Positions 1 to 64,000 of a stretch of 64,000 bases of DNA are shown in pieces (position 1 is the stretch's first letter; each line of letters starts with the position of its first letter). The DNA lies in the NCBI GenBank assembly GCA_038226175.1, contig JBBRQP010000008.1, forward strand, positions 2,711 through 66,710. Reading direction: 5' to 3'. The notes beneath the pieces are model-generated. The model ran no database searches. It had not been told where the DNA came from and worked only from the letters and a program-made list of their open reading frames with translations. Origin of the DNA: Gloeobacterales cyanobacterium. Lineage in GTDB: Bacteria > Cyanobacteriota > Cyanobacteriia > Gloeobacterales > Anthocerotibacteraceae. Made by a program: the position numbers and the translations under genes.

Positions 1-105
1 AATCTGACAGGTGATCACCGGGTTTTTTATGGAGCCCATGGTGCGCAGTTTCTAAAAGACTTAGCCCTACTAATGGAGAAGGAACCGCAACATTTGACCC
101 TCTAA
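1..105 (+). CDS. 3' end (partial) of a 2-oxoacid dehydrogenase E2 acyltransferase (dihydrolipoamide acetyltransferase-like)
   Basis: Frame 1 reads NLTGDHRVFYGAHGAQFLKDLALLMEKEPQHLTL then TAA at 103-105. The DHR..(D/Y)G catalytic-His motif and tail are typical of E2 catalytic domains. The ORF runs off the left edge. Confidence 0.55.
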   Translation, partial: NLTGDHRVFYGAHGAQFLKDLALLMEKEPQHLTL

Positions 106-146
106 TCCCCGTACTATAGAAAGAAACAGCCCTTGGGTCACAGCGC

Positions 147-1058
147 ATGGCGATTGATGTTGTCGGTAAACGTACAATTTGGCTCAGTATCTCCGGGGCT
201 TTGATTAGTATAGGATTGGTCGCCATGCTGGTGTCCACATTTACAATTGGAACACCTTTACGCCTGGGCATTGATTTTACAGGCGGGATCTTGTTGCAGC
301 TCAAATTCACTAAAGAAGTACCTTCGATTGTGCAAGTGCGTGATCTTTTGGTGCAAAAAGAGTTGGGTACCAGCATTATTCAGCAATCTGGTAAAGACGA
401 AATTTTAATCCGTGCCAAGCCGCTTAGCCAAGATGAACGCTTAGCTGTCCAGACGCTCCTACAACAAAAACTTCCGCCATTCACGATTCAGCGTGTTGAA
501 ACTGTCGGCCCGACTTTAGGTAAAGAACTTTTTCTTAATGGCTTGCTTGCGGTATTCGTTACGCTGGTTGCGATCTCACTGTATGCGGGGATTCGCTTTC
601 AGTCAGATTATGCCGTGTTTGCCCTGGTTGCCTTGTTTCATGATGTGCTGGTAACTCTCGGTTTTTTTGCCTTGATGGGACTAGTCACTGGCCTCGAAAT
701 AGACGCGCTTTCGGTGGTGGCTTTATTGACGGTGATTGGCTTCTCGGTTAATGATACGGTGGTCGTTTATGACCGAATCCGGGAAAATGTAAAATTTGTC
801 TCTCGTAAAAAGCCCTTTGCCGAAATCGTAAATGATGCCGTTAATCAGACCTTTGCTCGCTCGGTGAATACCTCACTTACGGCTTTACTTACGCTATTTG
901 CTCTTTACTTTTTTGGTGGCGCGACCCTCAAGGATTTTGCCCTCGCCTTGATTGTGGGCTTTGCTTCGGGTACCTATTCGAGCATTTTTAATGCCTCAAT
1001 ATTACTCGTGATCTGGCGTGAATATAAAAGCAACCAACCGAAAAAAGTAAAAGCCTAG
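147..1058 (+). CDS. secF: Protein translocase subunit SecF
   Basis: 303 aa, multi-TM. It has the GIDFTGG motif after TM1 and the NDTVVVYDRIREN motif typical of SecF. Confidence 0.85.
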   Translation: MAIDVVGKRTIWLSISGALISIGLVAMLVSTFTIGTPLRLGIDFTGGILLQLKFTKEVPSIVQVRDLLVQKELGTSIIQQSGKDEILIRAKPLSQDERLAVQTLLQQKLPPFTIQRVETVGPTLGKELFLNGLLAVFVTLVAISLYAGIRFQSDYAVFALVALFHDVLVTLGFFALMGLVTGLEIDALSVVALLTVIGFSVNDTVVVYDRIRENVKFVSRKKPFAEIVNDAVNQTFARSVNTSLTALLTLFALYFFGGATLKDFALALIVGFASGTYSSIFNASILLVIWREYKSNQPKKVKA

Positions 1059-1059
1059 A

Positions 1060-1752
1060 CTACAAGTCAATAATTGCGACTAAGCCTGTATAAATTTGTG
1101 GAAAAGGTAATGGCTTCAACATAACTTTGAGTAAAAGACGATAAAACTTTGGATATTGCACAAAGTCCGTGAGTATTGGCTTGAGAGCAACGGGAAGTTC
1201 TGGAAAAATTTTAATCCGTTGGGGCTTAATTATTGAACTCAAGGCATCAAGACTAGATTCGGTATAGTTGCGCAGATGGGTTTTATCTTGATAGTGCAAA
1301 AAAGTAAGGTTATACTTTGTCATGACTTCATCTTCTTTGGGCACCGTAATAATCAGTCTTTGGCTAGTTACACGCGCTAGTTCACGGATAGCTTTGATGT
1401 CATCAATATGTTCCAACACATCATAACAATAGGTACATTCAAAGGTTTTATCAGCAAAGGGTAAATCAGTTAGGTCACTACACAAATAGTTGCCGTGAGG
1501 CTGCTGTTGACGGGCAATATCCAGAAATTGTTCAAACTTATCCACACCTGTGACCTCAAAGCCTTTAGCTGCCAAAAATTCGACAAATGCACCACCACCA
1601 CAGCCAGCGTCAAGGATACGTTTACCCGTCAAATAACGTTCTAAATAGGTAACTCTTTCGGCATTGAGTAGACCGCTCACCGAAGACCAGCCAAACTTTT
1701 GGGCATTGCCTAAAGTATAAAGGTTGGCATCGCTATCTTTCATGCTTGTCAT
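1060..1752 (-). CDS. Class I SAM-dependent methyltransferase
   Basis: ILDAGCGGGAFVEFL is a glycine-rich SAM-binding motif I, and there is a downstream acidic motif (VTGVD). 230 aa. Confidence 0.8.
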   Translation of the reverse strand: MTSMKDSDANLYTLGNAQKFGWSSVSGLLNAERVTYLERYLTGKRILDAGCGGGAFVEFLAAKGFEVTGVDKFEQFLDIARQQQPHGNYLCSDLTDLPFADKTFECTYCYDVLEHIDDIKAIRELARVTSQRLIITVPKEDEVMTKYNLTFLHYQDKTHLRNYTESSLDALSSIIKPQRIKIFPELPVALKPILTDFVQYPKFYRLLLKVMLKPLPFPQIYTGLVAIIDL

Positions 1753-1814
1753 ATGAGTTTCAGGGTTTTTGTACTATACAATCTTTTTAGTGATTTTAAA
1801 CTGCTTTGAGACAG

Positions 1815-2705
1815 CTACGCCTCTAATGAGCCAATGCCAGCCTCATCAAGAATGCGCGGTACTAGTTCTTCTTTACGAATCGCCATGATATGAACCCCTT
1901 GACAATAATGACGGGCTTTTTGAATTTGTTCAGCGCAAATCGTGATGCCTTCGCTCAGGGGATGCGCCGCCTTTGCCAGACGCTCAATAATTGCTTCAGG
2001 AATCTGGACTCCGGGTAGTGTGCGGTTAATAAACTGCGCATTTTTGGCCGATTTCAATAGAAAAATACCCGCCAAAATTGGCTTACCACTCGGATAACCC
2101 AGAATATCCATAAACCGAGCGAACTGCTCAAAATCCGTGACCATTTGCGTCTGAAAAAATTGTGCTCCGGCTTGGATCTTGCGGGTAAAACGACTCTTAA
2201 GCCCGCTCAAACTCGGTGTCTGCGGATCAATGGCGGCACCAGCAAAAAAGTTGGTTGGGGCATTGAGCGGATGGTCTTCCCAATCGAGACCCTGATTGAG
2301 TTTTTGGATTGCCATCAAGAGGCGTACCGATTCAAAATCACACACCGGGCGTGCCGAAGGATGATCACCCGCAGACACCGGGTCTCCGGTCAAGGCCAAA
2401 ATATTCTCAATCCCCAGAGCTGCTGCACCGAGTAAATCACCTTGCAAAGCAATACGATTACGATCCCGACAGGCTAACTGACAAATTGGCTCAAGCCCAC
2501 TACGTTGCAATAAAATGCTCGCTGCCAAAGGACTCATGCGCATGACGGCTCGATTAGAATCAGTGACATTAACACTGTGCACCCGTCCAGATAAAAGACG
2601 GGCTGTCTGTAAAAACTCACGGGTATCCGGGCCTTTGGGGGGCACTATTTCGGCGGTAATCAAAAAATCGCCACGGGCTACAGCGGTGCGTAGAGTTAAG
2701 GGCAT
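1815..2705 (-). CDS. metF: Methylenetetrahydrofolate reductase
   Basis: 296 aa. The sequences FLITAEIVPPKG, VNVTD, LTGDP and AQFFQTQMVTD follow the pattern of MetF-type TIM-barrel reductases. Confidence 0.8.
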   Translation of the reverse strand: MPLTLRTAVARGDFLITAEIVPPKGPDTREFLQTARLLSGRVHSVNVTDSNRAVMRMSPLAASILLQRSGLEPICQLACRDRNRIALQGDLLGAAALGIENILALTGDPVSAGDHPSARPVCDFESVRLLMAIQKLNQGLDWEDHPLNAPTNFFAGAAIDPQTPSLSGLKSRFTRKIQAGAQFFQTQMVTDFEQFARFMDILGYPSGKPILAGIFLLKSAKNAQFINRTLPGVQIPEAIIERLAKAAHPLSEGITICAEQIQKARHYCQGVHIMAIRKEELVPRILDEAGIGSLEA

Positions 2706-2712
2706 AGTTCTA

Positions 2713-3720
2713 TTATTTCATCGAATCGGGATAGAGCAAGGCTATTACTTGTTCTAGCTGCGCCTCTTGCCGACGAATATCTTGGTAGACTGCGATTTGG
2801 CGGCGGGCACGGGCGCGATGATGGGCGGCGGCACTTGGATAAGCCTGAGCATCCCATTGGAAATAATTTTGCTCGATCACATCTTGTAGATAACGCATGC
2901 CGAGTTCTAGGGTAATCAGTTTGATCCCAGCTAATAGCTGATCGACTTCTTGTGTGCCTAGCTGACCCGTCGCCGCATAACCCGTCAATCCCGCCTGAAA
3001 TGCACTCAGGCTAAAGGTTTGCCCAACCGTACACCAAGACCGGAAAGCATCGCCTAGCTCCACACACAAACTCTGCTGCATCAAGGTATCGAGATCCACG
3101 AGTCCACTGACAGTACCCGAGTCGGTAAATAAGAAATTGGCTAATTTTAGATCGCCATGAATCAAGTGTTGGGGTAACGTTGGTAAATAGAGCTGAGGCA
3201 CCGTTTGGGCAAAAAAGTCTAATTCCGGCGCAATCTCCGCTCTGTCGGCGTAGGTTTGTAATTGCTCAAAAATATAAGCCGTGTCATGAAAGTGCGCTAA
3301 CTGAAACTTAAATTGATAGGGAAAATCTGCCAGCAAACGATGAAATAAGCCCGTCGTCCGTCCGGCTTGTTCAATGTAGTACACCGAAGGCGCAGTCGGA
3401 TGGGTCGTACCCGCTAATTTGGGCATCACCCGCCATAGGTGTCCCTCTAACGTCAGATGTAACTGTCCGTGAGCGGTCATCAAAAATTCTGGAACCGAAA
3501 AATCATGCTGCCGTAAATAAGAGCTAATGGCTTGAGCATCTTCGGTAACCCGCCCATCAAAAATGGGATGCATTTTTTGGGCAATATATTGGTCTTGCGC
3601 CGAGGTGAGCAGCCAAGTTTGGTGTAACAAGCCCGAGGTAAGCAGCTCAATTTGGCTAACTTCTGGCAGCTCAAAAGCAGTACAAATCGGTACCAGCCAA
3701 GTCTGTGCGAGTTGGGTCAT
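2713..3720 (-). CDS. Phosphotransferase family protein (APH / homoserine kinase type II-like)
   Basis: It has the Brenner-type catalytic loop HGDLKLANFLF and a downstream DLD metal-binding motif. 335 aa. Confidence 0.65.
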   Translation of the reverse strand: MTQLAQTWLVPICTAFELPEVSQIELLTSGLLHQTWLLTSAQDQYIAQKMHPIFDGRVTEDAQAISSYLRQHDFSVPEFLMTAHGQLHLTLEGHLWRVMPKLAGTTHPTAPSVYYIEQAGRTTGLFHRLLADFPYQFKFQLAHFHDTAYIFEQLQTYADRAEIAPELDFFAQTVPQLYLPTLPQHLIHGDLKLANFLFTDSGTVSGLVDLDTLMQQSLCVELGDAFRSWCTVGQTFSLSAFQAGLTGYAATGQLGTQEVDQLLAGIKLITLELGMRYLQDVIEQNYFQWDAQAYPSAAAHHRARARRQIAVYQDIRRQEAQLEQVIALLYPDSMK

Positions 3721-3726
3721 GATGAC

Positions 3727-3969
3727 CTAGAGCAAGCGGGTAAAAAACTTGGAACTCAACAGAGCCGATAGCACCAAAAATGTCCCCACCGCGCCCCAAG
3801 AGATCCGGTCTAGGTTTTTTTCAGCACTTTTTTGGCTAGAGAATAATTGAGCTTGACCACCAATAGCCGCCACGCCATCGCCCTTAGCCGCATGAAGCAG
3901 AACAGAGATCGTGATCGCTACCGCAGATAGCAGCCAAATGATTTTTAAGATAACCGCTAAGATTGCCAC
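3727..3969 (-). CDS. secG: Preprotein translocase subunit SecG
   Basis: 80 aa with two TM segments. VLLHAAKGDG after TM1 is the SecG signature. Confidence 0.7.
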   Translation of the reverse strand: MAILAVILKIIWLLSAVAITISVLLHAAKGDGVAAIGGQAQLFSSQKSAEKNLDRISWGAVGTFLVLSALLSSKFFTRLL

Positions 3970-4006
3970 AAAATTCTCACTGGGCTGTGATTTCTAGTGT
4001 AAACCA

Positions 4007-4429
4007 CTAGCGCACGATGAAGGTACCCTGCAAGGTCAAATTAGGAACGCCATGTTGACCTGGTAAGGTAACCTCGACCTGGTGGGGGCCAGGAGCCGCC
4101 CGAAACCCATGTAGCCGTAGACGCAGCTGTCCTTCACTAATTTGCTGCTCGATCAACAAAAAACGATCTTCGGGCAAAGCTACCGCCAAAGACCCCGCTA
4201 GAGCCGTCTTAGCTAGGGTTGAGATGTCGTTGCCATCGGTGCGCACTTGAATTTGATCCCAAGCAAAATCACTTAGGGTAAAACGCGCACGTGCGACCAA
4301 AATTGTCAGATCAATTGGATTACGCAAAATAAATCCCGGATTAAAAGTGATCGTCAGACTCTGTGCCCAGAGCGGTTGTCCCCACAGACTCAGGGTCAAA
4401 CCCAGTGCGATTATCCACCGTTGCCTCAA
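4007..4429 (-). CDS. Hypothetical secreted protein
   Basis: It has an N-terminal signal-like segment (ALGLTLSLWGQPLWAQS). Its start overlaps the hrcA stop by 4 nt. I recognise no domain. Confidence 0.5.
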   Translation of the reverse strand: MRQRWIIALGLTLSLWGQPLWAQSLTITFNPGFILRNPIDLTILVARARFTLSDFAWDQIQVRTDGNDISTLAKTALAGSLAVALPEDRFLLIEQQISEGQLRLRLHGFRAAPGPHQVEVTLPGQHGVPNLTLQGTFIVR

Positions 4430-5469
4430 GAAAAAACAGCCATCGAGAGATGTTCAGCCGTGGCCTGGACTGAGGCAATCACCCGGTCATAGGGTAAGCG
4501 CGTCGGGCCGAGGATGCCCACCGAACCTAAGGTTAGCCCTTGATGGGTAAAAGTCCGGCTTACCAAACTGCAACTATGCATCGGCGCAAGGGGATTCTCT
4601 GCCCCAATCCGAATCGATACCCGCTCCTCACCACCATCTCGCAAGATCAAAGCTCCCAGATGTACGCGCTCTTCTTCAAGTAAATTGACCAAGTCCTGCA
4701 AGCGTTGGGTTTGACTAAATTCGGGCTGGCGCAAAATCTCTCCGACCCCACTCACAAATACTTGACCCACCTGAGGGGTCAGTACAGCCTCACGGATCAA
4801 CAAAATGACATTTTTTAAGAAATCAGACCAAGCATGAATCTCTTGCCAATGCGGTTCACTCATGTCGAGATCCTTGAGCGTCCGATTGGTTAGATGCGCA
4901 TTCAAAAAATTATTAACTTCTTGTAAGTCAGCTTCAAGTAATGCGACGGGCAGATCCACCAGAAATGAGTAGGTTTGCAAGGTATCGGTTACTAGCAATA
5001 GCATCGCCCGCCCTTCGCCGACAGTGGCGAGATGCACATGACGCAACATCGCCAATTGTCCGACTGGTGCGGTAATCAAGGCCACACAGCCAGTTAATAC
5101 CGCCAAAACCCGTGCTGCCCGGTCGAGCAAACTCTCAAAATTGCGATGCAAAGATTCACCTAACTGAGCAGAAACTAACTCACGAATCTGTTGCGTTAAG
5201 GTTTCTGAAGGTGCTAGTAATTCATCGACATAGACCCGGTAGCCCGAGTCCGAGGGAATCCGCCCTGCCGAAGTATGGGGCTGAAACAAGAGCCCAGCCT
5301 GTTCTAACAGATTCATGGCATTACGTATCGAGGCCGAACTCAAATCAAACCGATATACTTCCGCTAGCATTTTGGAACCTACTGGCTCAGCGGTGTCAAT
5401 GTAGTGATTGACCGTCGCCCACAGAATTTGTCGATGACGGGCATTAAGTTTCACGTTTGGGTCGTGCAA
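4426..5469 (-). CDS. hrcA: Heat-inducible transcription repressor HrcA
   Basis: 347 aa. The N-terminal winged-helix region reads RHRQILWATVNHYIDTAEPVGSK, and the length and architecture match HrcA. Confidence 0.9.
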   Translation of the reverse strand: MHDPNVKLNARHRQILWATVNHYIDTAEPVGSKMLAEVYRFDLSSASIRNAMNLLEQAGLLFQPHTSAGRIPSDSGYRVYVDELLAPSETLTQQIRELVSAQLGESLHRNFESLLDRAARVLAVLTGCVALITAPVGQLAMLRHVHLATVGEGRAMLLLVTDTLQTYSFLVDLPVALLEADLQEVNNFLNAHLTNRTLKDLDMSEPHWQEIHAWSDFLKNVILLIREAVLTPQVGQVFVSGVGEILRQPEFSQTQRLQDLVNLLEEERVHLGALILRDGGEERVSIRIGAENPLAPMHSCSLVSRTFTHQGLTLGSVGILGPTRLPYDRVIASVQATAEHLSMAVFS

Positions 5470-5873
5470 GATTCACACACTCCATACAGTTCTACTTGGC
5501 AGGACTCTACATGACCACGCACTTCAGCTTGGAGTAAAGGTGCTGGATTGGGCAAATCCACATCCAAAATCACGCCACACTGGGTGCAATGAAAGTGATG
5601 ATGCGGGTCAGACCGCCAACCATAACGGTTGCCTTGGCTATCTGCCAGCACTTCAATAAAGTCTTTACTGACGAGGGCTTCTAAATTTTGGTAGACGGAG
5701 GAGTAGCCGACACTTTGACCAGCTAATTGCAAACGGCGATAAATGGCTCCGGCACTGAGATGATCCTCTGTGGCACACAACAGCGCTAGGATCGCCCGTC
5801 GTTGCGGACTGACCCGCATCCCGGATTGGCGACAACGTTCTAAAACTGTGGTGAGCTGGGCAGAATCAGTCAT
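5451..5873 (-). CDS. Fur family transcriptional regulator (Fur/Zur/PerR type)
   Basis: 140 aa. It has SPQRRAILALL (DNA-binding helix), HHHFHCTQCG and a C-terminal CESC metal site. It overlaps the hrcA start by 19 nt. Confidence 0.85.
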   Translation of the reverse strand: MTDSAQLTTVLERCRQSGMRVSPQRRAILALLCATEDHLSAGAIYRRLQLAGQSVGYSSVYQNLEALVSKDFIEVLADSQGNRYGWRSDPHHHFHCTQCGVILDVDLPNPAPLLQAEVRGHVESCQVELYGVCESCTTQT

Positions 5874-6123
5874 GGTGATACAGAGTGTCTTGGGCTACAT
5901 ACTACCATTTTAGTCAAGTCTTAGGGCAATCGCCATACAGTTAAACATACTCAGTGTGACTTTGGATGATTAAGCTGCTGCGTCCGAGAATTTTATCAAC
6001 TGTGTCGTGAACATCTATGGTTATTGCTAAAAATTTATTATGCATATTAGCTTTTTTGTGTTGACTCAAAATAACTTGAGACAGAGAGTTTTATAGTAGA
6101 TTAACTCTGAGCAAGGGAAAACC

Positions 6124-6326
6124 ATGAAGATCAAGCAATATGACCTGCTACAGCATAGTAATGGCTTAAGTGAGCTGTTAGCGCAAATTACAATCGATAC
6201 GGCGCACCCGTTGCCCGTCTTTTACCCAGCGCGCAACGCCAACCTGGATTGCATCCAGGAGCCTTTGTGGTCAGTGATGACTTTGATGCCCCATTGGCTG
6301 ATACCTTTTGGCTTGGCAAAAGTTGA
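6124..6326 (+). pseudogene. Phd/YefM-like antitoxin, frameshifted
   Basis: The N-terminus is in frame 1 (MKIKQYDLLQHSNGLSELLAQI). The remainder is in frame 3 (NRYGAPVARLLPSAQRQPGLHPGAFVVSDDFDAPLADTFWLGKS*). The frames switch near 6183-6195. The stop TGA (6324-6326) overlaps the TTG of the downstream PIN gene. Confidence 0.5.
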
Positions 6327-6700
6327 AACTTCTACTCGACACCCATGCTTTTATGTGGTGAGATAGTTCTCTACAGAAGATTCCAGCCTCTACACTCACA
6401 CTCATGGGTCAGCCAGAAAATCAATTGCTGGTGAGTTTAGTTAGTATTTGGGAAATTCAAATTAAGGTATAAATTGGTAAACTGGAACTAAGAGAACCGC
6501 TTTCAGAAATCATCTTGCATCAACAGAATAATGGAATCACATTAATCTCTATTTCTCTATCACACATCCTAAAACTCGATAATCTTCCTTGGCATTATCA
6601 AGACCCTTTTGACCATCTTCTTATAGCTCAAAGTCGTTGTAAAAAAGCTATTTTAGTCAGCCGTGATAGTAGTTTGAGTAGCTCCAGGTACTCTGGGGAC
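6323..6700 (+). pseudogene. VapC-type PIN-domain toxin with two in-frame stops
   Basis: Frame 2 reads LKLLLDTHAFMW*(TGA 6359)DSS...LLVSLVSIWEIQIKV*(TAA 6470)IGKLEL...LPWHYQDPFDHLLIAQSRCKKAILVSRD. The LLDTH, S.WEI.IK and H.DPFD.LLIAQ motifs are the PIN/VapC signature. The 3' end is undefined and runs into a repeat. Confidence 0.65.
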
Positions 6701-6808
6701 TTTAGTAGACCACGGTTAATTAGTCATTCATGCCCTGAGCAAGCTCCCCGCCTCACAAATGGAGAGCTAAAAATAGCAGACTGTTCTTGCTCCCCAGCCT
6801 TGGGGTTG

Positions 6809-6839
6809 GGGGCTGACTATTCAAGCGGAAAGGGTATTA
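6809..6839. repeat. Dispersed 31-nt repeat, copy 1 (GGGGCTGACTATTCAAGCGGAAAGGGTATTA)
   Basis: It matches 38121-38151 at 29 of 31 positions. It is preceded by a CCCCA..TGGGG mini-hairpin, as is the copy at 38103-38125. Confidence 0.6.
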
Positions 6840-6859
6840 TTTGCCATCTGCACAGTATT

Positions 6860-8686
6860 TCAAGGTTTCCCGGTCGCAAGAGGTAAATCTGGGGGAGCCG
6901 CTGCTGGATCAACTTTAGCTTGGATCACAATCGCATGGGGAACAGGACGCGCCTCGTACTGCACCAGCGATTGTCCCCGATAAACCAGATCGGTACTTGC
7001 CCCAGAATCCATCAATACTGCCTCTCGGATGCCTGCTTTTGCCAATGCTTGGGCTAGATCAGGAGCATTATTACGATTGTGGGTAATGCCTACCATAAAA
7101 CGTCCATCCCCATAAACACCGATAAACGAACGATGCCGGACTTCTAGGTAACTACCTAGATGTACCTTAATCATCTGGTCATCTGTCTGGGCAACCCCAT
7201 TACGCACCAGCCAAGTTCCCGCCAAAAATACATCTTGAGCTTCAGGTAATAGGGCTCTCACTCCGCTTTCTTGCATCAAATAACCACGATTAAACGGCGC
7301 AATCACCACCTTACCTGGGGCGATCATGACCAGAGGCCGTCCATCAAGACCGCCAGTTTCTTCGAGGAGCGGCGGCATAAATTGACCTTCATTTTGAGCC
7401 AATAGGGGGCCGATTAATTTCGTTGGGTCTTTACTTCTCAAGGGAAAAAATGTCCCGGTCACTACCGCCGCACCATCAGGCACCTGGGTCAAGTAATCTT
7501 TGAGATTAAAACGCTGGGTTTGACCATGAATTGTGTAGGGTTTACCGCCCAACGCCATCGAGAGCTGCACCCCATTCACAAAAAGCTGTACATAGGACAG
7601 CGGCTGAGCAAAATCTACGGCTACTTCAGAAATCGCCAAATCTGGGTCTTCAAGTCCTGAGTTTTTCTCTAAGGCCACAGCCAAATTAGATTGTCCATAG
7701 CGGTTGAGTTCGAGCATATTAGCCGAGGTGCCGACATAGCCCTCGTCCATGGTGGTAGCCGTGTGATAGCCAGCTTCTTTGACTAAGGCCACGACCCGAG
7801 CATCCCGTTTGCCGACCGGATAAGCAAAGTGAATAATCGGTATCCCCAACTTTTTCTCGAGAATGTGTTTAGAATCAAAGATTTCACGATGGAGTTGCTC
7901 ATCGGTTAAGGTCGTCATATCGGCCGGGTGATTAACTGTATGTGAGGCAATCGTCACTAAGCCTTCTTTACTCAGAGCTTGTAACTGTGACCAACTGAGA
8001 TGACCCTTACCTTTGGTCGAACCGACAAATCCGGTATGGATATAAAATACAGCGGGATAATGAAATTCTTTGAGTAAAGGATAGGCATTTTTGAGTTGAC
8101 CGAGATAGCCATCATCAAAGGTTAATAAAATTGGCTTGGGTGGTAATGATTCACCGCGTGTCAGATAGGCTTCGAGTTGGTCAATGGTAATCGGGGTCGC
8201 GCCACTATCGCGAATTGACTCAAGCTGTTGACGGAATTTTTTGACGGTCACATCAAAGGAAACTGTGGCTTCTTGGCGACTTGCCACAATGTCGTGATAC
8301 ATGATCGCAGGAATGCGACTGGTACGCGCCTGAGGCCGGAGGGCTAAGGGGTCATCAGATGCGAAGCTAGTATCTGGTGCTGGTAGGCTTTCTACGGCTG
8401 CTGTAGGTTCTGGCGTAGGCGTTGAATTCTCAACTGGTACTGAAGTAGGTTCATCTGTGTCAGTCTTACTATCTTGGGCAGAGGAAACAGCCGCCACCAG
8501 AGAGGTAGAAGGAGGATAAAAACGGTCATGGAAAGCTTGGACTTGGCCTGAGAGTGTATGCATGGCATTGATGGCTTTGAGGTCAGAATCAGGGGTGATT
8601 AGGGCATAGGCTACACCACCACCCACCAGTAACAACAAGCCAAGGGTTATGTTTGCACCTAGATTACTTCTGTTTTTTTGCGCCAT
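6860..8686 (-). CDS. Polysaccharide deacetylase (NodB) fused to a phosphodiester glycosidase-like domain, membrane anchored
   Basis: It has the NodB motifs LLTFDDGY and HTVNHP, and a C-terminal region with LMDSGAST resembling NAGPA-type domains. The start is probably MAQKNRSN at 8686; the ORF is open to 8734. Confidence 0.75.
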   Translation of the reverse strand: MAQKNRSNLGANITLGLLLLVGGGVAYALITPDSDLKAINAMHTLSGQVQAFHDRFYPPSTSLVAAVSSAQDSKTDTDEPTSVPVENSTPTPEPTAAVESLPAPDTSFASDDPLALRPQARTSRIPAIMYHDIVASRQEATVSFDVTVKKFRQQLESIRDSGATPITIDQLEAYLTRGESLPPKPILLTFDDGYLGQLKNAYPLLKEFHYPAVFYIHTGFVGSTKGKGHLSWSQLQALSKEGLVTIASHTVNHPADMTTLTDEQLHREIFDSKHILEKKLGIPIIHFAYPVGKRDARVVALVKEAGYHTATTMDEGYVGTSANMLELNRYGQSNLAVALEKNSGLEDPDLAISEVAVDFAQPLSYVQLFVNGVQLSMALGGKPYTIHGQTQRFNLKDYLTQVPDGAAVVTGTFFPLRSKDPTKLIGPLLAQNEGQFMPPLLEETGGLDGRPLVMIAPGKVVIAPFNRGYLMQESGVRALLPEAQDVFLAGTWLVRNGVAQTDDQMIKVHLGSYLEVRHRSFIGVYGDGRFMVGITHNRNNAPDLAQALAKAGIREAVLMDSGASTDLVYRGQSLVQYEARPVPHAIVIQAKVDPAAAPPDLPLATGKP

Positions 8687-8740
8687 GTTACTTTTCTCCC
8701 GTAGGCACTCTAACATTTTCGGGCAGGCGGGCAAAACTTT

Positions 8741-9820
8741 TTAGGGAATGAAGCGTTGATAACTAAAATCTTCTAATTCTGGTACCGAGTTGCCGAGCAG
8801 TGCCTCAGCCAGACTTTTGGCTGTTTGTGGACTCAAGAGAATACCGTTACGATGATGTCCCGTGGCGAGCCAAAGATTTTTAAGTGCCGACCGACCCAAA
8901 ATTGGCCGTAAATCAGGCGTAGCAGGGCGAAAGCCAGACCAGGTTTCTACCTCTGACCAAGTTGCTGTTAGCGGTAACAGAGCGTGGGTTTGTTGACGTA
9001 AATAAGCCAATCCTTCAGCCGTCGTACCCGTCAAAAAACCGACATTTTCGAGAGTCGCTCCCACGACTAGCCGCCCATCCTGGCGTGGCACCAAATAAAT
9101 ACCTGCCTCCTGCCAAAATAAAACCTGGTTGAGCTGCTGATGCTTAGGCATTTGGAGGGCTAGCATCTGTCCCTTGAGCGCAAAGACGGGTAGATCTAAA
9201 AGCTGAGTTGACCAACTACCACAACACAACACATAGGTATCGGCCTGGAAATTTCCAAGCGTTGTCTCTATATAAGTGAGCGAGGTCTGGTTACTAACCA
9301 AGCGTTTAATCTCGCTTTGGTTGATGATCTCAACCGCCAAAGTTGCACAGGCTAAGGTTAGAGCCTTTAGTAACAAACGCGGGTCAACTTGACCATCTTC
9401 AGGATACCAATAACCACCTTTGATCACGCCCCCCAGACCAGAAATCATGGGTTCTAATTGTGCATAACTCTGCCAATCTATCCCTGTTTGTGTCTGATCA
9501 TGCAAGCTCAAAATCCCGCAAGGCCAGTAGCCAATACCTTGACCACTCAAATATTGTAATTTCTCTTGCCAAATTGGCCAAAGCGCACGACTAGCTAGAC
9601 TAAAATCTCGGAATTTTCCCTCTGGGATAGCTTCAGCTTGGGGTGCTAACATACCAGCGGCGGCTGTGGTTGCAAGACCTGTTTTGTGCGTCGTCAAAAC
9701 TTTGACCTTAGCCCCGCGCAGGGCTAGTTCGACGGCTACAGACAAGCCAATTACGCCACCACCCAAGACTAACGTGTCGGTCAAGGCTCGCCCTCGTGTC
9801 TTCTTCCCCAATTTTGGCAT
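8741..9820 (-). CDS. thiO: FAD-dependent glycine oxidase ThiO-like oxidoreductase
   Basis: It has the dinucleotide-binding motif VLGGGVIGLSVAVELALRG. At 359 aa it has DAO-family length and layout. Confidence 0.7.
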   Translation of the reverse strand: MPKLGKKTRGRALTDTLVLGGGVIGLSVAVELALRGAKVKVLTTHKTGLATTAAAGMLAPQAEAIPEGKFRDFSLASRALWPIWQEKLQYLSGQGIGYWPCGILSLHDQTQTGIDWQSYAQLEPMISGLGGVIKGGYWYPEDGQVDPRLLLKALTLACATLAVEIINQSEIKRLVSNQTSLTYIETTLGNFQADTYVLCCGSWSTQLLDLPVFALKGQMLALQMPKHQQLNQVLFWQEAGIYLVPRQDGRLVVGATLENVGFLTGTTAEGLAYLRQQTHALLPLTATWSEVETWSGFRPATPDLRPILGRSALKNLWLATGHHRNGILLSPQTAKSLAEALLGNSVPELEDFSYQRFIP

Positions 9821-9852
9821 AACCGGGTAAAGAGCCTTAGCGTCAGCAAAAA

Positions 9853-10074
9853 CTAATCTTCTGACCAGTCATCCGTCATGGTCAGTTCACCCACAGGACT
9901 CGTCAAGCAATAGTCATTGAGGCACAACTCATGGTAGATGCCTTGCCACTCAGCAGCAGAATAAAATTTGGCTAAATCAGCAATGGGTTGACGCTTGCTA
10001 ATGCGGCCATTTTTGACCAGACCTTGAGCTTCAGCACAAATCTCAGTCAAAGCAAAACGTACAGCTTGAACCAT
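9853..10074 (-). CDS. Hypothetical protein (73 aa)
   Basis: The call rests only on an ORF in a gene-dense context. I recognise no motif. Confidence 0.35.
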   Translation of the reverse strand: MVQAVRFALTEICAEAQGLVKNGRISKRQPIADLAKFYSAAEWQGIYHELCLNDYCLTSPVGELTMTDDWSED

Positions 10075-10158
10075 AACCCCTACTCAAAAAATTCTCTTGT
10101 TCTTAGTGTATACCCAAAATTTGCTGCATGATCAGCCTTTGTGTATCAGAAATTACAC

Positions 10159-10782
10159 TTATTCAGCTTGCTTGCGCATTTTAAGCTTTTGAGCCTGCTG
10201 GCGTGTCCAGCCAATTGCAATCAGACTTAGGCTCAGTAGCCCGCTCGCGCCCAATTTTAGCGGGTCAAGATTGGTTCCTAGATAATGAACGCCGACGATC
10301 AGAGTATGCAAAACAGCAAGTAGCGCAACAGGAATTATGAGTTGGTGTAAACGATACCAGTTACGCCCCAAAACGATCACGGCTTGGTTAAAACTAGTCA
10401 AAGCCAGCGGAATCATCAAAATTACGGACCCTATACCCAAACCAATCCCCGCTTGGAGCCACGGTACGAGAAATAAAATTCCTTCCCAACTTTCACCAAG
10501 ATTATGATCAACGGAACTAAAGGTATGGGTTACGGCAAAGCCAAACGTCAGTAACCCGAGCCAGCGGCGTTCGGAGCGCAATTGGGGTAGCCACTGTTGA
10601 GCCGAGGCTGCAAGTAGCAATAAGGCTAAACCTAGTAAGGCCAGATGTCCTTGGATTTCGCTAATACGCTGACCCCAGAGATGATCATCCACGCCAAACC
10701 AGTCAGCAATGACCAATCCGACCCAGGCTAAACCTAGGCTCAGTGAGAGTACCGGCCATAACCAGCGACGCACCAACTCCAT
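10159..10782 (-). CDS. Membrane protein with ferric-reductase/MsrQ-like transmembrane domain (putative)
   Basis: 207 aa, about 6 TM segments, with His residues inside TM helices (AVTHTF, AVLHTLIVGVHY) as in di-heme ferric reductase-type domains. It lies immediately downstream of a TonB-dependent receptor gene. Confidence 0.5.
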   Translation of the reverse strand: MELVRRWLWPVLSLSLGLAWVGLVIADWFGVDDHLWGQRISEIQGHLALLGLALLLLAASAQQWLPQLRSERRWLGLLTFGFAVTHTFSSVDHNLGESWEGILFLVPWLQAGIGLGIGSVILMIPLALTSFNQAVIVLGRNWYRLHQLIIPVALLAVLHTLIVGVHYLGTNLDPLKLGASGLLSLSLIAIGWTRQQAQKLKMRKQAE

Positions 10783-10827
10783 GACATCACGTAAGACTCG
10801 ACTGCTATCTTACAACCGATGCTTATG

Positions 10828-13182
10828 CTAAAAATGTGTTTCCACGCCTAGGGTGAAGTTTGCCGGGGGCGCACCATTACCGTAGTTGCGTTCGTAGGCA
10901 AGATTAGTCAAGTTATTGAGGAAACCATTCAGGGCAACATTAGGACTCAGAGGAATATGGAAGGTCAAGTCAAGAGTGAGATAGCCAGGTAACAAGGAGC
11001 CGGGAGCCAAGTAGCCAATATTAGGAATCAAATTGCCCGTTGGAAAGGTCGCCAGATCACCATTGGGTGTAAAACCAACGCTCGGCCCTAGGTGATAAGG
11101 GTCACTTGGGCGCAGACCCTGGAAATTACTAAATAGCGCGAACCGCCAGTCACCGGGAGAAGCAAAGGTAAACCCTAGTTGTCCGCTGTGATAAGGCACC
11201 AAGGGATACTGATTTTGGTCGAGTTCTGGTTTGAAACCTTGGGTAATCCGGGCATCGGTGTAGGTTTCTGTACCAAAAAATGTCCAACCGGGCGCAAACC
11301 GCCAATCGAAGCTCAACTCAAAACCCGTAAACTTAGTCTGTGGAAAATTGACCCTGACCAGATCACCTAGGGCATAGCCTTGATCAATGAGTCCTTGGTC
11401 TTGGGGAGCAATACTGCCATCTTGCAAAGGATTGATACGGTTGTAAGCAAGCAAATTTTGAATATCATTCACGAAATAGGCTCCACGCACCGTCAGATTA
11501 GGAGCGGCTTGCCAATCAAAGCCCACATCAAAGGTTGACCCCGATTCTGGAACCAGACCCGGATTACCTTGGATTTCGCCGTTGGCAAATAAGTCATTGA
11601 AATTGGGGGTTTTATAAACGCGGGCAAAGGAACTACGCAAGGCAAACTGAGGTGTAATACTCCACACGATACCTACACTTGGATCAAAGGAACCAGCATA
11701 GTTCAAGCTACTCTGACCAACAAAATAGGTTGTGCTATTAAAACTATAACTATTGGCAAAAGTTCCCCGAAAGCCTAAGGTCGCTGTGATATTATCTGTT
11801 AGCTTAAAAGTCCCGACACCAAATAAAGAAGGACGATTTACCTGAGCTGTAAAAGCAATATTTTGCGTCGCCCCGGGTGTAAGTAAATCTAGGGTGAAGG
11901 AACGCCCTGACTCACGAATAAAGTCAAAGCCATAGGTTAGGTTAATGCCTGGTGTCACTTGCCAGTCGTGTTGAATACGGGCATTGAGAACCGTGATTTG
12001 TGTGGTTTTATCTAGTTCACGAATAAAGTCAGAGTTGACATCGGTTTCGGTGGTAAATCCGGTATCATAGCCTAGCCGAATCTTTAGGTTAGAATCGTCC
12101 CCTTCACCAAGCTTGCGGTCTAAGGTAAACGCCGTCCCAAAATAGTCAATACGAATCTGAGGGCGCGTTTCGTCATTTAGACCCAATTCAGTTGCTGTAC
12201 AAAAAGGATCTTGGATACAGCCAGAGTTACCCGAAGTTTGGATGGCAGTACGCGGGTCTACCAGAGAAAATAAGTTAACGCCCCGAATACCCCGGCGCAG
12301 ATAGGTAGTTGATTTTAGGGTCGTGCGCTGATCAATATCCCAATCAAAATTAACCCCAAAAGTCGAGCTGCTGACTTCACCACCGGGACGAATCCCCGTC
12401 AGCGTCTGAGCCGGATAATTAACCCCAAACAGGGTGCGGTCATCGCGGTTTACTTGATAGGCATAATTATTATTACTATTAAACGTAGTGGCAAATAAGG
12501 CATAGCGGAAATTATCACTTAGTGGCCCGCCGATACGCGCACTATATTGACTAAAGCCATAACTCCCAAAGGTCACATTACTATCGACTTCAAATTTTTT
12601 GGGTGTGGTGCGCGGAATAATATTAATTGCGCCGCCGACTGCCGTACTGCCATAAAGGACTGAAGATGCGCCCCCTTTGAGGACTTCGATGCGTTCGATA
12701 TCATAAACGGGTAACTCTGCTAAGTCTACGTGCTCTTGATTGAGGTTATTTACCGAACGTCCGTCAATCAGTAACCCAGTACTAGTCGTCGGCAAACCCC
12801 GAATAAAGTAAGTGCTATGCACATCTTCGCCCGCTCCCCACATATTGCTCACTACCCCTGGCACACCGCGCAAAGCGTCCCCCACCTGACGTGAGCCCTT
12901 ACGCTCAATTTCTTGGGTATTGACCACATAGATACTGCTGGTGGTCTCACGGGCTTTGACTTTGCGTCCGAGGCTCGCAGTAACCGTGACTTCATCCAAA
13001 ATATCTACAGGTTCGTCATCTTGATCAGCATCAGCTACCAGATTAGGTAGCGGTTTACCACCCTGTGCTAACGTCAAATCCTTAGCCTGAGAAGAAATAG
13101 ACGGAACTGGAACAGCGGTTTGTGACTGCACGCCTAAGACATTTGCCCATACCAAAAGAGCTACCAAACCACTTCGCGACAT
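10828..13182 (-). CDS. TonB-dependent outer-membrane receptor
   Basis: 784 aa with a signal peptide. The plug region reads EIERKGSRQVGDALRGVPGV...IRGL...DGR...IERIEVLKGGASSVLYGS. A long beta-barrel follows, ending in a terminal aromatic (..VETHF). Confidence 0.9.
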   Translation of the reverse strand: MSRSGLVALLVWANVLGVQSQTAVPVPSISSQAKDLTLAQGGKPLPNLVADADQDDEPVDILDEVTVTASLGRKVKARETTSSIYVVNTQEIERKGSRQVGDALRGVPGVVSNMWGAGEDVHSTYFIRGLPTTSTGLLIDGRSVNNLNQEHVDLAELPVYDIERIEVLKGGASSVLYGSTAVGGAINIIPRTTPKKFEVDSNVTFGSYGFSQYSARIGGPLSDNFRYALFATTFNSNNNYAYQVNRDDRTLFGVNYPAQTLTGIRPGGEVSSSTFGVNFDWDIDQRTTLKSTTYLRRGIRGVNLFSLVDPRTAIQTSGNSGCIQDPFCTATELGLNDETRPQIRIDYFGTAFTLDRKLGEGDDSNLKIRLGYDTGFTTETDVNSDFIRELDKTTQITVLNARIQHDWQVTPGINLTYGFDFIRESGRSFTLDLLTPGATQNIAFTAQVNRPSLFGVGTFKLTDNITATLGFRGTFANSYSFNSTTYFVGQSSLNYAGSFDPSVGIVWSITPQFALRSSFARVYKTPNFNDLFANGEIQGNPGLVPESGSTFDVGFDWQAAPNLTVRGAYFVNDIQNLLAYNRINPLQDGSIAPQDQGLIDQGYALGDLVRVNFPQTKFTGFELSFDWRFAPGWTFFGTETYTDARITQGFKPELDQNQYPLVPYHSGQLGFTFASPGDWRFALFSNFQGLRPSDPYHLGPSVGFTPNGDLATFPTGNLIPNIGYLAPGSLLPGYLTLDLTFHIPLSPNVALNGFLNNLTNLAYERNYGNGAPPANFTLGVETHF

Positions 13183-13211
13183 GACACACCCTCAGAGATG
13201 AAAACGAGTCC

Positions 13212-13271
13212 GAGAACAAGAATGATTCTCAAAATCTCTGGTTACTATAACATGTCTACCCAGCTTGGCAA
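13212..13271 (-). promoter_or_regulatory. Putative sigma70-type promoter with overlapping Fur-box-like palindrome for the TonB-dependent receptor gene
   Basis: On the minus strand: TTGCCA (13271-13266), a 16-nt spacer, TATAGT (13249-13244), then GAGAATCATTCTTGTTCTC (13230-13212), which contains the 5-1-5 palindrome AGAAT-N-ATTCT. A GAGGG Shine-Dalgarno sequence precedes the ATG at 13182. Confidence 0.4.
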
Positions 13272-13325
13272 GTTAAGGCTCAGGTTTGAACCTCAACTCT
13301 TCGCCCGACGATCCCCCCTTTCCTT

Positions 13326-13979
13326 TTAACTGCGCGCCTTGATCACTGCCATACGCGCCCGAAAAGCCGCTAAATCCGCCGCCTTAGGCTCGGTTTGCAC
13401 CCACGAGTCCCGCCCAGATAGCCGCTTACTCCACTGCTGTAACCGTGGGTAGTCATCCAACAATACCTGTACTCCCGGCAAGCGTGGCACTACAGTTCCC
13501 GCTACCACCTCGGCTAGGGTAAACTGTTCTCCCGCAAAGTAGGGTTGATCCCCAAGCAGACTCTCAAAAAAGGCAAGTACCGTCGTGATGCGCTGACGAG
13601 CTTCCTGAGCCGTGGCTTGCTCGATCACTGCACCCATATTTTGGCGAATAAGCATCCCAAAAGGTGGTACTAGTTCATTAATTGTGACCATTTCCACCAT
13701 GCGTACCACAGCCACAGCCTTGGGTTCGGTCGGCAGCAGGGCTGGTGAAGGGTAACGTGCCTCTAGGTAGTCAAGGATCGCTAGGGACTCCAACACCCGT
13801 ACCTCACCATCTAGCAAAAGTGGGATGTGATGAAAAGGGTTGAGCGTAAGAAAATCTGGTTGGAACTGGTCGCCATCTAATCGCATCTCGATAGTTTCAA
13901 AGGTTAGCCCTTTTTCTAGCAGGGCAATCAGGATACGGCGTGAGTTGAAGGAGACCGTCAAGTGGTAGAGCGTGATCAT
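13326..13979 (-). CDS. Glutathione S-transferase
   Basis: The N-terminal thioredoxin-like fold has HIPLLLDGEVRVLESLAILDYL (a cis-Pro plus ES motif), followed by an alpha-helical C-terminal domain. 217 aa. Confidence 0.85.
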   Translation of the reverse strand: MITLYHLTVSFNSRRILIALLEKGLTFETIEMRLDGDQFQPDFLTLNPFHHIPLLLDGEVRVLESLAILDYLEARYPSPALLPTEPKAVAVVRMVEMVTINELVPPFGMLIRQNMGAVIEQATAQEARQRITTVLAFFESLLGDQPYFAGEQFTLAEVVAGTVVPRLPGVQVLLDDYPRLQQWSKRLSGRDSWVQTEPKAADLAAFRARMAVIKARS

Positions 13980-14122
13980 GGAAATCCTTGATATCTGGCA
14001 GGTTTATTCTATCTCTGTGTTCTTTTGCAGACTTCACCCGCTAATTCCCAATTTGCTAGTCCTTTTCACCAAAATCAAAAGCTGTAATATCATGAAAAAT
14101 GAAAAGAAAATGAAAGTTTACA

Positions 14123-16294
14123 ATGACCCCACTGCTGCTTTTGCCTCTCGCCAAGATTACTATTGCCATAGTTCTAAGTGTAGCTTTTACCACCACCAGT
14201 CAAGCACAGCCTTTACCAAAGCCAGAAGTTATCTCAACCCGTGCTGCCGATTTGTTAGCACAATCACCTAATAACGAGAGTGCTCTAGATGACGACGAAA
14301 ATGTTGATCTGCTCGCTGAGTTTACGATCACAGGTAGTCAAGTACGTAGACCCCGTAGTGAAACGACAACGCCAGTTTATGTAATTGATCGCGCTGAGAT
14401 CGAACAAAAAGGTGCCCGAACTTTGGGGGATGTCATTCGCAATACGCCAGGGGTAACCTCCAATATTTCTGGGGCCGGTTCAGATGTTCATAATGGCTAT
14501 TTTATTCGAGGTTTACCGACAACGAGTACAGCAATCTTAGTCGATGGCAGACCTATTACCAACCTCAATCAAGAACACTATGATCCCGGTGAGATTTCGA
14601 TTTTTGAAGCGGAACGTGTTGAAGTTATGCCCAGTGGCGGCACGACGCTTTATGGCAGTACTGCACTCGGTGGCGTCATCAATGTCATTACCCGCCAACC
14701 CACTAAACCTGCTGAAGTTGTGGCAAGTACCGAATTTGGTAGTTATGGTTATAGCAAATACTCAGCCAGTTATCGGGGTAAGAGTGGCTCTTGGCTCTAC
14801 AGTCTGTCTACTGAAAACTTTAATACGCTCAATAATTTCCCCTACGAAGTCGAGCGACCTACAGGCACCTTACGTGGTATCAGACCCGGAGGCGATGTCA
14901 ATAGTCGCAGCTATCAGGGTAAACTAGGCTATGAGTTGGATTCGCGTAATACTTTAACGCTATCCGGTATCTTGCAAAACAGTTACAAAGGTATCTCTCC
15001 TGTCTCAATTATCGATGACCGCCAAAATGTCTATAACGGTCTTAGTGCCGATCAGTTAGGTCTCAATGATGATCATAAGTCTCGCTTAAATACTGATAGT
15101 TACGGTCTGGCTTTGACCTGGGATAGCAAGTTAGGTAAGGGTGATGATTCACAACTGCAAACTCGTATCTCACTAGACCGTGCTCTCAACCGTGAAGTTG
15201 CCGCTGGTGGCGAAGATTTTAGGACAGAAATTTATCTTTTGGGGATACGCTCCAGTCATAGTTGGCAACTAAATCCCAACTGGCGCATCACCTATGGTTT
15301 TGATTACCTCAAAGAAATGGGACGCTCAGAAGTCCTCAGTAGTAATGAACTCGACTATGATACGAGCTTAGAGCGTCCTGCACTCTTTGTCCTCAATGAT
15401 GTCAAACTAACCAGTAATCTGTTTTTGTCGGCAGGGGGACGCTATAGCTTGACCGACAAATACGGCAACTCCCTTGACCCAAACCTTGGTTTACGCTGGC
15501 AAATGACCCCAACCTTTGCCTTGCGCACTAATTTTAATCGGGGTTTTAAGGCTCCCAATTTCCATGATTTATTTGGCAAAACTGTCCATAAAGGCAACCC
15601 CAATCTCTTGCCAGAACGCGGCTCTTTTTGGGATGCGGGTGTGGATTGGCAACCTAGTCCAAAAACAAACTTGGGTGTTACAGGATTTATCTCAGATGTT
15701 CGTAATCTCGCCTCCTTAAGTTTGGTTGACCCGCGCCAGCCCGATTTTGCCGAATTTACGGCGCTAGGTTATGTCAATGGTGACCGGGTACGGGTTAATT
15801 ACCCCTCGGTTTATAATTCTGGTTTTGAGATGAGCTTTGACTGGCAACTCAGTCCAAACTGGAAATTTTTCTTGACAGAAACTTATACCGATGCCCGGAT
15901 TATTAACTCGGGACGGCCTGAGATTGATCAAACTCAATACGCCTTAGTTCCTTTTCATATGGGCAGAGTCGGATTTAGCTACGAAGAGCCCATCGGATTT
16001 CGAGCAGCTTTATTTACCAATTTTGTAGGACAACGCTCCGTTGATACCTATCATGTGGGGCCTGCCGATGTTGAAGTAGATCCGGGGATATTTATTTCTC
16101 AAGTTGCCAAGTTACCCACAGGCAGCACGATTCCTGGCTATATGACCTTAGATTTATCCCTACGCTTCCCATTGGCCTCGGGGCTAATTTTGAATGCTTA
16201 TATAGATAATTTGCTCAATACTTATTACGAGCGTTCCTACGGCGGTCCAGCGCCGGGGACTAACTTTCGAGTCGGGCTAACTTCGACTTTCTAA
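14123..16294 (+). CDS. TonB-dependent outer-membrane receptor (paralog of 10828-13182)
   Basis: 723 aa. Its plug motifs align collinearly with the other receptor (EIEQKGARTLGDVIRNTPGV, FIRGLPTTST, VERVEVMPSGGTTLYGS), and it ends in a terminal F. Confidence 0.9.
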   Translation: MTPLLLLPLAKITIAIVLSVAFTTTSQAQPLPKPEVISTRAADLLAQSPNNESALDDDENVDLLAEFTITGSQVRRPRSETTTPVYVIDRAEIEQKGARTLGDVIRNTPGVTSNISGAGSDVHNGYFIRGLPTTSTAILVDGRPITNLNQEHYDPGEISIFEAERVEVMPSGGTTLYGSTALGGVINVITRQPTKPAEVVASTEFGSYGYSKYSASYRGKSGSWLYSLSTENFNTLNNFPYEVERPTGTLRGIRPGGDVNSRSYQGKLGYELDSRNTLTLSGILQNSYKGISPVSIIDDRQNVYNGLSADQLGLNDDHKSRLNTDSYGLALTWDSKLGKGDDSQLQTRISLDRALNREVAAGGEDFRTEIYLLGIRSSHSWQLNPNWRITYGFDYLKEMGRSEVLSSNELDYDTSLERPALFVLNDVKLTSNLFLSAGGRYSLTDKYGNSLDPNLGLRWQMTPTFALRTNFNRGFKAPNFHDLFGKTVHKGNPNLLPERGSFWDAGVDWQPSPKTNLGVTGFISDVRNLASLSLVDPRQPDFAEFTALGYVNGDRVRVNYPSVYNSGFEMSFDWQLSPNWKFFLTETYTDARIINSGRPEIDQTQYALVPFHMGRVGFSYEEPIGFRAALFTNFVGQRSVDTYHVGPADVEVDPGIFISQVAKLPTGSTIPGYMTLDLSLRFPLASGLILNAYIDNLLNTYYERSYGGPAPGTNFRVGLTSTF

Positions 16295-16295
16295 T

Positions 16296-17174
16296 TTAGG
16301 CCAGTAAATATTTTTGCAGGAGCGGAGCCAATTTTTGGGCTGTAGCCACAGGGATCTGGTCAATCGGTGTGAGTAAAGCATTTTTGAGCGCAGAGTGAGC
16401 CGCACAGACGGGTAGGCTAACGCCAAGACGTGGGATTACGGCTGCGAGAATACGCTGGGCAAGGGTAACATTTTGATGCAGATAGGCCATAATTTGTTCG
16501 ACTGTGACCGCGCCATGATCCGGGTGCCAACAGTCATAGTCCGTGACCCAAGCTAGCGTACTGTAGGCAATTTCCGCCTCACGGCTGAGTTTGGCTTCTT
16601 GCACATTGGTCATGCCAATCACCTCCATGCCCCAACGCCGATAAACCATCGACTCGGCATAGGTCGAAAAAGCCGGGCCTTCCATACATAAATATGTTCC
16701 CCCTTGATGAACCTGCGCACTTCCTAACTCTAATTGCTGACAAGTTTCACTAATTAGCGCAACTAATTCGAGACTTATCGGCTGGGCAAAACTAACATGG
16801 GCGACAACGCCATCACCAAAAAATGTCGATGGACGTTGGCGCGTCCAATCAAAAAACTGATCTACCAAAACCAAGTCACCGGGACGATAGTTTTCTTGTA
16901 GAGAACCAACTGCTGAAACTGCCAAGATATAGGATACGCCTAGGGTTTTGAGCGCGTAAATATTCGCTCGATAAGGAACTTCGGTGGGTAAAAGCTGATG
17001 ATGACGACCATGGCGCGGCAAAAAAGCGGCCGTGATCCCGTCAATTTCACCTAAAACCAGTTGATCTGAGGGTTTCCCAAAGGGCGTTGTAATATCGACG
17101 TGCCGTATATTTGTGAGCCCCGGCATCTGATATAAACCACTACCGCCAATAACTGCAATCTGAGCTTGGGTCAT
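16296..17174 (-). CDS. mtnP: S-methyl-5'-thioadenosine phosphorylase
   Basis: It has IGGSGLY at the N-terminus, RHGRHH, and GMT..E PNP/MTAP family motifs. 292 aa. Confidence 0.9.
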   Translation of the reverse strand: MTQAQIAVIGGSGLYQMPGLTNIRHVDITTPFGKPSDQLVLGEIDGITAAFLPRHGRHHQLLPTEVPYRANIYALKTLGVSYILAVSAVGSLQENYRPGDLVLVDQFFDWTRQRPSTFFGDGVVAHVSFAQPISLELVALISETCQQLELGSAQVHQGGTYLCMEGPAFSTYAESMVYRRWGMEVIGMTNVQEAKLSREAEIAYSTLAWVTDYDCWHPDHGAVTVEQIMAYLHQNVTLAQRILAAVIPRLGVSLPVCAAHSALKNALLTPIDQIPVATAQKLAPLLQKYLLA

Positions 17175-17331
17175 ATTCTCACTCCCGGTTATCTGAGTTC
17201 AATTGTGCTGTGTCAGGGGTAACTTAGAACAAAATACCGATAGTCTTTCACAAATCGAATCGTCAATATAGGAGCGACTACAAACATAGAATTAGCCAAA
17301 AAGGCATAAAAAGGATGTATTATTCATTAAT

Positions 17332-18063
17332 ATGAAGGAATTTACCCTCTACCCGCAAGCACCTATTACAGAAGCAATAATTGACTTTCAGGTGCAGCTA
17401 CCTGAAAACAGCAACCTTGATCAACTTTTAAGAGTAAGAGATTTTACTAAAACCGACTACCCTGTGCAGCAGTCATTGGAACAAATTAGTGGACAGATAG
17501 GCCAGGTTGTCAGTCTTGAAAAGTCTCACGTTGGCTATCAATTTTCTAACGCAGACAATAAGCAAGTATTTCGGGCTACTCTTAGAGGATTTTCATTCCA
17601 CCGACTTGCTCCGTACAGTGGCTGGGCATTATTCAAAAATGAAGCTCATCGGTTATGGACTATTTACAAAAAATCACTCACACCATTCATGATAAAAAGA
17701 GTAAGTCTACGGTATGTCAACCATTTAAATTTACCTTTGCAAATAGACGGCTCTCTAAATTTTCAGGACTATCTTACTGTGGTGCCCCCTGTACCTACCT
17801 CTATTTCCCAAGGCGTCAGCAGCTACCTTATCCAACTCCTACTGCCTCAACCAGAGATTGAAAGCATGTTGATGCTCAATCATGCGGTTGTTGAGTCGCC
17901 AAATCCAGATTTTGTCTCTGTCGTTCTAGATATTGAGATTTATCACGAAAAAGATATGGACAATGGGCAACAGGTTTGGGATATTTTAGAGTTATGCCGT
18001 AACCGCAAAAATCAAGTTTTTGAGGAATGCATCACCGACCAAACTAGGGAGCTTTTTAAATGA
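17332..18063 (+). CDS. Uncharacterised protein, TIGR04255-like (assignment from memory of the N-terminal signature)
   Basis: 243 aa. The N-terminal YPQAPITEAIIDFQV resembles the Y-x-x-AP-[IL]-x-E-[AV] start of the TIGR04255 family. It is AT-rich, and its stop overlaps the next ATG (ATGA at 18060-18063). Confidence 0.55.
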   Translation: MKEFTLYPQAPITEAIIDFQVQLPENSNLDQLLRVRDFTKTDYPVQQSLEQISGQIGQVVSLEKSHVGYQFSNADNKQVFRATLRGFSFHRLAPYSGWALFKNEAHRLWTIYKKSLTPFMIKRVSLRYVNHLNLPLQIDGSLNFQDYLTVVPPVPTSISQGVSSYLIQLLLPQPEIESMLMLNHAVVESPNPDFVSVVLDIEIYHEKDMDNGQQVWDILELCRNRKNQVFEECITDQTRELFK

Positions 18064-18392
18064 GCTTATACTATCCTTCCCTTCCTGCACATGCTGACCC
18101 GTTTAAGTGGCATCGCCAAGAAATCTCTTTACATAGCTTAGAAGGTAAAGCTTTACAAAATAAAGAGCGTACAGCTTTCTTTGATACTCAAAAAACAGCC
18201 TGTGGCACTGCTACTAAGCATTTTTTTAGGGTTGTTGAAAGCGAAGTCTCTGTTGAAAAAGTAGTAGATGAAGACGACTTTTCGTATAACTCTATACCTG
18301 CTAAAGAAAGACGATTTATCAATGTGCGATTTGTTCATCGAGGGCGTAGGCTCGCCAAGCCCTATAGCCTAGAAGATGAAAATGAAGAATGA
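18060..18392 (+). CDS. Hypothetical protein (110 aa), middle gene of the cassette
   Basis: It is translationally coupled on both sides. It has a basic patch (RFVHRGRRLAKP) followed by an acidic tail (LEDENEE). I recognise no domain. Confidence 0.5.
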   Translation: MSLYYPSLPAHADPFKWHRQEISLHSLEGKALQNKERTAFFDTQKTACGTATKHFFRVVESEVSVEKVVDEDDFSYNSIPAKERRFINVRFVHRGRRLAKPYSLEDENEE

Positions 18393-18395
18393 CCC

Positions 18396-18914
18396 ATGAG
18401 TCAGAAATCTTTTTGGGTTAAAGCACAAGGATCTTCACTCCTTCAAGGTGATCTCTTGGAAGATTGTTGGATTCCTATACTTGGCGAAGAATATGGCGAA
18501 GATGACAGTCAAATGATAATTCCCATAGATAAAGTTAACCTTATTGTCTTAACTCAAAGTTGTGATTTGGAGAATGGCAAAGTTGACCTAGTCGCTATGT
18601 GTCCCATATTCAAGTTGATTGATTTTGAAGAGATTAATCCTAATTTTGCAAAGAAGTGGGAAGAGGTTCGTAAAGGCAGGATTGAAGGTTTACATTTACT
18701 AGCCTCCCCAACGAATCCAGAAAATAATCGTGAAGCACTAGTAGTGGATTTTCGAGAAATTTATAGCCTGCCTATAGGATATCTAAAACGTAGAGCTACG
18801 CAAGCAGAATCTCACTGGCGTTTAGACTCTCCTTATCTAGAACACTTTTCTCAATCGTTTGCTCGATTTTTTATGAGAGTAGGATTACCATCTGCGATTG
18901 CGCCTTTTAAATAA
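18396..18914 (+). CDS. Hypothetical protein (172 aa) with a conserved-looking TQSCDL motif
   Basis: It starts 3 nt after the previous stop. A hydrophobic strand, NLIVL, is followed by TQSCDLENGK. The C-terminus reads SPYLEHFSQSFARFFMRVGLP. I recognise no family. Confidence 0.55.
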   Translation: MSQKSFWVKAQGSSLLQGDLLEDCWIPILGEEYGEDDSQMIIPIDKVNLIVLTQSCDLENGKVDLVAMCPIFKLIDFEEINPNFAKKWEEVRKGRIEGLHLLASPTNPENNREALVVDFREIYSLPIGYLKRRATQAESHWRLDSPYLEHFSQSFARFFMRVGLPSAIAPFK

Positions 18915-19085
18915 TAGTCAGCTCTCGCGTGACCAGACAACACTACAAACAAAAGCATTAGAGAGGTGTTGATGCGTTGCCAGGACGTAGATTAAGCAAG
19001 CCACCGCCCAGATAGTTTTTCAGTCATACCTTTTCCAGTTGGGCTTGATGAGGCACAATGATAAGAAGCAATCAGGAAACAATCG

Positions 19086-19700
19086 ATGGATGTGATGGCG
19101 TTTTTTCGGGCCTGTGAAGGTCGGTGGTATTCCCAACGGGTTAGCCATCACCTAGCTTTTCGTAGACAAGAAAAAGGCGAGTCAGAAATCACAATCCTCT
19201 GTTTACCCGCTGACCATCCAGAGGTCGTGGCCCTGTGTGAATTGCATCAAAAGAATCCAACTCAGGCCATGGGAGCAGCCCTAGTGACTTGGAAGGGGAC
19301 TTTGCAAGGCGATAACCTTAATCATGATGGGCGTTCGCTGATGGTACCCATACCCGATGATGCCACAGGCCGCGCTGGTACCCTGTTGCGGGATTTGGGC
19401 TATGCCGAAAGTGTGCCTGTCGCCGGACAGTATCGCCTCGCAGATGATGATGCACTCTTGCTCTCGACCTGTTACCAGCAGACCGAATCTGAGGAGCGGT
19501 TTAGCTTTGCCAGCGAAAATTTACGCTTTCGGGCCAGTACCCTCAAAAATAATGGTGGTCTGAGTATGACAACATTTTGTACAGAAATGCGCCTTAACGA
19601 AGGCGAGAACCGTCCGCAAAATGTCCAAGACCGTTTAGGTACAACAGGTGAACCCCTCAAACCAACTAGTGCTGCGAGCTATTCGGCCTTAGGCGGTTGA
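19086..19700 (+). CDS. Phycobiliprotein lyase, CpcS/CpeS family
   Basis: The N-terminal FFRACEGRWYSQRVSHHLAF matches the F..S.G.W.S.R..HHL signature of S-type bilin lyases. 204 aa. Confidence 0.75.
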   Translation: MDVMAFFRACEGRWYSQRVSHHLAFRRQEKGESEITILCLPADHPEVVALCELHQKNPTQAMGAALVTWKGTLQGDNLNHDGRSLMVPIPDDATGRAGTLLRDLGYAESVPVAGQYRLADDDALLLSTCYQQTESEERFSFASENLRFRASTLKNNGGLSMTTFCTEMRLNEGENRPQNVQDRLGTTGEPLKPTSAASYSALGG

Positions 19701-19752
19701 AGCTCCAAAGATCAAGTACGCTGAAGGGTAGCAAACACCAGCTAGGACGAGG

Positions 19753-20223
19753 GTGATGGCCTACCCAATTGTGACCAATGGTAAGACATTTGTAGATGAA
19801 GTGCTCAAAGAAGGCACCGTTGCACTCTGGTCTCCTCCCGAAGGCGGATTTGAGGGCAACTATCGGCGGCGGGTACGCGAGGCAGGCTATGTTTCCCTTC
19901 AGATGTCGGCTCGGGGTTTGGGAGATCCGGCCCGTTATCTGACCGAAAATCACACCGTGCGTCCGGCACACCTCGGTAAAAAAGATAAATATGTCCATAA
20001 TTTCCCGCCCATTATCCAAACTAATTTAGCTAGTCTGCCGCCCAATGCCAAAGGTCTTTTGTTGTGGATCATCGAAGGCAAAGTCTTAGCTGTACAGGAA
20101 TTAGAATTTTTGATTCTGCTGACTAGCCAAGAAACCCGCGTCAAAATCGTCATTGAAATGGGTAGTGACCCTAAAGTCCGCTGGCAACCCCTACGCACCT
20201 ACCTCCAAGAACGGGGCTTCTAG
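19753..20223 (+). CDS. ndhN: NAD(P)H-quinone oxidoreductase subunit N
   Basis: 156 aa. PPEGGFEGNYRRRVREAGY and overall collinearity match cyanobacterial NdhN. Confidence 0.85.
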   Translation: MMAYPIVTNGKTFVDEVLKEGTVALWSPPEGGFEGNYRRRVREAGYVSLQMSARGLGDPARYLTENHTVRPAHLGKKDKYVHNFPPIIQTNLASLPPNAKGLLLWIIEGKVLAVQELEFLILLTSQETRVKIVIEMGSDPKVRWQPLRTYLQERGF

Positions 20224-20225
20224 GC

Positions 20226-21011
20226 GTGGACTGGCTGTCGGGGCTAGTCGCTGCACTGCTGGCTGTCGGGGCTGTAGGAGGCGTGGCTGTGGATGAAATT
20301 CTCACCAAACAGTTGCGCAATCAAATTCAAAGTGCTGAGAGGCTCGAAGTGCGGGTACAGAGTGTTCCCAATTATCGTTTAGCCCTCGGTGAAATTGATC
20401 GGGTACGGGTTGCCGGGCGGGGTGTACTGCTGCAACCAGGATTTCGGGTGGCTTTGGTTGAGCTTGAATCTGACCCGATCAAACTTGATTTGAATAACCT
20501 AAGTCATTTGGCTCAGCCCGTCAAAGCAGCGGCTCGGGTGCAACTCACCGAAGCTGATTTGAATATCGCGCTGAATATGCCGCAAATCTTAGCTTCTCTA
20601 AAAGGTATCCGCGCCGAATTACCCAGTCTATCGGGAGGAGCCGCCCAACTCGAAACATTTGATCTGACTCAGCCGCAAATTCAGCTCACTCAGGGTGAAA
20701 TCGCGATCTCGGCTCTGCTCTCAGTGGTGGGCAAAACCCCGCCGGGACAGGAGATTCGTTTTACAATTCGTACAGCCTTAGGCGTAGATAAGGGCACAAA
20801 ATTACAATTTTTACACCCGCAATTTCTGCTTGATGGCGTCGAAGTACCGCCAGATTTGGGAGAAATTTTTAGTGGCGCGCTCAATACTGTGATTAATCTC
20901 GATACTTTACGCCAACAGGGTATCACCGGACGCATTTTGCGCTTGAGCTTGACCCCTGGTCAATTAGAGTTGATTGGGTTTGCGCAGATTGACCGTCTAC
21001 CAGGGTCGTGA
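20226..21011 (+). CDS. DUF2993 (LmeA-like) family protein
   Basis: It has a GTG start, an N-terminal TM segment, and repeated strand-rich segments typical of DUF2993 proteins. It lies 2 nt after ndhN. Confidence 0.55.
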   Translation: MDWLSGLVAALLAVGAVGGVAVDEILTKQLRNQIQSAERLEVRVQSVPNYRLALGEIDRVRVAGRGVLLQPGFRVALVELESDPIKLDLNNLSHLAQPVKAAARVQLTEADLNIALNMPQILASLKGIRAELPSLSGGAAQLETFDLTQPQIQLTQGEIAISALLSVVGKTPPGQEIRFTIRTALGVDKGTKLQFLHPQFLLDGVEVPPDLGEIFSGALNTVINLDTLRQQGITGRILRLSLTPGQLELIGFAQIDRLPGS

Positions 21012-21107
21012 GTATGTGAGGCTTCTGCAATAAATATGACATTTCGGATGGTACGCCCAGAGACTTTATAAAATAGAGAGAAAGCTTGTTTTTAAGGAGT
21101 TACGGCA

Positions 21108-22229
21108 ATGCCGCTATCCAATCCCTTGTGCCTGGTTAACGAATTTGGTCAAAGTTTATGGCTTGATGATTTGCGACGTGACCTGATCACCTCCGGCGAA
21201 CTCAAGCGGCTAATCGAAGAAGAATGTGTGCGTGGTCTAACTTCTAACCCCACTATTTTCCAAAAAGCCATCACAGGTAGTAGTGCTTACGATGAGCAGA
21301 TCCAACCTTTGGCTGATGCGGGTAATTCGGTCGATGAGATCTATGAAGCTCTGGTGATCAAAGATATCCGGGCTGCCGCAGATTTATTTTTACCCCTCTA
21401 CACCGATACCAATGGCGCTGATGGTTATGTCAGCATCGAAGTTTCACCCAAGCTAGCTTACGACACTGCCGGAACCGTCCAAGAAGCCCTGCGCTTTTGG
21501 CAGACAATTGACCGTCCCAATATCATGATTAAAATCCCCGCGACTCTCGAAGGGGTGCCAGCCATACAACAAGTCATTGCGGCGGGCATTAATGTCAATG
21601 TCACCTTGATTTTTAGCCTTGAGCGCTATCAAGCCGTAGTCGATGCCTACCTGAGTGGGTTAGAAGCCTTGGCAAATCAAGGCGGCGATGTGAGCCGTAT
21701 TGCTTCGGTGGCAAGTTTCTTTGTCTCACGGGTTGATGCTGCTGTCGATAAATTGCTTGAAGCAAAACAAGCCGCCGGGGAAGATGTCAGTGCACTATTG
21801 GGTAAAGCTGCGATTGCTAATGCAGCGGTGGCTTATCACATTTGGGAAGAAATCTCTAAAGGTGAACGCTTCGCAGGACTCAAAGCAAAAGGTGCGCATC
21901 CCCAACGCTTGCTCTGGGCGAGTACGGGTACCAAAAACCCCAACTATCGTGATGTTCTCTATGTAGAAGAGTTGATCGGCGATCAAACTGTCGATACCGT
22001 CCCGCCAGCGACGTTAGACGCTTTCCGGGATCATGGTGTGGCACGCGCGACCCTAGCCGAAAAAACTGTTGATGCCCAAGCCATGCTCGATCGCCTAGCA
22101 GCAGCGGGTATTGACCTCGCCGCTGTCACCCACAAACTCGAAGAAGATGGCGTAAAATCCTTTGCTGCGTCCTTCGATGACCTGATCAATGCGCTGGCTG
22201 CTAAACGTAAAGTTATGGTGTCCGTGTAG
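21108..22229 (+). CDS. tal: Transaldolase
   Basis: 373 aa. It has GQSLWLDDLRR, the GLTSNPTIF motif and IKIPAT (the Schiff-base Lys region). Confidence 0.9.
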   Translation: MPLSNPLCLVNEFGQSLWLDDLRRDLITSGELKRLIEEECVRGLTSNPTIFQKAITGSSAYDEQIQPLADAGNSVDEIYEALVIKDIRAAADLFLPLYTDTNGADGYVSIEVSPKLAYDTAGTVQEALRFWQTIDRPNIMIKIPATLEGVPAIQQVIAAGINVNVTLIFSLERYQAVVDAYLSGLEALANQGGDVSRIASVASFFVSRVDAAVDKLLEAKQAAGEDVSALLGKAAIANAAVAYHIWEEISKGERFAGLKAKGAHPQRLLWASTGTKNPNYRDVLYVEELIGDQTVDTVPPATLDAFRDHGVARATLAEKTVDAQAMLDRLAAAGIDLAAVTHKLEEDGVKSFAASFDDLINALAAKRKVMVSV

Positions 22230-22320
22230 GGTGCTCAGCTCAATACGCCATCTTCTGCGCCCAGGAGATGGCTAAAAACCGGAATCTGAGCTGCTCAATT
22301 CCATCTGCTAGGCTAGAGGC

Positions 22321-23097
22321 ATGGTGAGATCTTTGATGAATAACCTATCTTTAGTCGGTCTGCATAACCATACCTGTACCAGTGACGGTTTATTTTCACC
22401 ACAACAATTGACCGCTCATGCTCAGCAACAGGGCTATCAAAAATTAGCGATTAGCGATCACAATACGATTCACGGTTGGCTAGATTTAGACCTGCCAAAA
22501 AATGTTGTAGGTGCCATCGAATTATCTGGGATCTGTCCAGATACGGGCATTGAAATACATTTTTTGGGTTATCATCTGACACTCACTGCCGAATTGCTGG
22601 CTTATTCACAGCTATTTGCTGACCTCTATGAAGCGGCTTGGCAGGCCACATTACAAAATTTAGGTACCGAAACCTTATCAAAAACCCTAAGCCAACGCGG
22701 TCAAGCAATTCAAGATTTGATCAATTTAGGCATCCATCCTCAGATGATCGTGGCCGAGTGGTTGCGGGTACAAAATGTCTGGCGCGGCGAAAATCAAGGG
22801 TTATCCTATTTGAGTTGTGCTGATGCCGTAGCAATGCTGCGCCGGGCGGGCGCTTTTATTGCAATTGCCCATCCCCAGCGTTATGCGCGTGCCATGAATG
22901 AAGATTTGATTGACCGCGTTGATGCGCTGGAGGTCTATCACCCGAGCCATAATCCAGAAATTCGTCAATTTTGGCGTGATATCGCGGTGCGCTTGGATAA
23001 ACAAGTGACGGGAGGTCATGATTTTCATGGCTGGAATCAGCCTCATTGTCTACCAACGCCACTTGCCCTTACAGATGAGCGGTTATTTATCCCATGA
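22321..23097 (+). CDS. PHP-domain metal-dependent phosphoesterase
   Basis: It has the LHNHTCTSDG and ISDHNT PHP motifs, with later His residues (AIAHP, EVYHP). Its stop overlaps the pdxA ATG (ATGA at 23094-23097). Confidence 0.7.
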   Translation: MVRSLMNNLSLVGLHNHTCTSDGLFSPQQLTAHAQQQGYQKLAISDHNTIHGWLDLDLPKNVVGAIELSGICPDTGIEIHFLGYHLTLTAELLAYSQLFADLYEAAWQATLQNLGTETLSKTLSQRGQAIQDLINLGIHPQMIVAEWLRVQNVWRGENQGLSYLSCADAVAMLRRAGAFIAIAHPQRYARAMNEDLIDRVDALEVYHPSHNPEIRQFWRDIAVRLDKQVTGGHDFHGWNQPHCLPTPLALTDERLFIP

Positions 23098-24053
23098 AAC
23101 CGTTGATCCTAACCCTGGGTGACCCGGCAGGCATTGGTGCCGAGTTGATCTTACGGGCCTTAGCCGTTCAGGATTGGCACAAACGCTGTGTTGTCGTGGG
23201 CAGTCGCGCAGTGCTAGAGCAAACCTACGCACTATTGCGAGAGCAAGTATTATGTCTCGATCCGCAATTACTTCAGCTCATCGATCTACCCACAGCCGAA
23301 TTTGTCTATGGGCACCATCAAGCGGCGAGTGGGGATGCCAGTTTTCGGTATCTGACAACCGCGCTCACTTGGGTCAAAACTGGGCAAGCTAGAGCCATAG
23401 TGACCGCTCCGATTTCTAAAACGGCCTGGCACCTAGCAGGACATCAGTATCCTGGTCAAACAGAAGTCTTAGCTCAGGGTTATGATCGTTACGGCATGAT
23501 GTTTGTGGCACGTTCTCCCCATAGCGGCTGGTGTTGGCGGCTTTTGCTGGCGACCACGCATTTGCCGTTACGCCAAGTCCCCGAGGTGCTCAATGCTGCG
23601 TTGGTGGGCTGGAAATTAGATTTGTTAGCTGAGACTTTGCGCGCGACATTTGATCTACCAAACGCCCAGATCAGTGTTGCCGGACTCAATCCTCACAGTG
23701 GCGAACAGGGACAACTAGGCACAGAAGAGCAAGATTGGCTCATTCCCTTACTCTCTACCTATCCTCAGGTCACGGGCCCCGTTCCACCAGATACGCTCTG
23801 GGTCAAAGCCGGACAGGCTTGGTTTGATGCCTCTGTCATGGCTCCTGATGGCTATCTCGCCCTCTACCATGACCAAGGACTGATCCCACTTAAATTATTG
23901 GCCTTTGATTATGCGGTGAATATGACCGTGGGCTTGCCGTTTTTGCGTACGTCACCGGATCACGGGACAGCCTTTGATATCACTGGTCAAGGCATCGCCC
24001 GGATCACAAGTTTTCTGGAAGCCTTAGCCTGGGCAGACCAGTTGACGCGCTAA
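23094..24053 (+). CDS. pdxA: 4-hydroxythreonine-4-phosphate dehydrogenase
   Basis: It has LTLGDPAGIGAEL, the GLNPHSGE motif and SPDHGTAFDI. 319 aa. Confidence 0.9.
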   Translation: MKPLILTLGDPAGIGAELILRALAVQDWHKRCVVVGSRAVLEQTYALLREQVLCLDPQLLQLIDLPTAEFVYGHHQAASGDASFRYLTTALTWVKTGQARAIVTAPISKTAWHLAGHQYPGQTEVLAQGYDRYGMMFVARSPHSGWCWRLLLATTHLPLRQVPEVLNAALVGWKLDLLAETLRATFDLPNAQISVAGLNPHSGEQGQLGTEEQDWLIPLLSTYPQVTGPVPPDTLWVKAGQAWFDASVMAPDGYLALYHDQGLIPLKLLAFDYAVNMTVGLPFLRTSPDHGTAFDITGQGIARITSFLEALAWADQLTR

Positions 24054-24098
24054 GGTCAGCAACTCTCAGAGTAGGATAGAAATATTACTCACATTGTC

Positions 24099-26390
24099 AT
24101 GTCAAAACTGTCTTTAAGCATTAAACATACCGTAACCAATACAGGAAATCTAATGCTGAGGACACGTTGGTTAATACTTTTCGTTTTAAGTTGGGTCACC
24201 TTAGTTGCCATTACACCGCTCAAAGCTCTCCCCCCAAATTCAACATCCATGAATATCAATACAAAATTTCTCCATGACTTAGCTGAGACTCGTAACTTTA
24301 CCCTAGGCCGCCCTGTTAATCCCCAGCCTACACCCGCTGGTGATGCCGTTATTTTTCTGAGGGCTAAGCCACGCTTACCAGTGCTAAGTCTATATCAGTA
24401 CAGCCTTAGTACCGGTCAAACCCAAGAGCTACTTACGCCTGCCCAATTACTTAAAGGAGCCAGCGAAACCCTCTCTGCTGCCGAACAATCCCGCCGCGAA
24501 CGCCAACGTATTACCGCCCAAGGGTTTACCAGTTTTGCCATCAGCCCAGATGGGAAATCCCTGCTTGTCAGCTTAGCGGGTAAAGCCTATTTAGTTGACC
24601 GAACGACACTCCAAGTGCGCGAACTGCCCCTAGGCCGAGGTACGCTGATTGACCCACGTTTTGCGCCTGATAGTTCTCAGATTGCCTACATCTTGGATTA
24701 TGACCTCTACACGCTAAACCTCAAAACCTTTACCCGTCAACAAATAACCAAAGGCGGCAATGAAGACATAACCCATGGCCTAGCCGAATTTGTTGCCCAA
24801 GAAGAAATGGATCGTGACCGTGGCTACTGGTGGTCACCGGATCAGCACTATCTTGCTTACGAAATCGCCGATGCGCGCGCTGTCGAACTCTGGCAAGTCA
24901 GTGATCCAGCAAATCCTGGTATTCAACCGGTTTATCAGCGTTATCCCCGCCCTGGTCACAATAATGTAGTCGTCAAGTTAGGCATTATCAAAGCAACTGG
25001 TGGCAAAACCACACTAGTGCAGTGGGATCAACAGCGTTATCCCTATCTGGTCAGTGTGCACTGGGACAAAGGTAGTCCCTTAACCCTGCTTGTCCAAGAC
25101 CGTCTACAGCATGAAACCGCCCTCCTCACCGCCGATGTGCATACTGGGAAAACTCAGTCACTTTTGCGTGAACACAGTACAACCTGGATCGAGGCCGACC
25201 AACATACGCCGCTTTGGCTAGCGGATGGTTCGGGGTTTATTTGGAGTAGTGACCGGGCTGAATCGGGCGGCTGGCAAGTGGAGTTACGCAATGCCCAAGG
25301 TCAATTACAGCGGGTATTAGTGACAGCCCAAGCTGGGTACCGACCGACTAATGGGCTATCTCTAGATACCAAGAGTCGCCAACTTTATTATCATGCCAGT
25401 CCTGACCCGACCCAAGTTCAGCTCTGGCGCGTGGGGTTAGACAAGAGTGAAGCTGTGCCTTTGAGTACAGAAGCTGGCCTGTATAAAGCCGTTTACAGCG
25501 ATAATCATCAACTGTCTGTCTATAGCTATAGTGGGTTACACAGCCTAAGACGGACTACAGTTCATGGTGCTGATGGTCAGATCATCACCGAATTACCCTC
25601 CGTTGCCGAAGAACCGCCATTTATTCCTACTACAGAGATTATCAAAGTAGGTGAGGGCGAAGGTTTTTATACAGCTGTCACCCGTCCGCGAGATTTTGAT
25701 CCAGCGCGTAAATATCCGGTTATTGACAGTGTCTATGGTGGGCCGGGTTTTCAGCGGGTGACAGCGGCGATGGGCAGTTATCTCAATGACCAATGGCTAG
25801 CCGATCAGGGCTTTGTGGTCATCAGTGCCGATGGGCGCGGTACCCCAGGACGTGGTCATGATTGGGAACACGCTATTTATGGCAATCTTGCCGATATGCC
25901 ACTGCTTGATCAAGTAGCTGTCCTCACTGCTCTGGCTAAGCAATTACCCCAAGTTGATCTAACCCACATTGGTATTACGGGCAGTTCATTTGGCGGTTAC
26001 TTATCGGCTCTAGCTGTACTGCGCCGCCCGGATATTTTTAAAGCAGCGGTAGCCAAATCCTCGGTTGCAGATTGGCTTGATTACGATACTTATTACACAG
26101 AGCGGTATCTGGGTCTACCTCAGGATAATCCGGCTGGTTATCAAGCAAGCTCACTGCTGACCTATGCCCCAAAACTTAGCCAACCGCTTTTATTGATTCA
26201 TGGCACTGCCGACGATAATGTCTATTTTTTGCATAGTCTCAAACTTTCTCAAGCCCTCTTTTTGGCAAGTCAACCCCATACATTTTTACCGTTGAGTGGG
26301 CTTACGCACCAAATCAATTCTCCGATGGTGCAAGAACGTTTAGGGATGCTCAGTATCAATTTCTTTCGGGAGCATCTGGGTTTTAAATAG
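24099..26390 (+). CDS. S9 family serine peptidase (dipeptidyl-peptidase IV-like)
   Basis: It has an N-terminal beta-propeller region and a C-terminal hydrolase domain with the nucleophile GITGSSFGGY, the Asp in HGTADDNV and a later His. The true start may be an internal Met after the first about 18 codons. Confidence 0.85.
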   Translation: MSKLSLSIKHTVTNTGNLMLRTRWLILFVLSWVTLVAITPLKALPPNSTSMNINTKFLHDLAETRNFTLGRPVNPQPTPAGDAVIFLRAKPRLPVLSLYQYSLSTGQTQELLTPAQLLKGASETLSAAEQSRRERQRITAQGFTSFAISPDGKSLLVSLAGKAYLVDRTTLQVRELPLGRGTLIDPRFAPDSSQIAYILDYDLYTLNLKTFTRQQITKGGNEDITHGLAEFVAQEEMDRDRGYWWSPDQHYLAYEIADARAVELWQVSDPANPGIQPVYQRYPRPGHNNVVVKLGIIKATGGKTTLVQWDQQRYPYLVSVHWDKGSPLTLLVQDRLQHETALLTADVHTGKTQSLLREHSTTWIEADQHTPLWLADGSGFIWSSDRAESGGWQVELRNAQGQLQRVLVTAQAGYRPTNGLSLDTKSRQLYYHASPDPTQVQLWRVGLDKSEAVPLSTEAGLYKAVYSDNHQLSVYSYSGLHSLRRTTVHGADGQIITELPSVAEEPPFIPTTEIIKVGEGEGFYTAVTRPRDFDPARKYPVIDSVYGGPGFQRVTAAMGSYLNDQWLADQGFVVISADGRGTPGRGHDWEHAIYGNLADMPLLDQVAVLTALAKQLPQVDLTHIGITGSSFGGYLSALAVLRRPDIFKAAVAKSSVADWLDYDTYYTERYLGLPQDNPAGYQASSLLTYAPKLSQPLLLIHGTADDNVYFLHSLKLSQALFLASQPHTFLPLSGLTHQINSPMVQERLGMLSINFFREHLGFK

Positions 26391-26509
26391 CACGCTGATG
26401 GCTACAAAAAGCCCGACATAGTAGTTCTTAAATCGATCTTGAGCTTAGGTAAAAGTCACACTTCTGAGCGTTAAAATAGAGAAACATCTCTTAATGAAAG
26501 CGGCAAAGC

Positions 26510-27592
26510 GTGGACAGCACCAAGGTTTCAACTCTCGCCCCCCAACGCCTTGAACGCGGTTGGCAGATACTCCCACATTTACAAACTTTAGCGACTTGGG
26601 GCAAGCGCATTTTGATTATTAGTGGCACCCATACCCAAGCCCGCTTTGGTGCTGAGGTAACTGCTGTCTTGACTGATTTCACCGTGGACTGGGGTGATTA
26701 CGGCATAGACTGCTGCGAACAAACCTTTGAACCGCTCGTGCAACAGGCGCGACAAGCTGATTGGATCGTAGGTCTTGGTGGCGGCAAGGCTCTCGATATG
26801 GCGAAATGGGTTGCCCAGACCACGAATTTACCCGTAGTGACGGTGCCCACGAGTGCTGCAACTTGTGCTGCTTGGGCACCTTTATCTAATGTTTATTCAC
26901 CCCAAGGCACTTGGCTGTATGGTGTGCCTTTGACTAAAGCTCCAGAACTATTGTTGCTGGATTATCAGCTATTGCGTAATGCTCCTCAGCGTACCCTGGT
27001 TGCCGGGATTGGTGATGCTCTAGCCAAATGGTATGAAGCCTCAGTGAGTAGCTCTCAAGCCGATGACCCATTGATCATGGCGGCTGTGCAACAAGCGCGT
27101 ACTTTGCGTGATTTATTACTTTTGCGTGGACAGGCTGCTTACCAAAATCCCGGTAGCCCTGTCTGGACTCAGATTGTTGATGCCAATATTTGTTTAGCTG
27201 GCTTAGTCGGGGGCTTGGGGGGCGACCGTTGCCGAACTGTGGCAGCCCATGCGGTGCATAATGCCCTGACCACGCTGACAACGACCCGGCATAGTCTCCA
27301 CGGCGAAAAAGTAGCCTATGGCATCTTGGTGCAATTGCGTCTCGAAGAAACAGCAGGTAACCGTCTAGCGGAGATTGCACGTCAACAACTACTTAAGTTT
27401 TATCTGCAAATCGGTTTGCCGACGCGCCTTGAAGACCTACATTTAGGTACTCTCAGCCAAGCAGATTTATTTAAAGTAGCGACAGCTGCGTGTCAGCCGG
27501 ATTCTGACCTGCATTTATTACCTTTTGCAGTTTCGCCAGAGCAACTACTCGAAGCTCTCGTACTAGAGGAAGCCGTACTAGGCCGAGTTTAG
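26510..27592 (+). CDS. Iron-containing alcohol dehydrogenase family protein (glycerol dehydrogenase-like)
   Basis: It has GLGGGKALDMAK (the GGGS..D.AK motif) and the metal-binding His residues AAHAVHNAL and LHGEKVAYG. GTG start. Confidence 0.75.
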   Translation: MDSTKVSTLAPQRLERGWQILPHLQTLATWGKRILIISGTHTQARFGAEVTAVLTDFTVDWGDYGIDCCEQTFEPLVQQARQADWIVGLGGGKALDMAKWVAQTTNLPVVTVPTSAATCAAWAPLSNVYSPQGTWLYGVPLTKAPELLLLDYQLLRNAPQRTLVAGIGDALAKWYEASVSSSQADDPLIMAAVQQARTLRDLLLLRGQAAYQNPGSPVWTQIVDANICLAGLVGGLGGDRCRTVAAHAVHNALTTLTTTRHSLHGEKVAYGILVQLRLEETAGNRLAEIARQQLLKFYLQIGLPTRLEDLHLGTLSQADLFKVATAACQPDSDLHLLPFAVSPEQLLEALVLEEAVLGRV

Positions 27593-27635
27593 CTTATGAG
27601 ATGGGGTATAACCGAATCAAGCCCTGAGCATCGCC

Positions 27636-28379
27636 ATGTCCCAAGCACCGCTATCTTTGCCGACTATGTACGATCTGCCCAGTGAAATTGTGGGAGAACC
27701 TGGTTTGCCGGACGAATTTCATTTGTATCAACCACAGTTACTATCAGCCACGTTTCGTCCTTTGGGTTACCCTGAAGATAAAATTTTTACCGCCACTGAC
27801 CTCAATCTCTACTACGATTTGCGGCATACCAACTGGTATAAACGACCTGATTGGTATGCGGCGGTTGGGGTTGATCGTCTCTACGCACAGCAGGAGTTGC
27901 GGTTGAGCTATGTGATCTGGCAAGAGTTGGTCAGCCCGATGATCATCGTCGAGTTACTATCACCGGGTACTGAGCAGGAAGATATGGGGCGAACCATGCG
28001 CAAACCCAATCAGCCACCAACTAAGTGGGAGGTCTATGAACAAATTCTGCGCGTACCCTACTACATACTATTGAATCGTTATACTGACGAGCTACAGATA
28101 TTTCAGCTGGTTGGCAATAGTTACGCACTCATCAATAATCCTAATGACCAACTTTTTTATATTCCCGAATTACAAAGCTCAATCGGACTCTGGCAAGGAC
28201 GTTGTCATGGTGTTGAGCGGTTATGGTTACGTTGGTATGACCGCACTGGTCAACTAATCTTGACGGACAGCGAACAAAAAGAGCAAGAGCGATCTCTGAA
28301 AGAAGAAGCCCAAGCCCGAGCTGAACGACTTGCCCAACGCCTACGCGCACTCGGCGTAGACCCTGACATGATCATCTAA
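27636..28379 (+). CDS. Uma2 family (DUF820) endonuclease
   Basis: MYDLPSE...GLPDEFH is the typical Uma2 N-terminus, and there is a PD-(D/E)xK-like core (VELLSPGTE). The C-terminal tail is coiled-coil. Confidence 0.8.
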   Translation: MSQAPLSLPTMYDLPSEIVGEPGLPDEFHLYQPQLLSATFRPLGYPEDKIFTATDLNLYYDLRHTNWYKRPDWYAAVGVDRLYAQQELRLSYVIWQELVSPMIIVELLSPGTEQEDMGRTMRKPNQPPTKWEVYEQILRVPYYILLNRYTDELQIFQLVGNSYALINNPNDQLFYIPELQSSIGLWQGRCHGVERLWLRWYDRTGQLILTDSEQKEQERSLKEEAQARAERLAQRLRALGVDPDMII

Positions 28380-28420
28380 TCTGGCGCAAAAAGCCAAAAT
28401 GCTCAGGTTACAATTAGCCC

Positions 28421-29533
28421 ATGCCCATCGTCTCTTCCCATCAGCCCAATGCCATACCCGATAAAAAGCCTGTTGCACAACGGGTCAAATCTGCTGCGGG
28501 GTCAGACCAACTTTTGCAGGGCGAACAGACAGCTCAGGATAATCAAGAAGAATCCCTGCGGCCTCAGAGTCTCAGTGCTTATGTGGGTCAGCGCGAACTC
28601 AAAGAAGTCCTAGCCGTTGCGATTGCTGCAGCAAAATCCCGTCATGAACCCCTAGATCACCTTTTATTTTATGGGCCTCCCGGACTAGGTAAAACGACGA
28701 TTAGCCAACTATTAGCCCAGGAAATGGGGGTCAAATTTTATATTACTAGTGCGCCAGCCTTAGAGAGTCCTAAAGACATCGCAGGTCTATTGATGAAATT
28801 AGAAGCAGGCGATATTTTATTTATTGACGAGATTCATCGGCTGGTACGTGTGACAGAAGAAAAATTGTACTCAGCAATGGAAGATTTTCGGTTAGATATC
28901 ATCACAGGTAAAGGGCAAGCCGCCCGGATCATTCGCTTACCTTTGCCAAGATTTACCTTAATTGGTGCTACCACCCGTTTTGGAGCCTTGTCTTCTCCCC
29001 TGCGAGATCGCTTTGGTTTGGTGCATCGGTTACGCTTTTATAACCAAGAAGACTTAGTGAGCATTGTATTACGAACTGCCCATATTTTGCAGGTGCCGAT
29101 TGAATTAGAAGGTGCCCAAGAGATTGCGCGTCGTGCCCGAGGGACACCCCGTATTGTCAATCGTTTATTGCGTCGGGTGCGTGATTTTGCTCAGGTACGC
29201 GGTGATGGCATTGTCTCGCTAGAGATTGCTCGCACAGCCCTAGAACTATTTGAGGTTGACCCGATGGGACTCGACTGGACAGACCGTAAACTATTACAAA
29301 TCATGATTGAAAATTATCGGGGCGGGCCAGTAGGACTCGATACTCTCGCCGCTGCCACAGGGGAAGACCGCCAGACCATTGAAGATGTCTATGAACCCTA
29401 TCTCATGCAGATTGATTATTTGCAGCGAACAGCCCGAGGACGCATGGCAACACCGCGTGCCTACGCCCACTTAGGCTACAAGCCAGATCATCGTGAAGAA
29501 CAACAGCAACTCCCTTTGACAGAGGAGGTTTGA
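28421..29533 (+). CDS. ruvB: Holliday junction branch migration DNA helicase RuvB
   Basis: It has Walker [10 protein letters not shown], Walker [10 protein letters not shown], the sensor region GATTR and the [14 protein letters not shown] motif. Confidence 0.95.
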
Positions 29534-29536
29534 ATC

Positions 29537-30727
29537 ATGTTAGATTTTCTCAAACTTAATCAACAGATGAAGGGTGTCGGTACTCAGTTACAGACCGAAA
29601 GTAAAGCCATGCAAAATAAACTCCTGCGTGCCCAAAAACTGTTGCAGGAGCTGGCCAATAACCAAGCGCAGGTGATGGAAAATTTGGCGGTACAGCGCGA
29701 CCAAGTTTCTTTTTTGATTGGCGAACCAGCCGAACCTTTACAAGTTGGTGGGATTTGGGGTAGACCCGTGTCCACCATTGCCGCCCGACACCGAGTTCTG
29801 GCGACCGACGGTTCACAAATCAAGCCCAGTCACCATGAAATTGCCTACTGTTTTTTGATCAATGTCGGGCGGGTATGTCTACATTACGGCACTGGACAAC
29901 GGGCAAAACTTGATAGTATCCCAGAAATTTTCTACAAAGAAGAAGACCTCTATGGCCCCCAACATCTAGGGCTCAATATTGAAGAATGGCTCGCTGTACA
30001 GCGTTCCCGAGCTGAGATCGAAGTCCTCGCTGAGCTAGCACAGCAGCCCTCTGATTTACCCACAGTTGCGCTCGTTGATGGTTCGCTAGTCTACTGGCAC
30101 TTAGAACAAATTCCCCAACTCTACCAACCCGAAGTTCTCGATCCTTTGCTCAATAGTTGGGAACAGATGCGGCTTAAGCGCGTTCCTATCGCAGGCTACA
30201 TTAGTGCTTCGCGCGCCAGTGAAACAGTCAATTTATTGCGATTACAAGCCTGTCCTTACAGCCCAGCTGATTGTGAAAGTCATTGTCCGGGGCTAAAACC
30301 CCGCGCCACCCCTTGTGGGCAAGGACTCAGTCCACTCACCGATACGCGCCTGTGGGAAACCTTGCTCAAACCCGGTGAGCGCAGCCCACTTTGGCGCAGT
30401 ACTTCACGGATTTTGGACTTGTATGGCGTACACAAAATTTACTTTTGCTACCTACATGTCGGCACAGAAATTGCGCGCATTGATTTTCCGGCGTGGGTTG
30501 CAGATGATCTTGAGCTGCGCGAACGGGTCTTAGGCTGCTGCTTGAGCCAAGTCCAAAAAGGTCATGGTTATCCAGTTGCCTTAGCCGAAGCACACAATCA
30601 AGCTGTGGTACGTTCGGCCGACCGGGCTCAATTTTTTAGCATCCTCGAGCAGCAAATGACGAAAGCTGGACTCAGTGACGTGCGTGTTTCCCACAAAGAA
30701 GCCCGTAAACGGGGTTCTATCGCCTGA
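29537..30727 (+). CDS. NurA-domain nuclease (DNA double-strand break repair nuclease NurA-like)
   Basis: 396 aa. ATDGSQI and later VDGSLVYW acidic motifs match the NurA RNase-H-like fold. It starts 3 nt after the ruvB stop, and a GAGGAGG Shine-Dalgarno sequence lies inside the ruvB 3' end. Confidence 0.6.
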   Translation: MLDFLKLNQQMKGVGTQLQTESKAMQNKLLRAQKLLQELANNQAQVMENLAVQRDQVSFLIGEPAEPLQVGGIWGRPVSTIAARHRVLATDGSQIKPSHHEIAYCFLINVGRVCLHYGTGQRAKLDSIPEIFYKEEDLYGPQHLGLNIEEWLAVQRSRAEIEVLAELAQQPSDLPTVALVDGSLVYWHLEQIPQLYQPEVLDPLLNSWEQMRLKRVPIAGYISASRASETVNLLRLQACPYSPADCESHCPGLKPRATPCGQGLSPLTDTRLWETLLKPGERSPLWRSTSRILDLYGVHKIYFCYLHVGTEIARIDFPAWVADDLELRERVLGCCLSQVQKGHGYPVALAEAHNQAVVRSADRAQFFSILEQQMTKAGLSDVRVSHKEARKRGSIA

Positions 30728-30967
30728 TATCTGCCCCCAAAATAACCCATAACCTAGAGTATCTCTGAGTTGACTCATGTTAATATAACTCCCAAGACCG
30801 ATAATCTGGTGTAACGCCAATTGGTCTTGGTTAATGGCTGGCAAAGAACCCTAATCCGGTTTTACAAGCCTTCCCTCTTAACCTATACTTAACCTGAAGA
30901 CGGTATTATCGGTCACAGGTATGCCGTTTTACTGGTGCGTTTACTGTCTTGTCGAGGAGTGTGTGGA

Positions 30968-32734
30968 ATGCGTATTAATTCAAATCAATGGTCTCTAGCA
31001 GTAGCTGCAACCATGGCGGCTTTACTGGCAAGTTATGTACCTGTAGCAGCAATGCCCGACACCTCGGTGCGTAGCTTGACCGAAGACCCGACTGTTTCTC
31101 AAGTGAGTTCGGTATCTGAACTGACGGATGTTGACCCTAATCAATGGGCGTTCCAAGCTCTTAAATCTTTAGTTGAACGGTACGGTTGTATCGAAGGTTA
31201 TCCTTCACGCAAATTTTTGGGCAATCAAGCGCTGACCCGCTATGAATTTGCCGCTGGACTCAATGCTTGCTTAGACAAAGTGAATGAACTGATTGCTGCA
31301 GGCACCCTTGATTTGGTTAGCAAAGATGATCTCGCTGCCCTCCAACGCCTCCAAGACGAACAAAAAGCTTTAGCTAATGGCTTGGCTAGTGACATCGATG
31401 CCCTCGAAGCTAAAACCCGCGAACTTGAGGCCAATCTTTTTTCGCGTACGGCTAAGCTTGATGGCGAAGAAATTATGACCGTAGCGGGTGCAGGTGCTCC
31501 CGGTAACATCCAAACTACCAACGCCGCACCAACTAGCGCCAACTTGATTCCCGGCGATTCTCAAAACGTAATATTTGGTACCCGTACCCGCTTAAATATC
31601 CGTTCCCGCAATATCGCGGTAAGAGGTGACCAATTACGGATTCGCTTTACAGCTTTTACGGGAGATGGTCAGTTTTACGGTAGCAGTGGTTTTAGCCGGG
31701 TTGGTCGTTATGACACCCTACAGCCTGGTGCCCCCATCAATGGTAATGCTGTACCAACTTTTGATAAGGTCTACTACGAAGTTCCTCTTGGTCGTGATTT
31801 GCGCTTCACCATCGGTCCTCGCGTTGAGAATGTAGACATTTTGGGAACTAACCTCAACACCGCTAGTGAAGCACGTAACTTCTCGATGCGAGTTTTCCGT
31901 CGTAGCTTGCCTATCTCTCTAACCAATACTTCGCTACCTGGTGCAGCTATTGTCTGGAACCTTGGGTCTGCTTTTGTCCTACGCGGTTATTATGGTGCTT
32001 CGGCAGGCGGTCGCTCCTTTGGTAACGGTAGCGGTGGCGTAACTGGTCCGGGTCAAGTTGCGGGAGAATTTGGCTTCAAGCCTGATAGTCGTTTTGATCT
32101 CGGTGTTGGTTTTTATCACACCACTTGTGATGCTGTAAACACAGCGACGGGTGATGTGGGCGAAGCTCCAAGTACCCAAAACCGGATCTTCTGTGATGCC
32201 AGCGTCGGCGGCTCTACACGCTATCCATTCACTGGTACGCCAGGTACCTTTAGTAATGTCGTTCACGATACTTGGAATGCTCACCTGGATTGGGATCTTT
32301 TCCCAAGCGTTTCTGTTTTCGGGCGTTACTCCTTCGGTACAGCTACTCTCAATGATGGCATCAGCAGTGCTGATACAGTCTCAGCTTCCATCAACTACTC
32401 AGAGTGGATGGCTGGTTTGACCTTTAAGGATATTTTTGGTCAAGTGGGTAATGCTATTGGCATTGGGGTTGTCCAACCGGGTAATATCTATAGCAATACT
32501 GCCTTTAGTGCTGTTACTACCACAGCCCCTACGGTAGCGTTCGGTTCTACTACTTTCCCGGCAGGTACGACCATACCTAACGCAACGGAGTACGACTACG
32601 GGATTTACTACCGGATCGCCCTTGGCCCTCGCGTTACTTTGACCCCAGAATTTTATCTGATCACCAATCCTGGTTCGATCAGTGCGAATCCTACCGTTTC
32701 TATTGGTTCTTTGAAGGCAGTATTCAATTTCTAA
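30968..32734 (+). CDS. Cyanobacterial SLH-domain porin (OprB-like beta-barrel)
   Basis: In order: a signal peptide, an SLH motif (DVDPNQWAFQALKSLVERYGCIEGY...TRYEFAAGLNACL), a coiled-coil linker, and a beta-barrel ending in F. I chose the ATG at 30968 because GAGGAG lies 8 nt upstream; the ORF is open from 30935. Confidence 0.85.
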   Translation: MRINSNQWSLAVAATMAALLASYVPVAAMPDTSVRSLTEDPTVSQVSSVSELTDVDPNQWAFQALKSLVERYGCIEGYPSRKFLGNQALTRYEFAAGLNACLDKVNELIAAGTLDLVSKDDLAALQRLQDEQKALANGLASDIDALEAKTRELEANLFSRTAKLDGEEIMTVAGAGAPGNIQTTNAAPTSANLIPGDSQNVIFGTRTRLNIRSRNIAVRGDQLRIRFTAFTGDGQFYGSSGFSRVGRYDTLQPGAPINGNAVPTFDKVYYEVPLGRDLRFTIGPRVENVDILGTNLNTASEARNFSMRVFRRSLPISLTNTSLPGAAIVWNLGSAFVLRGYYGASAGGRSFGNGSGGVTGPGQVAGEFGFKPDSRFDLGVGFYHTTCDAVNTATGDVGEAPSTQNRIFCDASVGGSTRYPFTGTPGTFSNVVHDTWNAHLDWDLFPSVSVFGRYSFGTATLNDGISSADTVSASINYSEWMAGLTFKDIFGQVGNAIGIGVVQPGNIYSNTAFSAVTTTAPTVAFGSTTFPAGTTIPNATEYDYGIYYRIALGPRVTLTPEFYLITNPGSISANPTVSIGSLKAVFNF

Positions 32735-32750
32735 GAACAGTTGAATACCC

Positions 32751-32788
32751 AAAAAAAGCCTGTCTACACTTGTTGGACAGGCTTTTTT
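32751..32788 (+). terminator. Rho-independent terminator after the porin gene
   Basis: An A-run precedes the stem AGCCTGTC (32757-32764), which pairs with GACAGGCT (32776-32783), followed by TTTTT. Confidence 0.7.
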
Positions 32789-32882
32789 AATTGGTGTAAC
32801 CCGACACGCTGTTATTACCCCAAAATCGCCTAAGATTATAAGGTCTTAAGCATTCTGGGCATACCAATTAGGAGGATTTCTC

Positions 32883-33956
32883 GTGGCACTCGTACCTCTT
32901 CGCATACTGTTAGATCATGCTGCCGAACATAACTACGGTGTTCCGGCCTTCAACGTCAATAATCTTGAACAAATCCGCGCCATCATGGATGCCGCCCTCG
33001 AAGTCGATAGCCCGGTTATCCTCCAAGCCTCACGTGGCGCCCGCAAATACGCCGGGGAAGCCTTCTTGCGCCATATGATCATCGCCGCTGCCGAAGAATA
33101 TCCCACTATCCCAATGGTCTTACACCAAGATCATGGCAACGGCCCAGCTACCTGCTACACCGCTATGCAAAATGGCTTTACCAGTGTCATGATGGATGGC
33201 TCCCTTGAAGAAGATGCCAAAACCCCCGCTACCTATGAGTACAACGTAGCAGTGACAGCCAAGGTCGTCGAAGTAGCCCATGCCATCGGCGTTAGTGTCG
33301 AAGGTGAACTAGGCTGCTTAGGTTCACTCGAAACCGGAACTGGTGAAGCCGAAGATGGTCACGGCGCGGAAGGTGTGCTTTCCCATGACCAGTTGCTAAC
33401 TGACCCGATTCAAGCCAAAGATTTTGTCGAAAAAACAGGTGTAGATGCCTTAGCAATTGCAATTGGTACGAGCCACGGTGCCTACAAATTTACCCGTAAA
33501 CCCGACGGTGCCATCTTAGCTATTGACCGCATCCGCGCTATCCACGAAGCCTGCCCCAACACCCACTTAGTGATGCATGGTTCTTCTTCGGTTCCCCAAG
33601 AGCTTCTCGATATCATCAATGAGTTTGGTGGTGATATGCCCCAAACCTATGGTGTACCTGTCTCCGAAATCCAAGAAGGCATCAAACTTGGCGTACGCAA
33701 GATTAACATTGATACCGATACCCGTTTGGCTTGGAGTGGTGCGATGCGTAAGGCTATGACCCAAGACCGCCGTGAATTTGACCCCCGCAAATTCTTGATT
33801 CCTGCCACCAAAGCCATGTCTAAAGTGGTGCGTGACCGCTTAGTCGAATTTGGTACCGCTGGGAATGCCAGCAAAATCACCACGGTTACTTTAGCGCAAA
33901 TGGCTAAAGCCTACATTGACATGGCAAAAGTAGCCAAACAACCCGTCAGCGTCTAA
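32883..33956 (+). CDS. fba: Class II fructose-bisphosphate aldolase
   Basis: 357 aa. It has [24 protein letters not shown] and [11 protein letters not shown] motifs. GTG start. Confidence 0.95.
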
Positions 33957-34052
33957 ATCGACCGCTGCCTGACACAAAAGCTCCTCTTTGGGGGAGCTTT
34001 TACAGTTTGGTCTTGTCCTCAGTCATAATAGAGAACACCTTTAGTCCTGCCC

Positions 34053-34865
34053 ATGAGTCTCAATCTACCTAAAAAACGTTATGCCCAATATTGGCTTAAA
34101 GACCAGCAAGTCTTGGCACAAATTGTCGGAGCAGCACAGCTACAAGCCCATGAGAGCGTACTAGAAATTGGGCCGGGAACTGGTAATTTAACCGAACTAT
34201 TACTGCGCCAAGCTAAACAGGTCGAGGCCATTGAAATTGACACAACACTAGCTGACAAGTTAGCTAAACGCTTTGCAGGACGACCCTTTGAAGTTCAGTT
34301 TGCCGATGTTTTGACCCAACCCTTGCCCACGAGCTGTTCTGTGGTGGTTGCCAATATTCCGTACTACATCACCGGACCAATATTAGATAAGTTACTCGGT
34401 TCACCCGCTCAGCCTGTCCATCAATTCCGGCGGATTGTGCTACTGGTACAGCGCGAAATCGGTGAACGCCTAACCGCATTACCTAGTACACCTGCCTATA
34501 ATTCTCTGTCAGTGGTGATGCAATATCTCGCTGAAATCGAATTAGTGAGTATCGTTGGTGCCAATGCTTTTTATCCGCGTCCCAAGGTAGACTCAGCCAT
34601 TATTGCTCTCACACCACGCGCCTTTGTGCCCACCGTAGAACAGCCTAAACAGTTTGAACGCTTAGTTAAGTTGGGCTTTAGTATGCGTCGCAAGATGCTC
34701 AAAAATAATCTCAAACCCCTGCGTGAGACCGAATATATTGAGACCTTGTTAACCGAACTCGGGGAGCGTCCTGATAGTCGCGCAGAAATGCTATCGGTTG
34801 CCCAATGGGTCAATCTCGTCAATCGCTGGCAACCGACTAGCGACCCAAGTCCAGCAGGTCATTGA
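34053..34865 (+). CDS. rsmA: 16S rRNA (adenine1518-N6/adenine1519-N6)-dimethyltransferase
   Basis: It has LEIGPGTGNLT (the SAM motif), VVANIPYYIT and FYPRPKVDS motifs. Confidence 0.9.
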   Translation: MSLNLPKKRYAQYWLKDQQVLAQIVGAAQLQAHESVLEIGPGTGNLTELLLRQAKQVEAIEIDTTLADKLAKRFAGRPFEVQFADVLTQPLPTSCSVVVANIPYYITGPILDKLLGSPAQPVHQFRRIVLLVQREIGERLTALPSTPAYNSLSVVMQYLAEIELVSIVGANAFYPRPKVDSAIIALTPRAFVPTVEQPKQFERLVKLGFSMRRKMLKNNLKPLRETEYIETLLTELGERPDSRAEMLSVAQWVNLVNRWQPTSDPSPAGH

Positions 34866-35472
34866 TTGCTCGGGCACAGTGTTGGCTCACTTGATTAAGT
34901 TCTTCGCGGTGGCTTGATTGGGGCGGCGCAATCGGTTGACCAAAGCGCACGGTAACGGGGGCAAATTTAGGAAATTTTGCGCCTTTAGGTAAGATGTCGC
35001 CACTACCCCAGACACTGACGGGCAGCAGAGGGACATTGGCTTTGGAGGCTAGTAAGACCGCTCCTGGTTGGGCTTCGGTAATATGCCCATCGAGGGTGCG
35101 GGTTCCTTGAATAAATAAGCCCACCGCCCAGCCCGCTTCGAGGGCCTCGAGTGCCGAACGCAACGCTGCTCGGTCAGCAGCACCCCGTTTGACCGGAAAT
35201 GCGCCATACCAACGGATAACCTCACCTAAAACTGGAACCGTAAACAGTTCTTCTTTAGCCATAAATGCCGTAGGCCGACCCAGACAATTGGCGATAATCG
35301 GCGGATCAAGATTACTGGCATGGCTGGCGACGGCAATAAAAGGCTGGTCTTGAGGAATAAGTTCTTGACCATAAATACGCAACCGAAAGCAGCCATGCAG
35401 CGTTGGGCTGACCAACAGCCACTTAATCACATGGTAAGAAATCAGGTTACGCTGGGCTTCAGGAAAAGACAT
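34837..35472 (-). CDS. plsC: 1-acyl-sn-glycerol-3-phosphate acyltransferase
   Basis: It has the HASNLD (HX4D) acyltransferase motif plus FPVKRG and IQGTR blocks. Its 3' end overlaps rsmA convergently by 29 nt. Confidence 0.8.
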   Translation of the reverse strand: MSFPEAQRNLISYHVIKWLLVSPTLHGCFRLRIYGQELIPQDQPFIAVASHASNLDPPIIANCLGRPTAFMAKEELFTVPVLGEVIRWYGAFPVKRGAADRAALRSALEALEAGWAVGLFIQGTRTLDGHITEAQPGAVLLASKANVPLLPVSVWGSGDILPKGAKFPKFAPVTVRFGQPIAPPQSSHREELNQVSQHCARAINDLLDLGR

Positions 35473-35488
35473 ACCGAGTTGATGAGAC

Positions 35489-36781
35489 GTGCTAATCGCC
35501 TCTGTTGATTTTACAACCTGGCCTACCGGGAACCGCCGTTTACGTAGTGGTTTGCTGCTTTTGGGCTGGTGGTTGGGGCTATATGGCTTAGATCAAGTGC
35601 CCTTAGCGGTCACTTGGGGGTTTACGGCAATTTTTGTGGCTTATATCCTGCGGGTAATCTCGGCTCAACCTGATCCTATCCCAGTACCTCTACCGCTCAA
35701 TGCCGATTTACCGACCCTTTCGATCCTAGTCCCCTGTCGTAACGAAGCTCTCGTCGTCGCGAATTTGGTCAAAAATTTACAGCAACTCACCTATCCACCA
35801 GAACGTTTAGAACTTTGGGTTGCTGATGACCGCAGCAGTGATGGCACGGGAGAAATCTTAAGCCATCTTCAGAAGCACTATCCTTTTTTGCATAGTTATT
35901 CGCGTCCTCTTGAGGCCAAGGCGGGTAAATCAGCGGTGTTAAATGAACTGCTCGCCCGTGCTTCTGGTGAGATGATTGCCGTATTTGATGCTGACGCTCA
36001 GGTTGACCCAGATTTTTTATTGCGGACTTTGGCCTATTTCCGTGACCCTCATGTCGGAGCATTACAGGTGCGTCGGGTGGTGGTCAATCGGGAGACTAAT
36101 TTTTTGACGCGCGGTCAGGCGGTTGAGATGGCCTTAGATGCCTATTATCAGCAACAACGTATCCAAATTGGCGGAACTGGGGAACTGCGCGGCAACGGAC
36201 AAGTTTTGCGGCGGGATGCTCTGATCCAGTGTGGGGGATGGAATGAGGAGACGATTACCGATGATCTGGATCTAACCTTGCGTTTACATCTCAACCAATG
36301 GCAAATTGCTTTTGCGCCCTATGCCCCAGTCTACGAAGAGGGCGTGACCACGATTACCGCACTCTGGCGACAACGACAACGCTGGGCGGAGGGTGGTTTT
36401 CAGCGGTATCTCGACTATGGTTCTTTATTACTCGCCAATCGCTTAGGTACGGCTAAGTCTTGGGATCAAGCTATCTTTTTTTTCGTAAGCCAATATCTGG
36501 TGCCTTTGGGTCTATTGCCCGATTTATATTGGAGCCTTACTTTAGGTCAGTTTCCCCGTCTTGGCCTAATACTTAATGCCGTAACCTTAACAGCGGCTTG
36601 GGGGTTGGTGGTGGGTCAACAGCGTTATCAGAAAGCATCACTTAAACTAGCTCTCTGGTCGATGGGCTTGGGCAGTCTTTATTTATTACATTGGCTACCT
36701 GTGATGATCTACACTCTGTTGCGCATGGCTCTGTTACCCAAAAAACTAACTTGGGTCAAAACAGCCCGGGTTGTCAATTAA
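35489..36781 (+). CDS. Family 2 glycosyltransferase, processive (cellulose/chitin-synthase-like), membrane bound
   Basis: It has the DDRSSD, FDAD and TDDLD acidic motifs and QRQRWAEG (the Q..RW motif), with flanking TM segments. GTG start. Confidence 0.8.
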   Translation: MLIASVDFTTWPTGNRRLRSGLLLLGWWLGLYGLDQVPLAVTWGFTAIFVAYILRVISAQPDPIPVPLPLNADLPTLSILVPCRNEALVVANLVKNLQQLTYPPERLELWVADDRSSDGTGEILSHLQKHYPFLHSYSRPLEAKAGKSAVLNELLARASGEMIAVFDADAQVDPDFLLRTLAYFRDPHVGALQVRRVVVNRETNFLTRGQAVEMALDAYYQQQRIQIGGTGELRGNGQVLRRDALIQCGGWNEETITDDLDLTLRLHLNQWQIAFAPYAPVYEEGVTTITALWRQRQRWAEGGFQRYLDYGSLLLANRLGTAKSWDQAIFFFVSQYLVPLGLLPDLYWSLTLGQFPRLGLILNAVTLTAAWGLVVGQQRYQKASLKLALWSMGLGSLYLLHWLPVMIYTLLRMALLPKKLTWVKTARVVN

Positions 36782-36960
36782 GCGGTGGTTTTCACAGGTT
36801 GGCAAGAGTACTTCCGCTTGAGCTGGTCGGTTAGTCGTGGGGATATAGCTGCGCAGCACAGCATAATGCAGATTTCTAGGCCGACCTTCGTATAAGAGAT
36901 ACAAAGCGCGATTGGGTGGAGCGTGATTAATAGCGCGTAGCTTTCTGACCGGGGCAGCGG

Positions 36961-37809
36961 CTATTCAGGAGGATTGAGAGCTTTCTGGACTTGCTCGACG
37001 GTCAGACCCAGGATTTGACTGATCTCGTCTACCGAGAATCCCCGTACTGTCAAAGCAGGAATAGTTTTGAGCTTGCCACGAAGCTCACCCTGCTCGATCC
37101 CACGCTCAATCCCGCGTTCCAGCGTGGCTTTTTCCCATTCCAGATAAGCTTGGCTCAACTGCACCGCCATTTCTACATCCTCCGCCTCTTGACTCTGTTG
37201 TAACCTAATTTGCCAGTTTGTGATGAGTTGCAGGATCTCCTGCCGCTCTACCCGTTCCTCTGGCAAGGCTAGCACTTCCTCTATGGCTCGCTGCTGCACT
37301 TTCCCTTTGCCCAAAATCCTAAGCCACAGGGTTTCTGGCATCACGGGCAAGTGGTGAACCGCAACCAGAACGCTACGCAATCCTCTGGGTAAGAAGTAGA
37401 CCCCCTGCGGCCAGTCAGGATCTGGAGCACCTCCCAAGGATTCAATGAGTGCTCGTGAGAGGGTCGGAGAGATTATCCACACCCAGGGCAAACTATCTTC
37501 GGTGATGCTGGTGCGTTTGCGGTTAGCTTTACGCTGTTGCATCCCTTCGTAAATAGCCAAGCGCATTAAGCAAATACGGATATCCTCAGCGGTCGGGGGA
37601 TTGCGGTACGGCTCAATGATGCAGGGAGTTTGAGCGATGCGACCCAGAAGTCCTAGAGACACGAGGTTGGTAGCTAGTTGAGGCGTAAAAAGAAGATCAA
37701 TCGCCCTGACCTCGCTACTAACGGCAACATCTATATCCGTGGTGCCAAAAGGATCGAGCAGTCCAGCCAGCAATTCTTTAGCGAAGCGATCATGTTTGGT
37801 GCGGGTCAT
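36961..37809 (-). CDS. DUF4351 / Rpn(YhgA)-like PD-(D/E)xK family protein
   Basis: The N-terminal KHDRFAKELL resembles the HD..FK start of Rpn-like nucleases. The C-terminal tail GFSVDEISQILGLTVEQVQKAL is typical of cyanobacterial DUF4351 proteins. Confidence 0.55.
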   Translation of the reverse strand: MTRTKHDRFAKELLAGLLDPFGTTDIDVAVSSEVRAIDLLFTPQLATNLVSLGLLGRIAQTPCIIEPYRNPPTAEDIRICLMRLAIYEGMQQRKANRKRTSITEDSLPWVWIISPTLSRALIESLGGAPDPDWPQGVYFLPRGLRSVLVAVHHLPVMPETLWLRILGKGKVQQRAIEEVLALPEERVERQEILQLITNWQIRLQQSQEAEDVEMAVQLSQAYLEWEKATLERGIERGIEQGELRGKLKTIPALTVRGFSVDEISQILGLTVEQVQKALNPPE

Positions 37810-37916
37810 GGAGCGATCTTATCTTGCCTAGGTAGCGGCTGAGTTCCCGGCGAAATAGCAGGAAATCATGGATGGAGCAAGCGATGGGCTAGTTTGTGGA
37901 GGGTATTCGGATTAGG

Positions 37917-37953
37917 CAGGAGGCTTGAGAGCTGTCTGGACTTGCTCGACGGT
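37917..37953 (-). repeat. Remnant of the 3' end of a second DUF4351-type gene
   Basis: It is identical to 36966-37002, the 3' end of the intact gene, at 35 of 37 positions. The similarity ends abruptly at 37953. Confidence 0.55.
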
Positions 37954-37980
37954 TTAGATAGTCGTTCATGGCCTGAAAAA

Positions 37981-38125
37981 GCCCCTCTGCCCCATAAATG
38001 GGGGATGAAGCCCGGCTAATACTTGGTTTGGATACCTGAGAAGAAATAGAGCGTTAACGCTCTATTTCTGAAAGTGTAACTTTCCCTAAGCGTGCCTTGG
38101 TTCCCCATTTATGGGGCGGAGGGGC
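37981..38125. repeat. MITE-like nested palindromic element (145 bp)
   Basis: It has 23-nt terminal inverted repeats: GCCCCTCTGCCCCATAAATGGGG (37981-38003) and CCCCATTTATGGGGCGGAGGGGC (38103-38125), complementary at 22 of 23 positions. Inside is a perfect 28-nt palindrome, AGAAATAGAGCGTTAACGCTCTATTTCT (38042-38069). It has no coding capacity. Confidence 0.65.
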
Positions 38126-38216
38126 TGACTATTCAAGCGGTAAGCGTATTAGGCAGTGTCTGAGCATTTGCTAATCGAGAGTCAGTCAAGTTTTGGTCGC
38201 GCTTAGTGACTTAGGG

Positions 38217-39560
38217 CTACTTCTGTACCTTTTTACGACCACGTTGCTTTGTATCTCCTACTTGAGATCTTATGCGTTCTAAAAGAACACTGGCAGGCTC
38301 ATCATTGGGGTCTTGGGGGACTAGCTCACCCCGAAAGGCTTTGGCTAGGGTGGCTTGCTCTAGGCGGGTGCGGAGACGTTGAGCTTGTGCTAACTCAAAA
38401 TAAATCGTATTGATTGCTGACATTGAGTTATCGACAAGGCGGAGTAACTCATCCATCCCATTAGCTGGAGGAAGTGGAATAGGTGTACTTTTTAACACCT
38501 TGCCATTAATCTTCGGCATATTGCCAGCAGTGCCAGTTGCATTGGATTGAAAATATTGGCGAGCTATATCTGAGTTAAGGTATCTCCATAAGTATGTACC
38601 TAATGAGTTACTAGATACCCTAATTCGCATCATCAAATCAGGGTAGATATAAGTTTGTTCTGGTCCATCAAATATAGCTGTTGCACCGACATACTCTAAT
38701 GAGTTAGCACGTTGTACAAGAATATCGCCCTTTCGCAGCCAGTACTTAGCATTTGGTGGAATACTTTCATTAAGACGCTTTACTGCTTTAGGCGATAAAT
38801 CTAATATGCCGCGAGTTGTTGCTGTTAGCTTAAGGCTTAAGGTGCCTTGCCCATCTTCAGATGCTTGAGGAGAATAGCTATTAGTTGGTCCCTCTTGTAC
38901 CAAATTCTCCAATAGGAATTCCTTCCACCCTACTAACTCCTCAGTCCCCCGCCAATCCGCCGTCAACTCTCCTCGAAACGCAGCAGCCAACACAGCCTGT
39001 TTATACCGTTCAATGAGCCGAGGGATATGAGCCAACTCATCACGAGCACGAGTACTGTAGGTCATCAGGGCATCTAGCTTAGCTACAATGCGCTTTTGTT
39101 CGGGGAGAGGGGGAATCCCAATCTGAATTTCGGCAACTGCCTTCGGCCTAGCTCGCATTAACGAGCCACCTACACCGGAGACGTTGGATAAGAAGACTTG
39201 CCGAAATGCAGGTTCGGAAAGTGCATAGCGTAGGTAGTCTGGGTCACCAATGGAAGAGCGAATTACAATCCATTCCCCAGACGCAATCTGGCGGTTGAGC
39301 CCTTTTGGAGCAACTTTCCAGACACGGTTTATATGCGGGACAATCTTACAAAGAAGGACATCATTAGGCTCAACTGATTGCTTAGTAGAGCCAATATTAC
39401 TACCAGGTAGAACCTCTGGTGCTGAACAGGAAAAGGATGGAACACTGTAGAGCTCAAACGTCTCTGCTGGGTAACGGACAGGATCTACATTTGGAGTAGA
39501 CGGCATTCCCACTTCTTTAAGTGGAAGATTAAGCCAGCTTTCAAGAAGGATCTTCTTCAT
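38217..39560 (-). CDS. hsdS: Type I restriction-modification system specificity subunit
   Basis: 447 aa. Two variable target-recognition regions are separated by conserved helices (LPEQKRIVAKLDAL..., AAFRGELT) and repeated at the C-terminus (LAKAFRGELVPQDPNDEPA). Confidence 0.9.
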   Translation of the reverse strand: MKKILLESWLNLPLKEVGMPSTPNVDPVRYPAETFELYSVPSFSCSAPEVLPGSNIGSTKQSVEPNDVLLCKIVPHINRVWKVAPKGLNRQIASGEWIVIRSSIGDPDYLRYALSEPAFRQVFLSNVSGVGGSLMRARPKAVAEIQIGIPPLPEQKRIVAKLDALMTYSTRARDELAHIPRLIERYKQAVLAAAFRGELTADWRGTEELVGWKEFLLENLVQEGPTNSYSPQASEDGQGTLSLKLTATTRGILDLSPKAVKRLNESIPPNAKYWLRKGDILVQRANSLEYVGATAIFDGPEQTYIYPDLMMRIRVSSNSLGTYLWRYLNSDIARQYFQSNATGTAGNMPKINGKVLKSTPIPLPPANGMDELLRLVDNSMSAINTIYFELAQAQRLRTRLEQATLAKAFRGELVPQDPNDEPASVLLERIRSQVGDTKQRGRKKVQK

Positions 39561-39758
39561 ACTTCCACCCCCTCTAAAACAACAGATTCAACCATGATCA
39601 ACTCTTTTATCCTCACCATGTAGGAGGTTGATACCGTACTGGGCGTTGTCTCCAATCTACAGGAAAACCCAACTGATTTAGAGTCGTTTGTGATTGTTTA
39701 TTTAGCAACTCGATTAGCCGTTGCCGCCAAGGGGGATTTTACTCATGACCCCCTGCCC

Positions 39759-39810
39759 AAAAAAAAGTAACCCCCACGTTTGAGGCTGCCGAAGCACTAG
39801 CCTTGGAGGG
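39759..39810 (-). terminator. Possible hairpin plus T8 tract between hsdM and hsdS
   Basis: The minus strand reads CCCTCCAAGGCTAGTGCTTCGGCAGCCTCAAACGTGGGGGTTAC followed by TTTTTTTT. There is an inner stem with a UUCG loop. The stem is imperfect and the T-tract is offset. Confidence 0.3.
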
Positions 39811-39860
39811 TTTTATTACTACTATGATAACCCAAATATTGATAATTTTTGACAAAATCG

Positions 39861-41375
39861 TCATGCCGTCCAGACCTCGCTAGTAGTTTCCGGCTCTCGT
39901 TCAATAGTTACTAATTCTTCACTCAATGCCTCTATCTCCTCCAGCGCATTCCGCAAATGTTGAGCAATCGCCGCCGCCAACTCCTCCGGCTCCGTCAATT
40001 CATCCTCAGGGTCTTGGCTCTCATCCCGCAACCAAGCAATATCCAGATTGTCATTACGAGCAGCTATCTGGTCACGGCTAAAGCAACGGAAACGACCTTC
40101 CTCCCCCTGGTCAACACGGGGCGATAGCCCGTAGGGGTCATCCCCGAAGCACTGCTCAAACTCAGCAAAATCCTCAACTTTCAAGGGGCGCGTCTTGCCA
40201 TAGCTCGGCGCATTAGCCCGCATATCGTAAACCCATACATCCTTGGTGCTAGCGCGGTCAGCCTTACCCCGTGCCAGAAACACCACATTAGTCTTGACCC
40301 CTTGAGCATAAAAAATCCCCGTAGGCAGTCTCAAGATCGTATGCACATGACACCGCTCCATCATCTCCTGGCGCAAGCGACGACCCGTATTGTCCTCAAA
40401 AAGGACATTATCCGGTAACACCACCGCTGCTCTTCCCCCTGGCTTTAAGGCTCGATAGATATGCTCCACAAAGGCCAACTGTTTATTGCTGGTGTTGGCA
40501 GTGATCGAGAAATCATTACGGGTCGGTCGTCCCCCGCCCTTTTTAGTGCCAAAGGGCGGATTAGTTAAGATGACATCCGCTCTACCCAAGGCTTGCCCAT
40601 CGGGAGATAAGGTATCGCCAGACCCGACTGGGCTTTCGATGCCGTGGAGCATCAGGTTCATCAGACAAAGTTTATGGGTATCAGGCACCAGTTCTAGCCC
40701 CGTAAAAGCAACCTGGCGTGGGAAGTGCTGTTGTTCGGTGGTCAAACTATATAAATCCTTGGTTTGCGCCTTGATGTAATGGTCTGCTGCCACCAAAAAT
40801 CCACCTGTACCCGCTGCGGGGTCTTGGATAATCTCTCCCACTTTGGGCTTGACCAGCCGGACAATGCAATCAATTAGCGGTCGAGGCGTGAAGTATTGCC
40901 CGGCTCCCGACTTCTTCTCCGAGGCATTCTTTTCTAGCAAACCCTCATAAAGATTACCTAAACCCTCTTCGCGCGCTGAGAACCAGTCCAGACGCTCAAT
41001 GGCCGTGGTGAGAGATTTGAGATTGGCGGGTTTACGCAGCGAAGTTTGAGCATCCGCAAAGATAGCCTTAGTCCGGGCATCGCCAAAATGCTGCTTATCC
41101 GGTGCCGAGGAACCCAAGTCCAAGAGCATTTGCTTATAGTGGGTCAGCTGGGCTTCCCCCTCACGGTGGGTGAGTTCAGACCAGCGGTAGTTAGCAGGGA
41201 GCAAATTTTCTCGTCCTGTCTCCGCCAACATCTTGAGAAATAGCAGGTAGGTGAGTTCGGTAACGTATAGCTGGTAGGTAATGCCATCATCCCGCAGGAT
41301 ATTACACAAATTCCATAACTTAGCGACAATATCGCGGGTACTAGCCGTTAGCTGATTCAACCGACCACACTCCAA
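39861..41375 (-). CDS. hsdM: Type I restriction-modification system DNA methyltransferase subunit
   Basis: It has the HsdM N-terminal domain (LWNLCNILRDDGI...YVTELTYLLFLK), the SAM motif DPAAGTGGF and the catalytic NPPFG. It overlaps hsdR by 19 nt. Confidence 0.95.
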   Translation of the reverse strand: MECGRLNQLTASTRDIVAKLWNLCNILRDDGITYQLYVTELTYLLFLKMLAETGRENLLPANYRWSELTHREGEAQLTHYKQMLLDLGSSAPDKQHFGDARTKAIFADAQTSLRKPANLKSLTTAIERLDWFSAREEGLGNLYEGLLEKNASEKKSGAGQYFTPRPLIDCIVRLVKPKVGEIIQDPAAGTGGFLVAADHYIKAQTKDLYSLTTEQQHFPRQVAFTGLELVPDTHKLCLMNLMLHGIESPVGSGDTLSPDGQALGRADVILTNPPFGTKKGGGRPTRNDFSITANTSNKQLAFVEHIYRALKPGGRAAVVLPDNVLFEDNTGRRLRQEMMERCHVHTILRLPTGIFYAQGVKTNVVFLARGKADRASTKDVWVYDMRANAPSYGKTRPLKVEDFAEFEQCFGDDPYGLSPRVDQGEEGRFRCFSRDQIAARNDNLDIAWLRDESQDPEDELTEPEELAAAIAQHLRNALEEIEALSEELVTIEREPETTSEVWTA

Positions 41376-44300
41376 ATTTCTTCATTGATATCACCCAGGA
41401 TGGTTTCTAACTTACCATCAAACCGCTTATTCAAATTAGCAAACCCCCCGGTATCCACCTTAAATTGGTCGGAGTCGAGAGCTTCGCGGTCTACCACAAT
41501 CTCCTTAATAAACTGGTCACCAATCCGCTTCAACCATTTACGTTGGATTTCCGTCCAGGCATGACGTTTGAGGATGCGTTCCATCGCCGCTTTAACCCTG
41601 TCCTCATAGGGAATCAGGGCATCCCCTAAAGCAGCACGGCGGATAAAACCAATAATCGAAGCGGCAATATCCTCATTTTTAGCATCCTGCCAAGCCCGTC
41701 GCAGATTGGTATCCGAGTACCCCAAGCGGTCTAGCTCTAGCCGTAGCGCTTTAAGTTGGGCACGGGTTAGGTCACGGGGCCGTTGGGTCACGACGCTGAG
41801 TGCCACTATCTCATTGAGGTTATTGCGCACAAAGGCGGTGAAGGCATCCAGGAAATCTTCTGGCTTCTGCCCTGAGCCATAGCCCCGCGTTATCGAACGA
41901 AGGGAATCGGGGTGGTTGGAGATGGGTAATACCGACCCTCTACCCTGATCAGGGTTCCAATCCAAAATTAGGCCAAGGTTAGGTTTATCGCTTGCCCATT
42001 GCGCCAATTGCTGAGCGGGTTCCGTGCGCAGCCTCACCAAGGTTTCCTCTGGGGTCTCCCCTATTTCCTGCTGGTACAGCTCCCGCGCTTCGGCATTGAG
42101 CTTAGTGAGGCGACGGCGCAGCTTGACCACGATTTGTTCAATAATCGTGTCCTGGTGGTTGACGGCCTCTTGCTTTTGGAGTTCCTCAAAAAGTTGGGTC
42201 AGGGTAATGGATGGGTCAGCTACCACGGGCTTCATTGTGGTCACCGCTTCCAGGGTGCTGTACACGTCTACGGCATCAAAAATACGAAAGGTTTCTTTGC
42301 CAATCTCTGGGCATTGGCGGGTTGCCCGACCCATCATTTGTTCATAGAGAATGCGGCTATTGACCCGACGCAAGAAAACCAGATTGGTAATACTAGGAAC
42401 ATCAATCCCTGTCGTTAAAAGGTCTACCGTCACAGCAATTTTAGGCAAGGGGTCATTACGGAAGGCCAAGATTAAGTCCCGCACCCGGTCGACACTCCCG
42501 GTAATTTTTTTAATCGTCGCATCATCTATCTCCCCAAAACGTTCTGCAAACACCTGTTTGAGTTGGTTGACCACAATATCGGCATGACCATTATTCACAG
42601 CAAAGATCAGGGTTTTACCCGGTTCGGCAGGGTCAATATAATCGGCAAGAGCCTCCGCTACCACCCGGTTAAAAGATTCGGTTATCACCTTGCGGTTAAA
42701 TTCTTCTACTTCATAGTTCAGCTCATCTGCCACAGCCACAGAATCTATGGTTCCTGTACCCGTATTGTAGAGTTGGACTTGCTCCCCCGTTCTAAATCTA
42801 ATACCCTCCTGGGCTAGAGCCGTCAGGATTTGGATAGGAGGTTCGTGGTCAATGAGATAGCCATCAATCACCGCCTCACGGTAGGAATAGGTATAGATGG
42901 GGTCACCAAAAATAGCAACGGTGTGTAGCGCAGGCGTAGCCGTCAGACCAATCTTGACCGCATCGAAATGTTCTAATACCCGACGGTACTTAGAAATGTA
43001 GTCTTCCTGAGAACGAAACTCAATTTCTGCATCTGATAACTCCCGGTCTAGCAAATACCCGCGATGGCATTCATCCACTACCAGCAAGTCATATTGGTCT
43101 ACTGGGGGTATATCTGCTGGCTCACTGGCATAGAGTACCCGCTTCACCAGCCCTTGGATCGTGCAGATATGGACTTTGGTTTCTGAATCCGGCTTAACCT
43201 CTTTCAATTCTTTGAGCCCGAAAGTATCGGCAAAGGTGCGGATACTCACCACCTTCGTGGTCTTAAATTCTCTTGCTGCCTGTTCCCCTAGGGCACTACG
43301 GTCAACCACAAAACAGATGCGCTTAAACCGCTTGGCACTGAGCAACCGATAGAGCAAAGCAATTGCCAGTTTGGTTTTACCCGTACCTGTTGCCATCGCC
43401 ACCAACATCCGCCGTTGGTCTTGCTCCAGAGCGTTTTCAATATTCTCGATTGCCTGACGCTGATAGGGTCGTAGCGGGAAGCCAAATTCCATGGTTTGGG
43501 TTTTGAGGGCGCGATGGGCATCTTCCCGATCCATTTCTAAGAGGTTGACTAGTCCTTCCGGGGTATACCAATCCATCAGAGCCCGGCGCAGATTGGTCGG
43601 TTTACGGGCATCCCGGAACCAAATTCCACTTTCTGTTTCTAATTGTTTTAGGTAAGGCCGCCCATTAGCACTAAACAAAAAAGGCACCTTAAATTGTTGA
43701 CCTTTGCCGTCCTGCCAAGGCTCACCCGCAAAAACAACGCCCGCTTTGGCCTCTATCCCCCGTGCATAGCGTTCTACTTGGTCAATACAGGCCGAGACAT
43801 TTTTGTTCTTCTTTTTAGCTTCTACTAGGCCGAGGCAGGTGGTACCCACGAACAGCGCGTAATCAGCAGGGTCACTTACGGTTGGCCATTCGGCAATGGC
43901 AAAGTTACGTCCCCGTACCGGACGGGTGCCTTTGCTATAACGGAGAGTTTCTGTATCAACTTCCCAGCCCCGGTCTCTAAGTTGCTGGTCAATAATCGCT
44001 CGCGTCCCAGCTTCATCCAAACCAAGGGTTTTTCCAAGATCCTGAGCTATTTGAATCTGGCGAGCTTGTTGTTCCTGGGGAACTAAAGTAGCGGTCTGTT
44101 GCAGGGTCTTTAATTCCTGAACTAACACTTGCTTAGCGGCTTCCGCTTCCGAAGCTAATTGCTCCCAAAGGGCTTTTTCCTCGGCTTCTTTGGCTACCCG
44201 TTGATCTGCTGAGAGCAGAACTTCAGCTTGGTGGCGGGCCTCTTCTTTAGCGCGCTCAGTGTCGGTTTGACTGGCAATCAGTTCCCTTTGTAACTGAGCT

Positions 44301-44758
44301 AGATCCTCCCGTAATTGTTCTGATGGATCTGCTGGGGGTGTCGGCGGCACAAAGGAGCCTGTCGAGAATTTCTGGTCTGTACCAAAGCTACGTTGGAACC
44401 AAATGCCGAGTTGATGGGCAATTTTAAGAGCCGTAAGGGCAGTACCGTGATTGCCTGTATAGTTATGAGCCGCCTCATTACCTCGACTCCGCAGATGATG
44501 GAAATACTCTGAGACCTGTGGGCTTAAAGCTCCTTCCTGTTTTAAGCGCCGTAACAGCTCAGACTGACTCTCTTGGGGGTCTTTTAAAAGTCCTAAGCTG
44601 GCTGCGGTGAGTTGTGCCAAAAATTCACTATATTGCCGGAGTTTGATTAGGGTGGTATTGGGATCTTCCTGAAAATAGCGTTCTGCCAACGACCCAAGCC
44701 GCACTAATTGGGCATCAAAAGCCTTGAGATGATTAAAGTTTTTGGACTCTGGTAACAC
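41357..44758 (-). CDS. hsdR: Type I restriction enzyme R subunit with an N-terminal DUF4145-like and coiled-coil extension
   Basis: 1133 aa. It has the PD-(D/E)xK region (ADYALF...LVEAKKK), helicase motif I MATGTGKT, motif II VVDECHR and motif VI QMMGRATR. The first approximately 250 aa have a RGNEAAHNY-type DUF4145 signature followed by a Glu/Gln/Ala-rich coiled coil. Confidence 0.95.
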   Translation of the reverse strand: MLPESKNFNHLKAFDAQLVRLGSLAERYFQEDPNTTLIKLRQYSEFLAQLTAASLGLLKDPQESQSELLRRLKQEGALSPQVSEYFHHLRSRGNEAAHNYTGNHGTALTALKIAHQLGIWFQRSFGTDQKFSTGSFVPPTPPADPSEQLREDLAQLQRELIASQTDTERAKEEARHQAEVLLSADQRVAKEAEEKALWEQLASEAEAAKQVLVQELKTLQQTATLVPQEQQARQIQIAQDLGKTLGLDEAGTRAIIDQQLRDRGWEVDTETLRYSKGTRPVRGRNFAIAEWPTVSDPADYALFVGTTCLGLVEAKKKNKNVSACIDQVERYARGIEAKAGVVFAGEPWQDGKGQQFKVPFLFSANGRPYLKQLETESGIWFRDARKPTNLRRALMDWYTPEGLVNLLEMDREDAHRALKTQTMEFGFPLRPYQRQAIENIENALEQDQRRMLVAMATGTGKTKLAIALLYRLLSAKRFKRICFVVDRSALGEQAAREFKTTKVVSIRTFADTFGLKELKEVKPDSETKVHICTIQGLVKRVLYASEPADIPPVDQYDLLVVDECHRGYLLDRELSDAEIEFRSQEDYISKYRRVLEHFDAVKIGLTATPALHTVAIFGDPIYTYSYREAVIDGYLIDHEPPIQILTALAQEGIRFRTGEQVQLYNTGTGTIDSVAVADELNYEVEEFNRKVITESFNRVVAEALADYIDPAEPGKTLIFAVNNGHADIVVNQLKQVFAERFGEIDDATIKKITGSVDRVRDLILAFRNDPLPKIAVTVDLLTTGIDVPSITNLVFLRRVNSRILYEQMMGRATRQCPEIGKETFRIFDAVDVYSTLEAVTTMKPVVADPSITLTQLFEELQKQEAVNHQDTIIEQIVVKLRRRLTKLNAEARELYQQEIGETPEETLVRLRTEPAQQLAQWASDKPNLGLILDWNPDQGRGSVLPISNHPDSLRSITRGYGSGQKPEDFLDAFTAFVRNNLNEIVALSVVTQRPRDLTRAQLKALRLELDRLGYSDTNLRRAWQDAKNEDIAASIIGFIRRAALGDALIPYEDRVKAAMERILKRHAWTEIQRKWLKRIGDQFIKEIVVDREALDSDQFKVDTGGFANLNKRFDGKLETILGDINEEIWSVVG

Positions 44759-44913
44759 AGTCCATTACCTCTTGGGGTAGGCGGTTATTGAACAAAATAT
44801 GGCCTAGCTCCCAACTATCTTACTAGTTTTATACTGATGGCAAGCTCATTCACCAAAAGCGGTGAGGAGAATCTTTTACAACCTTGCACAATAGCCATAG
44901 GAAAACATCACAA

Positions 44914-46119
44914 TTAGCGATCCACTTCACCCATGATGATATCGACCGATCCCAAAATTGCCATCAAGTCAGCGATTTTGCAGCCTTGAACCATTTGGGC
45001 AAGCGGACCGAGATTGACAAAGCCCGGGGGACGAATTTTGAAACGCCAAGGGCTAGTGGAACCATCACCGATTAGATAAATGCCTAGTTCACCCTTTGAA
45101 GACTCGATGCGGACATAATGTTCACCCGCTGGGATTTTGAAGTTAGGGGCAGGTTTTTTGCTAATAAACTGATAATCCGCACCATTCCAGTCACTTTTGG
45201 GGCCACCAGCAAGGCGTTGGGCTTCTAGGTTTTCGTAAGGGCCACCAGGGATCTGATCGAGACATTGCAAGATGATTTTGGTCGATTCGCGCATTTCTTT
45301 GAGCCGTACCAGATACCGCGCCAGTACATCACCTTCCGTTGCCCAAGCCACCTCAAAATCCACTTCATCGTAGATAGCGTAGGGCTCGGCTCGACGCAAA
45401 TCCCACTTCACGCCTGAGGCTCTTAGCATGGCTCCCGATAAACCCCAATTGATTGCGTCTTCTCGGGAAAGTACGCCTAATCCTTCGACCCGGCGACGAA
45501 AAATTGGATTATTGGTAATCAGGACTTCGTATTCATCAACTTTGGGCAAGAAATAATGACAAAAATCACGACACTTATCTACCCAACCGTAGGTCAAGTC
45601 TGAGGCCACCCCACCGACACGGTGATAGTTGTGCATCATGCGCACCCCAGAACAGGCTTCAAATAAGTCATAGACTAATTCGCGTTCACGGAAAATATAG
45701 AAGAATGGCGTATTAGCCCCCAAATCAGCCATGAAGGGCCCTAACCAGAGCAGGTGCGAACCAATGCGCGCCAACTCCATCATGATCACGCGGATGTATT
45801 GAGCCCGTTTTGGTACTGGGATATCGGCAAGTTGCTCGAAGGCCATACAGACGACGGCTTCCATCAACATCGTGGCAGCATAATCCCAGCGGGTCGAATA
45901 GGGTAAAAACTGAACAACCGTGCGATTTTCGGCGATTTTTTCCATACCGCGATGCAAGTAACCCAAAACGGGTTCACAATCTTCAATATTTTCACCATTG
46001 AGGGTGACAATCAAACGTAATACACCATGCATCGAAGGGTGATGAGGCCCTAGATTTAGTATCATCCGGTCGGCACGGGTTTCAATCATCGTCATAAGGA
46101 TAAGCCTCGCCGCTGTCAC
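44914..46119 (-). CDS. ndhH: NAD(P)H-quinone oxidoreductase subunit H
   Basis: About 394-401 aa. It has [23 protein letters not shown] and a C-terminal DIIMGEVDR, all hallmarks of NdhH/NuoD. Confidence 0.95.
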
Positions 46120-46261
46120 ACTCCATCATAAGTCAGGAGTTCCTAATCTGGGAGGGGTCTTTGTTATCAGAGCAAAGCTGGTTGCCAAAACCTGATTGCC
46201 ACCATCAGCCATACATGCGGCTGAATTAGTAGAAATCAAGGATCAAGAATAAATTGGCACA

Positions 46262-46636
46262 TTAACCCAAACTTCTTGCTGTCAAAAAGCCCAAGTAAGC
46301 AGCACCGATACCACCGCCTACACTACCCAAAACATAGCCTGCTGCGAGCATTAGCTTACCCTGCTCAACTAATCCTAGGGTTTCGATACTAAACGCACTA
46401 AACGTCGTATAAGCACCACAAAATCCTGTGCCTAAAAGTAACCGTAACTCCATACTCAAGGCTAGCTCACCTCGCAAAGAAACAAGCAAACCCAGCACAA
46501 AAGATCCAGTTAGGTTAATCAGTAATGTCCCTAACGGAAAACCAGAACCAAAACGTTCTAGTGCCCACATACCCAACCCATAGCGCGTAAGTGCACCCAA
46601 GGCTCCCCCCAACATAATTAACAGTAGCGAGGGCAT
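46262..46636 (-). CDS. crcB: Fluoride efflux transporter CrcB
   Basis: 124 aa with 4 TM segments. It has GGALGALTRY and GFCGAYTTFS, the CrcB signature. Confidence 0.85.
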   Translation of the reverse strand: MPSLLLIMLGGALGALTRYGLGMWALERFGSGFPLGTLLINLTGSFVLGLLVSLRGELALSMELRLLLGTGFCGAYTTFSAFSIETLGLVEQGKLMLAAGYVLGSVGGGIGAAYLGFLTARSLG

Positions 46637-46639
46637 CCG

Positions 46640-47419
46640 TTACTCCTGCGTTTTCAATTGTTGTTTGGCGGTTTGCCAAAATTGTTCTAATTCAACAATA
46701 GAATAGGTTTCTAAAGGACGTTCAGCTAAGGCTTCAACAAGGGCAAACCGATTGAGAAAACGCCGATTAGTTTCGCGCAAAGCTGTCTCGCTGTCAATTT
46801 TTTGCCATCGGGCAACGTTGACTAAGCTAAATAATACATCTCCGAGTTCTTCGCTTTGGCGCAAGGGTGATTCTTGGGCGATAGCTCCCTCTAATTCAGC
46901 AATTTCTTCTTTGACCTTGGCGAGCACACCACTTAGATCAGACCATTCAAATCCCACCTGGGCTACTTTACGAGAGATCTTGTGGGCAGTACTCAGGGCA
47001 GAAAGATTTTTGGGAAGTTGACGAAGTTTTGCGGTGACCGTTTGGACAGGTTTCTCTTGGGTTTTGAGGTGTTCCCAGTTACTAATTACTTCGGCACTAG
47101 AACTAACGGCTACCGAACCAAAAACATGGGGGTGACGATAGATCATTTTTTCGGTAAGACGTTCACAAATAGCCGCAAAATCAAACTGCTCTGACTCACT
47201 AAAGATTTGGGCTTGCAGGACAATTTGTAATAATAAGTCCCCTAATTCTTCTAAAATCTCGTCTTGATTGCCTGATTCGATAGCTGCCACAACTTCGGCG
47301 GCTTCTTCGAGAAGATAAGGACACAAACTCTCAGGGGTTTGCTCTTGATCCCAAGGACAGCCTGCACGTAGAGCAGCAATAGTTTTGAGTAGGCGAGTGA
47401 GCGCAGCTTCGGGTGGCAT
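46640..47419 (-). CDS. mazG: Nucleoside triphosphate pyrophosphohydrolase MazG
   Basis: It has tandem MazG domains with EE..E..E/D motifs (LLEEAAEVVAAI...EELGDLLLQ, and EEIAELEGA...EELGDVLFSL). Confidence 0.9.
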   Translation of the reverse strand: MPPEAALTRLLKTIAALRAGCPWDQEQTPESLCPYLLEEAAEVVAAIESGNQDEILEELGDLLLQIVLQAQIFSESEQFDFAAICERLTEKMIYRHPHVFGSVAVSSSAEVISNWEHLKTQEKPVQTVTAKLRQLPKNLSALSTAHKISRKVAQVGFEWSDLSGVLAKVKEEIAELEGAIAQESPLRQSEELGDVLFSLVNVARWQKIDSETALRETNRRFLNRFALVEALAERPLETYSIVELEQFWQTAKQQLKTQE

Positions 47420-47526
47420 AGGGTTATTGTGACACGAACTATCCAGCTATATGCAAGGCCAAAAAAATCCTAGGACAAGGTGTCACCTTTACCCCTGGCA
47501 ATCTGCTGTTACTATGTGTATGGGTT

Positions 47527-47599
47527 GGGCCGTTGGCCGAACGGTTGAGGCAGCGAGCTCATAATTCGCCTTAAGCAGGTTCAACTCCTGCACGGCCCA
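47527..47599 (+). tRNA. tRNA with CAU anticodon (elongator Met or lysidine-modified Ile2)
   Basis: It folds by hand into a cloverleaf: acceptor GGGCCGT/ACGGCCC, D-stem GCC/GGC, anticodon stem GCGAG/TTCGC with loop CTCATAA, and T-arm GCAGG-TTCAACT-CCTGC. It has no encoded CCA and no initiator features. Confidence 0.85.
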
Positions 47600-47632
47600 T
47601 TCCCTGTTACTTTAGCGGTAAGGTTGTTGCTG

Positions 47633-48301
47633 ATGGACATCATCAAAGGTTTTTTTGAAAATCTCCAACCCATCCTCCAATCCTTCTTGGAAACTTATGG
47701 TTATAGCGTTGTTGCGCTAGTGATCTTTTTAGAAAATGCTGGTTTGCCTGTACCCGGTGAAACGACGTTAATTTTGGCTAGTGCGCTTTCGGCCAAAAAT
47801 GCGGCCTTATCTTTTCCTCTAGTTTTATTGGCGGCTGTAACTGGCGCGATTTTGGGCGATAATATGGGCTATTTTTTGGGTCGTCGGTACGGACGAGGAC
47901 TGATCCTTACTTATGGGAAATTTCTTGGTTTGACAGCGCCTAAATTTGAGAAAGCCGAAAAATCTTTTCTCAAAAATAGTGCCGCGGCAGTATTTGTGGG
48001 TCGCTTTATCTTTTTATTACGGGTACTAGCTGGACCATTAGCTGGGATTACCGAAATGCCTTGGCCTAAATTTTTTCTGTTTAATAGTCTTGGTGCCATA
48101 ACTTGGGCTTCTATCATTGGCACTACCGCTTATTTCTTTGGTGAGAAGATGGGAGAGGTTTTTAAAGACTTGGGGATTTGGGCAGCAGTAATTTTGATTG
48201 GCGCTATTGTTATATTTTCTCTGGGACGCGAATTTTGGGAAGAGCGCAAACTCAAACGTGAACTGGAAGCTGACAAAAAAAATGAGTTGCCAAAAAAATA
48301 A
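47633..48301 (+). CDS. DedA family membrane protein
   Basis: It has FLENAGLPVPGETTLI and the G...GR motif (LGDNMGYFLGRRYG) typical of DedA/SNARE-associated proteins. The ATG at 47633 is preferred; the ORF is open from the TTG at 47624. Confidence 0.85.
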   Translation: MDIIKGFFENLQPILQSFLETYGYSVVALVIFLENAGLPVPGETTLILASALSAKNAALSFPLVLLAAVTGAILGDNMGYFLGRRYGRGLILTYGKFLGLTAPKFEKAEKSFLKNSAAAVFVGRFIFLLRVLAGPLAGITEMPWPKFFLFNSLGAITWASIIGTTAYFFGEKMGEVFKDLGIWAAVILIGAIVIFSLGREFWEERKLKRELEADKKNELPKK

Positions 48302-48361
48302 TCTTGCGACTGCAAGTGATGTGTGATACTTTAATCCTGCCCTAATCAAAAGTTAATAACG

Positions 48362-49111
48362 TACTCAAAAACAGCTTTTTCCCTTTGCCTAGTAGCAGTT
48401 ACTTTGTGTCTTGCAGCAGCACCAGCTCAAACCAAAGAAGGTATCTATTTTGGTTTTGGCGCAGGGTCAACTGCTTTGACTAGCCAAAATGTTAAAACTT
48501 TGGGCACCCCTTTTGTGAGTGTGACTGCTATGCCTAACTGAAATGTCACAACCTATGACAATGGCTTAATTAGCTATACTACTGGCTGTAGTCTCAATGG
48601 CATTCTTGGTTATGCCTTCAAAAGCGGTGTTCGTCTCGAAGGACAACGCACCTATGCCAATAACTCGGTGAGTGGTGCCAACCATGGTGGTAACTTGACT
48701 AAGCTGATTGGCTTACTTAAAGTAGCCTACGATATCCCGACCGGAAGCGCATTTGAGCCCTATGTCAGTCCAGGTATTGGCTTTTCTAACTTGCAAGCGC
48801 AAAACTTACAAACTTCAATTTTGACATCTACAACCACCACTACGTTTACGCCAATTCCAAGTGCATTTCAAAGTAGCCGTAGTACTCAGACGACACCGGA
48901 CAACTGGGTAGTTAATGACAATGCAACGGTGTTTGCTTATACGGCTGGCGTGGGCCTGGGCTATGTTATTGATCCGGCATTTATCATCAGGCTCGGCTAC
49001 GAATTTATTGGTACCTCTAGTGGCTCACTGCGTAACAACTTTGGCACGAAGAGTTCTATTGATGCAACAAACTTGAATTCGTTGCAATTAGGGGTACAGG
49101 TCGCCTTCTAA
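48362..49111 (+). pseudogene. Small outer-membrane beta-barrel protein (OmpA-like/OmpW-like porin family) with lost start and an in-frame TGA
   Basis: Frame 2 reads ...AFSLCLVAVTLCLAAAPAQTKEGIYFGFGAGS...VTAMPN*(TGA 48539)NVTTYDNG...LGYAFKSGVRLEGQRTY...LQLGVQVAF. It has a signal-peptide-like N-terminus and alternating beta-strand pattern, and ends in F. There is no start codon between the upstream stop (48332) and the signal segment. Confidence 0.55.
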
Positions 49112-49149
49112 ATTGTGGTGAGCCTGCTCAAATTTGATACACTTTGCCT

Positions 49150-50178
49150 ATGCAAGAAGCCCTTTATGCTCTGTTAGAAAAACTCGTTCTTTTACATGCA
49201 CCGAGTGGCGATGAACGCGAAATCGACCAATTTTTATTGACCTATTTGCACCTATTTAAGCCTTGGCAGGATGAAGCCGGTAATGTGATTCTGCATCTAC
49301 CCGGTCAGCAATCAGACCAACCGATTGCCATCACGGCGCACAAAGACGAGATCGGGATGATGGTGCAGCAAGTGGAAGCTGATGGCCGTCTTAGGCTATG
49401 CCGTCTAGGAGGGACTTTTCCCTGGATCTATGGCGAAGGTGTCGTGGATATCCTCGCTCACAAACAGACTATCTCCGGTATTCTTTCCTTTGGGGCGCGG
49501 CATGTCTCTCACCAGTCACCCCAAAAAGCCCAGCAACTTGAAGCCTCCCTCAAATGGGAACATACCTGGGTCGAAACTTTTCTCAGCCTAGCTCAACTCA
49601 GTGAACTAGGCGTACAGCCTGGCACCCGAGTTGTCATCGGCAAACACCGTAAACATCCGTTGCGTATGGGAGACCGGGTAGCAAGTTATGCGCTAGATAA
49701 CAAAGCTGCGATAGCGGTACTGCTCCTATTGGTTGAACACTTACCGCTACTTAAGCGTGATACCTATTTTATTTTCTCGTCTCAGGAAGAAATCGGTGGT
49801 TTAGGAGCGTTACACTTTACCCACCGTAGGGCAATCAGCGAATTGATAGCCCTGGAGGTGACCCCGATTGCACCCGAATATCCCCTGGTATTTAACGACC
49901 AACCCGTACTCCTTAGTGGTGATAGTTATAGTTGTTATGACCTAGGACTCAATCACCGTCTGACCCAAGCTGCTCAGCAGTGCGGGGTTGGGCTACAGCA
50001 AGCGGTCTTAAGCGGATTTGGCTCTGATGCTTCACTCGTCGTCAAAAGTGGTCATGTGGCCCAAACAGCTTGTCTAGGTTTTCCGACGCTCAATACCCAT
50101 GGCTACGAAATCACCCATCTCAGTGCCTTATTAAATCTACTTAAAGTGCTGCAAACTTATTTGCAACCCACGGCATAA
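49150..50178 (+). CDS. M42 family metallopeptidase (glutamyl aminopeptidase/FrvX-like)
   Basis: It has PSGDEREI, AITAHKDEIGMMV (an H.DE.G motif), LDNKAA and SSQEEIG motifs. Confidence 0.8.
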   Translation: MQEALYALLEKLVLLHAPSGDEREIDQFLLTYLHLFKPWQDEAGNVILHLPGQQSDQPIAITAHKDEIGMMVQQVEADGRLRLCRLGGTFPWIYGEGVVDILAHKQTISGILSFGARHVSHQSPQKAQQLEASLKWEHTWVETFLSLAQLSELGVQPGTRVVIGKHRKHPLRMGDRVASYALDNKAAIAVLLLLVEHLPLLKRDTYFIFSSQEEIGGLGALHFTHRRAISELIALEVTPIAPEYPLVFNDQPVLLSGDSYSCYDLGLNHRLTQAAQQCGVGLQQAVLSGFGSDASLVVKSGHVAQTACLGFPTLNTHGYEITHLSALLNLLKVLQTYLQPTA

Positions 50179-50265
50179 TGTATTGCAGATTACATCGGAT
50201 CGGTAATCTACCTTGATTCAGGCTCTGAAACTATTTATCATAGAAAGTGAAGCATTGTCTCCATT

Positions 50266-51639
50266 GTGCAGAAACAACAAATTTTATTTGTCTGTCTGGG
50301 TAATATTTGTCGTTCACCCATGGCTGAGTGCATCATGAATGACCTAGTTACGCAAGCAGGTCTAGCGTCTACGATTAGCTGTGATTCAGCGGGTACGTCG
50401 AGTTATCATTTGGGCAATTCCCCCGACCGCCGCATGGTGTCAGCTGCACGCCAGCGGGGTCTTACACTAAGGGGTACTGCCCGTCAAATTACCGCAGCCG
50501 ACTTAGCCAAATTTGACTTGATCGTGGCGATGGATCGTGAAAATTACAACGATATTTTGGCTCTTGACCCAGTAGAACAGTACCATCACAAAGTAAAAAT
50601 GATGGTGACATTTTTCCAGGAACACACGCTTAAAGAAATTCCCGATCCCTATTTGAGCCGCGGTACGGATGGGTTTAATCACGTCATTGATTTACTCACC
50701 GATGCTTGTGGTGGCCTGCTCGAACAGCTGCAATTAACACTACCAGAAGACCCCCTCTGGACACAAATTACCAAAGAAATTAGCGAGGTAACCAGTCAAC
50801 CCTTTACAATCAAAAATCGGCGGTCTATTACCGGAGGTTCGATTAATCAAGCCCATCTCGTAATGGATGACCAGCGGCGTTACTTTGTGAAACTCAATCA
50901 AGCTTGTCATAGTGATTTGTTTGAGGCTGAACAAGCCGCTTTAGAGTATTTACGCAGTACCAACGTTATCCGTTTACCCCAACCAATTACCCATGGTATA
51001 GTCGCTGATCAGTCTTATTTGGTTATGGAATGGATTGACTTTAGTAACGAACGTAAATGGGAAGACCTAGGCCGTCAACTAGCGCAACTCCATCGCCTGA
51101 CTGGTAAAGCCTATGGTTGGTTTCGGGATAACCATATCGGTCTTACGCCACAAACTAATACTTGGACTAGCGATTGGGGTAAGTTCTTTATGGAGCAACG
51201 TCTCGGTTACCAACTCCAGCTCGCTAAGACTAAGGGCTTTGATATGCCCCGTATTCCACAGTTGTTAAGTCTAGGCGCAAAAATTTTTGCAGGTCATCAG
51301 CCTGCGCCATCTTTGGTACATGGAGATTTACATTCGGGTAATGTTGGCTTTACAGTCACGGGTGAACCGGTGATGTTTGATCCAGCACCTTACTTTGGTG
51401 ACCGCGAAGTGGATTTAGCCATGACAGATTTATTTGGCGGGTTCCCTAGTGCCTTCAAGCAAGGCTATCAACAGGTGTATCCTCTCGAACCGGGCTATAG
51501 TGGACGCAAAAATATTTATAACCTTTACCATGTACTCAATCATTTCAATCTCTTCGGTAATAGTTACCGTGGTGAAGCTGAATCTCTGATTGGACAAATT
51601 GTGCGCGATTGGTCAGAGCCTATCATCAAAAAGGGCTAA
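50266..51639 (+). CDS. Fusion protein: low-molecular-weight protein-tyrosine phosphatase (N-terminal) plus fructosamine/ketosamine-3-kinase family (C-terminal)
   Basis: The N-terminal domain has ILFVCLGNICRSPMAE (the CX5R(S) P-loop) and a DPY general-acid motif. The C-terminal domain has HGDLHSGNV and FDPAPYFGDREVDLAMT, typical of the FN3K/YniA family. GTG start, 457 aa. Confidence 0.8.
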   Translation: MQKQQILFVCLGNICRSPMAECIMNDLVTQAGLASTISCDSAGTSSYHLGNSPDRRMVSAARQRGLTLRGTARQITAADLAKFDLIVAMDRENYNDILALDPVEQYHHKVKMMVTFFQEHTLKEIPDPYLSRGTDGFNHVIDLLTDACGGLLEQLQLTLPEDPLWTQITKEISEVTSQPFTIKNRRSITGGSINQAHLVMDDQRRYFVKLNQACHSDLFEAEQAALEYLRSTNVIRLPQPITHGIVADQSYLVMEWIDFSNERKWEDLGRQLAQLHRLTGKAYGWFRDNHIGLTPQTNTWTSDWGKFFMEQRLGYQLQLAKTKGFDMPRIPQLLSLGAKIFAGHQPAPSLVHGDLHSGNVGFTVTGEPVMFDPAPYFGDREVDLAMTDLFGGFPSAFKQGYQQVYPLEPGYSGRKNIYNLYHVLNHFNLFGNSYRGEAESLIGQIVRDWSEPIIKKG

Positions 51640-52295
51640 AAGTGATAACACAAAAACAACTCATCCCCAATCTGTCGCTGTGCCACTAGCCGTCCTCTAG
51701 GCCAAGGATTAAGACTTGCTCCTTCGGTCGGGGTTGGTGCATCAGTGCCTGAGACCAAGACCGGACAGAGTGTCAACCATAATTCATCTACTAATCCCTG
51801 AGCAAAAAATTGGGCCACGATTTGCCCGCCCCCCAACAAAGTTAGGTGATTGATGCCCGAGGTTTTGAGATGTTCTAGGGCTGCTGCAAAATCCACACCT
51901 GCTGCATCCCCAAACTTGAGGATCTGTCCATAAGCTGCGTAGGTCTGCTCTTGCTCAGGCGTAATACTGCCAGTTAAAAAAGCTCTTGGTAGAGGCTGCC
52001 GAAAAAATAAACCATCTAAGGGTAAGTTTAGCGTGCGTGAAGCAATAATCGCCAGCGGTTGTGGGTCTTGACCACGGGCTTGACGCTGGGCCAGCAATTC
52101 GGGATTTTGTACCAAAAAAGCACTGCTATAAGCGCGCAGAGTGCCAGCACCAAGTAGCACGGCATCGGCACGGCTCACTTCAGTTTCGAGATGGGCACGG
52201 TCATGCTCAGAAGGAAAACTAGGACGCTGATTACGTCCGGGGCTAAGTTTGCCATCAAGGCTCATAGCGAGGACTAAACTTACCCAAGGTCGCAT
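51636..52295 (-). CDS. RibD C-terminal domain / dihydrofolate-reductase-like reductase
   Basis: It has VLAMSLDGKLS, VLLGAGTLR and LLGGGQI motifs. 219 aa. Confidence 0.75.
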   Translation of the reverse strand: MRPWVSLVLAMSLDGKLSPGRNQRPSFPSEHDRAHLETEVSRADAVLLGAGTLRAYSSAFLVQNPELLAQRQARGQDPQPLAIIASRTLNLPLDGLFFRQPLPRAFLTGSITPEQEQTYAAYGQILKFGDAAGVDFAAALEHLKTSGINHLTLLGGGQIVAQFFAQGLVDELWLTLCPVLVSGTDAPTPTEGASLNPWPRGRLVAQRQIGDELFLCYHF

Positions 52296-52741
52296 GTTTT
52301 GAGATACTCCCGTAAGACGCGTTCTTGATGTTTATCCGGTGAGGCGACCGGATGCGTGGTTTGTACCAATTGTAATCCGGCCTCATAGGGGATGCACATC
52401 GTCTGGCAGACATAGGCAATACACATCGAGCTTGAGCGTCCAATCCCAGCTAAACAATGAACATAGAGGGTATTGTTTTTTTGCCGCCAGCGTTGGAGGG
52501 TTTTGACACCCTCAGTAAACTGGCGCACCTCTGGAATACCTCCGGTCATGCCATCAGGAATCGGCAACCGTTGCCAAACAAAGTTATGGCGGATTTCCAT
52601 GGGCAAATCACCTTCTTTTTCTTCCGTCAAAGACAGTACTGCCGTGATCCCACGGTCTTGCAAGTACAAACTACTTGAGCGAGAAGGAATGGCACCGACG
52701 GCCAAATGATTGCGAAAAATCCAAGAGAAGCGTTGTGGCAT
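52280..52741 (-). CDS. Dual-specificity (Cys-based) protein phosphatase
   Basis: It has the active-site loop VHCLAGIGRSS (HCX5R[ST]). 153 aa. It overlaps the downstream reductase gene by 16 nt. Confidence 0.8.
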   Translation of the reverse strand: MPQRFSWIFRNHLAVGAIPSRSSSLYLQDRGITAVLSLTEEKEGDLPMEIRHNFVWQRLPIPDGMTGGIPEVRQFTEGVKTLQRWRQKNNTLYVHCLAGIGRSSSMCIAYVCQTMCIPYEAGLQLVQTTHPVASPDKHQERVLREYLKTCDLG

Positions 52742-52838
52742 GACTCAAATACAAAGTTATTACTACAATAACGGCAAAACAGACTACGCATGCCTCGTGT
52801 AATCCGTTATTCTAAAACCAGCGTGCCGTGGATTTGTG

Positions 52839-53015
52839 ATGTGTACCCAATTCGTTGAACTAGAGATGGCTCTCAGCCCCCTATCGGAACTTATCCCAGA
52901 AATTGAAGCCCAACTCAATCAAGAAGGTGCATACTTGCGCTGGGCAATCACAAAAATCGAACAGGAACGGGTAACTGTAGAAGCAGCACTCTTGATACAG
53001 TCAAAGCGCAGCTAA
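52839..53015 (+). CDS. Possible small protein (58 aa), below the ORF-track cutoff
   Basis: It runs from the ATG at 52839 (a GTG lies at 52836) to the TAA at 53013-53015. It reads MCTQFVELEMALSPLSELIPEIEAQLNQEGAYLRWAITKIEQERVTVEAALLIQSKRS and fills an otherwise empty 280-nt gap. I recognise no motif. Confidence 0.25.
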   Translation: MCTQFVELEMALSPLSELIPEIEAQLNQEGAYLRWAITKIEQERVTVEAALLIQSKRS

Positions 53016-53025
53016 ATCAAAAACT

Positions 53026-53106
53026 TGCCGATGGTCAGACTCGAACTGACAAGGGTTGCCCCATTCGATTTTGAGTCGAACGCGTCTACCATTCCACCAC
53101 ATCGGC
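53026..53106 (-). tRNA. tRNA-Leu (CAA)
   Basis: The reverse complement folds as acceptor GCCGATG/CATCGGC, anticodon arm TTCGA-CTCAAAA-TCGAA, a long variable arm TGGGGCAACCCTT, and T-arm GTCAG-TTCGAGT-CTGAC. 81 nt, with no intron. Confidence 0.9.
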
Positions 53107-53127
53107 TTGGAATATCAATATTACCAG

Positions 53128-53691
53128 CTAACTAACCCGTTCTTCAAGCCCAAAACCAATTAAAAGTGGCTCAGTCGGCTGACCGATTTCTGGGCGACGG
53201 TAATTGACGATACGCCGTACCCGCACATTGGGATTGAGGAAGGTAATCGAATCTACTGATACGACTCGACTGTAGGGTGTAGTCATGAGCATCTCAGCGC
53301 GCTCAGCGTCATAGCGAAACTGAGATACCAAAGGGCGATTTTCTTCGTAAGCCCGGTCACGCAGATAAAGCCCCGAACTAACAGCTCCGAGTACTTGAGT
53401 GGGGATAAACAAAATATTTAGGGACATAGCTGTACGCTCGCCAGTTTCCGAGAGGGTTTTAAAAGATAAATAGAAGCCATCAGCTTGCGCTAGGTGAGGA
53501 TCGTCATTGTCAGCTGCGGATTGTTGGTTATCTTCGAGGACTTTTTGGCGGCCTGCGGCTGACAACGGACGAATCTCATAATCGGTATGAGAGCGCTCAA
53601 CCCGATGTTCGGGTAAATAGTGATAGGTGCGCTCGATGGCCCAACCCCCTAAGCACTGTTCCAAAAAATCAGTTAACGTTAGCTGCTGCAT
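53128..53691 (-). CDS. Phycobiliprotein lyase, CpcS/CpeS-family paralog
   Basis: The N-terminal FLEQCLGGWAIERTYHYL fits the same F...G.W..R..H.L signature as the gene at 19086. 187 aa. Confidence 0.6.
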   Translation of the reverse strand: MQQLTLTDFLEQCLGGWAIERTYHYLPEHRVERSHTDYEIRPLSAAGRQKVLEDNQQSAADNDDPHLAQADGFYLSFKTLSETGERTAMSLNILFIPTQVLGAVSSGLYLRDRAYEENRPLVSQFRYDAERAEMLMTTPYSRVVSVDSITFLNPNVRVRRIVNYRRPEIGQPTEPLLIGFGLEERVS

Positions 53692-53859
53692 GATAGCCTC
53701 CTAATTTAAGTTTAAGCCAAAGTGACACAACCAGAGTTTACGCGCTACACTGGGCTAAACCATGCTCAAAAAAACAAATTTCATGTCTACAAGCAGAGTT
53801 TACCCCCCCAAAACTGCATATGCTTTTAGCTCTTTAGCTTACTGCGGCGTACCCGAAAC

Positions 53860-54456
53860 ATGACAGCAAATCACGAAGAACTGACCCCGACTAATGTATT
53901 TGAGAATGGAGCATCATCTCAAGCGGTGTATCTCGAAACGGGGGGTAATCTGACTAAGGTACGCGATATTTTGTTTGGCAGCCAGATGCGTGAGTATGAA
54001 AAAAGATTTGCCCGTCTCGAAGAAAGCCTTGCCCGTGAAACCGCTGATCTCAAAAACGACTTGAGACTAAAACATAGCTTTTTGGAAAACCAGCTCAAAA
54101 AGGAATTAGAAACCTTAGGCGACCGGATCAAAATCGAACAACGTGAACGCACCGAAGCCCTAAGAGATCTCAGCCGTGAACTGCGCGATGACTTACGCAC
54201 CCTCAGTAAAAATGTCGCGCAACTTGATGACCAGATGATCCAGTCCAATCGGGATCTACAGCAACAATTGCTGGATCAAGTACGGCAACTCACCGACCAG
54301 ATCGAATTTAAAGTGACGGGCTTGACCAATCGTCTCGAACGCCAGACTACAGAATTGGGCGGTGATAAAGTCGGTCGGTTTAATCTCGCCAATCTACTCA
54401 CGGAGATGGCGATGCGGCTCAATGAAGAACTGGATCTATCCCCTGATGGGAGTTAA
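53860..54456 (+). CDS. Coiled-coil protein (198 aa), function unknown
   Basis: Heptad-like, charge-rich sequence runs through most of its length (RFARLEESLARETADLKNDL...LRDLSRELRDDLRTLSKNVAQLDDQ...). Confidence 0.5.
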   Translation: MTANHEELTPTNVFENGASSQAVYLETGGNLTKVRDILFGSQMREYEKRFARLEESLARETADLKNDLRLKHSFLENQLKKELETLGDRIKIEQRERTEALRDLSRELRDDLRTLSKNVAQLDDQMIQSNRDLQQQLLDQVRQLTDQIEFKVTGLTNRLERQTTELGGDKVGRFNLANLLTEMAMRLNEELDLSPDGS

Positions 54457-54473
54457 TTTGTCGGCACCCTACC

Positions 54474-55742
54474 ATGGACCACCCCCCTTCAGATTCAGCT
54501 CCTGAGTCTTTAGAATACGCGCTTGACGAACTGCGAGCTTTGCTAGTCGGATCCGAGCAAGACCGACTAGTTCGGCTGCAAGACCGCCTCGATAATCCTC
54601 AAAATTTTGCCCAAGAAGTCAGCCAGGTTTTACCTGATGCCCTCCAGCTCGGTCGTGCTCGTAATCGGCAACTTTTGCAAGCGCTACTGCCTTTACTCGA
54701 AGAAGCCCTGCTGCTTTCGGTCAAAAAGAACCCGCGTATCTTAATTGATATTTTGTTCCCGATTATCGGGCCGGTGATTCGTAAAAGTATCGCGCAGGCT
54801 CTACAAGGTGTTACCCAGTCTTTAAACCGTACTCTAGAGTTGAGTTTGTCAGCTCAGAGTTGGCGTTGGCGTTGGGAGGCTTGGCGTACTGGTACATCCT
54901 TTGCCGAGGTTGTCTTGGTGCGGACACTGATCTTTCGGGTAGAGCAAATTTTGCTGATCCATCGCGAGACCGGATTATTGCTCGAACAACTGGGTAACAA
55001 GCTCGAAGATGCGGATCTGGTCTCAGGGATGTTGACAGCTATTCAAGATTTTGTGAACACAGCTTTTCAGGCTAAAGCAGGTAGCGAGCTTGATACCTTA
55101 CAGATGGGTGATCTTACGGTTTGGATTGAAGTGGGGCCCAAGGCTGTTATTGCCGCGGTTGTGCGTAATACGCCACCCCATACCCTACGTGCCACACTCA
55201 AAGAAGCGATCGAAGACCTCCATGTCTGCCATGGCGAAGAACTAAACAATTTCCAAGGCCAAGCCTTTGCGGTCAATCAAGAAGTGCTGCAATCAGAGTA
55301 TGGCATCAATAAACCAGCTGCTGCCGCCATCCCTCGACTCAAATGGCCTTACTCGCGCCAAGTTGTGGGTCTGGCCGTTAGCTTAGGGCTGGCTCTGCTG
55401 CTATGGCGTGGCCTGATACAGGTACAGCACCAGCACGCTTGGCAAACCTATGTCAACCAATTGCGTAGTACTGCTGGACTAGTTGTGGTTTATACCAACG
55501 AACAAAATGGCACTTATATGATTTCAGGATTACGTGATCCTCTAGCTCAAGATCCGCAAACTTTGCTCACCAATAGTGGCCTCGACCCCGCCCAGATCAT
55601 CAGTAATTGGGAGCCTTATCAATCGCTACAGCCGTCCTTTGTACTTAAACGCGCCCAAGCTCTTTTACAGCCACCACCCGGGGTTACCCTAAGTCTTAAG
55701 GATGGTATTCTTTACACCCAGGGTTCTGTCTTACCTAGTTAG
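54474..55742 (+). CDS. Membrane protein (422 aa) with a cytoplasmic alpha/beta region and one central TM segment
   Basis: It starts 17 nt after the coiled-coil gene. The TM segment is VVGLAVSLGLALLLW. I recall the conserved-looking block HRETGLLLEQLG...DLVSGMLTAIQDFVNTAF...VWIEVGPKAVIAAVVRNTPP from proteins that often end in an OmpA/MotB-like domain; that domain is absent here. Confidence 0.5.
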   Translation: MDHPPSDSAPESLEYALDELRALLVGSEQDRLVRLQDRLDNPQNFAQEVSQVLPDALQLGRARNRQLLQALLPLLEEALLLSVKKNPRILIDILFPIIGPVIRKSIAQALQGVTQSLNRTLELSLSAQSWRWRWEAWRTGTSFAEVVLVRTLIFRVEQILLIHRETGLLLEQLGNKLEDADLVSGMLTAIQDFVNTAFQAKAGSELDTLQMGDLTVWIEVGPKAVIAAVVRNTPPHTLRATLKEAIEDLHVCHGEELNNFQGQAFAVNQEVLQSEYGINKPAAAAIPRLKWPYSRQVVGLAVSLGLALLLWRGLIQVQHQHAWQTYVNQLRSTAGLVVVYTNEQNGTYMISGLRDPLAQDPQTLLTNSGLDPAQIISNWEPYQSLQPSFVLKRAQALLQPPPGVTLSLKDGILYTQGSVLPS

Positions 55743-55855
55743 CGGCTTAAGGCTCGTAAACTATTACCTGCGCTTGTGGGTATTCAGCAAATACCCGAGT
55801 AAAGTTATAGTAAACAAAACCACAAATTGACGGCTACATGCTCAGGGGTAGATTA

Positions 55856-56368
55856 ATGATTCAGAAAAAAGCCTGTCTTCTAGGTGCTGCTGCTGTAGGT
55901 AAAACCAGCCTAGTTGCACGTTTTGTAAAGGGTGATTTTTCCGAGGCTTATCTCGCTACGATCGGAGTCAAAATTGATAAGCGTATAGTACAAGTTGAGC
56001 AAGAACAAGTCAATCTTATCCTCTGGGATATTTCGGCACAAGAAGAGTTTGAAAAAGTTAAAGGGTTATATCTTGGTGGTTCCTCAGGGTATTTACTAGT
56101 AGCCGACAGCACCCGGCCTCAGACCTTAGACTGGATCAAAGAAAATTACGATGAAGTACAGCAACGTTTAGGCAATATTCCTTTTGTGTTAGTACTCAAT
56201 AAAGTTGATCTATCCACAACAAAACAATTTAGTGATGAACAGCTTGAGCCCTATCGACGTCTGGGCTGGACTATCCTACGCAGTAGTGCCAAGACTGGCG
56301 CAGGTGTGGCTGAAGCATTTCAAATCTTAGCCGAAAAAATGTTGGCACCGCCCGGTTTACAAAAATAA
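55856..56368 (+). CDS. Ras/Rab-like small GTPase
   Basis: G1 is GAAAVGKTS, G4 is NKVD and G5 is SAK. G3 reads WDISAQEEF rather than DTAGQE. The ORF is open from 55838; the Met at 55856 gives a canonical distance to the P-loop. Confidence 0.8.
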   Translation: MIQKKACLLGAAAVGKTSLVARFVKGDFSEAYLATIGVKIDKRIVQVEQEQVNLILWDISAQEEFEKVKGLYLGGSSGYLLVADSTRPQTLDWIKENYDEVQQRLGNIPFVLVLNKVDLSTTKQFSDEQLEPYRRLGWTILRSSAKTGAGVAEAFQILAEKMLAPPGLQK

Positions 56369-56450
56369 CAACTTAGTGACGTTATTCCGAGAATATACGG
56401 AAACCATCTAAAATAGGCAGTGGCTTGCACATAGCCGGGGAAAACAGTAG

Positions 56451-58146
56451 GTGAATCCTGGACATGATGATCCATACAATTTAGAACAAGAAAATGCCTA
56501 TTATTTGGTTCAAAATTCTGTGCTCTTGGCCTTGAATTGTGAGGGTCACATCGAACAGGTCAGTCCCTCTGTAATACGTATCTTGGGATATAGGCCAACT
56601 AACCTGGTTGGCACAAGCTTTTTTGATTATTTACACCCTGATGATTTGCCGATCATCCGTGCAGTTTTTTTTGATGCGCTTTGGAGAACCGAACTCGCTG
56701 TCATGACCGATTTTCGCTTTCGTCATGCCCAAGGTAGCTGGACTTATCTCGAATCTATGGGAACTATTACTAATCGGCAGGGATATCATGTGCTTGACTG
56801 CCACGACATCACCGAACGTAAACGCATTGAAGAAGCCCTCCGTCAGCAACACGAACACTCCGCTGAGCTCGCGCAACAACTGGTTGAGGCTAACCACTAT
56901 CTTGAGGATCAAGTCAGCGAACGCACGGCTCAATTAGCACGCGCCTTAGCCTACGAAGCCGTCCTCAAACGCATCACCGATAAGGTGCGCGATAGCCTAG
57001 ACGAGCAGCATATCTTTAAAACAGCGGTACTGGGAGTTGGGCTTGACGACTAAGTCTGATCGCTGTTTGGTTGCATTCCACGACCAAGAGCAGCAACTAG
57101 CGACGCTTACTTATGAATATAAAAAGCACAGAAATCGCCATTCCTTTGCTGGCACCAATATTCCTATGCATGAAGCCCATGAGGTGTATGCACAGCTTCT
57201 GGCTGGCGAACACTACTATGCTCAATCGGCACAGATTGGTCAAGTGGCTTGTTTTCAGACGGTTGCCGATTATTTATTTTGCCCCATTTCCCATGACCTT
57301 AGGGTAATTGGCAATTTGGTTTTGACTCATCCGCCGGGGCAAGGCTTTGATGCCTTGGAGATTCGTCTGGTCGAGCAAGTAGCCAATCAATGCGCCATTG
57401 CCCTACGTCAAGCCCGCCTCTATCAGGAAGCACAAAGTCAAGTAGCCGAATTACAAAAACTAGCCCAGCTCAAAAATGATTTTCTGAGTACGGTATCTCA
57501 TGAGTTACGTACCCCCATGACCAATATCAAAATGGCGGTAGTGATGCTCAAAGAGCATGTTGTGGAACCTCGCGGACAACGTTATATGGAAATTCTTGAA
57601 AATGAATGTACCCGCGAAATCAATCTCATCAATGACCTTTTGGAGTTACAGCGCATTGAGGCTGATGATCCCAATCCTGTTAACCTACAGCCCATCTACC
57701 TAGAGCAATGGTTACCTTCTTTGGTTGCCCCTTATCTGATCCGTACCCATAAACAACAACAGACCTTTCATTTGACGATCGCCGAGCTGCTCCCGCCATT
57801 GCTCTGTGATACCGCCAAACTCCACCGTATTCTGACCGAACTCTTAAATAATGCCTGCAAATACACCACAGCCCAAGGGACGATTGTGATGCGAGCAGAT
57901 ATGGAAAATAAAGCCTTTCGCTTTACAGTGAGTAACACTGGTACATCAATTGCGCCCCCAGAATTGGAGCGTATGTTTGAGAAGTTTTATCGCATTCCCA
58001 ACGATAATCCCTGGCAGCAAGGCGGCACTGGCTTAGGTCTTGCCCTAGTCAAAAGTTTAATCAAACAACTCAGAGGTACAATTACGGCGATGAGTGTCGA
58101 TGGATACACAACTTTCACCATAATGCTGCCAAATCAGCCACAATGA
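56451..58146 (+). pseudogene. PAS-GAF sensor histidine kinase interrupted by a +1 frame change near 57030-57053 (pseudogene or sequencing error)
   Basis: ORF 56451-57053 carries the PAS domain and the start of a GAF domain (...ITDKVRDSLDEQHIFKTAVLGVG). ORF 57037-58146 continues the GAF domain (SDRCLVAF...), then HisKA (FLSTVSHELRTPMTNI) and HATPase (NNACKYT, GGTGLGLALV). The two frames overlap by 17 nt. Confidence 0.7.
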
Positions 58147-58165
58147 GAAAGATTTTTATTGAAGG

Positions 58166-58615
58166 ATGACTGTGCAAGAACTTGATCTCGAAGCAACGAT
58201 TGCTTTGCTTAATGCAATTATGGAATACGAATTGGCGGGAGTTGTCCGTTACACTCACTTTTCGCTGATGGTGACCGGTCCTAACCGTTTGCCGATTGTA
58301 CAATTTTTTAAGGCTCAAGCTAGTGAATCACTTCTTCATGCTCAGCAAGCTGGGGAGATCTTGACAGGACTCGACGGTCATCCAAGTCTTAAGATTGCAC
58401 CGATTGAGGAAACTCACCGTCACGCAATCCGGGATGTTTTGGAAGAGAGCTTTAACCATGAAAAAGCCGCGCTCGCGCTTTATAAACAGCTCCTTGTTAC
58501 TGTGCAAGACCGTAGTGTCTTCCTCGAAGAATATACCCGTACGATCATTGGCAAAGAAGAAATGCATGTGATTGAGCTTAGAAAAATGTTGCGCGACTAC
58601 AGCATCGCTGCGTAA
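58166..58615 (+). CDS. Ferritin-like / Dps-family protein
   Basis: 149 aa four-helix-bundle pattern with the di-iron-type ligands E..H (MEYELAG...YTHF, ESLLHAQ, NHEKAA, EEMHVIE). Confidence 0.7.
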   Translation: MTVQELDLEATIALLNAIMEYELAGVVRYTHFSLMVTGPNRLPIVQFFKAQASESLLHAQQAGEILTGLDGHPSLKIAPIEETHRHAIRDVLEESFNHEKAALALYKQLLVTVQDRSVFLEEYTRTIIGKEEMHVIELRKMLRDYSIAA

Positions 58616-58704
58616 CCGTAGGCATAAGTTGGGCTCAAACACTCAGCCGGCCACTTTACGCTCGCAATCAAGCATCAGTAGCAGCGCAGCAAATTTTTGA
58701 TAAA

Positions 58705-58738
58705 CAAAAAAGCCGCTCTTGTGGAAGCGGCTTTTTTA
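58705..58738. terminator. Bidirectional rho-independent terminator between the Dps-like gene and glnN
   Basis: It reads AAAAAA, then AGCCGCT (58711-58717), loop CTTGTGGA, AGCGGCT (58726-58732), then TTTTT. This is a perfect 7-bp stem flanked by A and T runs. Confidence 0.75.
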
Positions 58739-58755
58739 TACTTAAAGTTCAAGCA

Positions 58756-60927
58756 CTACTTAATAAAAAGCATTTCTTGATAAGTAGGCAATGGCCACAG
58801 TTCATCGGCGATTTCGGCTTCGAGAGCATCTACATCGACGCGTACATCATCCATTTGCGGGCGGATTGTCTGAGCCGCAAACTGAAGATGGTCTTCGAGG
58901 GCTGCAAAATCATGCTTCTCAATGCTTTCATCAAGAGTTTTGATTTTAGCCATCATCGAAGAAACCAAGGTGGCAATCGTCTTAACAGTTTCTCTTTCGA
59001 GGGTAATACCCAAGCCATCCAAACTGCTAATCGTTTCGCTTAAGACCGAAAGGTACTTGACAGCGGCTGGGTAGATGATCGTTTTGGACATGCTCACAAC
59101 GAGCTTGGCTTCCACTTCGATTGATTTGAGGTACTGCTCAGCGTAGGTCTCAAAGCGGCTAGCCAACTCAACAGGCGTCAGTACGCCAGACTTGTCAAAC
59201 AGATCACGGATATCTTCTTGCTTAAGAACCGGCAGCGCGTCAGCGGACGTACGCAAGTTAGCCAAACCCCGTTTAGCGGCAAGTTGGTGCCATTCATCGG
59301 AATAGCCATTACCGTTAAAGACGACTGCGCCATGCTCTTCAATCACTTCCTTGAGGATGGTTTGAATGGCTGCGTAGAGTTCGGTGCCTTGAGCTAATTC
59401 AGCGTCAAGTTTGTTAGCGATCCAGTCAAGAGAATCTGCCAAGATCGTGTTCATCGCCACCAAAGGTCCAGACACAGACTGACCGGAGCCCACCGCACGA
59501 AACTCAAAACGATTACCCGTAAAGGCAAAAGGCGAAGTACGGTTACGGTCTCCAGCATCTTTGGGCAATTCCGGTAGGGTATCTACACCCAAGTGCATGA
59601 CTCCTCTAGCCTGAGAACCAGTCAAAGCACCCTGACGAATTTGCTCGAATACATCTTCGAGCTGAGAACCTAAATAAATCGAGATGATCGCAGGCGGTGC
59701 TTCGTTAGCCCCTAGACGGTGATCATTACTCGCAGAAGCAATGACCGCACGTAGTAAAGGGCCGTATTTGTGAACTCCCCGAATCACTGCGCCACAAAAC
59801 AGCAGGAATTGGGCATTGGCATGGGGAGTGTCACCGGGGTCTAAGAGATTACCTTGGGTAGCATTGCCCACCGACCAGTTGACGTGCTTACCTGAACCAT
59901 TGATGCCAGCAAAGGGCTTCTCATGGAGTAGACAGACAAAGCCATGTTGTTTGGCAGTATTACGCAAGATCGTCATCAACAATTGTTGGTGGTCACTCGC
60001 GACGTTCGCCGCTTCAAAGTAAGGCGCGATTTCAAACTGACCGGGGGCGACTTCGTTGTGGCGGGTCTTGGCGGGGATGCCCAAGCGATAGAGTCTTTCT
60101 TCGACATCTTGCATGAAGACTTGCACGCGCTCAGGGATTGCCGCGAAGTAATGATCTTCAAATTGTTGACCCTTGGGCGAGGGTCTACCAAACAATGTAC
60201 GGCCTGTCAAGAGTAAGTCAGGGCGTAAGTTAGCAAAATTGGCATCGACCAAGAAATATTCTTGCTCGGCGCCACAGCTAGAGTTGACGGGTGCAACCAT
60301 TGTGTTACCCAATTGCTTGAGTACCCGGGTTGCCGCTTTATTCATCGCTGCGATCGAACGCAAGAGAGGTGTTTTTTTGTCGAGAGCTTCACCCGTCCAC
60401 GACACAAAAGCCGTCGGAATACACAGGGTCATGCCATTGTCTGTTTCCATGACATAGGCTGGGCTTGTGACATCCCAGGCAGTATAGCCGCGAGCTTCAA
60501 AGGTCGAACGAATCCCACCATTAGGGAAAGAAGAAGCATCAGGTTCCCCCTGAATCAGCAATTTACCAGCAAATTCGGAGATGACCGAGCCGTCACTTTG
60601 TACCGAGATAAAACCATCATGTTTTTCGGCAGTGGCATTCGTTAAAGGATAAAAGACGTGGGAGTAATATAGCGCACCCTTAGAAACAGCCCAATCTTTC
60701 ATCGCTGCAGCTACGGCATCAGCGACCGATGCATCCAGTTTTTCGCCCGATTCGATCGTCTTTTTGAGAGATTTGAAGACAGTTTTGGGCAAGCGTTCTT
60801 GCATCTTAGCCAGGGTAAATACATCCGCTGCCCAGAGTTCTTCTAAACGTTTTGGTGCTTTGGCAGGCTTTGTTGCCCGATTAGTTATTTCATGAATTGC
60901 TTTGACGCGTGACTCGTTGCCGCTCAT
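58756..60927 (-). CDS. glnN: Type III glutamine synthetase
   Basis: About 723 aa. Its length and motifs (NGSGKH.NWS, the [10 protein letters not shown] region) match GlnN. I prefer the start at 60927 because AAGGAAGG lies upstream; the ORF is open to 60987. Confidence 0.9.
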
Positions 60928-61110
60928 GTTCCCTTCCTTAAAAAGAAAAATCTTTGTTAGACCGCTAGCATAATTTGCTGTGCGCAAGGGGAATGTATTG
61001 TAGATAACAAAATAACGTTAGATCAGAGATTGCAAGTGTTGATTTTACCTAGATTACGTGATTGCGCTCTACTACCTAGCGAGAGACTACAAAAAATCGT
61101 GCCTATGCAC

Positions 61111-62859
61111 CTAGGCAACTACGGCTGATTCCATCTGATATTGCACCCATAACTGCCGATAAAAGCCATTAGCCTGTAATAGTTGCTCGGGTGACCCGCA
61201 TTCAACCAGATGACCTTGATCGAGTACGAGCACGCGGTCGGCACGGGCGGCCGCCGTCAGGCGATGGGTAATAAAAATGACAGTCTTACGGCTCTGGCTA
61301 CTGAGATTATTAAGGATATTTTCGGCAGTTTCGTTATCCACACTAGAGAGCGCGTCATCGAGAATGAGTACCTGCGAATCCATGATCAAAGCTCTCGCCA
61401 AGGCTACCCGCTGACGCTGACCACCAGATAGGGTGATCCCACGCTCACCAACGAGAGTTTCATAACCCTGGGGAAATGTCATAATCTCATCATGAACCCG
61501 AGCTAATTTTGCCGCCTCAATAATTTTATCCAGGGCGGTATCAGGACGACCGTAGCGGATATTCTCGGCAACTGTGGCTCCAAATAAAAAGCTTTCTTGC
61601 GGTACATAAGCCATCTGATAACGCAAGTCCGTCAACCGCAACTGAGTAATATCGTGCTCGTCCAAAAAAAGCTGGTTCGCCTCGATTTCAAGTAAACGGC
61701 ACAGGGCATTGGCAAGGGTCGTTTTACCTGATCCCACAGCACCGACCACAGCGACGACTTCACCGGGTTTGATCACAAAACTCACATGGTCTAGGGCTGG
61801 CGTTTTGATACCCGGATAGGTGAAAGTCAGATCCTGTGCTCGAATTAGACCTTCTACCGTACTCAGGCTTTGAGCATTGGGAGCATCTTGGATCGAAGGC
61901 GGGGCATCAATGATCGATTCGATGCGTTCGATACTGACTTGTCCACGTTGGAAAGAGGTAATTGTAAACCCTAATAATGCGGTGGGAAAAACTAGCCGTT
62001 CGACATAGACCGTCAGAGCTGTCAGTGAACCAATGGTCAGAGTCCCGGCGGCTAAACGCGGTCCGCCAAAAGCAATGATAATAATCACACTCGCTGCTGC
62101 CATGCCACCAAGGATAGGAAATAACAGGTTACGGCTTAGTGCCAGACGCACGTTAGCGTCCCGTAGCCGATAGTTGCGCTCCTGAAAAGCCCGACGTTCG
62201 TTTTCTTCTTGGGCATAAACTTTAATTAGCGCAATCCCACTGAGATCCTCTTGAATCAAATTACTGACATCGCCGATCTCTTCTTGCACGGCGAGTTGCT
62301 CTTCGCGCAGACGACTACTAAAGACCAGCACCACACTGAGCATGATTGGATAAACCAACATGGATAAAAAGGTCAGCTGACCGTCTAGCGCTATCATCAG
62401 GGGCAAGGTAAATAGATAAGCAAAAAAAGTATTGACAATACTCAACACCGAAAACCCTAAAAGGCGACGGATATTGTCCACATCATTGGTGGCACGGCTA
62501 ATCAAATCACCAGCAGAGTTTTGACCAAAGTAAGATGGAGCCATCTGTAAAAGATGTTCAAACAAGCGTTTTTTGATACTAAATTCAACTTGTCGCCCAA
62601 TCCCAAACAAGAGTTGTCGTGAATAAACCCGGACACCCAGCATCACAATCGCTAGACCTACTAACCATAGACAATTAGTCGCTAGACTGGCATTATTGAT
62701 ACCTTTACCCAGACTATCTACTGTATCTTTGATGCGCCAGGGAATGTACACCCCCAACAAATTTGTTACCAGTAGCGACCCAATACCCAATAACAACGCT
62801 GTGGTGTTGGGCTTGAGATAACTGACCATCTTTGACCAAAAAGGATAGGCTGCCATCAT
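61111..62859 (-). CDS. ABC transporter permease/ATP-binding fusion (exporter type)
   Basis: It has six N-terminal TM segments, Walker A GAVGSGKTT, the signature LSGGQRQR and Walker B LILDDALS. The start is probably the Met at 62859; the ORF is open to 62928. Confidence 0.9.
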   Translation of the reverse strand: MMAAYPFWSKMVSYLKPNTTALLLGIGSLLVTNLLGVYIPWRIKDTVDSLGKGINNASLATNCLWLVGLAIVMLGVRVYSRQLLFGIGRQVEFSIKKRLFEHLLQMAPSYFGQNSAGDLISRATNDVDNIRRLLGFSVLSIVNTFFAYLFTLPLMIALDGQLTFLSMLVYPIMLSVVLVFSSRLREEQLAVQEEIGDVSNLIQEDLSGIALIKVYAQEENERRAFQERNYRLRDANVRLALSRNLLFPILGGMAAASVIIIIAFGGPRLAAGTLTIGSLTALTVYVERLVFPTALLGFTITSFQRGQVSIERIESIIDAPPSIQDAPNAQSLSTVEGLIRAQDLTFTYPGIKTPALDHVSFVIKPGEVVAVVGAVGSGKTTLANALCRLLEIEANQLFLDEHDITQLRLTDLRYQMAYVPQESFLFGATVAENIRYGRPDTALDKIIEAAKLARVHDEIMTFPQGYETLVGERGITLSGGQRQRVALARALIMDSQVLILDDALSSVDNETAENILNNLSSQSRKTVIFITHRLTAAARADRVLVLDQGHLVECGSPEQLLQANGFYRQLWVQYQMESAVVA

Positions 62860-63148
62860 TCTAGTGTAGAGGAAAATCTCTAGTATAGGCTTTGGCTGTC
62901 TAGGCTTGGCGTAACGGCAAGCACTCATTTTTCGGCTATTTGACCAAGTCGGGCATATTAATCAAGGTGTCTTATGGCTATGTCAAGTTTCTTGCGTCAA
63001 CTATGCTCTAGCTCGACTAACGATAACTGTTCTACTTGCTGTTGAATTTCTGCGGGCAGCTAATTTTTGGATGTGATGTATGGAGAGATGGCGTTTTTGG
63101 GCTAAAGCGGCTGAAGCAATCCACTCAGGTTTGAAAGTAGGCAATAAA

Positions 63149-63388
63149 TTACTGTATATCCTGCTGATTATCAGCAAAACGACTGCGTAAGAGCATATTC
63201 TGAAATCGTTGACTAGTCTCACGGGCTAGAGACTTTAACTGTTCATCGGAAGCGGCTTGGAGACCACATTCACGGAGTAGTCCTTCTACTACCACGTCAA
63301 CCATTGGCATCCGCGAGTTCTTTTGGTACTCTTCCCAGCAAATAGCAGCGGCTTTGGTAACAATTACATCAAGGATGGCTTGGGGCAT
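63149..63388 (-). CDS. Hypothetical protein (79 aa)
   Basis: The call rests on the ORF only. I recognise no motif, and there is no clear Shine-Dalgarno sequence. Confidence 0.3.
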   Translation of the reverse strand: MPQAILDVIVTKAAAICWEEYQKNSRMPMVDVVVEGLLRECGLQAASDEQLKSLARETSQRFQNMLLRSRFADNQQDIQ

Positions 63389-63537
63389 GGGGTAACAAGA
63401 AATTAGGGGTTTCGCGCTCTCACAATAGCATCAATTCTTGCCTTAACACTTGCTAGCTAAGCGTTTAACATGAAAATTATGGTCAATATTGTGATTTGAC
63501 TCATATAAGACGTAATTTCGCCGTTTTTGTTTCCGAT

Positions 63538-64000
63538 CTAAGGCTGTAACCGTCTCACTAATGCACTGAGACGGTCGTAATCATCTTTGAGCAAAAGACT
63601 GACTTCGCGCCCAGCTTGTACCAGCCAGTCGCGGGAGCGGTTGTGAGCTTGGTAGCCTTGGCGCAAGGACGCAGCGACCAATTCATCGACGGGCGCACCA
63701 GAAACTTGCAACAACGTCCGCAAAAAGGTCAGCTCCTGAGAAAATCGTGCTACTTCGACTAAGCTACACACGTTCACGGGTTGATGAATTTGAGGCGGAT
63801 GGGCGGGTAAATATTGATAGATACTGCGCCCTTCGCCATAGCCTACGATCACACAGCGAAATTCAGTTTTGAGCATCTCAAAAATTTGTGGTTGCTCATC
63901 GCGTAATTGTTGAACTGATAACCCTAAGGCGCGGGCGCGATGGACTGAGTCAATTGAGGAGGTAGTGGCAAAATAAACAATGCCATAAATATCGCTATTA
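63538..64000 (-). CDS. Conserved-looking hypothetical protein, 5' end outside the window
   Basis: The frame stays open to the window edge: ...SDIYGIVYFATTSSIDSVHRARALGLS...RCVIVGYGEG...HPPQIHQPVNVCSLVEV...DELVAASLRQGY...LLKDDYDRLSALVRRLQP*. I cannot assign a family with confidence. Confidence 0.5.
   Translation of the reverse strand, partial: NSDIYGIVYFATTSSIDSVHRARALGLSVQQLRDEQPQIFEMLKTEFRCVIVGYGEGRSIYQYLPAHPPQIHQPVNVCSLVEVARFSQELTFLRTLLQVSGAPVDELVAASLRQGYQAHNRSRDWLVQAGREVSLLLKDDYDRLSALVRRLQP

Follow-up and report, generated by a model that had tools for sequence, protein, structure and literature searches.

The systems closest to the locus described here are the two-gene toxin-antitoxin (TA) modules MazEF, Kis-Kid, and CcdAB, in which a small coupled gene lies immediately upstream of the toxin gene and the C termini of MazE, Kis, and CcdA bind their toxins. 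Three-gene operons that combine a TA pair with an accessory include omega-epsilon-zeta, where the RHH repressor omega is encoded first, and TAC systems such as CmdTAC, where the gene for a SecB-like chaperone is last in the operon. RnlAB and LsoAB are anti-phage TA systems with tandem TBP-like domains in the toxin; the TBP-like domains of RnlA bind nucleic acid substrate, and RnlA requires TBP1 both to bind its RNA substrate and to be active (PMC8266594). TBP-like domains also serve as nucleic acid substrate-binding modules in RNase HIII (PMC3710099). In type II Gabija, GajC is a divergent MazF-fold protein with experimental support as an anti-phage effector (PMC13069673), and the PADLOC candidate PDC-M32, a computational candidate only, has been noted in prophages (PMC12429752). 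We report here a cassette of three genes that can be set beside each of these systems. It is not described in the literature that we searched on TIGR04255, the family of its first gene, and on tripartite MazF-like systems.

The window that we analyzed is a stretch of 64,000 nucleotides from a Gloeobacterales cyanobacterium (GenBank assembly GCA_038226175.1, contig JBBRQP010000008.1, positions 2,711 to 66,710 of the forward strand). A first-pass annotation, made from the letters of this DNA, had described three coupled same-strand open reading frames of 243, 110, and 172 amino acids as an AT-rich islet between housekeeping genes, and a base-level reading reproduced this structure exactly. Gene 1 (17332..18063, plus strand, 243 amino acids) and gene 2 (18060..18392, plus strand, 110 amino acids) share an ATGA stop-start overlap at 18060-18063 (aaATGAgc), and a 3-nucleotide spacer at 18393-18395 (TGAcccATG) separates gene 2 from gene 3 (18396..18914, plus strand, 172 amino acids). 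A composition profile showed a low-GC islet at 17175..19085, with GC of about 0.38 to 0.41 versus 0.47 to 0.53 in the flanks. The composition of the cassette is foreign relative to its surroundings, and we took the islet to be a horizontally acquired segment. The flanks consist of housekeeping genes, which encode a TonB-dependent receptor, a PNP_UDP_1 protein of the MtnP type, a CpeS/CpcS lyase, NdhN, an LmeA-like protein, and transaldolase. MtnP, CpcS, gene 1, and gene 3 of the window are each singletons at 90% clustering. The promoter and operator of the cassette presumably lie in the intergenic region between gene 1 and the divergent mtnP (17175..17331, plus strand). A promoter and terminator scan of the cassette, which included the sigma-70 consensus, found nothing that exceeded shuffle expectation, and we found no operator repeats upstream of gene 1 and no insertion scars, flanking repeats, tRNA, or RNA elements near the cassette. 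The Type I R-M system on which the annotation had drawn does occur in the window, with HsdR at 41357-44758 (E = 8e-256), an MTase, and an S subunit, but it stands about 22 kb from the cassette and does not adjoin it.

The AF2 model of gene 3 was confident (pLDDT 89, pTM 0.83) and predicts an SH3-like barrel of the MazF/Kid/CcdB type. Approximately the top 44 Foldseek matches in the PDB were MazF, MoxT, YdcE, Kid, CcdB, or CptN, with the exception of one low-probability match. The best match was 4mdx_A (E = 1.9e-3, probability 1.0, TM 0.68 normalized to the target), and TM-scores against the toxin structures ranged from 0.62 to 0.70 when normalized to the toxin; the match to CcdB was weak and at the level of the fold only (4elz_D, E = 0.24). 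Sequence comparisons gave no such tie: gene 3 had no Pfam match at E ≤ 1, including to PemK_toxin and CcdB, a PDB profile search found no MazF, and hhalign against a MazF/Kid mini-alignment returned a nonsignificant probability of <1%. In the sole local register with Bacillus subtilis MazF, taken from an alignment that is not significant, the catalytic R25 (in the loop before strand 2) and T48 fall on gene 3 positions 47 and 72, which are not conserved. If this tentative register is right, MazF-type RNase chemistry in gene 3 would be doubtful.

The gene 3 family comprises 3,147 protein clusters (90% clustering) with about 60% identity across phyla, and its alignment has 35 invariant residues. 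These include T53-Q54-S55-C56-D57-L58 (18552..18569, plus strand), which in the same nonsignificant hhalign register lies at the end of the strand corresponding to the RPxLVxS strand of MazF. A second, near-invariant segment at residues 145 to 165 (18828..18890, plus strand) reads S-P-[FY]-L-E-H-F-S-Q-x-F-A-R-F-F-M-R-V-G-L-P. In the model, residues 147 to 160 of this segment form a C-terminal helix, which is a candidate active-site or target-binding element; CcdB also has a C-terminal helix, through which it contacts GyrA. Gene 3 shares a predicted fold and a small coupled upstream gene with the toxins of MazEF, Kis-Kid, and CcdAB, but it differs from them in lacking sequence homology, in being about 60 amino acids longer, and in having the invariant C-terminal helix and the TQSCDL motif. 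The family is also acidic (median pI of about 5.75), whereas RNA-binding toxins typically are not. GajC offers a precedent for a divergent MazF-fold effector, but it has a 5-helix insertion and a UvrD-type helicase partner, GajB, while the cassette has no helicase; we rejected type II Gabija as the identity of the cassette, since the architecture and partners differ.

The annotation had called genes 2 and 3 orphans, which the 3,147 clusters contradict for gene 3. Gene 2 did appear as an orphan in pairwise searches: word-indexed and exhaustive phmmer searches of 1.84 billion proteins returned only gene 2 itself. A profile built from the genes found at the same position in other loci nevertheless detected it at 42 bits (E = 1e-11). 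This profile was a leave-one-out profile of 76 syntenic middle genes, and the best of 2,000 shuffles scored 8.6 bits. Synteny-derived profiles can thus assign a family to a protein for which pairwise comparison with 1.84 billion sequences finds no relative. Identity for gene 2 is 18 to 27%, versus about 60% for gene 3. The match rests on a conserved strand at the C terminus and the acidic tail that follows it. In an alignment of 80 middle genes and in the HMM alignment, this module covers residues ∼75 to 110 (18282..18389, plus strand) with the motif SY..P.K..F.V.VR[YF]..G[RK]..P..Y.L[DE][DE] followed by the acidic tail, and the last 12 residues across the family have a median net charge of −2. 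We predict that this module is the toxin-binding segment, and its conserved acidic character is similar to the toxin-binding C termini of MazE, Kis, and CcdA. The N-terminal half of gene 2 is variable and probably disordered. Searches against Pfam revealed no recognizable DNA-binding domain in gene 2, unlike with the antitoxins of those systems, which have AbrB or RHH domains.

Gene 3 relatives are widespread, with at least 557 matches in species-representative genomes at 55 to 65% identity in at least 12 phyla, and the family is abundant in the understudied environmental phyla Planctomycetota, Acidobacteriota, Nitrospirota, and Cyanobacteria. All three genes were found together, in the same order and tightly coupled, in 54 of the 76 informative gene 3 loci, from unrelated genomes that span Cyanobacteria, Planctomycetota, Acidobacteriota, Nitrospirota, Proteobacteria, and others. 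The remaining 22 loci (29%) have no gene 1. Genes 2 and 3 are adjacent and co-oriented, with gaps of −4 to +8 nucleotides, in essentially all 76, and a gene 2 homologue stands upstream of gene 3 in trio and duo loci alike. In the gene 3 phylogeny, duo and trio loci are intermixed, so the gene 2-gene 3 pair can stand alone. We considered whether a divergent TIGR04255 gene had been missed in the duo loci and rejected this, as hmmsearch --max detected none and the genes found upstream are of mixed kinds. The pair, then, has the generic features of a type II TA locus, two adjacent coupled small genes conserved across unrelated genomes. Genes 2 and 3 are the invariant core pair and gene 1 is a modular accessory, which describes the functional unit better than a fixed trio does. 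Like MazEF, Kis-Kid, and CcdAB, the cassette is mobile and sporadic; the usual presence of a third, TIGR04255 gene sets it apart from them. Its flanks differ in each genus and the flanks in the window are shared by no other locus, which argues against an interval conserved in related cyanobacteria as part of a core pathway.

The annotation had assigned gene 1 to the TIGR04255 family, and the assignment held: the NCBIfam subfamily profile scored 134.5 bits against a curated cutoff of 30 (E = 5.4e-39), and residues 7 to 243 aligned to positions 2 to 252 of its 252, the full length. The AF2 model of gene 1 (pLDDT 92, pTM 0.87) has, by DSSP, two tandem S1-H1-S2-S3-S4-S5-H2 units, the topology of a TBP-like pseudo-dimer. 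TBPs were the top Foldseek matches in the PDB, with probabilities of 0.95 to 1.0 and TM-scores of only 0.3 to 0.4, and TBP-like proteins were at the top in BFVD as well. At the level of the predicted fold, gene 1 would belong to the TBP-domain superfamily, although these TM-scores are low, and a PDB profile search found no sequence-level relation to TBPs. Residues Y95, W98, R127, N130, D200, F230, and T235 (gene 1 numbering) are invariant across the TIGR04255 family, and the conserved acidic E14, D200, and D202 are placed on the sheet face by the model. Together, R127, N130, D200, D202, E231, and T235 form an invariant charged set that resembles a site for a ligand or for catalysis more than it does a hydrophobic groove for a client protein. 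The tandem TBP-like domains recall RnlAB and LsoAB; in RnlA, however, they share one polypeptide with a HEPN RNase, whereas gene 1 is a separate polypeptide with a partner of predicted MazF/CcdB fold, and the cassette shows neither a HEPN domain nor sequence similarity to those systems. Low-ranked Foldseek matches of gene 1 to CYTH/triphosphate-tunnel folds (probability 0.07 to 0.33) were set aside as a speculative lead only.

Searches with the three proteins against other collections were mostly negative. Beyond the match of gene 1 to TIGR04255, none of the three proteins matched Pfam, and none matched PADLOC at E ≤ 1. TIGR04255, a sporadically distributed family, is itself modeled in neither Pfam nor PADLOC, and the searchable literature does not mention it, in line with the claim of the annotation that no system of this composition has been described. 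PHROGs gave only weak matches, phrog_5464 for gene 1 and phrog_4575 for gene 3, both of them families without an assigned function. PDB sequence and profile searches with the cassette proteins gave chance-level matches only (RpoS, FCP, and a portal protein). No cassette protein matched a metabolic family in TIGRFAM, Pfam, PADLOC, or PHROGs.

Relatives of gene 1 also occur with other partners. Of 69 informative loci with a gene 36 to 45% identical to gene 1, 41 have this gene in front of a different coupled pair, and gene 1 clades follow partner type. More distant TIGR04255 copies are found in three-gene cassettes on P2-like prophages, and on a Vibrio plasmid a distant copy is followed by a hypothetical gene and then a zeta toxin, a cassette that in this respect resembles omega-epsilon-zeta. 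TIGR04255 thus emerges as the common first gene of several unrelated toxin-type pairs. Sibling cassettes (the d1A and d2A families and the Ralstonia prophage copy) gave weak, mutually consistent matches to PDC-M32A and PDC-M32B (E of about 5e-6 to 1e-3), but gene 2 and gene 3 of the window match neither component. We tried the window genes as remote homologues of the sibling d1 and d2 families and rejected the idea, as hhalign probabilities were ≤2.5%. PDC-M32A as a TIGR04255-d1 fusion was also ruled out, as no TIGR04255 protein matches any PADLOC model.

On balance, we lean toward reading the cassette as a horizontally mobile, tripartite type II TA-like module with a modular TBP-fold accessory. 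Gene 3 would be the effector, an SH3-like barrel with a family-specific C-terminal helix, which when free may stop growth through an attack on a conserved target in the cell, either RNA as with MazF or a protein such as gyrase as with CcdB. Gene 2, made just upstream, would be the cognate antitoxin, and its C-terminal strand and acidic tail may bind and mask gene 3. Gene 1 would be a translationally coupled, dispensable, and interchangeable accessory, present with the core pair in about 70% of loci. Most likely it would bind nucleic acid or another ligand through its conserved charged sheet face and couple this binding to the stability of the antitoxin or the release of the toxin, and would thereby act as a sensor and regulator or as a substrate-recruiting subunit. 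We favor the TA-like reading because the top PDB matches of the confident gene 3 model are, but for one of low probability, MazF, Kid, CcdB, and CptN toxins, because the tight coupling and the placement of a small partner before the toxin are as in mazEF, kis-kid, and ccdAB, and because a small upstream open reading frame with the conserved C-terminal motif occurs in all architectures. Gene 2 also diverges far faster than gene 3, as is usual for an antitoxin relative to its toxin; the core pair can stand alone, with a sporadic distribution, varied flanks, and low GC; gene 1 relatives head other coupled pairs in clades that follow partner type; and TBP-like domains bind nucleic acid substrates in RnlA and RNase HIII. 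Against it stand the lack of a sequence-level tie between gene 3 and MazF, PemK, or CcdB, the low TM-scores of gene 1 against TBPs, and an acidic gene 3 that is unusually conserved, as TA toxins rarely are to this degree. We also found neither a DNA-binding domain nor an autoregulatory operator in the cassette. If the TA-like reading is correct, it provides the first functional context for TIGR04255 and a large new MazF/CcdB-fold family, with its more than 3,100 clusters (90% identity) and 550 or more species-representative matches. It would also reveal an organization of one accessory with many toxin pairs, analogous to SecB in TAC or to the Panacea antitoxin domain, and make the genes downstream of TIGR04255 a direct handle for finding further toxin pairs.

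The annotation had proposed an anti-phage or TA-like module. The structure comparisons bear out its TA-like half, through the predicted fold of gene 3; an anti-phage role is plausible but weakly supported. As an abortive-infection system, the TBP-like surface of gene 1 would sense a phage nucleic acid or protein and free gene 3 from gene 2. This proposal overlaps with the TA-like reading, but it takes defense as the selected function, and we consider it possible, though rather unlikely. CmdTAC and RnlAB are precedents, and sibling TIGR04255 cassettes, some with the weak PDC-M32 matches of their middle and third genes, occupy the terminal positions of P2-like prophage genomes in Ralstonia, where defense cargo is typically carried. 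A Caballeronia locus adjoins hipBA and a transposase, a Thermus plasmid copy adjoins vapBC, a methylase, and cas6, and there are three to four Type I MTases and three AriA/AAA_21-like ATPases among 150 sampled neighbors. However, the neighbors are mostly heterogeneous housekeeping genes, with few defense genes among them, and the window copy lies between mtnP and cpcS, well away from the R-M system. The PDC-M32 link does not extend to gene 2 and gene 3 of the window, which have no PADLOC match and are unrelated to the PDC-M32-like families. Gene 3 is moreover absent from 50,697 phage (INPHARED) and 72,556 plasmid (PLSDB) records and was found in only 3 of 2.9 million viral contigs.

A bolder form of the TA-like reading, which we regard as unlikely, makes TIGR04255 a widespread and hitherto unrecognized TBP-fold hub, a sensor or even an enzyme, whose R127/N130/D200/D202/E231/T235 site would bind or convert a nucleic acid or nucleotide ligand. 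The hub would plug into unrelated TA pairs (the MazF/CcdB-fold family, PDC-M32-like, and zeta) to give triggerable immune or stress modules. Gene 3 would then be a new toxin class with a MazF/CcdB barrel and a different active site, made up of TQSCD and the C-terminal LEHFSQ..AR..MR helix, and its target would be neither the MazF RNA substrate nor gyrase.

Two further proposals, both improbable in our judgment, keep the TA pair and give gene 1 another role. By analogy to omega-epsilon-zeta, gene 1 could be an autorepressor that uses a TBP-like saddle to bind DNA and provides the regulation missing from the small antitoxin. It is first in order, as omega is, the archetypal TBP fold binds DNA, gene 2 has no recognizable DNA-binding domain, and the distant Vibrio plasmid copy precedes a zeta toxin. 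However, the predicted TBP-like pseudo-dimer is not an RHH repressor like omega, and its conserved acidic E14, D200, and D202 would make the sheet face unfavorable for DNA binding. The ATGA coupling suggests a stoichiometric complex rather than a separate regulator, the upstream region has no operator repeats, and in the 29% of loci without gene 1, gene 2 is not obviously longer than in the trio loci. Alternatively, gene 1 could be a dedicated chaperone that stabilizes a disordered gene 2, as in TAC, and may double as a trigger sensor, as in CmdTAC. Such systems exist as precedents and share the pattern of one accessory family on several unrelated TA pairs; gene 1 clades follow partner type, genes 1 and 2 are translationally coupled, and the variable N-terminal half of gene 2 is probably disordered. 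In contrast to the TAC chaperone, gene 1 is encoded first and is dispensable, showed no SecB-like match by Foldseek and no match to SecB or any other Pfam family, and has an invariant charged constellation better suited to a ligand or to catalysis than to a hydrophobic client.

Least probable of all is that the cassette encodes no toxin and is instead a conserved accessory complex for RNA processing or modification or small-molecule sensing with the MazF/CcdB-like barrel as a mere scaffold, for although gene 3 is acidic and unusually conserved (35 invariant residues and about 60% identity across phyla), has no MazF catalytic dyad in the tentative register, and often lies amid housekeeping genes, this proposal fits poorly with the sporadic, HGT-like distribution and foreign GC, the exchange of gene 1 between partners that include true toxin families such as zeta, the fast evolution of the small upstream partner, and the strong structural neighbors of gene 3, which are all toxins. 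As a minor observation, a 16-nucleotide inverted repeat at 17923 and 18828 lies within coding sequence and probably arose by chance.

We recovered three plus-strand open reading frames (ORFs), gene 1 (a TIGR04255 protein of 243 aa, 17332-18063), gene 2 (110 aa, 18060-18392), and gene 3 (172 aa, 18396-18914), with exactly the coordinates and lengths given by the first-pass annotation. The sequence read base by base has an ATGA overlap of genes 1 and 2 at 18060-18063 and a 3-nt spacer, ccc, between genes 2 and 3 (TGAcccATG), as that annotation had described. The AT richness claimed for the cassette was borne out by the composition profile, with a GC content of 0.38 to 0.41 versus 0.47 to 0.53 on either side, as was its setting among cyanobacterial housekeeping genes (TonB-dependent receptor, MTA-phosphorylase-type PNP_UDP_1, CpeS/CpcS lyase, NdhN, LmeA-like protein, and transaldolase). 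No tRNA, Rfam element, flanking direct repeat, or terminator was found at the cassette borders; the only RNA genes detected in the window encode tRNA-Met (47526-47600) and tRNA-Leu (53026-53106). A 16-nt inverted repeat with arms 889 nt apart and 88% complementary, one in gene 1 (17923-17938) and one in gene 3 (within its conserved C-terminal segment, 18828-18843), is probably due to chance.

A gene 3 scan of one genome per species identified at least 557 relatives, and we analyzed 82 distinct loci, which were the best 80 of these at least 557 combined with three found by exact look-up. The best 80 were distributed among the Cyanobacteria, Planctomycetota, Acidobacteriota, Nitrospirota, Alpha-, Beta-, Gamma-, and Deltaproteobacteria, Myxococcota, Gemmatimonadota, Chloroflexota, Elusimicrobiota, Chlamydiota, Actinomycetota, and Armatimonadota. 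Gene 1 was directly upstream in 54 of the 82 loci (trios), with a 270- to 370-nt slot for the middle gene and overlaps of typically -1 or -4 nt. A further 22 loci with ample upstream sequence lacked a TIGR04255 gene within 8 kb, also when searched with hmmsearch --max, and 6 were uninformative for gene 1 presence. At all these loci, gene 3 directly adjoins a small ORF that carries the C-terminal motif of gene 2, and gene 3 sequences from trios and from duos, which lack gene 1, are phylogenetically intermixed (the nearest neighbor is a trio sequence for 11 of 21 duo sequences). Therefore, genes 2 and 3 are the invariant core, with gene 1 repeatedly gained or lost, which refines the proposed architecture to a core pair with a modular accessory gene. 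All 17 cyanobacterial gene 3 loci are trios. One duo locus in a Nitrospirales MAG (L058, 7753-8513) has a gene 2 shortened to 80 aa, whose C terminus is nearly identical to those of two Nitrospirales trio loci (L014 and L045); this locus looks like a recent gene 1 deletion, and it shows tolerance of gene 1 loss.

The flanking genes of the window were found at none of the 82 gene 3 loci, and among the 17 cyanobacterial loci, flanks were common only to Microcoleus congeners. The unshared flanks, low GC content, and approximately 60% cross-phylum identity indicate that the cassette spread horizontally into many independent insertion sites. PLSDB and INPHARED contained no gene 3, only 3 of 2.9 million IMG/VR contigs carried it, and one copy is on a Nostoc plasmid (L065). 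MtnP, CpcS, gene 1, and gene 3 were all singletons when approximately 15 billion proteins were clustered at 90% identity, so the host cyanobacterium has no closely related genome in public collections.

Neither a word-indexed search (5.8 billion clusters) nor exhaustive phmmer against 1.84 billion representatives matched gene 2 to anything but itself. Middle genes at the other cassettes are 18 to 27% identical to gene 2 and have a common C-terminal module, SY..P.K..F.V.VR[YF]..G[RK]..P..Y.L[DE][DE], with an acidic tail after it. A leave-one-out profile of 76 other middle genes matched the window gene 2 with 42 bits (E=1e-11), and the best of 2,000 shuffles scored 8.6 bits. Gene 2 belongs to a family that evolves fast and is not an orphan. 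The first-pass description of genes 2 and 3 as orphans does not hold for either protein; gene 3 has 3,147 homolog clusters.

The gene 3 homologs are typically 55 to 65% identical, and gene 3 had no match in curated family libraries. The family alignment has 35 invariant residues, with an invariant TQSCDL motif and an almost invariant C-terminal segment beyond the barrel, SP[FY]LEHFSQxFARFFMRVGLP. Essentially all of the top ~44 PDB matches of the gene 3 model (pLDDT 89, pTM 0.83) have the MazF/Kid/MoxT/YdcE/CcdB/CptN toxin fold, the best being 4mdx_A (E=1.9e-3, prob 1.0, TM 0.68 normalized to the toxin). Sequence membership failed for both the PemK/MazF and CcdB families, which have this fold in common. 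The fold predicted by the model is a solid assignment, but MazF-type chemistry is not, because a PDB profile search and profile alignment gave no sequence-level link to MazF, the catalytic R25 and T48 of Bacillus subtilis MazF (sequence validated against 4me7/4mdx) fall on variable gene 3 positions in the sole local alignment register, and the gene 3 family is acidic (median pI 5.75).

Gene 1 scored 134.5 bits against TIGR04255 (cutoff, 30), in agreement with the family first proposed, and its sequence had no match in Pfam, PADLOC, or solved structures. PADLOC has no model for TIGR04255 proteins, and our literature search found no paper mentioning the family. The gene 1 model, built with 53 homologs (pLDDT 92, pTM 0.87), consists of two tandem S1-H1-S2-S3-S4-S5-H2 units. 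The closest PDB structures are TATA-box-binding proteins (TBPs; prob 0.95 to 1.0), and the closest BFVD structures are TBP-like proteins of giant viruses, poxviruses, and asfarviruses. Because the TM-scores are only 0.3 to 0.4, we limit the claim to a predicted TBP-like fold and do not propose TBP homology. A likeness to CYTH/triphosphate-tunnel enzymes is at most speculative, as the Foldseek matches were of low probability and not trustworthy. All 138 gene 1 sequences retain Y95, W98, R127, N130, D200, F230, and T235, and E14, R123, D202, and P135 are near-invariant. The invariant or near-invariant charged residues are E14, R123, R127, N130, D200, D202, E231, T235, and R239. The conserved charged constellation occupies one sheet face and the last helix, alternates along the beta strands (D200-x-D202, R123-x-x-x-R127) and along that helix, and is kept even in 24%-identical plasmid homologs, which suggests a ligand, nucleic-acid, or catalytic site.

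A gene 1-centered scan of metagenome contigs identified at least 479 relatives, and 69 loci on metagenome and viral contigs had enough downstream sequence to judge. Genes 2 and 3 followed in 28 of the 69 loci and other coupled pairs in 41. The commonest other arrangement was a middle protein of the d1A family (165 to 205 aa, 28 of the 41 loci) and then a 150- to 170-aa third protein from the related families d2A (16 loci), d2B (7 loci), and d2C (4 loci). These middle and third families were unrelated to genes 2 and 3 in profile-profile comparisons (prob ≤2.5%) and gave weak, mutually consistent matches to the A and B subunits of PDC-M32, a candidate defense system in PADLOC. Gene 1 clades track the downstream module (nearest-neighbor concordance, 74/75 and 21/21), and gene 1 identity between module types (43%) is slightly below that within a type (~50%).

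More distant TIGR04255 genes (24 to 33% identity) follow the same first-gene pattern. On Vibrio parahaemolyticus plasmid CP063527.1 (158-2105), the TIGR04255 gene precedes a gene for a 179-aa hypothetical protein, followed with translational overlap by a zeta-toxin/AAA_33 kinase gene (Pfam Zeta_toxin, E=3e-12), a layout like omega-epsilon-zeta with TIGR04255 in the omega position. The mobilizable Crinalium epipsammum plasmid pCRI9333.03 (4001-5831) has a TIGR04255-headed coupled trio near an HNH endonuclease and a DNA methyltransferase, and its 182- and 171-aa hypothetical proteins are unrelated to all other partner families. A Thermus megaplasmid TIGR04255 gene adjoins vapBC, a methylase, and cas6. 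In the P2-like Ralstonia phage YO139_2 (ON170239.1, 368-2061), TIGR04255 heads a three-gene cassette, an arrangement repeated in two IMG/VR prophage contigs (L088, 16-1713; L089, 3962-5659). These P2-like prophage cassettes lie at one genome or contig end, and their genes of ~165 and ~146 to 156 aa match PDC-M32A and PDC-M32B weakly. Because of this prophage position and these weak matches, the cassettes are candidates for defense cargo.

The best-supported model is that the cassette is a tripartite type II toxin-antitoxin (TA)-like module, a reading that upholds the initial toxin/defense interpretation as far as computation goes. Gene 3 would be a MazF/CcdB-fold toxin with a noncanonical active or binding site, gene 2 an antitoxin whose conserved C-terminal strand and acidic tail bind gene 3, and gene 1 a translationally coupled TBP-fold accessory; we infer the toxicity, neutralization, target, and trigger. 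The C termini of MazE, Kis, and CcdA are a parallel for the predicted gene 2 binding. The pattern of one accessory with many TA pairs resembles that of SecB-like chaperones in TAC and CmdTAC, and the TIGR04255 position ahead of a zeta toxin recalls omega-epsilon-zeta. Gene 1 did not qualify as the SecB component of a TAC system, and our analysis ranks a sensor or substrate-recruiting subunit as a likelier role for gene 1 than a chaperone or a DNA-binding repressor. The closest functional precedents for gene 1 have TBP-like domains: RnlA, an anti-phage TA toxin that needs its TBP1 domain to bind substrate RNA (PMC8266594), and RNase HIII, whose TBP-like domain binds RNA/DNA hybrids (PMC3710099). 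Another divergent MazF-fold effector, GajC of type II Gabija, belongs to a different system (PMC13069673), and the three window proteins are not members of PDC-M32. The kind of system is familiar (mobile type II and tripartite TA or abortive-infection modules) and the protein families are new; the cassette family is large, uncharacterized, cross-phylum, and directly testable, and it would provide the first functional context for TIGR04255. TIGR04255 may serve several toxin pairs as a general TBP-fold hub, sensor, or enzyme, with gene 3 as a mechanistically new toxin class.

The defense reading draws mainly on the prophage-borne sibling cassettes and the PDC-M32 similarity. Among 150 sampled neighboring ORFs within 4 kb of the cassette at 48 genome loci, there were three or four type I methyltransferases, three AAA_21/AriA-like ATPases, and two integrases, and the remainder were housekeeping genes of diverse kinds, from 168 Pfam families. 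Single loci lie beside hipBA and a transposase or beside an SMC/AAA_23 protein. The type I methyltransferases show some enrichment over chance expectation in a comparison without a matched control, and the cassette is far from the dense defense-island embedding typical of validated systems. The type I restriction-modification island noted earlier in the window is real, ~20 to 22 kb from the cassette, and complete by PADLOC (38217-44758, minus strand), with HsdR at 41357-44758 (REase_I, E=8e-256) and one match each to MTase_I (E=7e-208) and Specificity_I (E=5e-66) among window ORFs, which by size and adjacency are most likely 39861-41375 and 38217-39560, respectively. Three window ORFs also matched PADLOC mad2 (best E=7e-63) and one matched mad3 (E=1.5e-31); these models match cassette neighbors in other genomes as well and may be generic methyltransferase or ATPase matches.
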